In this document: piece by piece, positions 1 through 25,701 of the stretch
Position numbering within the stretch: the stretch's first letter is position 1
Layout of the letters: the number at the start of each line of letters is the position of its first letter
IMG/VR virus record: IMGVR_UViG_3300038520_002359
Location: 1-25,701 of that record
DNA length: 25,701 nucleotides
DNA from: a virus
Taxonomy: Duplodnaviria > Caudoviricetes
Reading direction: 5' to 3' (one strand)
Program-made: the position numbers and the translations under genes
Notes under the pieces: model-generated
Told to the model about the DNA's origin: nothing
The model's database searches: none
Seen by the model: only the letters and a program-made list of their open reading frames with translations

Positions 1-431
1 TGGTCAAGAATAAATACCCAGACATAAGACAAGCTACACTGCAGGAACAATACAAGCACATTGATTGGGTTTGTAGTGCAGGGACAATAGATGTAAAGGG
101 CATCAAGCGGAAAAGCAGGAGAGGGGGCAAGTCCACGGACTTCATTTGGATTGAGTTCAAGAACAATACAGGGGACAAAGGTTGGCTATACGGAGAGCAG
201 GACTTCATCGCATTTGAGTTAGATGATAGCTTCATTGTTGTCAGGAGAGAGGATTTAAAAAATATTTGTGAAGAACTTTGTGACTTGGATAAAAGTGTTG
301 CAAGTGCTTCGGACGCGCTCTACAAGGGCTACAACAGGAGGAACAGATCTGACTTGATATCCATGATAAGGAAGAGTGACCTGCTAAAAATTAAGCACTC
401 AACAATAAATAAAAATGTCGCACTTCTATAA
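1..431 (+). CDS. 5'-truncated phage protein, probable PD-(D/E)XK nuclease fold
   Basis: Not in the ORF track. Frame 3 is open from the window start to TAA at 429-431: VKNKYPDIRQATLQEQYKHIDWVCSAGTIDVKGIKR...WIEFKNNTGDKGWLYGEQDFIAFE. It has a D...D-V-K motif and overlaps the next gene. Confidence 0.6.
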   Translation, partial: VKNKYPDIRQATLQEQYKHIDWVCSAGTIDVKGIKRKSRRGGKSTDFIWIEFKNNTGDKGWLYGEQDFIAFELDDSFIVVRREDLKNICEELCDLDKSVASASDALYKGYNRRNRSDLISMIRKSDLLKIKHSTINKNVALL

Positions 432-1173
432 ATACAACAAGGGTGATCCTATCTTCTTGCAAGAGATAGCGACTGCAGCTCAAGCAAAAAAGGTGCGAGG
501 GGCTTGGCCCTCAGTCACAACGGTTCTAGGTATTCTCAAGGATCCATTCTTGGATAGTATATACAAACCAAGAAAAATTACTGAACTCGCAAGAGAGAAG
601 CCAGATTTGCACTGGAAGGACATTGCCGATCTGACCTACGGCACAAGAGAGAGCCCTGTAACAGGAAATCAAATACCATCTTCTGAGTTCGGGACAGCGG
701 TGCATAAACGCATCGAGGACTTCGTTCTTGCGGACATGGATGCTCGCAGACCACCAGAGGGAACGCCTTGGGACATCTGGGCTCAACCATTCATTGAGTG
801 GTACAAGAAGAACAATGTTACTCCAATCGCCGTGGAACATATGATTGGAGAGGGGAGCGTGAAGATTGTAGGTAGTGTAGATTTCATTGGCAAAGATGCA
901 TCTGGCGAAGCTTTCTTGGCTGACTACAAGTGCAGATCGAACTGCAAGGGCAAAGGAAAGTTCTACCCAAAGGATCTTTATCAACTTGCTATTGAATCTT
1001 GGATGCTATCCAAACGGGCTAAACTATCTTACATACCTGGGTGCATATCGATTTGCATTGATTGCGAAACCCAACAGCATTACCACAAAGTCTGGAGCGC
1101 AGAGCAGATTGTTGAAGGTATTGAAATCGCAAAGCTCTGCAGTAAACTGTATTGGAAAACTAGAATGCAATGA
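415..1173 (+). CDS. PD-(D/E)XK exonuclease (Cas4/RecB-like phage exonuclease)
   Basis: Motifs PSVTTVLG, GTAVHKRIE, GSVDFIG...ADYK and QLA are typical of phage PD-(D/E)XK exonucleases. It lies near the ERF annealase. Confidence 0.8.
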   Translation: MSHFYKYNKGDPIFLQEIATAAQAKKVRGAWPSVTTVLGILKDPFLDSIYKPRKITELAREKPDLHWKDIADLTYGTRESPVTGNQIPSSEFGTAVHKRIEDFVLADMDARRPPEGTPWDIWAQPFIEWYKKNNVTPIAVEHMIGEGSVKIVGSVDFIGKDASGEAFLADYKCRSNCKGKGKFYPKDLYQLAIESWMLSKRAKLSYIPGCISICIDCETQQHYHKVWSAEQIVEGIEIAKLCSKLYWKTRMQ

Positions 1174-1430
1174 TAAAGTTCAAGGAGAGTGCGCACAAAA
1201 ATATCATGGGTCAGGACATGTATGCCGAAGGAGCCGTAATATTTCACGGCATTGAAGATGCAATAACTGGTATAGATCAAAATGGGTTTGCCATATATAG
1301 CTATGAAGAAATGATTAAGATATTCATGAATGACGGCATGACGGATGAAGAGGCTATGGAATGGATAGACTACAACGTGCTAGGCACAAACGCGGGACAA
1401 GGCTTCGTGATACATTATTCTTATGAGTGA
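1170..1430 (+). CDS. Acidic hypothetical phage protein
   Basis: 86-aa ORF with an ATGA overlap to the upstream gene. The EEAMEWIDYN motif resembles common aquatic-phage hypotheticals. Confidence 0.7.
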   Translation: MIKFKESAHKNIMGQDMYAEGAVIFHGIEDAITGIDQNGFAIYSYEEMIKIFMNDGMTDEEAMEWIDYNVLGTNAGQGFVIHYSYE

Positions 1431-2061
1431 CTTAATATGTAACATACCCTCAAGCAAGGTTTGGGTGCGCAAGGAATACTTGCACGATGGAGAGACTGGG
1501 CACGGAGAATACGTTGAAGGTGTATGGGTTACAGCGAAAAGCATACCAGGCAGAGCTTTTTACTTTGAAACCTATCTGCCAAAATACGGAGCGCTGTTTG
1601 ATAAGCTTCCGATCTCTGCATTTGTATCCAGCCCAGAAGCACCAGACGAAGATCTGCCATTGCATGATCTGCAGTTCTGGAACTGCATGGACTACGGGGT
1701 GACTTGCATATCGAAGCAGTTCATTGGATCAATGGACTACGAAATATTTACGAGATCGCACAAGACGTTGAAGGCAACTTATCTGTTTACCCTGGACAAT
1801 TATCATACGCACAACGATGAAATTGATTACAGCACATCGGAGATACCAGCGGAACATAAATCGTTCAACTGCTTGGAGTTAGAAAACGGGCAGTTCTGCC
1901 TGTATCCTAACAATCGCATGCGAGTCTACGATAATTCTTTGACCCCGAACGAACCACTGCAACCTGACTTCAGCGTATCGACTGAGTTCTATCAAGTTGA
2001 GAACGGATACAAATACAGGCTTGGTGATACGGACGAATACTACTGGAAGAGCGAAAGTTGA
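1423..2061 (+). CDS. Conserved hypothetical phage protein
   Basis: 212-aa ORF overlapping its neighbours. SIPGRAFYFETYLP and YPNNRMR motifs resemble marine-phage hypotheticals (from recall). Confidence 0.7.
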   Translation: MSDLICNIPSSKVWVRKEYLHDGETGHGEYVEGVWVTAKSIPGRAFYFETYLPKYGALFDKLPISAFVSSPEAPDEDLPLHDLQFWNCMDYGVTCISKQFIGSMDYEIFTRSHKTLKATYLFTLDNYHTHNDEIDYSTSEIPAEHKSFNCLELENGQFCLYPNNRMRVYDNSLTPNEPLQPDFSVSTEFYQVENGYKYRLGDTDEYYWKSES

Positions 2062-2084
2062 ACGGCTACAAGATAAGATTCAAT

Positions 2085-2276
2085 ATGAATCAATACGAAA
2101 TTAGATACACCAGGAGTGACATGCCTGATGACTACATCAGCGTTACAACAAAGTGGGCTAACGATCCCAAATCAGCACTAAAGTATATGCTTAAAAAGTC
2201 TCCAGAAAAAGATGGAACATGTTTTTTCAAAAGAGGGGGCTCAGGAAAAATAATATCAACAAAGGAAATAAAATGA
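2085..2276 (+). CDS. Hypothetical protein
   Basis: ATG at 2085 (alternative TTG at 2058). The stop overlaps the next ATG (ATGA at 2273-2276). Confidence 0.6.
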   Translation: MNQYEIRYTRSDMPDDYISVTTKWANDPKSALKYMLKKSPEKDGTCFFKRGGSGKIISTKEIK

Positions 2277-2620
2277 AAACACACAGTTCTGGAAAAATGT
2301 CGCACTTCACTACAGGGGCCGTAAGAGATTGCATGGAGGGCAAGGGGTTACCAAGTCAAATGCCAACGTCTGCACTTAGAGCCGCATCCAGAAGATTCGA
2401 AGAGGGTGCAGAAAAATACGGCAGAGGAAACTGGGAGAAAGGTATACCTCTTTCCAGATACGTTGATAGTATATACAGGCATCTATGGGACTTCTTGGAG
2501 GGCGATGAAGAAGAAGATCATCTGTCCGCAGTAATTTGGAATGCTATGTGCCTTTACGAGACAAAAGAAAAGATTGACGAGGAGTGTTTGCCCAGTAGTC
2601 TAAACGATATAGACGTATAG
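2273..2620 (+). CDS. dATP/dGTP diphosphohydrolase-domain protein (DUF5664-like)
   Basis: Motifs TGAVRD..GKG, EGAEKYGRGNWEKG, SIYRHL and EDHLSAVIWNAMCL. Start moved to ATG 2273 because of the ATGA coupling. Confidence 0.8.
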   Translation: MKTHSSGKMSHFTTGAVRDCMEGKGLPSQMPTSALRAASRRFEEGAEKYGRGNWEKGIPLSRYVDSIYRHLWDFLEGDEEEDHLSAVIWNAMCLYETKEKIDEECLPSSLNDIDV

Positions 2621-2622
2621 AT

Positions 2623-3072
2623 TTGAAATACATATCACAGAACAAGCTGAAAGCTTGGAGAGAAAAGCAAGCACCAAAGAAGTGCCCTATCAGCCAAGCT
2701 GATATGCAGGACAATGTCGTTGATCATTGTCACGATACTGGCGAAATCCGTGGAGTTTTGCACAGGCAGAGCAATGCCTTTCTTGGAAAGGTCGAGAACG
2801 CATGGAAGCGCTACGCATGCAGAAGTGCAAATGTTTCATTGCCAGAGGCTTTGCGAAGAATGGCTGACTACATTGAATTCAGTTGCACGGGCTTATTGCA
2901 TCCAGTTGGAGCCAATCAACTGCAGAAAAAGTTCGAAAGAAAAAAAATTGAAGATCAACTGAATATTTTGCTTGACCTCGGTGTAGACGTTGACAGCATC
3001 GATGCTAGTAACTCGGACAAGCGGTCTAAGTTATATAGAAAACAAATAACCAAAATAGGCTATGAGCCATAA
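2623..3072 (+). CDS. Recombination endonuclease VII-like (His-Me finger) nuclease
   Basis: VVDHCHDTGEIRGVLHRQSNAFLGKVEN matches the endonuclease VII DH.H.TG..RG.L....N...G motif. TTG start. Confidence 0.8.
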   Translation: MKYISQNKLKAWREKQAPKKCPISQADMQDNVVDHCHDTGEIRGVLHRQSNAFLGKVENAWKRYACRSANVSLPEALRRMADYIEFSCTGLLHPVGANQLQKKFERKKIEDQLNILLDLGVDVDSIDASNSDKRSKLYRKQITKIGYEP

Positions 3073-3517
3073 TATAAAACAAAAACTACAAGGGATTCAG
3101 TCATCCCTCAAAGCCCCTAAGGGGCAGACTAATAAGTTCGGAGGGTATAAATATCGCTCCTGTGAAGATATTCTAACTGCAGTAAAACCTTTACTTGCAG
3201 AGTGGAGTTGTTCAATATCAATCTCAGACGATATAGTTGAGGTAGGTTCTAGAGTATATGTAAAATCAATAGTGCATCTGTATGATTCAGATTCAGCTGA
3301 TTTCATAACTGCTCAAGCTTTCGCTAGAGAAGCACCGACCAAGAAGGGCATGGATGATGCCCAGATCACTGGCTCAGCCAGTTCATATGCACGTAAATAT
3401 GCACTCAACGGATTGTTTGCTATTGACGATACAAAGGATCCAGACGCTACTAATAATCATGAGAAGATAGGATCACCTTCTCCTTCCAACGCTAAAAACA
3501 CAGAGGATTTATTCTAA
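3062..3517 (+). CDS. erf: ERF-family ssDNA annealing protein
   Basis: PKGQTNKFGGYKYRSCEDIL and AQITGSASSYARKYALNGLFAI are ERF signatures. Confidence 0.9.
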   Translation: MSHNIKQKLQGIQSSLKAPKGQTNKFGGYKYRSCEDILTAVKPLLAEWSCSISISDDIVEVGSRVYVKSIVHLYDSDSADFITAQAFAREAPTKKGMDDAQITGSASSYARKYALNGLFAIDDTKDPDATNNHEKIGSPSPSNAKNTEDLF

Positions 3518-3519
3518 TT

Positions 3520-3753
3520 ATGCCACAAGTAAAATACGATAACACAAACACTGGAGCTGTATTCAAAAACGACTACAAAGAGTCGGACAAGCATCCAGAC
3601 ATGACGGGACCATTAAACGTAGAGGGTGTTGAATACAACATCGCCGCGTGGTCAAACATGAGCGAGAAGAAAGGTAAATACCTGAAGATCAAGCTCACTA
3701 AAAAAGAGGACAAAGGTTCCTCCGAGTCAGACAGTTCAGACGAGCCGTTTTAG
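3520..3753 (+). CDS. Small putative ssDNA-binding protein
   Basis: Contains NTGAVFKND...HPDMTG and an acidic tail ending DEPF, as in SSB C-termini. It directly follows erf. Confidence 0.6.
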   Translation: MPQVKYDNTNTGAVFKNDYKESDKHPDMTGPLNVEGVEYNIAAWSNMSEKKGKYLKIKLTKKEDKGSSESDSSDEPF

Positions 3754-3774
3754 GGCGACTCGTTTCATGCTACG

Positions 3775-3804
3775 AGAGGAGGGGCGAAAGCTCCTCCTCT
3801 TTTT
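3775..3804 (+). terminator. Rho-independent terminator
   Basis: AGAGGAGGGGC-GAAA-GCTCCTCCTCT stem with a GNRA loop, followed by a T tract. Confidence 0.85.
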
Positions 3805-3822
3805 ATCTCTACTAACAAAAAT

Positions 3823-5133
3823 ATGATACCGCAGAATACAGAAGCAGAAAGACACCTACTGTCCAGTTTTGTAAACGAACAAGGCACAGCGAAGTTCGAC
3901 GAGGTCGCCAGTATACTTGACGAGTCCGACTTCTATGATTTAAGTAATCAAACAATTTTCAAGTGCATGAAAAGTATTGCACTTTCGGGCGCGGACATAG
4001 ATGAAATATCCTTGTCCGAGGAGCTGAAGAGAGTCGGCTTACTCGATAGAGCAGGGGGAATAGCTGGAGTTCTTGGTAGCACGAATCACCTTGGCATCGT
4101 TCAGCACAAGTTGTGCGCGGAGACCATTAAGGAGAAGTCCAACCTTCGTACAATGATACGCAAGTTCAAGTCCAGCGTAGAGAGCATGGAGGATGAATCC
4201 AAGACAAGCTCAGAGGTTTCAGCTGAAGTTGAGTCCATGCTACTTGAAATGAACGATATGTCCGAACGCGACAAGGATGTTAAGCTTGCTTTGCAAGAGG
4301 TTCGGGATGAATTCAAGAGCATGATCAACGGGACATACGAACCCGATGTAATCAAGACTCACATCAGCCATCTGGATGATAAATTAAGTGACGGGGGGCT
4401 AGGCATGGGCGAGGTCTGCGTCATAGCGGCTCCTACATCCTGCGGTAAGTCACAGTTGGCTTTGAACATGGCTTGTAGGGCTCTTGACAGGCAAGGCATA
4501 CCTGCACTCGTATTCTCGTTCGAAATGCCCAAGAAACAAATCCTGAAGCGTCTAATACACGCTATGTCTGGGGTGAACCCCAGGAGAATAAGAGATGCTG
4601 TTGTGACTCATGATGAGCAGAAGAGGCTTTGGGACTGCACAAAGAAGGCAGAGGGCATGAAGCTATTTACCAGCCATAGCGTAAGAGATATCGACGATCT
4701 AGTCATACAGGCTAGAGCAATGACAAGGAAGCACGGTATAAAACTTATTGTTGTGGATTATCTGCAGTTAGTCCCTTGGGATCCGAAGAAGTTCGGGAAG
4801 ACGGATGCCATCTCTGACATATCGCACAAGATCAAACAAATGGCAATAGAGCTCAATGTAGCGGTAATATTGCTCTCCCAAGTGAACCGAGAAGGCTCTC
4901 GTTCGGAGGGTGGGCTTGAAGTTTATCATCTACGCGATTCTGGAGACATTGAGAATGACGCTGACATCATAATTATGATGTATCCAGAGAAAATGGACAT
5001 GAACGAGGCAACAAAGATAGATGAAAAAGGCAGTTATAAAAATATGATTTACAAGATCGGGAAGAACAGAGAGGGTGAAAGAGACCTCATGGGAGCATTT
5101 AAATTTTATAATCAGCACGGGAGATTCTACTAA
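3823..5133 (+). CDS. dnaB: Replicative DNA helicase, DnaB family
   Basis: N-terminal PQNTEAE, Walker A APTSCGKS, FSFEM, IVVDYLQL, LSQVNR, LRDSGDIENDAD and KNREG. Confidence 0.95.
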   Translation: MIPQNTEAERHLLSSFVNEQGTAKFDEVASILDESDFYDLSNQTIFKCMKSIALSGADIDEISLSEELKRVGLLDRAGGIAGVLGSTNHLGIVQHKLCAETIKEKSNLRTMIRKFKSSVESMEDESKTSSEVSAEVESMLLEMNDMSERDKDVKLALQEVRDEFKSMINGTYEPDVIKTHISHLDDKLSDGGLGMGEVCVIAAPTSCGKSQLALNMACRALDRQGIPALVFSFEMPKKQILKRLIHAMSGVNPRRIRDAVVTHDEQKRLWDCTKKAEGMKLFTSHSVRDIDDLVIQARAMTRKHGIKLIVVDYLQLVPWDPKKFGKTDAISDISHKIKQMAIELNVAVILLSQVNREGSRSEGGLEVYHLRDSGDIENDADIIIMMYPEKMDMNEATKIDEKGSYKNMIYKIGKNREGERDLMGAFKFYNQHGRFY

Positions 5134-5348
5134 TGGATATAAGATCAATACACAGTTGCATTAAATACTTTGAAACCACGCTAGATAAAGTCCCGAGGAT
5201 GGTCAAGGAGGACGACCAGGACATCTACTGCGGACCCGTGCTTACGGACTTCGCCAAGGAGCTAGTCGATAAGGTAGAAAAAAGAAAAAAAGATGCAGAT
5301 AAAGTCTTGACTAAAAAAAATACTTCTGTAAAAAAGAAGAACAGGTAA
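5133..5348 (+). CDS. Hypothetical protein
   Basis: TAATG coupling to dnaB; 71 aa with a Lys-rich C-terminus. Confidence 0.55.
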   Translation: MDIRSIHSCIKYFETTLDKVPRMVKEDDQDIYCGPVLTDFAKELVDKVEKRKKDADKVLTKKNTSVKKKNR

Positions 5349-5398
5349 GTCCCTAGGTAACGAAGGACGGGTTATTTCTTAGCCTTGTTTAATCCTGG

Positions 5399-5434
5399 GC
5401 CCCCCTTGTGATCGGTCACGCAAGGGGGGTTTTT
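5399..5434 (+). terminator. Terminator at the convergence of the two gene arms
   Basis: GCCCCCCTTG(TG)...(CG)CAAGGGGGGT followed by TTTT, located between convergent genes. Confidence 0.8.
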
Positions 5435-5435
5435 C

Positions 5436-8400
5436 TTATCTGGCGGCTTTGAGAATTTCGTTTACCTGCTTGCTGATAATTCCTTTTTTCTTGTATTCAC
5501 GAACCATTTTTGGATCCGTGTGATGACCCATCTCAATGATTATTGCTGCTCTGTCAGCTGCATTTAAATTAAGAAGAAGCTTGTCCTGCTTTGTCCTTTT
5601 CAGGTAGGCATCTGTTTTTCTGTTGTTGTATTCTTCAAAAAATCTTTCAGCCAGTATTCTATCGCTGGGATCAGGGCTTTTACTCATTCTCTTTATGTAG
5701 GACTTGGCTTCTTTGTCGTCCATCGCTCCAACCCTTGTATCGTATTTTTCTTGAGTGGATTCAAGAACGCCTTTTGCAAAAGGCTTGAAGGGCATGCCTC
5801 TTGATATTCTGAATATATCTTCGCTTCGCACGTTTCCCTTCTTAAACAATTCTATTTTTTCGTCAACGCTGTAGCCAAGAGAGTCCAGTCTGCTGTAAGC
5901 TTCTTCAATTCTATTGAAAGCTTTTTCAGCGCTGGCTATTGCTTCCTGGTAGGACCTGTTTATATCGTCCTCTGAAATCTTATTTTCAAGAAACTTGTAT
6001 CTGTAGTCCGTTGTGTAATTACCTCTTGCGTCTGAGTAGCGCTCGGAGAAGTCCTGCACTCTTCGTATAGCCATCTGATTGAAGTCAATCTTTGTGAGCC
6101 TAGCTCCAAGTTGACGCATAACAACTTCACCAGTGGTGTAATCCCCTTGCTCTTGAATGGCATCCGCGAACTTCAATCCCTCTCTCAGTATGCCTGGTTC
6201 AAAAGTTTTTCCTATGGCATATGTAAGTCTTTCCTTCATGGACTCAAACCCTTCTGCAGTGCTTATCTTTTCGCCGTAGATATCTCTGTTGTCGATGGCT
6301 CGCATTACATTCTGGTTAACGAACGTGCCTTCACCCATCAGCTCTTCTGCAATTAATCCAGACAGAGTCTTGGTTGTTTCGTATTGATTCTCCGTCCCGT
6401 TAACAACGGAATCATACAATGCGCTCATGAACTGCGTAACTGTAGCGTGCGGAAAAAGATAACTGGTCATAGCAAATGTCCCCTTCTTTGTTTCCTTGTC
6501 CAGGGTAGCAGCAAATTCCTTGTCGCGCATGTAACTGAAACCAAAAAACCTGAAGTCATCCTTTTCTTGAGATCCCTGCAATGGGTCTCCAGCTGCATCG
6601 TCAAAAATTTGTTTGTAGAGGGGAGCCAAAAGCGATCCTGCTCCAGCGGAGATCGCCAGCATACCCATCAGTGCGCCGTTTCTTTTCATCCCTTCTCCAC
6701 GAAGTATTCTTAGCACCTTGTCTGCACCCTCCTGGGGAAGCTCCAAGTCAAAATCCTTCAAGAAGCTTTCTCCGCGAGTCATCTTTCCAGCGAACCTGAC
6801 TTGATTCACTGTGTTCCTGAAGAACTCCAGTGTAAACGTAACAAATGGAGGTAGTATACCCCTTCTCGATAAATACTTACCAAGTCTTGATGTCCTTTGG
6901 TAGTTCTGATAAGTATCGTTGGTTATTGTAGCTGCAATCCTTTTGATTGCCTGGCTCGCTTCTTCAGCGTTAGCACCGAAGCTAACTCCACTTTTTTGCA
7001 GCTTTTTTAAAAAATCTTGATTGGACTTCCATATAGTGTATCTAGTTGCCGTGTCCGTTACGTTGTAGACCTTACCCATTGTTTGGGTAAGCCGACTGAG
7101 CGTCCCTCCGACTTGTCCGTTCTTTAAAGCAGCAGCAACTTCACTAGCAGCTATACTGGCATTTCCTATGCCGTATTCATACATTTCATTCAATTCTGCT
7201 ATGAGCTTCTGCCTTGATTCAGCAGTTGCACGTCCAGCTGCCTTTTTTATATCCCCGACTTCAGCTGCAGCCAATGCAAATCCCTTGCCGTAATCGAACC
7301 TTCCATCTGATCTACGAAATATATTTACGCCATTACCAGCAGCAGCCATGACTCCACCAATGCCATTGACCATATAGGAAGCTGGGTTGTAAATAACTTT
7401 TGTGGCTTTTGAATAAGCTACGAGAGATGACCCAACCTTGTTAACGAACCCTGCAGTGCCCTCAACCATTTGTTCGGTGAACTCGGCTTCGTATAGCTTG
7501 CTTATCGCGTGCGCTTGTTCAGCGGGTATATACATTTGTCTTCCGTCTGAATCAATACCTGCCATTCCAGGAAGATTGAACTCCGTGTATCCAGGCTCTT
7601 TTGTGTATCTTACCTGACTAGTGCTTTGCACTGCTCTGAGGACAGATATATTTGATTCTATTTTTGCTAGATGCCGTATGCTGTCTCTTATCCTGTATTT
7701 GGATTGAAAACCTGCTCTCTGAATATTAGCAGTTATCTCTCCTAAGAATGCTCGCTCTGCTGGACCAGGCATGTGGTCTTTAATTTTTATTTCGAATCTA
7801 CCAGGTAGAGTAGCGATCAGAGCTTTTTGATCCAGTCTGCTATCTTTGGCGAACATAGATTGCAGATGATCGAAGTGCGACTTCACCTCCGCATTTATCT
7901 TTGTCTCAACCTTTGGATCGCTTATGTCCTGACCTTGCTCTTTTCTTTTTCTTGTGACAGAATTAGTGACTTCTTCTATTGCTGCAGCTTTTTTTTGTGC
8001 ATTTTCGGACCATTTTTTATCAACGAATGCTTTGTAAACAGAAGTGTCATACATCCTGTGACCACGATCTATCTCCTGCTGCATTCTGTCCATGACTACC
8101 TCCCTGGCTTCCTTGGACAGCAAGCTTAATTCATCGGTCTCATCAAATACTTTATAAAGCTGTTTTATTGCGGTCATTTCAATGTTCCGCATTTCATGCA
8201 AGTCCCCAGCGATTGCATCTTTAGCTAATCTCTCGGTCATCTCTCCACCGTTCATAAAATCAGTTATGTCATCGCGTAATTCTTCTCTATTTAGAAGAGT
8301 TCTAGTTATTGAGGCTTCAAGCTTCGTGCTGAGGGACTCTGCCCTTTGCATTTCATTTTGAAACTTGTAATAACCCTCTCTAGCTCCATCACCAACTCTT

Positions 8401-9164
8401 TTTGCTGGAGCAATGTAATTCATCGCCTTCTTGAAAGTTGATCTAAATGGACCAAGAATGCCTTTCTCTGCAGAGGCAATATCATTGGCTATGAACTCTC
8501 TTTGAAGCCTGTCCTTCGTCTTCAGGATTTGTCTCTTGGTAGCCTCCTTGCCCAACACTGGCTCAAGAATTTCAGCAACTGTGTCATTGTCCAATTGATT
8601 CGTTGCTATTAACTTATCTATTTCATCTGCTCTCTTTCCTGCTAGGGCATGCGCCGTGCTAAAGTATTTTGCATCAACTCTTCCAAGAACATTACCAAGA
8701 CCCATACCAGTTGCTCCAGCGATAGCGATGTCTTCTACCTTTACCTCTCCTGTATCAAGAACATCCGCAAGGGTTCTTTCTGCAGCAGCAAGACCAGCAC
8801 CCCTTATGGTTGCATCTCTCACTGGAGTAATAGCGCTTTTCTTGAAAGAAACCATGTTGGTAGTACCTGCAGCTAGAAGCCTTCCTAGTTCTATATCGGT
8901 GGGGTCATCCTTGGTCATAAGTCCCTTGACCCCTTTCTTGTCCTCAAAAGCTGTTTGAGCCGCTAAACTACCAACAGCGCCAGACACAAATCTAACAGCT
9001 GGTCTAAACAAAGAGAGCTTACCTCTCAATAGACTAGCAGCTATTTCTCCTCCTACACCAGCGACTACTTCAGTCCCTGCGGACTGAGCAACCTGTGCCC
9101 CAGAAAGGGGAAGTGCTTCTATTTTCTCTTCCTCTTCCTTTTCCTTGATCTCTTCAGGATCCAT
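5436..9164 (-). CDS. Large putative internal virion / DNA-ejection protein
   Basis: 1242 aa, predominantly helical-looking with Gly/Ala-rich N-terminal segments. It is the last gene of the structural arm, like podovirus ejection proteins. Positional inference. Confidence 0.55.
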   Translation of the reverse strand: MDPEEIKEKEEEEKIEALPLSGAQVAQSAGTEVVAGVGGEIAASLLRGKLSLFRPAVRFVSGAVGSLAAQTAFEDKKGVKGLMTKDDPTDIELGRLLAAGTTNMVSFKKSAITPVRDATIRGAGLAAAERTLADVLDTGEVKVEDIAIAGATGMGLGNVLGRVDAKYFSTAHALAGKRADEIDKLIATNQLDNDTVAEILEPVLGKEATKRQILKTKDRLQREFIANDIASAEKGILGPFRSTFKKAMNYIAPAKRVGDGAREGYYKFQNEMQRAESLSTKLEASITRTLLNREELRDDITDFMNGGEMTERLAKDAIAGDLHEMRNIEMTAIKQLYKVFDETDELSLLSKEAREVVMDRMQQEIDRGHRMYDTSVYKAFVDKKWSENAQKKAAAIEEVTNSVTRKRKEQGQDISDPKVETKINAEVKSHFDHLQSMFAKDSRLDQKALIATLPGRFEIKIKDHMPGPAERAFLGEITANIQRAGFQSKYRIRDSIRHLAKIESNISVLRAVQSTSQVRYTKEPGYTEFNLPGMAGIDSDGRQMYIPAEQAHAISKLYEAEFTEQMVEGTAGFVNKVGSSLVAYSKATKVIYNPASYMVNGIGGVMAAAGNGVNIFRRSDGRFDYGKGFALAAAEVGDIKKAAGRATAESRQKLIAELNEMYEYGIGNASIAASEVAAALKNGQVGGTLSRLTQTMGKVYNVTDTATRYTIWKSNQDFLKKLQKSGVSFGANAEEASQAIKRIAATITNDTYQNYQRTSRLGKYLSRRGILPPFVTFTLEFFRNTVNQVRFAGKMTRGESFLKDFDLELPQEGADKVLRILRGEGMKRNGALMGMLAISAGAGSLLAPLYKQIFDDAAGDPLQGSQEKDDFRFFGFSYMRDKEFAATLDKETKKGTFAMTSYLFPHATVTQFMSALYDSVVNGTENQYETTKTLSGLIAEELMGEGTFVNQNVMRAIDNRDIYGEKISTAEGFESMKERLTYAIGKTFEPGILREGLKFADAIQEQGDYTTGEVVMRQLGARLTKIDFNQMAIRRVQDFSERYSDARGNYTTDYRYKFLENKISEDDINRSYQEAIASAEKAFNRIEEAYSRLDSLGYSVDEKIELFKKGNVRSEDIFRISRGMPFKPFAKGVLESTQEKYDTRVGAMDDKEAKSYIKRMSKSPDPSDRILAERFFEEYNNRKTDAYLKRTKQDKLLLNLNAADRAAIIIEMGHHTDPKMVREYKKKGIISKQVNEILKAAR

Positions 9165-10747
9165 TATGATTGATTATTTTGGTCTTCTTTTATTTCTTCA
9201 ACCTTCGGCTTCGGAGTGCCAGCAACCTGAGCGCCTTCAATTACGTCACCGAACTTATCAAACAGCGGTCTTTGAATACCAATTTCATACATGTATTGTC
9301 TGTAAATATTTTGCTTCTCTTGCGAGGTATATGGTTTATCTGTATCTGGATTTATTGCTGGAAGGTTATTCACAATATCCATAACAACTTGCTTGTTGTA
9401 TTCGAACCTAGTTGGGTCGTCTCTCTCTAGAACTTTAAGAGCATCTAGCTCAAGTTGCTTCTGCTCGACGATGTTGCCAAGCAGTCCAGCCTTGGATTGC
9501 GCTCTCATTGCAGGATCAGGATACGCCTTGCGTCTTTGCGCGTCGGTCAATCCGTCTTTACCTACAGAAGCCTTACCTCTTTGGACTTCGTTGAAGTCTG
9601 GCTTCGCGTCCATTCTGGCTTCACGATCCCTGGATGCTTGAGCGAATGAACCGCCCTGCTGGACTCTTTGAAGCTGCCTGTTGGACATTTCTTTTGCTGC
9701 ATCACTTTGCAAGAACTTCTGTTGAGCTGCTCTATCCTCCTGTCTGCGCTGTCCTTCCAGTGCATTCATTCTGGCTGCTGTGTTAGCATCCGCAAAGGCT
9801 ACGTTGCCAGAGGCATCAATAAATGGTTTAAGTCCTGGTGCTGGCTCTCCAGATATAACTGGATTACCCTGCTCTGCCTGTTGTGCTTCTAGGCGATTCA
9901 GATCCTCCATAGATATCTCTTGGGTCTGAGTAGCCATTGGATTTTCAGCTGTTGGAGCTCTTACTATGCCCATTATTCTTGGGTCTCCACCTTCCTCTAG
10001 CGGAGGAAGCGTGTATGCACCCAGAGCTGTTCCTGGTGCAGCCATTTGCTGATCAGTAAATCCTGGACCCCTTGGAGCTAACGCCTCTGCTTCAGTCTTA
10101 GGTGTTTGAAATGGAACTGGAGCTTGCTCGGGTATAGGAGTTTGAGCTACTGAAGCTGGAACTGTTGGGAGTTCAGGAGTTGGTGCAACCGCTGGAGCTT
10201 CTGTAGTTGGTGCAGCTGCTGAGTCTGCTGGTTCGTCTACAACAGGATTGTTAAATTTTTCGTATCCCGTTATTTTTCCCCTTCCTCCAAAAATTGGTTT
10301 AGTGGGATTGAAGCCCTTGGCAATAAGATCCCTCTCCTTGTCAGTCATTGGACCTCGATTTGTGCCACCAGCCATCTTTCCATATAAATTAGCTATTTTA
10401 CCGCTAATGTCGAACTGATTGTCCAGAAAATTTCCAACAGAATATCCTCCAGCCAATGCTGCAAGCTTAGGCATTCCAAGAAATGCTGCACCTCTGCTTA
10501 AAAAAGGAACTGAGGTCTTTGCTCCAATAATAGCAGGAATCGCAGATGTAGCCGCAAATCCAGGTGTAAGGGTTTCGTCCGCAATTGTTTCAACGGTTCC
10601 ACGATTACGACTCCGCGCTGCAGGTTTTTGCAAGTTTGCGCGTGCACGTGCATTAGCGTCACCCCTTGTTGCGGTTTTTTGTTTGGGCATGTTGCCCAAC
10701 AAAGTTTCTTGTGGATCTTTGTTTCCTCGGTTTCTTCCTCTTGGCAT
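9164..10747 (-). CDS. Putative internal virion protein with a Pro/Ala-rich linker
   Basis: 527 aa with a basic N-terminus, a hydrophobic Gly/Ala stretch and a PAV/PT-rich linker. TAATG coupling to the 1242-aa gene. Confidence 0.5.
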   Translation of the reverse strand: MPRGRNRGNKDPQETLLGNMPKQKTATRGDANARARANLQKPAARSRNRGTVETIADETLTPGFAATSAIPAIIGAKTSVPFLSRGAAFLGMPKLAALAGGYSVGNFLDNQFDISGKIANLYGKMAGGTNRGPMTDKERDLIAKGFNPTKPIFGGRGKITGYEKFNNPVVDEPADSAAAPTTEAPAVAPTPELPTVPASVAQTPIPEQAPVPFQTPKTEAEALAPRGPGFTDQQMAAPGTALGAYTLPPLEEGGDPRIMGIVRAPTAENPMATQTQEISMEDLNRLEAQQAEQGNPVISGEPAPGLKPFIDASGNVAFADANTAARMNALEGQRRQEDRAAQQKFLQSDAAKEMSNRQLQRVQQGGSFAQASRDREARMDAKPDFNEVQRGKASVGKDGLTDAQRRKAYPDPAMRAQSKAGLLGNIVEQKQLELDALKVLERDDPTRFEYNKQVVMDIVNNLPAINPDTDKPYTSQEKQNIYRQYMYEIGIQRPLFDKFGDVIEGAQVAGTPKPKVEEIKEDQNNQS

Positions 10748-10753
10748 ATCGGT

Positions 10754-10762
10754 ATTATATCA
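10754..10762 (-). promoter_or_regulatory. Extended -10 promoter (TGnTATAAT), probably giving a leaderless mRNA
   Basis: TGATATAAT with 6 nt before ATG 10747. The same motif and spacing occur at 19560-19568. Confidence 0.55.
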
Positions 10763-10779
10763 TATTAGTTGTGTTTGTG

Positions 10780-10800
10780 CAGTTAATGAATCCAACTGCC
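10780..10800. repeat. Left arm of the inverted repeat closing the ribozyme element
   Basis: AATCCAACTGCC (10789-10800) is the exact reverse complement of 11209-11220. Pairing extends to ~20 bp with one mismatch and one bulge. Confidence 0.85.
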
Positions 10801-10806
10801 ACGCAT

Positions 10807-10922
10807 AGCAAGCCCTCTTTCGAGGGGTTTGGCGAGTCATACACCTCCCCTCCGCCCCTTACGTCCCTTTCGGGCCGCAGGTAGCTCGGGTCGGGTTCCT
10901 ACGTCGCTCAAGCGGTATGGCG
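10807..10922 (-). other. Predicted 116-nt circularised exon with SD and a junction-spanning 39-codon ORF
   Basis: Lies between omega-G 10923 and the candidate 5' splice-site U at 10807. GGAGGGGAGGU precedes AUG 10840, and there are two GAAA tetraloop hairpins. Confidence 0.55.
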
Positions 10923-11104
10923 CATTATGTTATCGCTGCGGTTCTTTATCTGCAGCTTCTGCATGTTACCATGCAGTTCAGACTATCTCTTCATCTTTCG
11001 ATGCAGGGCGCTCTTGGGCAAATTACTGTCCGTTCTGAACTCGTTACCTAGTCGTTGCACCTTCTCAAGCATTCCTGCCCGAGCTTGGCTCAGGATTGTC
11101 CTAT

Positions 11105-11170
11105 TGGTGGAGGTGGGTGGAATTGAACCACCGTCTCTAGCCGAGGCTAGATCGATACCCTTGCACCCCC
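11105..11170 (-). ncRNA. tmRNA-like tRNA(Ala) domain with no mRNA-like domain, nested in intron P5
   Basis: GGGGGUG-CAAGGGUAUCGA-UCUAGC(CUCG)GCUAGA-GAC-GGUGG(UUCAAUU)CCACC-CACCUCC-ACCA. It has a 7-bp acceptor stem with G3.U70, A73 and encoded CCA, a T arm, no D stem and no anticodon loop. Confidence 0.85.
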
Positions 11171-11208
11171 AAGGAGTTCCCCTGAATTCACCCTGTATTG
11201 CCCTTTTG

Positions 11209-11230
11209 GGCAGTTGGATTTATTAAACTG
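11209..11230. repeat. Right arm of the inverted repeat closing the ribozyme element
   Basis: GGCAGTTGGATTTATTAAACTG is complementary to 10780-10800. Confidence 0.85.
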
Positions 11231-11240
11231 TCAAAGAAAA

Positions 11241-11996
11241 TTAGTATATAAAAGCAAAGAACCAAACGTCACAAGCGCTAACAGCCCTATTCCTTGCGCC
11301 CTTGTATTGTTGTGTTATTAAATGAGCGTCGTCCATTACTTCTGGTTGGTAACCCGCCCACATCCATGCTACTATAGCAAGGTTCCACCTTACCTTGCAT
11401 TTAGCAAGTTCAACTAAAGAAGAGTCCTTAGTTGCTAGGTATTCATCTATTCCAGATGAAACTTGAGCCATGTCAGCGCTAGATGGAGTCCAAAAAAAAT
11501 TAGGATCGGAATCGCCAAGAAGAAACCCACAAGTGTCTCCTCTTTCTGCAGTTTCAAACGGTTTTGGATTTCCGCAAAACATTCCCCTGGAACCATATAA
11601 GTAATAAGGAACCACATCAATGTTGAACCTGTATCTAGTAAATGCACTTTTTAAATCCGAGTTAGAAAGCATATGTCGAATGCTTCCATCCTTATGCTTG
11701 TAATAACCTCCTAGGTCTCCGAACCTTCTTGTCTTGTGCCTGTGATCTGGGTTGGCAGTATCTATTGAATTCAAGTCAGACGGATTAATATTATCCCACC
11801 GTATAATCCTTGTGCAATAATGCATATACTTTTGAGCTGATCCTCCTCCATTATGCCCCAGGGCTTCAGTCCCAGGGAAGTCAGGTGGGTTGTCTTGCAC
11901 TGTTGATTCTACGGATGTAGTCATCCTTGGCAAGGAATCCACGTATGTAGTAGGAGCAAGCTTGTCATCCTTGTTGTTAGGAAACCAATTAGCCAT
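11241..11996 (-). CDS. Hypothetical protein
   Basis: 251-aa ORF tightly packed in the late arm; no motif recognised. Confidence 0.7.
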   Translation of the reverse strand: MANWFPNNKDDKLAPTTYVDSLPRMTTSVESTVQDNPPDFPGTEALGHNGGGSAQKYMHYCTRIIRWDNINPSDLNSIDTANPDHRHKTRRFGDLGGYYKHKDGSIRHMLSNSDLKSAFTRYRFNIDVVPYYLYGSRGMFCGNPKPFETAERGDTCGFLLGDSDPNFFWTPSSADMAQVSSGIDEYLATKDSSLVELAKCKVRWNLAIVAWMWAGYQPEVMDDAHLITQQYKGARNRAVSACDVWFFAFIY

Positions 11997-11997
11997 A

Positions 11998-12780
11998 TTA
12001 AGAACTATCAGTATTTTCTACAGCTTGTAAAGCTTCTACCGATATTGTAGCTTTGTATAGCTTGTCGCTAACAGTGACAATGAATTCTTTTTTTCCAGGG
12101 ACAGTATTAACTCCATTTGAATCTGACAGTTCTCCATTTTCAGAATTTCCGAATTCAAAATCATTGCCAATTAATTGATTAATTATAACTTTTAATCCCA
12201 CTAGGACCCTAGCTACTTTAATAGTTCCAATCAGTTGGCGTTCTACTAATGTAAAGCCATCTTTAATTCTTGCTTGAGTACCACTATTGTGCGTGGGGTC
12301 AAAGGGGTCACTCTTTTCTATTTTTTGATTTACAACTCGACTGTATGACTCAGACCCTATTTCTTTTTTTAATTCTACCTCAGCATATATCATTGTTATG
12401 CTTGGTTCGTTAGAAGGGATGGTAAAGTTTTCTCGTTTAAATTTAACTTGCTGCTTTTGAGCTACTGCAGTCCCTCCGTTTACTTGTACTTTTAAAGTAT
12501 CTCCGCGAACGTATTGAGCATTGGGGTCAAAGGATGTTGAACCTCCCTCTGACTCGGGAAGAAAACCTGAAGTATTTACATGTTGATTTCGAATACTTAT
12601 GGCAAACGGAGTGCTAAAGTCTTCTTGAATTTCATTTCCTGGGCTGCTGCCAGAACTAGCCTCAGCAGCTTGGTATGCCTGACCATGGTGGTGAGGTGTC
12701 CCATGTATCTCATAGTCCTGCATGAAATCATTGATGAGGGACCTCGTCTTGGGACCAACCTTGGAATTATATTTTTGCAT
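11998..12780 (-). CDS. Hypothetical protein, possibly virion-associated
   Basis: 260-aa ORF with a beta-rich appearance, co-oriented and tightly packed. Confidence 0.65.
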   Translation of the reverse strand: MQKYNSKVGPKTRSLINDFMQDYEIHGTPHHHGQAYQAAEASSGSSPGNEIQEDFSTPFAISIRNQHVNTSGFLPESEGGSTSFDPNAQYVRGDTLKVQVNGGTAVAQKQQVKFKRENFTIPSNEPSITMIYAEVELKKEIGSESYSRVVNQKIEKSDPFDPTHNSGTQARIKDGFTLVERQLIGTIKVARVLVGLKVIINQLIGNDFEFGNSENGELSDSNGVNTVPGKKEFIVTVSDKLYKATISVEALQAVENTDSS

Positions 12781-12788
12781 TACTATTA

Positions 12789-14138
12789 TTATGCTACGGT
12801 GGTGGTTGTTACTTCGTAATACTTAGTACCGTCCAGGGCAGTTAAGATTAGTCTAGAATCTTGACTAAGAATTCCAGTTTCATTATAACCTTCCGCTGAG
12901 GTTGCCCCCGACCCAACGCACGAACTAGTTTCAGAGGCAGTTCCTATGTCCGTAACAATTCCGTTGTCTACCAGTCTCGGGCTTTCAAATGCATTATAAA
13001 AAACGCCTCCAGATGATGCAGGTGATAACAAATGACAACCATTGTAGTTCTGTACTCTAGCAGTATTAGAAATACTTCTGTTAAATCCAGTTACCGTTCT
13101 AGTATGATTTCCGCTGTCGCTAATAAACTTAACAGTGTTGCCAGCTGATTCTCTTTGAGAGCTTTGAGTAAAGGTTACCGAGCAAGATACCTGACCTAAG
13201 TCATAAGCTGGAGTAAAACTTCCAGGAGGAGACGTTGTCATTTCTACCTTGATGTCCACAGGAACCTGTTTACGTCTAGGGGGGACTACCTGCACTACGG
13301 CAATTGTCCCAGAATTAACACTTTGCGCTGTGCAGTTAACAGTTCCAACTACATCAACTTCTGCTACATCCTTGTATTCCTGCGTTGTTCCTGTAATTAG
13401 ATCGCTTCCGTCTGAAGCGTTTTGCAAAGCAGTTTTTGTAAATGTAATGAACCCGTTCTTTGATTCTTCCTTGCTGGCAATGAGAACCCCCGTAGGAGTG
13501 CTTCCACCAGTAGTTGCCGTTCCGTAAGAGACCTGGGTAACTTGTTTTACATTACCGAACTCCCTGGGCCCTTGCTGAATGGTTTCGGATATCAGTCCAG
13601 TAGCAATGAACTTTTCAGTTACCTTCCTGTATGCATCCGTGTCATCTATTTCGTATGAAGCAAGCTGCAGGGTTTGTGCGCTCTCCGAATTAATCTGATG
13701 AGAGATTGCGTCCGAAGCTGCACCAATTGTTTTTGAATACGTAGTTCCAGCTGCAGCAATTGATTCTCTTGTTACAGATCTAAGCCCATTTGGTTCATTA
13801 GATATCGTATCGTCCTTCGTCTGAACAAAGGAAGAGCTAAGAGTTTCATAAACAAAAGTAACTAGGTATTCATTACCTTGCTGCTGCGAAGTCGCTTGAA
13901 CCAAGCGCATATCGCTATAAGCTTCTCCTGACCTTGCGCTAGCGCCATCCGTGCTGAACTCGGCATCTTGTAAAGAGCCATAGTCCGCAAATATTCTATC
14001 CTTGTTATCGTTATACCAATCCTCTCTAGGATTGGTGCTCTGAAGATTAAATGTAAGCCTGAACCTGTTGTTCTGCAGTTTCTCTACGGAAGGACTGCTA
14101 ACAAGCCTAAGCCGACTAGTCCTGTGAGAGATTGCCAT
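12789..14138 (-). CDS. Putative structural (tail-associated) protein
   Basis: 449 aa, Ser/Thr/Gly-rich beta-type composition, in the late arm. Confidence 0.55.
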   Translation of the reverse strand: MAISHRTSRLRLVSSPSVEKLQNNRFRLTFNLQSTNPREDWYNDNKDRIFADYGSLQDAEFSTDGASARSGEAYSDMRLVQATSQQQGNEYLVTFVYETLSSSFVQTKDDTISNEPNGLRSVTRESIAAAGTTYSKTIGAASDAISHQINSESAQTLQLASYEIDDTDAYRKVTEKFIATGLISETIQQGPREFGNVKQVTQVSYGTATTGGSTPTGVLIASKEESKNGFITFTKTALQNASDGSDLITGTTQEYKDVAEVDVVGTVNCTAQSVNSGTIAVVQVVPPRRKQVPVDIKVEMTTSPPGSFTPAYDLGQVSCSVTFTQSSQRESAGNTVKFISDSGNHTRTVTGFNRSISNTARVQNYNGCHLLSPASSGGVFYNAFESPRLVDNGIVTDIGTASETSSCVGSGATSAEGYNETGILSQDSRLILTALDGTKYYEVTTTTVA

Positions 14139-14143
14139 TTAGT

Positions 14144-14812
14144 TTACTTATTCTTTCTTGCCAAGTAACGATTATACTGGATTTTATCTTTGCCTCTAAG
14201 CTTCTTTATTTTAGCCTTGGTCATGTTATCAAACCTAGAACCAACTGCACTTGCACCTCTAGGAGCAGCTTTTTTAACAGCTTTTTTCTTTGCTTGAGCT
14301 ACTGCAAATGTTTTAGCTGCTGTTCCCTTGTTTCGTTTCTCTAAAGCTTTTGGTTTAGCACCTGCAGGAGCTGCCTTCTTCTTTGCTGGGGCTTTTGCAA
14401 CCTTTGCTGCTTTTTTCGCTGCTGTCTTTGTGCCGAACTTTATTGGAGCCTTTCCTGACGTTGCTGCTGGCTTTGACGGTGCTGGCTTTGCTGCTGACCC
14501 TCTCTTTCTTCTGCCACTAACTACCTTTGCACCTGCAGCTCCAGTTCCTATAGCAGCGCCTCCACCAATAACCTTAGCTCCTGTTTTTTGAACTTCTGAT
14601 TTAGGAATAAAGCCTCGCCTACCAGACTTCGTGAAAGAACCCCTTGCGCCTCTTTTTAATCCTGGTGTAGCTGCATATCCCACGCCTTCGGCAGTCTTCT
14701 TAGCTGCACCAACAACTTTTTTGCCAGCCTTTGTTTTGGCTGCTTTTTTTGCTGCTTCCTTAGAAGCTTTTAGAGCAGCTTGACCGCCTCGTATTAGTAA
14801 TCCAATGTTCAT
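14144..14812 (-). CDS. Lys/Ala-rich histone H1-like basic protein
   Basis: Repeated KKAAK/KAPAKKK/KPA motifs and very few acidic residues. Confidence 0.7.
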   Translation of the reverse strand: MNIGLLIRGGQAALKASKEAAKKAAKTKAGKKVVGAAKKTAEGVGYAATPGLKRGARGSFTKSGRRGFIPKSEVQKTGAKVIGGGAAIGTGAAGAKVVSGRRKRGSAAKPAPSKPAATSGKAPIKFGTKTAAKKAAKVAKAPAKKKAAPAGAKPKALEKRNKGTAAKTFAVAQAKKKAVKKAAPRGASAVGSRFDNMTKAKIKKLRGKDKIQYNRYLARKNK

Positions 14813-14826
14813 TATTAATTATTTAT

Positions 14827-15042
14827 TTATTGATTAAGGTTTCCCCTATCGTATAGACCTGGGGTTGAATTCATTATACCAAAAGAATTTCGTAGCAATT
14901 CCTCTGTAGTTTTGTCCTTGTATTTCAGCATCTCCTTTGGAACTTCGTATACGCCGTCCACAACCTCGGGATCAGCTTTAGATACTTTTTGTATTCTTTT
15001 TGGAGGGGACTTAGAAGCTTTTGCTATCGAAGAGGGGATCAT
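14827..15042 (-). CDS. Small hypothetical protein
   Basis: 71-aa ORF with TAATG coupling at 15042. Confidence 0.6.
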   Translation of the reverse strand: MIPSSIAKASKSPPKRIQKVSKADPEVVDGVYEVPKEMLKYKDKTTEELLRNSFGIMNSTPGLYDRGNLNQ

Positions 15043-15227
15043 TATTTTATTGTCCTTCTGCCGTAGGTGACATCGAGGTTAGGCTTTGGGGGATCAGGAA
15101 CTTTAAATCCCTTTTTTTTCAGTTTTTCTGCAATGGCTTTTTCAGCCTTTGTCATGACCTTACGAGACTCGCCAGATGTTGCTTTTCCTAGCTTGCTTCC
15201 AAGCCTTATTAATCCAGATAGTCCCAT
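15042..15227 (-). CDS. Small basic protein
   Basis: 61 aa, Lys-rich, with TAATG coupling on both sides. Confidence 0.65.
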   Translation of the reverse strand: MGLSGLIRLGSKLGKATSGESRKVMTKAEKAIAEKLKKKGFKVPDPPKPNLDVTYGRRTIK

Positions 15228-15376
15228 TACTTTATTAGCTTTCTCATGAAGTTCTTTTTAGCAATCTTACGAAGCGTCTTTTGGTCAGGCAACTGACCGC
15301 CGTGCTTCTTATCTATTACGTCTCCGAACACCTTGCTAACAGTGTTAACAACCTTCTTTGCAGCTGCTGCCTTCAT
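15227..15376 (-). CDS. Small basic protein (49 aa)
   Basis: Not in the ORF track: MKAAAAKKVVNTVSKVFGDVIDKKHGGQLPDQKTLRKIAKKNFMRKLIK. ATGA and TAATG overlaps with its neighbours. Confidence 0.65.
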   Translation of the reverse strand: MKAAAAKKVVNTVSKVFGDVIDKKHGGQLPDQKTLRKIAKKNFMRKLIK

Positions 15377-15549
15377 TTTAGATTTTGCCTAGAAAAATAC
15401 TGACGAGCGGAGTCGTTCATTCTTTCCAAAGGATTGCCTGGTTTAAGCACCTTTTGAATTTCGTCTCTTCGTCTTTGTCCTGGGGATTTCATCATATTTT
15501 TTATCCCCTTGGCAGCCTTACCAGCTGCCCTCATCATTCCGTATGCCAT
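15373..15549 (-). CDS. Small basic protein (58 aa)
   Basis: Not in the ORF track: MAYGMMRAAGKAAKGIKNMMKSPGQRRRDEIQKVLKPGNPLERMNDSARQYFSRQNLK. The stop overlaps the next ATG. Confidence 0.6.
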   Translation of the reverse strand: MAYGMMRAAGKAAKGIKNMMKSPGQRRRDEIQKVLKPGNPLERMNDSARQYFSRQNLK

Positions 15550-15575
15550 AATTATTTATATTGTTGTAGTTATTG

Positions 15576-15812
15576 TTAGCACTTCCAACGCCTCAAGGCT
15601 AGGGCTTTCCTCGTTGGTCGTCCTTTTGAATCCTTCATTGGACCTTTTACTCCAGACATTCTAGCACAAAAACTTCGTCTACGAGCTGCTCTTTTGCCCT
15701 TCGGATTTTTTTCGGTTACTGGAGCTTTTAGGTTCGCGCCAGTCTTGCGCTTGAAGTAAGCTCTTCCAGCAGCGGTAAGCCCTCCTTTTTTACTCTTGTG
15801 CTCTTTCCTCAT
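15576..15812 (-). CDS. Conserved small basic phage protein (DUF6321-like)
   Basis: GGLTAAGRAYF...NLKAPV...RRRSFCARM...ALRRWKC motif; family name from recall. Confidence 0.7.
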   Translation of the reverse strand: MRKEHKSKKGGLTAAGRAYFKRKTGANLKAPVTEKNPKGKRAARRRSFCARMSGVKGPMKDSKGRPTRKALALRRWKC

Positions 15813-16051
15813 CAGCTTCTGACTTTTGCTCTAGGTGTATTGGATACGACTGTTTTTCCTCTAGCTCCTGCTCTTTTCTTTTTTCTTGCTGTAGTAGCTC
15901 TCTGTGCTTGCGTGAGGCTGAGAGCCTTTCTTTTAGGCAAGCAACGGTCAGGGTTTTTCTTATCTTTCGACGTTCCGCAAGGGCCTTTAATTTTTCCATC
16001 AGTGCCTATTCGAACCCACTGTTGATCTCTCCACTGTTTTAGTTGACCCAT
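15812..16051 (-). CDS. Conserved small basic phage protein
   Basis: LKQWRDQQWVRI...CG...RCLPKRKA motif, with TAATG/TGATG coupling. Confidence 0.7.
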   Translation of the reverse strand: MGQLKQWRDQQWVRIGTDGKIKGPCGTSKDKKNPDRCLPKRKALSLTQAQRATTARKKKRAGARGKTVVSNTPRAKVRS

Positions 16052-16230
16052 TAGCGCACCCTCTTTCTGCTGGACTTACCCTTCTTTGCACCCTTTGCGT
16101 AGTTGGGATCCTTGCAGTATTTGGACGCAGCCATGTTTGCATAGGCACTTGGATAAGTGTCAAATGTTCGTCTAGCCCATGCTTTACCCGCTGGGCAAAT
16201 TTTACCTCCGCTTTTTGCTTTTTTTGGCAT
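16051..16230 (-). CDS. Small basic protein with a YPSAYAN motif (59 aa)
   Basis: Not in the ORF track: MPKKAKSGGKICPAGKAWARRTFDTYPSAYANMAASKYCKDPNYAKGAKKGKSSRKRVR. TAATG coupling. Confidence 0.7.
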   Translation of the reverse strand: MPKKAKSGGKICPAGKAWARRTFDTYPSAYANMAASKYCKDPNYAKGAKKGKSSRKRVR

Positions 16231-16333
16231 TTGAGCTCCTTAATTTTCTGAAATCAGCGCCAGTAATTTTATTACGAGGTGCAGCAACCCTAGCTATTTT
16301 TTTTTGCTTTGGACTGTATTTTTGAAATGGCAT
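16202..16333 (-). CDS. Small basic protein (43 aa)
   Basis: Not in the ORF track: MPFQKYSPKQKKIARVAAPRNKITGADFRKLRSSNAKKSKKRR. TAATG coupling upstream. Confidence 0.6.
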   Translation of the reverse strand: MPFQKYSPKQKKIARVAAPRNKITGADFRKLRSSNAKKSKKRR

Positions 16334-16419
16334 TACTTTTTCTTCTTGATCTTGGGTAGTGTTTTTTTCTTTGGTGGGCGACCTACTTTACTTCCGTATG
16401 TTCCTTTTCCTCTTGGCAT
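16333..16419 (-). CDS. 28-aa basic micro-protein with an AT-hook-like GRP core
   Basis: Not in the ORF track: MPRGKGTYGSKVGRPPKKKTLPKIKKKK. An SD-like GGAGGA precedes the ATG, and the stop is coupled to the next ATG. Confidence 0.7.
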   Translation of the reverse strand: MPRGKGTYGSKVGRPPKKKTLPKIKKKK

Positions 16420-16442
16420 ATTTTATCCTCCGTTGGTTGTTG

Positions 16443-16631
16443 CTATGGTTCTCTGAATGTTGATTTGTAGATAGCTTGAGCAGCCCTCTTTTGAGCTTCA
16501 GTTCTTTTATCTGGACCTTGTGGCGGTTTTAAAAGATCATCTATCTGCTTGTCAGTCAATGGCTTTCTTTTATAAATGCCTTTGATTGGTTTAGCTATGG
16601 ATATAACTTTACTTGCAGGTCCTAGTGGCAT
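16443..16631 (-). CDS. Small basic hypothetical protein
   Basis: 62-aa ORF in a co-oriented cluster. Confidence 0.55.
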   Translation of the reverse strand: MPLGPASKVISIAKPIKGIYKRKPLTDKQIDDLLKPPQGPDKRTEAQKRAAQAIYKSTFREP

Positions 16632-16636
16632 AATCT

Positions 16637-16792
16637 TTAATCTTTTCTTTTATTGTGGAAATCAAACAGAACTTTGACTTTTTCCGTAAGAGCTTCGATG
16701 TTGTAGTGCATACGAGCCAGCACAACAATGAGCGTAATGATACCGATTGACACTGGCCACAAGGATGCGATGATTTGCAGTATTTCATTCAT
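16637..16792 (-). CDS. Small single-TM membrane protein (51 aa)
   Basis: Not in the ORF track: MNEILQIIASLWPVSIGIITLIVVLARMHYNIEALTEKVKVLFDFHNKRKD. ATGA overlap with the upstream holin-like gene. Confidence 0.65.
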   Translation of the reverse strand: MNEILQIIASLWPVSIGIITLIVVLARMHYNIEALTEKVKVLFDFHNKRKD

Positions 16793-17184
16793 TTAATGGT
16801 TGAGGATCCAAAATAGAATCCGACGATGGCTAGAACTGTTTGGCGAACTTCGGGCAAAATCAGGTAACCGCTAAGGGTCTGATACTTGATTCCCTTGAAT
16901 AGACCAAAAAAGTGAGATGTCTCCTGTCCTACAGTGACTCCCTCTGGGCTGTGAGCCAACAAAAATGGGGCTACAACGACCGCAAACAGGACAGTGCATA
17001 CGATGACCCTTCTGACCCACTCACCGCCCCTTGTAGAGGCTTTTTGGTGGCTTTCGTCGGCGGCTGCTTGCTTCTTGATCATAGCTTCCACAGTGCTTTG
17101 CTGGTTGGAAACTAACTGTCCAATCAGTTTGAATATAAAACCAGAGGCTCCACCTCCGAGCATTGCTATGAGTTCTGTTGTCAT
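16789..17184 (-). CDS. Holin-like membrane protein
   Basis: Two to three hydrophobic segments and a C-terminal IVGFYFGSS motif typical of 3-TM holin-like phage proteins. Confidence 0.6.
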   Translation of the reverse strand: MTTELIAMLGGGASGFIFKLIGQLVSNQQSTVEAMIKKQAAADESHQKASTRGGEWVRRVIVCTVLFAVVVAPFLLAHSPEGVTVGQETSHFFGLFKGIKYQTLSGYLILPEVRQTVLAIVGFYFGSSTIK

Positions 17185-17399
17185 TTTCTTTTTTTTCTTT
17201 TTTTTCTCGCTTCCATACCTAGCCCAGCATCTGTTCGTATAACCGAACCTGCAGCAGTAGAATCTTGACCAGATAGACTTTTAGAAACTTTTCGATAAGC
17301 GGGTGACTCAATTAATTTTCTTGCAAATGACACTATATTTTTAGCCCTCATTGCTGGAAGGAGAGATGAAGCAGTAGTTGGCCCCATAGATTCTGGCAT
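17181..17399 (-). CDS. Hypothetical protein with a poly-basic C-terminus
   Basis: 72 aa ending RKKRKKRK, with an ATGA overlap. Confidence 0.55.
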   Translation of the reverse strand: MPESMGPTTASSLLPAMRAKNIVSFARKLIESPAYRKVSKSLSGQDSTAAGSVIRTDAGLGMEARKKRKKRK

Positions 17400-17400
17400 A

Positions 17401-17562
17401 TTATTTATTTTTAAGTTCCTTTAATAATTTATGAATTGATAGTCCTAAAAAGACGAAGGTCATTATACCGACGACTAAACTAACTATACCATTAATATTT
17501 TGTAGCCCAATACAGGCAAAAAATCCAGTTGATCCTACAGTTCCTCTAAGCATAGTATCCAT
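17401..17562 (-). CDS. Small membrane protein, holin-like (53 aa)
   Basis: Not in the ORF track: MDTMLRGTVGSTGFFACIGLQNINGIVSLVVGIMTFVFLGLSIHKLLKELKNK. One to two TM segments and a basic tail. Confidence 0.6.
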   Translation of the reverse strand: MDTMLRGTVGSTGFFACIGLQNINGIVSLVVGIMTFVFLGLSIHKLLKELKNK

Positions 17563-17567
17563 AGCAT

Positions 17568-17798
17568 TTAGTCCTCTTCGGGCAGGGGAGTGTAGTAATT
17601 AACGGTTGATGCCTCCTCTGAATCATCGAGGTCGTATTTCGTTACGTCCAATGCCCAGGTGTGGTCAATGGTCTCAGCAGGGTAAGTAAGCCAACGCGTA
17701 CCTATACCATTAGTCCAATAGCTGTAGCCAATCTCCTTGCCTTCTTCGTCGGCTCGTTCAATGGCGGCTTCTTTGCTTGCGTATATTAGATAGAGCAT
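17568..17798 (-). CDS. Small acidic protein, possibly fibre-associated
   Basis: 76 aa, TAATG-coupled to the LamG-like fibre gene. Confidence 0.6.
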   Translation of the reverse strand: MLYLIYASKEAAIERADEEGKEIGYSYWTNGIGTRWLTYPAETIDHTWALDVTKYDLDDSEEASTVNYYTPLPEED

Positions 17799-19297
17799 TA
17801 TAAGAGAGTAATACCGTAGTGATTAGCGAGGTTAGTTTCTATAGCAGAACGACTGGCTGTTTGATCAGATAAGTAGAATATTACTTCATTTAATCGTCCA
17901 TCAGCAAATTGACCTGTGTTATTATGTTTTCCCATAGTGATACCATAATCACTTCCTAGGTCTGTATTATCAGCAACAGTTGTGTCAACAACACTTGATC
18001 CATTAAAAAATCCATCCAAATCTCCACTTGATGTCTTTATGCCAGTCATTATTGAAGTAGTGCCTAGCCCATCGCTAGCAACAGTAACTTCTTGCTGAGT
18101 TTTATTTGTGTTATCAGCACCTGGGTCGTAAATAAGTCGGAACTTAATGCTATTGTTATTTACTCCCATCTCAAAGGCAGTTTTACGACCTTGACTTGTA
18201 CCTTCCCTCATTGAAACCCATCCGCTATTTTGGTTTACAACTTGCTCATCTTTTTGAACAACAAACACTGAAACTTCTAAGTTAGGATCAAGGGTTTCAT
18301 CGGTAGTAATAAAGTGAGTTTCTGAATCCTTTTCAAATCTAATTGTTGGGTTAGAAAAACTATCAACATTAAGACTTCCGCCTTCAACAATAAGAGGTTG
18401 TTTAGAAGCGGTTGCTTGAACGGCATCCCTGCCGTTACCTGACTGGTCATACCAAGTCTCTACTGAGCCGTCCATCTCTTGACCAGTATAGGCAGCAAGT
18501 GTTCCATTTATTGTTGGTGAGTCCGATTGGTCAGATGTCCAGTTGCTTGCGGTTGTTCCGTGACCAGAAACAGAAAAGACTGTAGTGCCACTTTTTGAAA
18601 AAGAAATATTTGAAATAACCCCAGAGGCTTTTTGGTTTGTATCGTGCCTTGCACCTATTATTATATTTCCAGCGGTTGAAATACCAGAGTGAGTTTCAGT
18701 GCTACTTTGCACTGTTGTGCCATCAAGATCACAGAAAAAACTAGAGCCATCGTATCCAAATTTTATTAAATATTCTTTTCCACTTGTTAATGCCCCAGTG
18801 TTTACTTTTGCAGTGCCGTCACCACCGAACATAATTCCAATAGCACTAGATGCTGCAGATGGTTGTTTATAAATTTCAAATATATTATTATTTCCTGAAG
18901 AATCTGCAACACTCAATATTCTTCTGTTTAAATTAGAGTTTTCTACATAAACAAAATTAAAACTTAACTCAAAACTTTCATTTGATGACAAGCTGAAGTC
19001 TGAACCATTTGAGTAAGCTATGTAATTACTTGATCCATCAAAGTAAGCCCTACTGTTTAAAAGAGACTTGGTGTTATTTAAAACAAAATCAACCAAAGCT
19101 CCTGAAGATACCTCAGATACTGTAAAATCTTGCTCATCATTGCTGTTGCGACGCACACGTGCAGCCCTAGGGTCACCGCCAGTAAGACTACGGAGGCTGT
19201 ATGCCGCCGAAGGACCAGGAGCAATCTGCATGATGCTCTCTCCTATTTGGTTCAGCCGTCTCTGCCGACCCAGGGCTGAATCAAGGCTAACGTGCAT
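17798..19297 (-). CDS. LamG/concanavalin-like virion fibre or receptor-binding protein
   Basis: Motifs AAYSLRSL...RVRR...EQDF, VETWYDQSGNGRDAVQ..ASKQP and GRLNEVIFY...IETNLANHYGI; Ser/Gly/Thr-rich. Confidence 0.7.
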   Translation of the reverse strand: MHVSLDSALGRQRRLNQIGESIMQIAPGPSAAYSLRSLTGGDPRAARVRRNSNDEQDFTVSEVSSGALVDFVLNNTKSLLNSRAYFDGSSNYIAYSNGSDFSLSSNESFELSFNFVYVENSNLNRRILSVADSSGNNNIFEIYKQPSAASSAIGIMFGGDGTAKVNTGALTSGKEYLIKFGYDGSSFFCDLDGTTVQSSTETHSGISTAGNIIIGARHDTNQKASGVISNISFSKSGTTVFSVSGHGTTASNWTSDQSDSPTINGTLAAYTGQEMDGSVETWYDQSGNGRDAVQATASKQPLIVEGGSLNVDSFSNPTIRFEKDSETHFITTDETLDPNLEVSVFVVQKDEQVVNQNSGWVSMREGTSQGRKTAFEMGVNNNSIKFRLIYDPGADNTNKTQQEVTVASDGLGTTSIMTGIKTSSGDLDGFFNGSSVVDTTVADNTDLGSDYGITMGKHNNTGQFADGRLNEVIFYLSDQTASRSAIETNLANHYGITLL

Positions 19298-19298
19298 A

Positions 19299-19553
19299 CT
19301 AAACCTTGTGAAATGCTGCTAGTCCATTTGAATCCACTGTTCCTGCAGTGAATTCTCCGTACAAAATTGTTCCAGCACCAAATGATGTATTCAAGTTCGT
19401 TGGATTTGTTATGTTGTCAGCAGCTATACCAGAAAGCGTTGTATCCTTGAGGATTTGTATAGCGCCGTATGTGCCAGCAGGAGCTGCACCATTAGTTACA
19501 ATTACTGATCCAGCGGAGCTGAACTCCAGTGCGTTATTTCTTGATCTTGACAT
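19299..19553 (-). CDS. Small putative structural protein
   Basis: 84 aa, Gly/Thr-rich beta-type sequence. Confidence 0.6.
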   Translation of the reverse strand: MSRSRNNALEFSSAGSVIVTNGAAPAGTYGAIQILKDTTLSGIAADNITNPTNLNTSFGAGTILYGEFTAGTVDSNGLAAFHKV

Positions 19554-19559
19554 GGCGTT

Positions 19560-19568
19560 ATTATATCA
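19560..19568 (-). promoter_or_regulatory. Extended -10 promoter (TGnTATAAT), probably giving a leaderless mRNA
   Basis: TGATATAAT with 6 nt before ATG 19553, in a short intergenic gap. Confidence 0.55.
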
Positions 19569-19576
19569 GATTATTT

Positions 19577-20476
19577 TTATCGTGATTGTCGAGAAACATG
19601 AGTACTAAATCTAGTAGTAATGTTCTTGTTGTTTATATTATTTACTTTTTCTAGCTCTTGAGATAGGTTATTTTGAGCTAAAGCTTCAGCGGTATTGGCT
19701 TCCTCTATCTTGTATTGTGCCCTGAGCAGATCGGAGTAAACGGCATTCGTAATGAAGTAAAACCACTCCCTGGGTATATCCGTTGCATCCGTAGCGAAGT
19801 CAGAGAACTCTTTTTTGTAGGTTACATACGCTATCTTTGAATCCGTAGGGAACGGGTTCAGGATCTGTATGCCTTTGCTTGTGACAAAGAAATCGTATTC
19901 CAGAGATGAGTTGTTTACCAGGGGTCTGTTCCTGTGCACCCTGATTGCGTCATTAATGTTTGCTACATCAACAAGGAATGGGAATGGAGCCGTTCCAGCA
20001 GAAGCCTCGCTAGATGTAAGCTGCGAAGGGTAGGTAACAGTTCCCACTAAGGCTCCAGAATAAATAGCGGTGAGTCCAATAGTTGTGTCTCCAGTAACAA
20101 GAAAAAGAGTTCCACTCGTCGAGTTAGCAACTAAAGAAAATAGTTCAGTCGTTCCATCGGTATCGTATTTAGTATAAGCTGCGACACCATTTACAGTTCC
20201 GTTGCGCTGATACAATCCATAGGTATCTTCATTTCCTGCGCCGTAGACGAAGAAACTATCCTCGGATCTTTGAATCGTTTGATCACGAAGTATAGTCCTC
20301 GGTTCTCCTACAACAAGATACCTAGGCCAGCTAGAACTTGACTGATAAGCCTCGTAAGCCCTGGAGTTTATAAGATGCTTAATTCTTACCTGTTCTTCTG
20401 AGGTAAAAGATTCTACACCAAATTTTGCCTCTATTTGGTCAAGTATATTGGCGTATGTTTTTACCTCCAGGGACAT
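19577..20476 (-). CDS. Putative head-tail adaptor / tail tubular protein A-like
   Basis: Helical N-terminus (INSRAYEAY...WPRYL) and a C-terminal IP.EW..FI...VY helix; located downstream of the capsid genes. Confidence 0.5.
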   Translation of the reverse strand: MSLEVKTYANILDQIEAKFGVESFTSEEQVRIKHLINSRAYEAYQSSSSWPRYLVVGEPRTILRDQTIQRSEDSFFVYGAGNEDTYGLYQRNGTVNGVAAYTKYDTDGTTELFSLVANSTSGTLFLVTGDTTIGLTAIYSGALVGTVTYPSQLTSSEASAGTAPFPFLVDVANINDAIRVHRNRPLVNNSSLEYDFFVTSKGIQILNPFPTDSKIAYVTYKKEFSDFATDATDIPREWFYFITNAVYSDLLRAQYKIEEANTAEALAQNNLSQELEKVNNINNKNITTRFSTHVSRQSR

Positions 20477-20477
20477 G

Positions 20478-20783
20478 CTATGCTTTGTTCGGTGACATTC
20501 TTGGGAATGTCTTGTTGTAATGCTTTATGAATTCTTTTGAATGCACTTCATCGTGCCCGTATTTATTTGTCAATCTAAAGAAGTCCCTGGCTGGTATAGT
20601 AGCTACGCACTTGCCTAAGATTGGGTGCGTCTTACCTTTGTGCTCCTGAGCTTCTTTAGCAGCAACTTCAGTTCTGTATTTTTCGCGCTCAACTTCTAGC
20701 CTGTAACCATTCTTGATTTCACGCATGAAGGCACGATCAACTTCCCCGTCACTGTATTTCGGGACGCTAGTAATTATCTCCAT
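20478..20783 (-). CDS. Conserved hypothetical phage protein
   Basis: 101 aa with a VATIP motif; TAATG coupling. Confidence 0.65.
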   Translation of the reverse strand: MEIITSVPKYSDGEVDRAFMREIKNGYRLEVEREKYRTEVAAKEAQEHKGKTHPILGKCVATIPARDFFRLTNKYGHDEVHSKEFIKHYNKTFPRMSPNKA

Positions 20784-21163
20784 TAAGATTCAGCAGCTAC
20801 GTCGAAGTCAGGTGGAGAAAGTCTCAACTGAATACTATATGTCCGAACGAATTCATTCGCTGAACTATCCTCGGATGTAGTCCTTGATATAGTCAGCTTG
20901 GTGGGCTTGTCTGCACTAGCAAGAGCGTTGAACTTCGTAAAGAAAGCTTCGCAGATTGAGAATATTACCTCTCTGGTATCTCCAGTAGTTTCATGCCCCT
21001 CCGTGTCGGTAAGCGTGCTTAGAAGATTGTTACCTACACTAGCTCCAGAACTTTTTAGTATAACGCATGGACCAGATATAGTGCTTGATGCTCCATTCGC
21101 AAGAAAGGTATAGTTGGCGCTTCCAAAAAATTCGTCTGGGTTGTCGTATGATGTAAATGCCAT
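20783..21163 (-). CDS. Hypothetical protein
   Basis: 126-aa ORF after the capsid-operon terminator. Confidence 0.65.
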   Translation of the reverse strand: MAFTSYDNPDEFFGSANYTFLANGASSTISGPCVILKSSGASVGNNLLSTLTDTEGHETTGDTREVIFSICEAFFTKFNALASADKPTKLTISRTTSEDSSANEFVRTYSIQLRLSPPDFDVAAES

Positions 21164-21180
21164 TGTAAAAAATTTAAGTT

Positions 21181-21210
21181 AAAAAGGCGGGGGGCCGAAG
21201 CCCCCCAACC
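21181..21210 (-). terminator. Rho-independent terminator after the capsid/decoration genes
   Basis: GGGGGGC-UUCG-GCCCCCC stem with a C(UUCG)G loop, followed by GCC and UUUUU. Confidence 0.9.
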
Positions 21211-21221
21211 AGATTTAATTG

Positions 21222-21698
21222 TTAACCCTTGTAAGCAAGTGGTGACGCAGCCTTTGACCACGCTACAATCCACTCACCAGCAGTTAGGTCGCCAGTTGTA
21301 AGCGATTCGAACTCCATGATAAGACCAACATTCGCGTTGGTTGTATTGCAGGAATCCGCAACTCCAAGACCGTGAAGGCTTGTGTTGATCGCAGCAGCAC
21401 CAAGACCAGATCCGTCGAGCAGATTGTCTGGAGCAGTTGTGCTGTGATTACCAGTGCCAACATCGATTGTGAAGTTGGTGTCACCAGCAGCAGCTGTGAT
21501 AACGTAGGCTGTTACATACTCGATGTATTCGCCTGGGGCTACAGTGTCAAGAAGAACTTGATTTGCTGCACCGAGAAGACCAGAAGCTCCACTTGAGAGC
21601 AAGCTTTGGTTCTTGATGTCGTCGAAGTTGAACTTGAAATAACCAGTCCGACCTTTGGAGGACTCGTTGATAGTTAGGTTTACATTGTTAGTTGCCAT
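21222..21698 (-). CDS. Putative capsid decoration protein
   Basis: 158 aa, beta-rich, directly after the MCP and before a terminator. Strong SD AAGGAGGT. Confidence 0.6.
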   Translation of the reverse strand: MATNNVNLTINESSKGRTGYFKFNFDDIKNQSLLSSGASGLLGAANQVLLDTVAPGEYIEYVTAYVITAAAGDTNFTIDVGTGNHSTTAPDNLLDGSGLGAAAINTSLHGLGVADSCNTTNANVGLIMEFESLTTGDLTAGEWIVAWSKAASPLAYKG

Positions 21699-21716
21699 AG
21701 TATTTTACCTCCTTGT

Positions 21717-22751
21717 TTAAGCTACTTCAGTGATTTTACCATGAGCTTGAGGGTGCATGACGAGGGATGTCAACGCGCAGTCAACGTATCCTCTTTCACC
21801 AGCTCCAAGGTTAGGTAGGCGAGTAGAACCCATAGGAATAAGCTCAGAGATACCGAAGTACTCAGGATTGATTAAGTATCCGAAGTCCTTGTTGGTTGTG
21901 TCTGGAGCTGTGTCAGGGTTCATGTTTACTATACTGATCATACCGTGATCACTTTGGTACATTTCAACCGAAAGAGTGATTTGAGCATCGTTGCCGTCGT
22001 AAGATACCTTACGAACACCAGCGTTTGTTCCATTAGCAACATCAGCACCGAAACGAGCGAAATCAGTGATCTTACGACGAAGCGCAGTGTCAGCGATTAG
22101 AGTTAAGCTCTCTGCGTTACCAGTAACACGGAAAAGAGCAGTGATAAGTCCATTGAGCTTTGACTCGGTGAAAGCTCCAGTTGTAGTACCAGAAGTTCCA
22201 TGAATTTGATCAGCGCTTGTGCGGAAATCAGAAGGAACTGGGTTTACAGCTTGTGCGCCAGGCTGAAGCCATTTGTCAAGACCACGAAGAGCGTAAGGAG
22301 TGCCAGTGCCATTTTCAGCGGACATTTCATTTGAACCGATGATAGTAGCTTCTACGTCACGCTTTAGCTCGCGGATAGCCTTGGACTCAGCTTGAGCAAC
22401 CTTAGCAGGTCCAACGGAATCAACTGCTTCTTGTAGATCAGAAACAAGGTAATCACGACGGAACTTCTGAATGAAGTTACCAAGACGAGCACGCTTTTGG
22501 AACTTGTCTGTGAATGTTGTAATATCAGTACCTTCAGCGATACCAGTAGTTACGGGAGAAGCGAGAGAATCAACGGTCCATTCTACGAATGTAGACTTAG
22601 CCTTTGATTTATTCGCTGACGACAATACAGGTGTTTCTTCTGGAGCCAAGATAGTGAGGACATCCATGAGGTCCTCACGATTGGAAACAGACGATCCCTG
22701 GGTAGTAGTGCCTGACGGTGCAGGACTATAAGTATTAGAGATTGTTGACAT
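21717..22751 (-). CDS. Major capsid protein (DUF5309/SU10-like)
   Basis: Motifs NREDL.D......PEETP, EWTVDSL, RLGNFIQKFRRDYLVSD and ELKRDVE; portal-scaffold-MCP synteny. Confidence 0.88.
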   Translation of the reverse strand: MSTISNTYSPAPSGTTTQGSSVSNREDLMDVLTILAPEETPVLSSANKSKAKSTFVEWTVDSLASPVTTGIAEGTDITTFTDKFQKRARLGNFIQKFRRDYLVSDLQEAVDSVGPAKVAQAESKAIRELKRDVEATIIGSNEMSAENGTGTPYALRGLDKWLQPGAQAVNPVPSDFRTSADQIHGTSGTTTGAFTESKLNGLITALFRVTGNAESLTLIADTALRRKITDFARFGADVANGTNAGVRKVSYDGNDAQITLSVEMYQSDHGMISIVNMNPDTAPDTTNKDFGYLINPEYFGISELIPMGSTRLPNLGAGERGYVDCALTSLVMHPQAHGKITEVA

Positions 22752-22763
22752 AATTAATAATAG

Positions 22764-23864
22764 TTATTGTGAGAATTGCAATGTTCGCATTTTGATGAAG
22801 TCATTCTTGTTTCCGCTTTCTTTAAATCGACTGGAAGCAGCTTGAAGATTCTTCAATGCTGATGACACTTTTTTATCGGACCTAGCTGCACCTGGGGTTC
22901 CAGATGGCGGTTTCAATCTTGATGCCTTGACTGCTGCCTTCTTTTCGGGCTCAATCAAAGTTCTCTTCCCATACATGCTGTTAGCTGCGTGTGCCAAGAG
23001 GTAGGGTAACTGAGCAGAAACTTCTGGATCCATTCCTTCTAGATTAGAAAGTCTTGGATCTTTCAGCATCTCCTGATACTTTTGGTTTACCTCGTTGTCA
23101 TCTTGCAACCAGCTTAACTCTTCTTTGGCTTGATCCTCAAGGGATTCTTTGAGCTTTGCAGCACCTTGTCGCCTCTGAATTGTTTTCATTTGCGCGGGGA
23201 TGAACTTCTTTTCAGCCTTTCTAGCAGATAGCAGATGCTTCCTTACGTCAGCCTTAGTCAATTCCTTGCCTTCAACTTCAGTAATAGGATCATCGGCAGA
23301 ATAACCGTCACTGTTGAATATTAAATCCTCAGCCCATTCAATAACGCGCTCAACTTCTTCCTGCTGGTTTTGCAGTTCTTCTATTGAGTTTATATTCCTG
23401 TATGGGTTCTCGGATTCTTTTACCTTGGGCTCCAGCTTGCTGGACATCTCAGCCTTGAGTCTTTCGATCTCAGCCTCAGCTGCCTTGCGTTTTGCCGTTA
23501 GTTCTCCGAATCTAGCTACAGCTCGACTTCCGAGTTTATCGGAAAGCTCACGAAGCTCTTCATCGGACATGTCATCCAATTCGATTTTAGAAAGAACATC
23601 TTCTTCGCTTTCGGTTTCCTCTTCCTGCGGTTCTTCTTCCTCGGTTTCGTCAACTTCAGTCACATCTTCTGCGCTTACTTCAGGAGTTTCTTCTTCCTCC
23701 TGAACGACTTCTTCCTCAGTTTCCTCAACTGCAGTCTGATTATCTTGCTCTTCAACCTGAGAATTGATTTGACCAATTCTCATGTTTACGAACTCCGATG
23801 CTGATATGTTAGTCGCTTGCTTTGGTTCAGCTGCAGCGTCAGCTGTTTGATTAACTTCATTCAT
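22764..23864 (-). CDS. Capsid scaffolding protein
   Basis: Glu-rich N-terminus and coiled coil (RFGELTAKRKAAEAEIERLK), upstream of the MCP. Start moved to ATG 23864 to avoid overlap and fit the upstream -10. Confidence 0.75.
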   Translation of the reverse strand: MNEVNQTADAAAEPKQATNISASEFVNMRIGQINSQVEEQDNQTAVEETEEEVVQEEEETPEVSAEDVTEVDETEEEEPQEEETESEEDVLSKIELDDMSDEELRELSDKLGSRAVARFGELTAKRKAAEAEIERLKAEMSSKLEPKVKESENPYRNINSIEELQNQQEEVERVIEWAEDLIFNSDGYSADDPITEVEGKELTKADVRKHLLSARKAEKKFIPAQMKTIQRRQGAAKLKESLEDQAKEELSWLQDDNEVNQKYQEMLKDPRLSNLEGMDPEVSAQLPYLLAHAANSMYGKRTLIEPEKKAAVKASRLKPPSGTPGAARSDKKVSSALKNLQAASSRFKESGNKNDFIKMRTLQFSQ

Positions 23865-23901
23865 ATTATACGCTTTTTGCGCCAGCGATGGCGATGTTGT
23901 G

Positions 23902-23910
23902 ATTATAGCA
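23902..23910 (-). promoter_or_regulatory. Extended -10 promoter for the scaffold/capsid operon
   Basis: TGCTATAAT in the intergenic gap, followed by a short leader hairpin CGCCA-UCGC-UGGCG. Confidence 0.5.
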
Positions 23911-23922
23911 TACGATTTTTGT

Positions 23923-24138
23923 CTACATTTCTGAGAACCTTCTTCGTAAAGAATCCCAGTCACAAAGACTGATTATTTCATCGTACGCCAAAATTTTTCC
24001 TGAGACTTGACTCAGCTTGTCAATGTCAGCAGAATGCAGCTCCTGTATGGAGTCCTCACGCATTTTAACTATTTCTTTTGCCAGGACAGCGAAGGATTCG
24101 TGATGCCCCAGAGTTTCGAGTGCTTCCTGTAGATTCAT
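23923..24138 (-). CDS. Small hypothetical protein between portal and scaffold
   Basis: 71 aa, helical, TAATG-coupled to the portal; typical synteny. Confidence 0.7.
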   Translation of the reverse strand: MNLQEALETLGHHESFAVLAKEIVKMREDSIQELHSADIDKLSQVSGKILAYDEIISLCDWDSLRRRFSEM

Positions 24139-25701
24139 TAACCCTCTAGCTTCTGAGTCTGGACTTCTCCGACGGATGCCGCCTCAGTTCCGTAGATTCC
24201 GAACTGCGTAGCGTTGACTTGCTGCTGCTGCTGGAATGTGTATTGCTGCATGTATTTTTGTAGTCTCTGTGCAAACGCTTGATCCTGTTGCATCTTTTGT
24301 GCTATATCTGGTTGCTGCATGTAGTTCTGAATTATTTGAGTTGCAACGGCTCCTCCGTTTGACCTCGCTGGCATCTCTATTCCAGCAAAAATCTTCGATA
24401 GGTCGTCCAGTATATCTTTCTGAACCTCTTCTGAAGCAGTCTCTGTTTTCTGCAGAATGCTGTCCGCTAATATAGGATCCACGCTGCTAGCATAAGCGAT
24501 CAACAGATTGTCTACATTTATCCGACCGTTTCTGTCCAGTTTTACTAAATCAACGAGCTGCTTGAGCTTTGATTCTTGCGTCTCTGGGTCATTGTTGATG
24601 CTATCGTAGGATATTGTAATATCAAAGTTCTCCATCGGGTTACCCTTGGTGAACCGCTGAGGGTCTGGGACTCCAGTGACTCTGAAGAAAATAAAGTCAG
24701 GTCCGAAGCGCTGGAAGCATGTAAAGCACATTTGCATTACCTCTGCGCAGTGCTCAAGGAACTTGTCCACAAGGAACTGCTTCTTGATCTTGGATATTTC
24801 GCTGCTTTCGTCTAATCCAGTCAACCTATCGGCTTGCTCCAGCTGGGTCTTCTCCATCTCTATACTTCCCTCCAGGGAAGCAGCAGCAGGTGTATCAGCG
24901 AACTCGTAGTCCTCCGCTCTCCTGCGAGGTATATATCTACCTGGACCCCAGTCCTGCGGAGGCTGGTTGACTGGGTGCATGATCGGAGGTAGGGTGCATA
25001 GACTGTTTCTGTCTATCCTGCTATCCCTCTCAACCTTCACTTGGTTCTGTATACCACGAAGAAGATCAGGGATTGTTGTGGTATCGTAAAGTCTTTTACT
25101 GTCTTCTGCTAAACGAGTTACAACTACAGGGTAGTCATCGTAGCCGTTCATCAGTTCGAACTTTGCGTATTGGCTGCTTTCTGAAGACCCCATTTCTCGA
25201 TGAAAAATAGTTCTGTAGATTCCTTCTGCCCCGTCATCTGGATCAATCAATCTCTGGTAGCACCAGATGATTTCAATCAACTCGTTGGACTCGTAGCTGC
25301 TTTCTTTAAAATTAGTTCCGCGCCTGTATTCTTGCTCAGTTTCTATGCTATCCTGATTTACTCCTGAATACCTTTTAATTACGTTCTCTACGAAGTCCGC
25401 GTCCCAGTCATCCGTAAGAATTTTATTTTCTAGTTCCTGCGGAGTGTAGTAAGTTCTCCAGAAGCAGTAAGGACTGCGCTGCGGATCCGTTACATAGGAT
25501 GGAAAAAAGAAATCGCCGTCTGGCGATAGTGTTTTTACTTCTGGTGCGTCTACACTTCTTCTTACTGTCGGAAGCTCAGCGTAGCCAGTTTTTCGTAGAT
25601 CTTTCAAGGCTTTTTTTGCTCTTGCGTCTGTAACGCCATCAAAGGCAGCCTGAAGCTTTTGAATGATGGGTTCATCGTCCTCTTCATCCATGAGGACGGC
25701 T
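24138..25701 (-). CDS. Portal protein (5'-truncated by the window)
   Basis: The frame is open to the window edge. It has a Gln-rich C-terminal tail as in P22-like portals and lies upstream of scaffold and MCP. Confidence 0.75.
   Translation of the reverse strand, partial: AVLMDEEDDEPIIQKLQAAFDGVTDARAKKALKDLRKTGYAELPTVRRSVDAPEVKTLSPDGDFFFPSYVTDPQRSPYCFWRTYYTPQELENKILTDDWDADFVENVIKRYSGVNQDSIETEQEYRRGTNFKESSYESNELIEIIWCYQRLIDPDDGAEGIYRTIFHREMGSSESSQYAKFELMNGYDDYPVVVTRLAEDSKRLYDTTTIPDLLRGIQNQVKVERDSRIDRNSLCTLPPIMHPVNQPPQDWGPGRYIPRRRAEDYEFADTPAAASLEGSIEMEKTQLEQADRLTGLDESSEISKIKKQFLVDKFLEHCAEVMQMCFTCFQRFGPDFIFFRVTGVPDPQRFTKGNPMENFDITISYDSINNDPETQESKLKQLVDLVKLDRNGRINVDNLLIAYASSVDPILADSILQKTETASEEVQKDILDDLSKIFAGIEMPARSNGGAVATQIIQNYMQQPDIAQKMQQDQAFAQRLQKYMQQYTFQQQQQVNATQFGIYGTEAASVGEVQTQKLEG

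Follow-up and report, generated by a model that had tools for sequence, protein, structure and literature searches.

Two engineered group I layouts lie closest to the element described here. In the permuted intron-exon (PIE) design, the 5' splice site lies downstream of the 3' splice site, an exon circle is produced and homology arms are present (PMC11394858), with the intron itself halved around the exon. In the self-targeting-and-splicing (STS) design, which works in practice (PMC11394858, PMC10415121), the whole ribozyme comes first with its guide at the 5' end, the cargo follows omega-G, and the target U stands at the 3' end of the cargo (PMC11394858, PMC10415121; Lee et al., PMC10457212); P1 and P10 form end-to-end, and antisense arms are optional. 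Natural back-splicing by a group I intron has been described for the ND5-717 intron of mushroom-coral mitochondria (Chi et al. 2019, PMC6545197), which is broken in P8 because it contains most of the mitochondrial genome; the 2.1-kb circle that it makes serves as an intermediate in the production of ND5 mRNA. Circularly permuted group II ribozymes (Roth et al. 2021, PMC8637638) are stand-alone natural intron derivatives that make RNA circles with group II chemistry and fold; the main text of that report contains no whole-word mention of phage. Conventional phage group I introns interrupt genes; their P1 is local, and a P2 hairpin usually precedes P3. Intron databases based on annotation take their boundaries from annotated exons and would therefore miss elements such as the present one (PMC11835236). 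In the main-text, mostly open-access literature covered, including a 2026 survey preprint and a 2025 intron database, no stand-alone natural group I family of this layout was found.

The stretch analyzed here (the window; 25,701 nucleotides of a phage contig) carries an intergenic, P2-less and intact group I ribozyme that, as its working reaction, would back-splice a 116-nt piece into an RNA circle. We assign this reading a probability of about 0.7. Core, U.G pair and omega-G together mark the element as a putative group I ribozyme that is neither a conventional intron nor of the PIE type. It shares with conventional phage introns the core sequence, the extra helices between P7 and P3' and the 3' end. 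With the PIE design it has in common the inverted order of splice sites, the exon circle and the homology arms, but its core is undivided, with no more than a short tail beyond the 5' splice site. The order of parts, the end-to-end P1, the optional arms and possibly P10 are those of the STS design; however, the window family is natural and genomic, has a phage-type P2-less core, a P1 of 4 to 5 bp and a conserved tail helix across omega-G, and its activity is predicted from sequence. In contrast to ND5-717, no gene is interrupted in the window, and the small circle would itself be the product. The likeness to the circularly permuted group II ribozymes lies in being a stand-alone natural intron derivative that would make RNA circles.

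Genes for a helicase, ERF and endonuclease VII all lie on one strand of the window, and the opposite strand carries an SU10-type major capsid gene (best match, phage C75C1, 62%) and a series of unassigned genes. A 222-aa Lys/Ala-rich, histone-like open reading frame (ORF) without family match (14144-14812, minus strand) lies within the structural gene run. The ribozyme occupies a 493-nt gap on the minus strand between ORFs of 251 and 527 aa. A first-pass annotation had stated that the element interrupts no gene, and it does lie clear of both flanking ORFs, whose nearest ends are the stop at 11241 (251 aa) and the start at 10747 (527 aa). Orthologues of the 251-aa gene, for which no match was found among annotated phages, precede the ribozyme in loci L001 (76% identity) and L003. 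The features of the region, in order along the minus strand, are as follows:

11241..11996, minus: upstream gene, 251 aa, no family; marks the orthologous site
11243..11272, minus: weak sigma-70-like promoter match (9/12, consensus match only); would start the RNA near the 5' arm
11229..11240, minus: boxA-like motif at the RNA start (core motif match)
11209..11233, minus: 5' antisense arm, 22 bp with the 3' arm
11199..11212, minus: alternative local hairpin, kept in L001 with a U.G top pair and absent in L003
11198..11203, minus: internal guide sequence; G11202 pairs with U10807, and G11203 can pair with exon +1
10923..11195, minus: group I catalytic core without P2 (Rfam match, fold, P3/P7 pairing)
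11105..11170, minus: tag-less tmRNA tRNA-like domain, 66 nt, in the P5 loop (Rfam alignment, fold)
10807..10922, minus: exon of 116 nt that would form the circle; its last bases (10811-10807), with the splice-site U at the end, make up one strand of P1
10800..10806, minus: tail segment pairing across omega-G (G10804-G10800 with C10920-U10924)
10778..10800, minus: 3' antisense arm
10754..10781, minus: extended -10 promoter match for the 527-aa gene (10/12 plus TG), ending 7 nt before the ATG
9164..10747, minus: downstream gene, 527 aa, no family

The minus-strand group I core proposed by the first-pass annotation was recovered in an Rfam covariance search of the native sequence, in which Intron_gpI matched 11247-10959 (minus strand) at 82 bits (cut-off, 50). 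P3 (11195-11189 with 11010-11004) and P7 (11053-11049 with 10985-10981) are both paired and thus provide a group I core with the guanosine site in P7, and P4 to P6, P8, P9 and P9.1 are also present in the Rfam alignment and fold. Judging from the extra P7 helices, the subgroup is presumably IA2-like, the scored Rfam model being the general one only. The core ends in the terminal guanosine typical of group I; we placed this omega-G at G10923, the position already named in the first-pass annotation, because conventional terminase introns with the same 3' end regain their frame when cut there. The 5' splice site is marked by a U.G pair in P1 (U10807.G11202). Its proposed location after U10807, downstream of the 3' splice site of a natural group I ribozyme, held up, as did the segment 10922-10807 ending in U; the same two sites delimit the same predicted 116-nt circle. 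The exon gave no Rfam match at curated cut-offs, and a hammerhead reading of it was rejected by eye. In L001 the exon is 97 nt long, with both ends conserved relative to that of the window.

The ends of the RNA are complementary over 22 bp (11233-11209 with 10800-10778), close to the approximately 20 bp claimed at first pass. Folding of 11236-10772 gave a z-score of -6.2, with 0/100 shuffles as stable. The arms are kept in L001 and, with different sequence, also in L003. In L003, a 6-nt unit is repeated three times at the arm-guide border 5' of the guide, which permits two arm registers.

Two placements of P1 lead to identical splice sites and an identical 116-nt circle. In the PIE-like fold preferred by the first-pass annotation, the guide would lie after the exon in a 3' hairpin (10811-10796, with U10807.G10800), the hairpin 11212-11199 would be P2, and the arms would rebuild a split P2. 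Both hairpins are present in the window sequence and can form there, and L001 retains a weaker version. It was also correctly noted that no U.G-containing P1 is visible upstream of P3, the local hairpin of the window having C-G instead of U.G. However, the minimum-energy fold pairs 10811-10807 with 11202-11198, with U10807.G11202 at the top, and the 3' hairpin does not form. The end-to-end pairing is more stable than the PIE-like fold by 3.7 kcal/mol in the window and 6.5 kcal/mol in L001; the 3' hairpin can form at the homologous site in only 2/40 relatives, and covariation ties the splice site to the 5' guide. The guide is found 5' of P3, separated from it by a 2-nt linker, and a 6-by-6 internal loop followed by the arms lies beyond P1 in the fold. 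The ribozyme is whole, P2-less and opened in the P1 loop; there is no split P2 for the arms to rebuild. The GCG-CGC pairing that had been called P10 does exist, and pairing of this kind is conserved, but the helix straddles omega-G (U10924-C10920 with G10804-G10800). We consequently regard the PIE-like fold as very improbable. The first-pass proposal of a natural back-splicing group I element is therefore supported as to the predicted 116-nt circle but not as to PIE equivalence, and it has a precedent in the coral intron (PMC6545197).

The arrangement is that of the STS type, with a 5' guide pairing with a U-ending target 3' of omega-G. P1 very probably forms end-to-end, between this guide and 10811-10807, and the local hairpin at 11199..11212 would hide the guide until the 3' arm is transcribed. 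As a helix of 4 to 5 bp is within chance for a single sequence (per-sequence shuffle test; P = 0.28 for the window), it is the relatives that must decide between the two models.

The closest relative, L001, was found via a neighbouring protein and has the ribozyme at the same site but no insert. Five core patterns yielded further members together with many conventional introns, and one 24-nt pattern (linker, P3 and P4) built from members matched 37 viral, 94 metagenome and 2 genome loci. A total of 142 matches, including the window, was obtained; 33 were dropped as incomplete, both genome loci among them, and there were 78 distinct complete elements. Ten of these were set aside by eye as conventional, seven of which give gene-like joins (the rest are L308, L340 and L328). 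The family consists of the P2-less elements, 68/78 (at least 68 distinct elements), a fraction that is not a prevalence because the search pattern was built from members. The 5' strand of P7 was intact in all 68, and a partner for P3 was found in 67/68. A duplex-energy screen over long windows did not separate members from other introns. The arm score did separate them (38 to 42 versus 0 to 32 in 47 other introns), but most members are without long arms. The clade of the window is the weakest: L003 has perfect 17-bp arms but a P1 of only 3 bp, and L282 has arms and no clear U.G. No site was found in L337. Several group I cores are clustered or nested within single phage loci (L009, L365, L143 and L157), and two tandem, end-to-end ribozymes with exons of 15 and 25 nt share one intergenic region in L144/L232.

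Covariation was assessed in 40 members of the largest subfamily, which were chosen by eye and aligned on sequence alone, with every downstream column scanned as a pairing partner. The best partner of guide position -4 was the column before the invariant U (33 G-C, 6 A-U and 1 mismatch, in L293), and that of position -6 was the column after it (35 U-A, 4 C-G and 1 U.G). The splice-site U itself was present in 40/40 members, facing an invariant guide G. Pair counting on 28 of the 40 showed 98.4% of cells paired and 15 double changes (0/500 shuffles; slid controls, 8 to 45%), with G.U at the splice site in 28/28 aligned members; two of the five measures were not significant (61/500 and 227/500). 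Across the family, the guide position adjoining the wobble G takes all four bases (G 40, C 16, A 7 and U 4). Likewise, a U-A pair is changed to G-C in a second subfamily (n = 5) while its flanks stay fixed, and the A-U form occurs at three places on the core tree, which is rough; pair counts are numbers of sequences and not of independent events.

Pairings expected to serve the second splicing step are conserved as well. Where possible, splice sites were read from alignment columns, since a rule that takes the first cognate site tends to stop too early, within the exon. In 64 of the 67 members having a site, the base 5' of the guide G forms a pair with exon +1 (the misses are L282, L292 and L326), by five types of pair (G.U 37, C-G 13, A-U 8, G-C 4 and U-A 2); counted by class, the pairing is found in 15/18 versus a null mean of 7.4 (0/20,000 permutations). 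P10, between the guide and the exon start, covaries family-wide; it comprises 1 bp in the window and was not significant within the large subfamily alone (70/500). Downstream of the splice site, the first 13 nt form at least 4 bp across omega-G in 59/63 members, a count that leaves out the five without a clear site (L249, L269, L282, L326 and L337). This tail helix was found in 48/52 classes, compared with 33 for permuted tails (maximum, 42 in 3,000) and 21 to 25 of 52 for control windows further downstream. Outside the large subfamily, it was found in 19/22 classes versus 12.4 (maximum, 18).

Exon lengths vary within the family, from 13 to 25 nt in about a dozen members to 73 to 80 nt in the large subfamily and 140 to 192 nt in five loci. 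The exon of the large subfamily (L233-type; 40 sequences) closes into a rod without Rfam match, and in the 76-nt rod more than one Watson-Crick type is found at 13/13 consensus pairs. The rod-shaped exon always lies upstream of a conserved, lysine-rich small gene. The 140- to 192-nt exons (L230, L263, L279, L332 and L333) share two long conserved motifs near the 3' end, have no Rfam match and have tRNA genes nearby in 4/5 loci; they are a candidate for a new structured circular RNA. Exons of 20 relatives gave no Rfam match at E values up to 0.5.

Another possible explanation is that the element is a conventional or decaying intron stranded between genes, with the pairing of its ends incidental or the scaffold of a noncatalytic RNA. 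The chance-level P1 match of a single sequence would be compatible with this, and L001 can additionally form a local U.G hairpin. Furthermore, conventional introns interleave with members on the core tree (e.g., L260), so that a single origin of the family does not follow from it. A conventional-looking P2-less group I intron with a local P1 directly before P3 was also found (L164, positions 1340-1360) and possibly represents the ancestral state of the family. However, the local hairpin of the window has C-G instead of U.G, and the window has no gene-restoring join. A conventional join with at least 60 codons on each side is possible in 8/68 members; the window, L001 and the rest of the remaining 60 allow none. 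Moreover, double changes accompany the conservation of the core, P1, exon +1 and tail pairings alike. We therefore consider a stranded intron improbable and retain the back-splicing ribozyme as the preferred reading.

The motif at 11229..11240, at the start of the RNA, resembles boxA. A boxA-like core lies within 60 nt of the guide in 20/68 members, including the window (shuffle mean, 1.8; maximum, 8), and a -10-like box just upstream of the guide was found in 33/68 (shuffles, 13.5; maximum, 26). With both signals placed before the guide, the transcript probably begins at the guide in many members. Nus factors bound to boxA keep 5' RNA close to the polymerase while the 3' partner is still to be transcribed (PMC6614801), and such tethering would suit an end-to-end fold. 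At the other end of the element, the mere 7 nt left between the extended -10 match and the ATG hint at a leaderless mRNA for the 527-aa gene, and L001 keeps an identical -10 and spacing before its next gene (positions 4850-4880).

Alternatively, the first step alone could be useful, in that a guanosine-dependent cut would trim or cap the 5' end of the downstream mRNA, with the circle as a by-product. In the large subfamily the cut would fall some 10 to 30 nt upstream of the start codon of the conserved gene, with a -10-like box preceding the guide, and a group I descendant repurposed for 5'-end processing is known in the lariat-capping ribozyme (PMC8637638). The exons of about a dozen members are very short (13 to 25 nt), perhaps too short for closure, and speak for a cut-only role in some of them. 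However, a one-step cutter would have no need of omega-G, of the exon +1 pairing or of the exon-closing rod, all of which are retained with covariation. For the next gene, a separate promoter match lies beyond the cut in both the window and L001; in L144 and L265 that gene is oppositely oriented, and in a cultured phage a terminator-like hairpin follows the element. A cutting role without circularization thus seems unlikely as an account of the family, and back-splicing to a circle remains the favoured reaction.

The cultured phage is Flavobacterium phage vB_FspM_immuto_2-6A (MW353175; locus L364, positions 1175-1450), in which a group I core (76.9 bits) lies in the gap from the end of one gene (locus position 1173) to the start of the next (1520); the only ORF across it is a 44-codon hypothetical one, a misannotation. 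The element falls within 145030-145300 of MW353175, and the phage infects Flavobacterium sp. LMO8. The U that the guide pairs with lies 18 nt beyond omega-G, for a predicted circle of 18 nt; the tail helix across omega-G is present, and at 7 nt the linker before P3 is longer. Two sister phages have identical sequence at the element. Of three annotated matches examined by eye, SP-15 (L363) and H101 (L365) showed no sign of the layout.

The P5 loop of the window ribozyme contains an insert that the first-pass annotation had missed, an Rfam tmRNA match at 11170-11105 (minus strand; 49.8 bits; cut-off, 47). It comprises a 7-bp acceptor stem with G3.U, an ACCA end, a T-arm and a 6-bp stem with a 4-nt loop, and G3.U, ACCA and T-arm are the standard marks of the tRNA-like domain of tmRNA. 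It represents a tag-less form, because the 4-nt loop replaces the tag reading frame. The P5 stem differs between the window and L001 by a compensated pair. The insert was seen only in the window; L001 lacks it and so, judged by length, do all remaining complete elements. No viral contig matched a pattern for another ribozyme carrying a tmRNA-like insert, and a pattern for the insert alone gave only tRNA T-arms among the matches listed (25 of 620 phage records). We infer that the insert is not an attP remnant, because its 5' end is complete. Tag-less tmRNAs have been reported from mycobacteriophage DS6A, the plastids of Mallomonadaceae (about 65 bp) and mitochondria, and a molecule similar to a tag-less tmRNA inhibits tmRNA, perhaps via SmpB titration (PMC11915505, PMC4131195). 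The window insert resembles these in being a tRNA-like domain alone, of about 65 nt, but it sits within a group I ribozyme, in the P5 loop, whereas the known combination is the reverse, with group I introns inside the T-loop of tmRNA.

A reaction in four steps would account for the conserved features, with a fifth specific to the window. Sequence and covariation show that the guide (11202-11198) pairs with 10811-10807, with U10807.G11202 on top, while the arms clamp the ends. The tail after U10807 would then pair across omega-G, bringing the splice sites together and masking omega-G from the P7 site until the first cut. Following group I chemistry, free guanosine would cut after U10807 and become joined to the tail. 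Omega-G would subsequently enter P7 and exon +1 would pair with G11203, whereupon the 3'-OH of U10807 would attack after G10923 and close the circle. More tentatively, RNase P and 3' trimming might free the tag-less tmRNA domain of 66 nt from the P5 loop, to act as a decoy that binds SmpB.

The purpose of the reaction is most likely the production of a nuclease-resistant small RNA during infection. Whether a widespread, stand-alone phage group I family performs its own end-to-end circularization to yield small circles used in infection, with a tmRNA decoy added in the window copy, we regard as about an even chance. For RNA engineering, the family offers some 68 natural, compact (about 220-nt core), scarless candidate circularizers, and its tail helix across omega-G would be a natural device for ordering the two splicing steps. 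As a member is present in a cultured phage with a known host, the family can be tested now, and there are concrete circles to seek: the conserved 73- to 80-nt rod, the 140- to 192-nt RNA with conserved motifs and the 116-nt circle of the window. If active, these elements would be a natural phage source of circular RNAs and would add a third use of the group I fold to ordinary splicing and lariat capping.

Follow-up and report, generated by a model that had tools for sequence, protein, structure and literature searches.

Phage tmRNA genes reduced to the tRNA-like domain (TLD) have a described precedent in mycobacteriophage DS6A, which is listed as "TLD only" by Hudson, Lau and Williams (PMC4131195); that paper states that a DS6A-like molecule strongly inhibits tmRNA, perhaps via titration of SmpB. 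Nawrocki et al. (PMC11915505) count nine standard-form CDS-less genes and note that the DS6A form inhibits tmRNA in E. coli. Natural back-splicing is described for the coral mitochondrial ND5-717 group I intron (PMC6545197) and for circularly permuted group II RNAs in bacteria (PMC8637638). A literature search that covered few subscription journals listed no paper that places a TLD within a group I ribozyme, and none that describes compact phage ribozymes of group I with a natural permutation. Both statements on inhibition by the DS6A form reportedly go back to Mao et al. 2009.

Here we describe a phage locus that touches on all of these systems. The reading we favour, to which we give a little less than an even chance, is that of a tag-less mini-tmRNA in loop L5 of an intergenic permuted ribozyme, which would close a 116-nt circle and from which host enzymes would then release the mini-tmRNA to compete for SmpB. 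It is built on the anatomy of the TLD, a 66-nt difference from sister loci, the intact ribozyme core, the intergenic position and an inverted repeat, all of which can be read off the DNA, and on reactions that are predicted or inferred.

Genomic setting of the locus

The window, by which we mean the whole 25.7-kb phage contig that was analysed, has its replication genes (exonuclease, endonuclease VII, Erf, SSB and DnaB) in a block on the plus strand and its structural genes, among them an SU10-type capsid, in a block on the minus strand. TLD and ribozyme sit together in a 493-nt gap that runs from the stop codon of a 251-aa gene (11241) to the start of a 527-aa gene (10747); these and the other features of the locus are collected in Table 1. 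A sister phage, L032, in which the upstream protein is 76% identical, has the same ribozyme at the same site. Elsewhere in the window, a Lys/Ala-rich ORF of 222 aa with a histone-like composition (14144-14812) has no PHROG or Pfam match, and its position is kept in L032.

Table 1. Features of the locus, with positions counted along the window
Feature	Position	Strand	Basis or remark
Upstream phage gene, 251 aa, function unknown	11241..11996	-	intact; stop 38 nt ahead of guide sequence
Downstream phage gene, 527 aa	9164..10747	-	ATG at 10747
Group I ribozyme, guide sequence to predicted terminal G	10923..11202	-	Rfam RF00028
Ribozyme helix P3	11195-11189/11010-11004	-	core landmark
Ribozyme helix P5	11175-11172/11102-11099	-	brackets TLD
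Ribozyme helix P7	11053-11049/10985-10981	-	core landmark
TLD-only mini-tmRNA, 66 nt, encoded CCA, in ribozyme loop L5	11105..11170	-	Rfam RF00023 and fold
Internal guide, predicted, with the wobble expected at G 11202	11198..11202	-	register as in P2-less homologues, 3 nt before P3
Strand of permuted P1 with the predicted 5' splice site, U 10807 being the last base before the cut	10807..10811	-	downstream of core
Inverted repeat, 5' arm; closes opened P1 loop	11209..11247	-	repeat I1, 39 nt, 74%
Inverted repeat, 3' arm	10762..10800	-	pairs with 11247-11209
Structured "exon", predicted circle, 116 nt	10807..10922	-	97 nt in L032, 96 nt in L118

The upstream 251-aa protein has no PHROG or Pfam match, and of its 15 matches ten were aligned, all ten sharing the C-terminal column. 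Since this end column is constant in the aligned sequences, no gene is interrupted by the ribozyme, and a role of the ribozyme as interrupter of the upstream gene was rejected.

Promoter-like sites number 6, which is not above shuffles (3.2 +/- 2.1), and one of them, a weak one, lies at 11272-11243. A -10-like hexamer at 10759-10754 ends 6 nt short of the downstream gene's ATG, as is also the case in L032 (4170-4187); it is possible that in both phages the transcript of this gene is leaderless.

A tRNA-like domain of tmRNA without a tag frame

The Rfam tmRNA model, a check proposed by an earlier note made from this DNA alone, matches exactly 11105-11170 on the minus strand and scores above its cut-off (49.8 against 47 bits, E 4.9e-17); both ends of the model are matched, about 312 central positions are absent, and the whole match is nested within that of the group I model. 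The unit folds with a 7-bp acceptor stem with G3.U70, followed by A73 and an encoded CCA (ACCA being unpaired), a stemless D region of 12 nt ending in UCGA, and, after the trinucleotide GAC, a T arm of a 5-bp stem and a 7-nt loop. Its centre consists only of a 6-bp hairpin with a 4-nt loop (16 nt), with no pseudoknots and no tag frame. T arm and D region have tmRNA-type flanks and correspond to the SmpB-binding surface, though their conserved columns are partly imposed by the search patterns used below. Every feature that the earlier note had listed is confirmed by Rfam and the fold at its given position, on the minus strand. The folding energy is modest (z -2.26), with 7 of 200 shuffles equally good. 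ARAGORN, the other program proposed, disappointed: its default run made no gene call, at the TLD or otherwise, and the seven low-threshold calls of a relaxed run were disregarded.

A separately named metagenome contig, L063, carries the cassette at 100% identity, TLD included, which argues against an assembly error; L063 may belong to the same phage population.

The mRNA-like domain of a full tmRNA, with resume codon, tag and stop, is absent from the 66-mer, and an ordinary tRNA would have a D stem and a 7-nt anticodon loop, neither of which is present. The earlier note had itself allowed that the unit might fit better to an attP remnant, which would come from a host ssrA gene, or to a degenerate ordinary tRNA, and the tRNA model does score 30.9 bits (cut-off 29) on the identical sequence of L063, in a run in which the tmRNA match was not listed. 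Against this stand the 49.8 bits of the tmRNA model, the presence of both TLD ends rather than the 3' end alone, and the covariation across the TLD family described below. In addition, a check of the 3' end against host ssrA ends gave no exact match in the genome collection, and no integrase match was found among the 28 window proteins scanned from this partial genome. This alternative is largely refuted, and we regard it as extremely improbable; judged by its sequence, the 66-mer is the tRNA-like domain of a tmRNA without a tag frame, as the earlier note had proposed, and not an ordinary tRNA. A relaxed ssrA-end pattern had matches in many phyla (120 listed of about 1900 estimated); in 3 of the 120 listed our script recognised the 5' end, the best of them with 11 mismatches in 50.

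Related mini-tmRNAs in other phages

Two pattern scans of viral contigs recovered 10 and 20 TLD loci, on 21 distinct contigs and with units of 66-82 nt. All 21 of these other copies score above the tmRNA cut-off, and all are free-standing, in several contexts, without a single group I match in their flanks; the closest, on contig L007, is 92% identical to the 66-mer of the window. Seven duplicates were dropped, and the remaining 14 distinct sequences were aligned with that of the window (15 in all). In this alignment 99.6% of cells pair, with two-sided changes at 11 of 18 pairs; in the central 6-bp stem, which the search patterns left unspecified, two-sided changes occur at all six. None of 500 shuffles reached these values, and slid controls dropped to 50-60% paired, the tests being inflated by the relatedness of the sequences. 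The invariance of G3.U70 and CCA adds no evidence of its own, both having been required by the search patterns.

The contexts of the free-standing copies include one that recalls the window. On three contigs (L001, L003 and L009) the TLD follows a terminator-like hairpin behind ssb and lies just ahead of dnaB, and on L009 the gene order is that of the window, endonuclease VII-Erf-SSB-DnaB, with Erf 63% and DnaB 40% identical. The window has a terminator-like hairpin between ssb and dnaB as well (3754-3822), with no TLD there. By these comparisons the TLD is a member of a mobile phage family. A blastn search of the insert against annotated phages gave only partial matches of the tRNA-arm type among the best 25 matches listed.

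Two further contigs have sub-threshold matches to twister-P1 (40.2 bits) and RAGATH-24 (31.8 bits), at 158-320 in L013 and 2148-2310 in L014, in both about 900 nt upstream of a free-standing mini-tmRNA.

An intergenic group I ribozyme, probably permuted

The Rfam Intron_gpI model (RF00028) matches 10959-11247 with 82 bits (E 1.1e-19). Besides the helices in Table 1, the ribozyme has P4, P6, P7.1, P7.2, P8, P9 and P9.1 and lacks P2; the hallmarks of a group I core (P3, P4, P6, P7 and the guanosine site) are all present, and the core strands are complementary in homologues. We take its subgroup to resemble the phage group I introns of the td/Twort type. The terminal G at 10923 was chosen by eye, from its position after P9.1 and from a presumed likeness to td/Twort-type 3' ends.

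Lying between two genes, the ribozyme interrupts neither; the other mark of a conventional intron, a U.G 5' splice site upstream of the core, also appears to be missing, although L032 has a local U.G hairpin. We also weighed an intron of the ordinary kind, or a decayed one, whose 5' splice site would be local or upstream and for which the pairing downstream of the core would be incidental. Such an intron would make sense of a perfect hairpin at 11212-11199, where P2 or P1 is expected, with its U.G pair in L032 (this local hairpin could be an ordinary P2 or P1), and of a U-ended splice-site look-alike upstream, at 11257-11253. However, the look-alike is C-ended in L032 and in a second sister ribozyme, L118, splicing upstream would swap the C-terminus conserved in all 10 aligned proteins, both local hairpins have a probability of at most 0.03 in the full fold, and the core is nearly unchanged between the window and its sister (95% over 182 nt), unlike a relic. 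We hold the ordinary-intron explanation to be highly improbable.

A permuted arrangement is what the folds favour. In the unconstrained fold of the precursor, the guide (11202-11198) forms a 5-bp P1 with 10811-10807, ending in a U.G wobble. With 90 nt more of upstream sequence the U.G pair reaches p 0.76 in the free fold and 0.92 once P3 is forced; for the upstream look-alike at 11257-11253, p is 0.00. The predicted splice-site strand is conserved in L032 and L118; the permuted P1 of L032 is weak in the fold (0.15 free, 0.46 with P3 forced). The whole element is bracketed by the 39-nt inverted repeat, a helix with p near 1 in the unconstrained fold. Its duplex energy is -27.5 kcal/mol in the window, as against -9.7 +/- 2.5 in shuffles, and -30.5 kcal/mol in L032 (0 of 300 shuffles in each case; z -7.1 and -8.0, respectively), and the changes of L032 in the core repeat arm preserve pairing via G.U or A-U, as judged by eye.

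Since the predicted terminal G (10923) comes ahead of 10807, the core would precede the splice site, and splicing in its two steps would circularise 116 nt. The predicted circle (10922-10807) has no Rfam match and folds as a rod with repeated GA/GA internal loops; the rod-like fold is found in all three versions, the window exon having a further hairpin, some 20 nt long, that L032 and L118 lack. As judged by eye, ligation would produce a second copy of the motif found at 10835-10826, and a short stem could form across the junction. The features to be expected of a permuted ribozyme, a U-ended guide partner past the terminal G and a closing helix of the P1 loop, are thus both predicted here, and we read the element as probably a natural permuted ribozyme of group I, with a 116-nt circle as its predicted product.

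Homologous ribozymes without P2

P7 could be recognised in 103 ribozyme-like loci. Of these, 16 conform to the P2-less register (G, three bases, a 3-nt joiner, P3), and an Rfam group I match was obtained in all 15 loci checked. A U-ended complement to the locus's own guide lies 60-80 nt past P7 in 9 of these 16, as against 6 of 87 other ribozymes and a background of 57 of 1008 non-partner 4-mers (5.7%) for that zone, figures to be read with the subgroup rule and the 60-80 nt window having been set after seeing the data and with many of the loci being related. Within 55-330 nt of P7 a partner of the own guide is found in 15 of the 16 loci; that of the window is at 169 nt, outside the narrower zone. 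Non-cognate 4-mers also occur in the 60-80 nt zone, in L220 (GGGU-type, 60 nt), L042 (AGGU-type, 63 nt) and L185. Two of the 16 loci, L055 and L185, have the look of ordinary introns. The remaining 14 show four versions of the guide, and in the variants L120 and L220 the partners have changed to match, at 66 and 72 nt.

Upstream genes end 0-44 nt ahead of the guide in 10 of the 11 assessable loci. None of the 11 upstream proteins, that of the window included, has a Pfam homing endonuclease match; they are therefore not recognisable homing endonucleases, and we dropped the idea that an endonuclease in the P1 loop causes the upstream stop codons. A closing helix as a general trait of the permuted relatives was likewise discarded, being significant in only 2 of the 14 loci (the window and L032). 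The upstream ORFs of seven loci (L033, L036, L042, L045, L065, L072 and L093) have no Pfam match and, as seen by eye, an aromatic C-terminal motif ending in G-W; they may form a single protein family linked to the ribozyme.

In most relatives the exons are short, about 13-25 nt, and often there is a start codon a few bases past the cut, as would suit a ribozyme that is an mRNA cutter only, performing the first step and parting two genes with no stable circle, and leaving the story of the TLD unchanged. For the locus of the window we think this unlikely, as the exon is here 96-116 nt long, rod-like in three versions and provided with a strong closing helix, and the base before the wobble G can pair with the first exon base in 14 of 14 loci, an argument that is partly circular given the choice of the terminal G by eye.

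Some loci hold more than one such ribozyme. On the minus strand of L160 (471-966) two P2-less group I ribozymes stand 278 nt apart in tandem, and after each come a short hairpin and a U-ended site matching the guide; the tandem arrangement recurs in L168, L364-L368, L370, L371 and L373. In L160 the second ribozyme could make use of the first exon in the ordinary order. Several group I core fragments within 1.8 kb of L086 suggest a ribozyme cluster.

The TLD in loop L5: a recent insertion

The earlier note had placed the unit exactly between the P5 strands; the positions of the strands held, but the fit is not flush, with linkers of 1 nt (11171) and 2 nt (11104-11103). The ribozymes of L032 and L118 occupy the same site, have cores 95-98% identical to that of the window and are exactly 66 nt shorter in L5. 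Two readings suit the junction: the mature unit was inserted cleanly, or 66 nt were deleted in a shifted register. The pair of window and L032 alone therefore gives no direction; outgroups do. In the next closest outgroup ribozymes P5 and L5 together come to 12 nt. Among 176 unique P3/P4 motifs, 137 L5 loops were measurable (median 19 nt), and one of the 137, the sequence shared by the window and L063, contains a TLD.

Further searches for sister loci found only the L032 contig in one case and 11 loci with no new ribozyme sequence in another, and the L032 record (55% complete) has no tmRNA-family match elsewhere in it. Two viral scans for other cases of a TLD or tRNA in L5 yielded no locus and one locus of another arrangement, L031. 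There (1941-2680), a complete tRNA-Leu is directly followed by an apparent group I intron fragment, the 3' portion beginning at P5, which holds an HNH-like ORF on the opposite strand; neither a 5' half nor an Rfam intron match was seen.

Given sisters without the insert and one TLD in 137 loops, the insertion appears recent and lineage-specific, not a conserved control device; sequence comparison indicates that the TLD in L5 is the derived state. The earlier note had suggested a control device, an idea that the comparison does not support: the sister ribozymes lack the insert and all 21 other copies are free-standing. A switch, in which host RNase P cleavage of the TLD would nick or destroy P5 and so control the ribozyme, is permitted by the geometry, and excision would take away the loop that closes P5. 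Yet the arrangement is not conserved (neither of the 2 sister loci has it), and group I cores tolerate breaks in peripheral loops, as established with engineered permuted introns. We judge the switch quite improbable.

In the fold of the whole precursor, the TLD acceptor stem (p about 0.92) forms alongside P5 (p about 0.9). A U(-1)-A73 pair is predicted as well (p 0.9), and P5 ties leader to trailer; in this model the pairing and the closure by P5 could hinder RNase P. Both would suit a TLD that is a neutral passenger, embedded in a tolerant loop, inefficiently released and without effect on trans-translation, as would its occurrence in a single lineage (window and L063 being one sequence), the sister ribozymes that manage without it, and the insertions of 41-65 nt and more that L5 tolerates in other ribozymes. 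What speaks for more than a passenger is that the TLD boundaries are those of the mature ends, that no pair is broken and that P5 pairs fully, with U-A in the window where L032 has C-G, although recency alone could explain an intact TLD and an intact P5. We consider a mere passenger unlikely. On the reading we favour, a mobile phage gene would have landed in a ribozyme that is transcribed and tolerates the insert, and the two would not be partners in one evolved device.

Proposed pathway and its significance

In the pathway that we favour, the cassette would be transcribed with the late-region genes or from the weak promoter-like site upstream. The guide, at the 5' end, is predicted to pair with the splice site behind the terminal G. 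Exogenous guanosine would then cut after 10807, with G added at 10806, and the freed 3'-OH would attack the terminal G, closing the circle and parting upstream from downstream mRNA. If known tmRNA biology applies, RNase P would cut 5' of 11170 and nucleases would trim to CCA; because this trimming calls for cleavage within the 3' strand of P5 or past it and destroys P5, release would come most simply from the spent ribozyme. By the same biology AlaRS would charge the 66-mer via G3.U70, and the alanylated 66-mer may bind and compete for SmpB, dampen trans-translation in the host and lower the tagging of phage products. The SmpB-titration idea matches, by analogy, the published DS6A-like RNA (PMC4131195, PMC11915505). 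A fuller version, in which one 460-nt cassette gives two non-coding products, a back-spliced 116-nt circle and an RNase P-excised, alanine-chargeable anti-tmRNA from L5, is tentative and, in our estimate, rather doubtful.

The mini-tmRNA alone is of a known kind and its nesting is a one-off; the probable permuted ribozyme is the more surprising part. If active, it would be a natural counterpart of the engineered permuted intron-exon system for circular RNA, its own closing arms included, and a phage group I ribozyme doing a job other than gene interruption. The window, with the insert, and L032, without it, form a natural control for the hosting and release of a tRNA-like domain in a ribozyme loop, and the 66-mer makes the effect of a phage TLD-only RNA on host ribosome rescue directly testable.

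Comparison with known systems

The TLD-only tmRNA of DS6A, compared here by its published description, is likewise phage-encoded and of standard order, has little beyond the tRNA-like domain and no tag frame, and has SmpB titration proposed for it; the unit of the window differs in its 66 nt with a 6-bp hairpin and in being nested in a ribozyme loop. The window TLD passes the sequence tests of a DS6A-like RNA, its processing, charging and SmpB binding being predicted. CDS-less organellar tmRNAs (mitochondrial, and the plastid genes of about 65 bp in Mallomonadaceae; PMC11915505) are of the same size class and have no tag frame, but they are resident organelle genes, whereas the TLD of the window is a phage gene whose host presumably has a full tmRNA.

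The intron-form tmRNA genes (883 sequences with a group I intron in the T loop; PMC11915505) also combine an intron and tmRNA ends in one locus. There the intron interrupts the tmRNA and splicing restores it; in the window the relation is reversed, a whole TLD lying inside the ribozyme. With td/Twort-type phage introns (Rfam RF00028) the ribozyme of the window shares the P3-P9 core, the P7.1/P7.2 extensions and the terminal G; it differs from them in being intergenic, in lacking P2, in interrupting no gene and in having its guide partner predicted past the terminal G.

Permuted intron-exon order leading to a circular product is common to ND5-717 and the circularly permuted group II RNAs, and the latter also stand alone between genes. 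In ND5-717 a giant insert opens P8 and back-splicing restores an mRNA, whereas the ribozyme of the window is compact, with a predicted opening in the P1 loop. The permuted group II RNAs use branching chemistry; the element of the window is a group I ribozyme of a bacterial virus, its activity a prediction.
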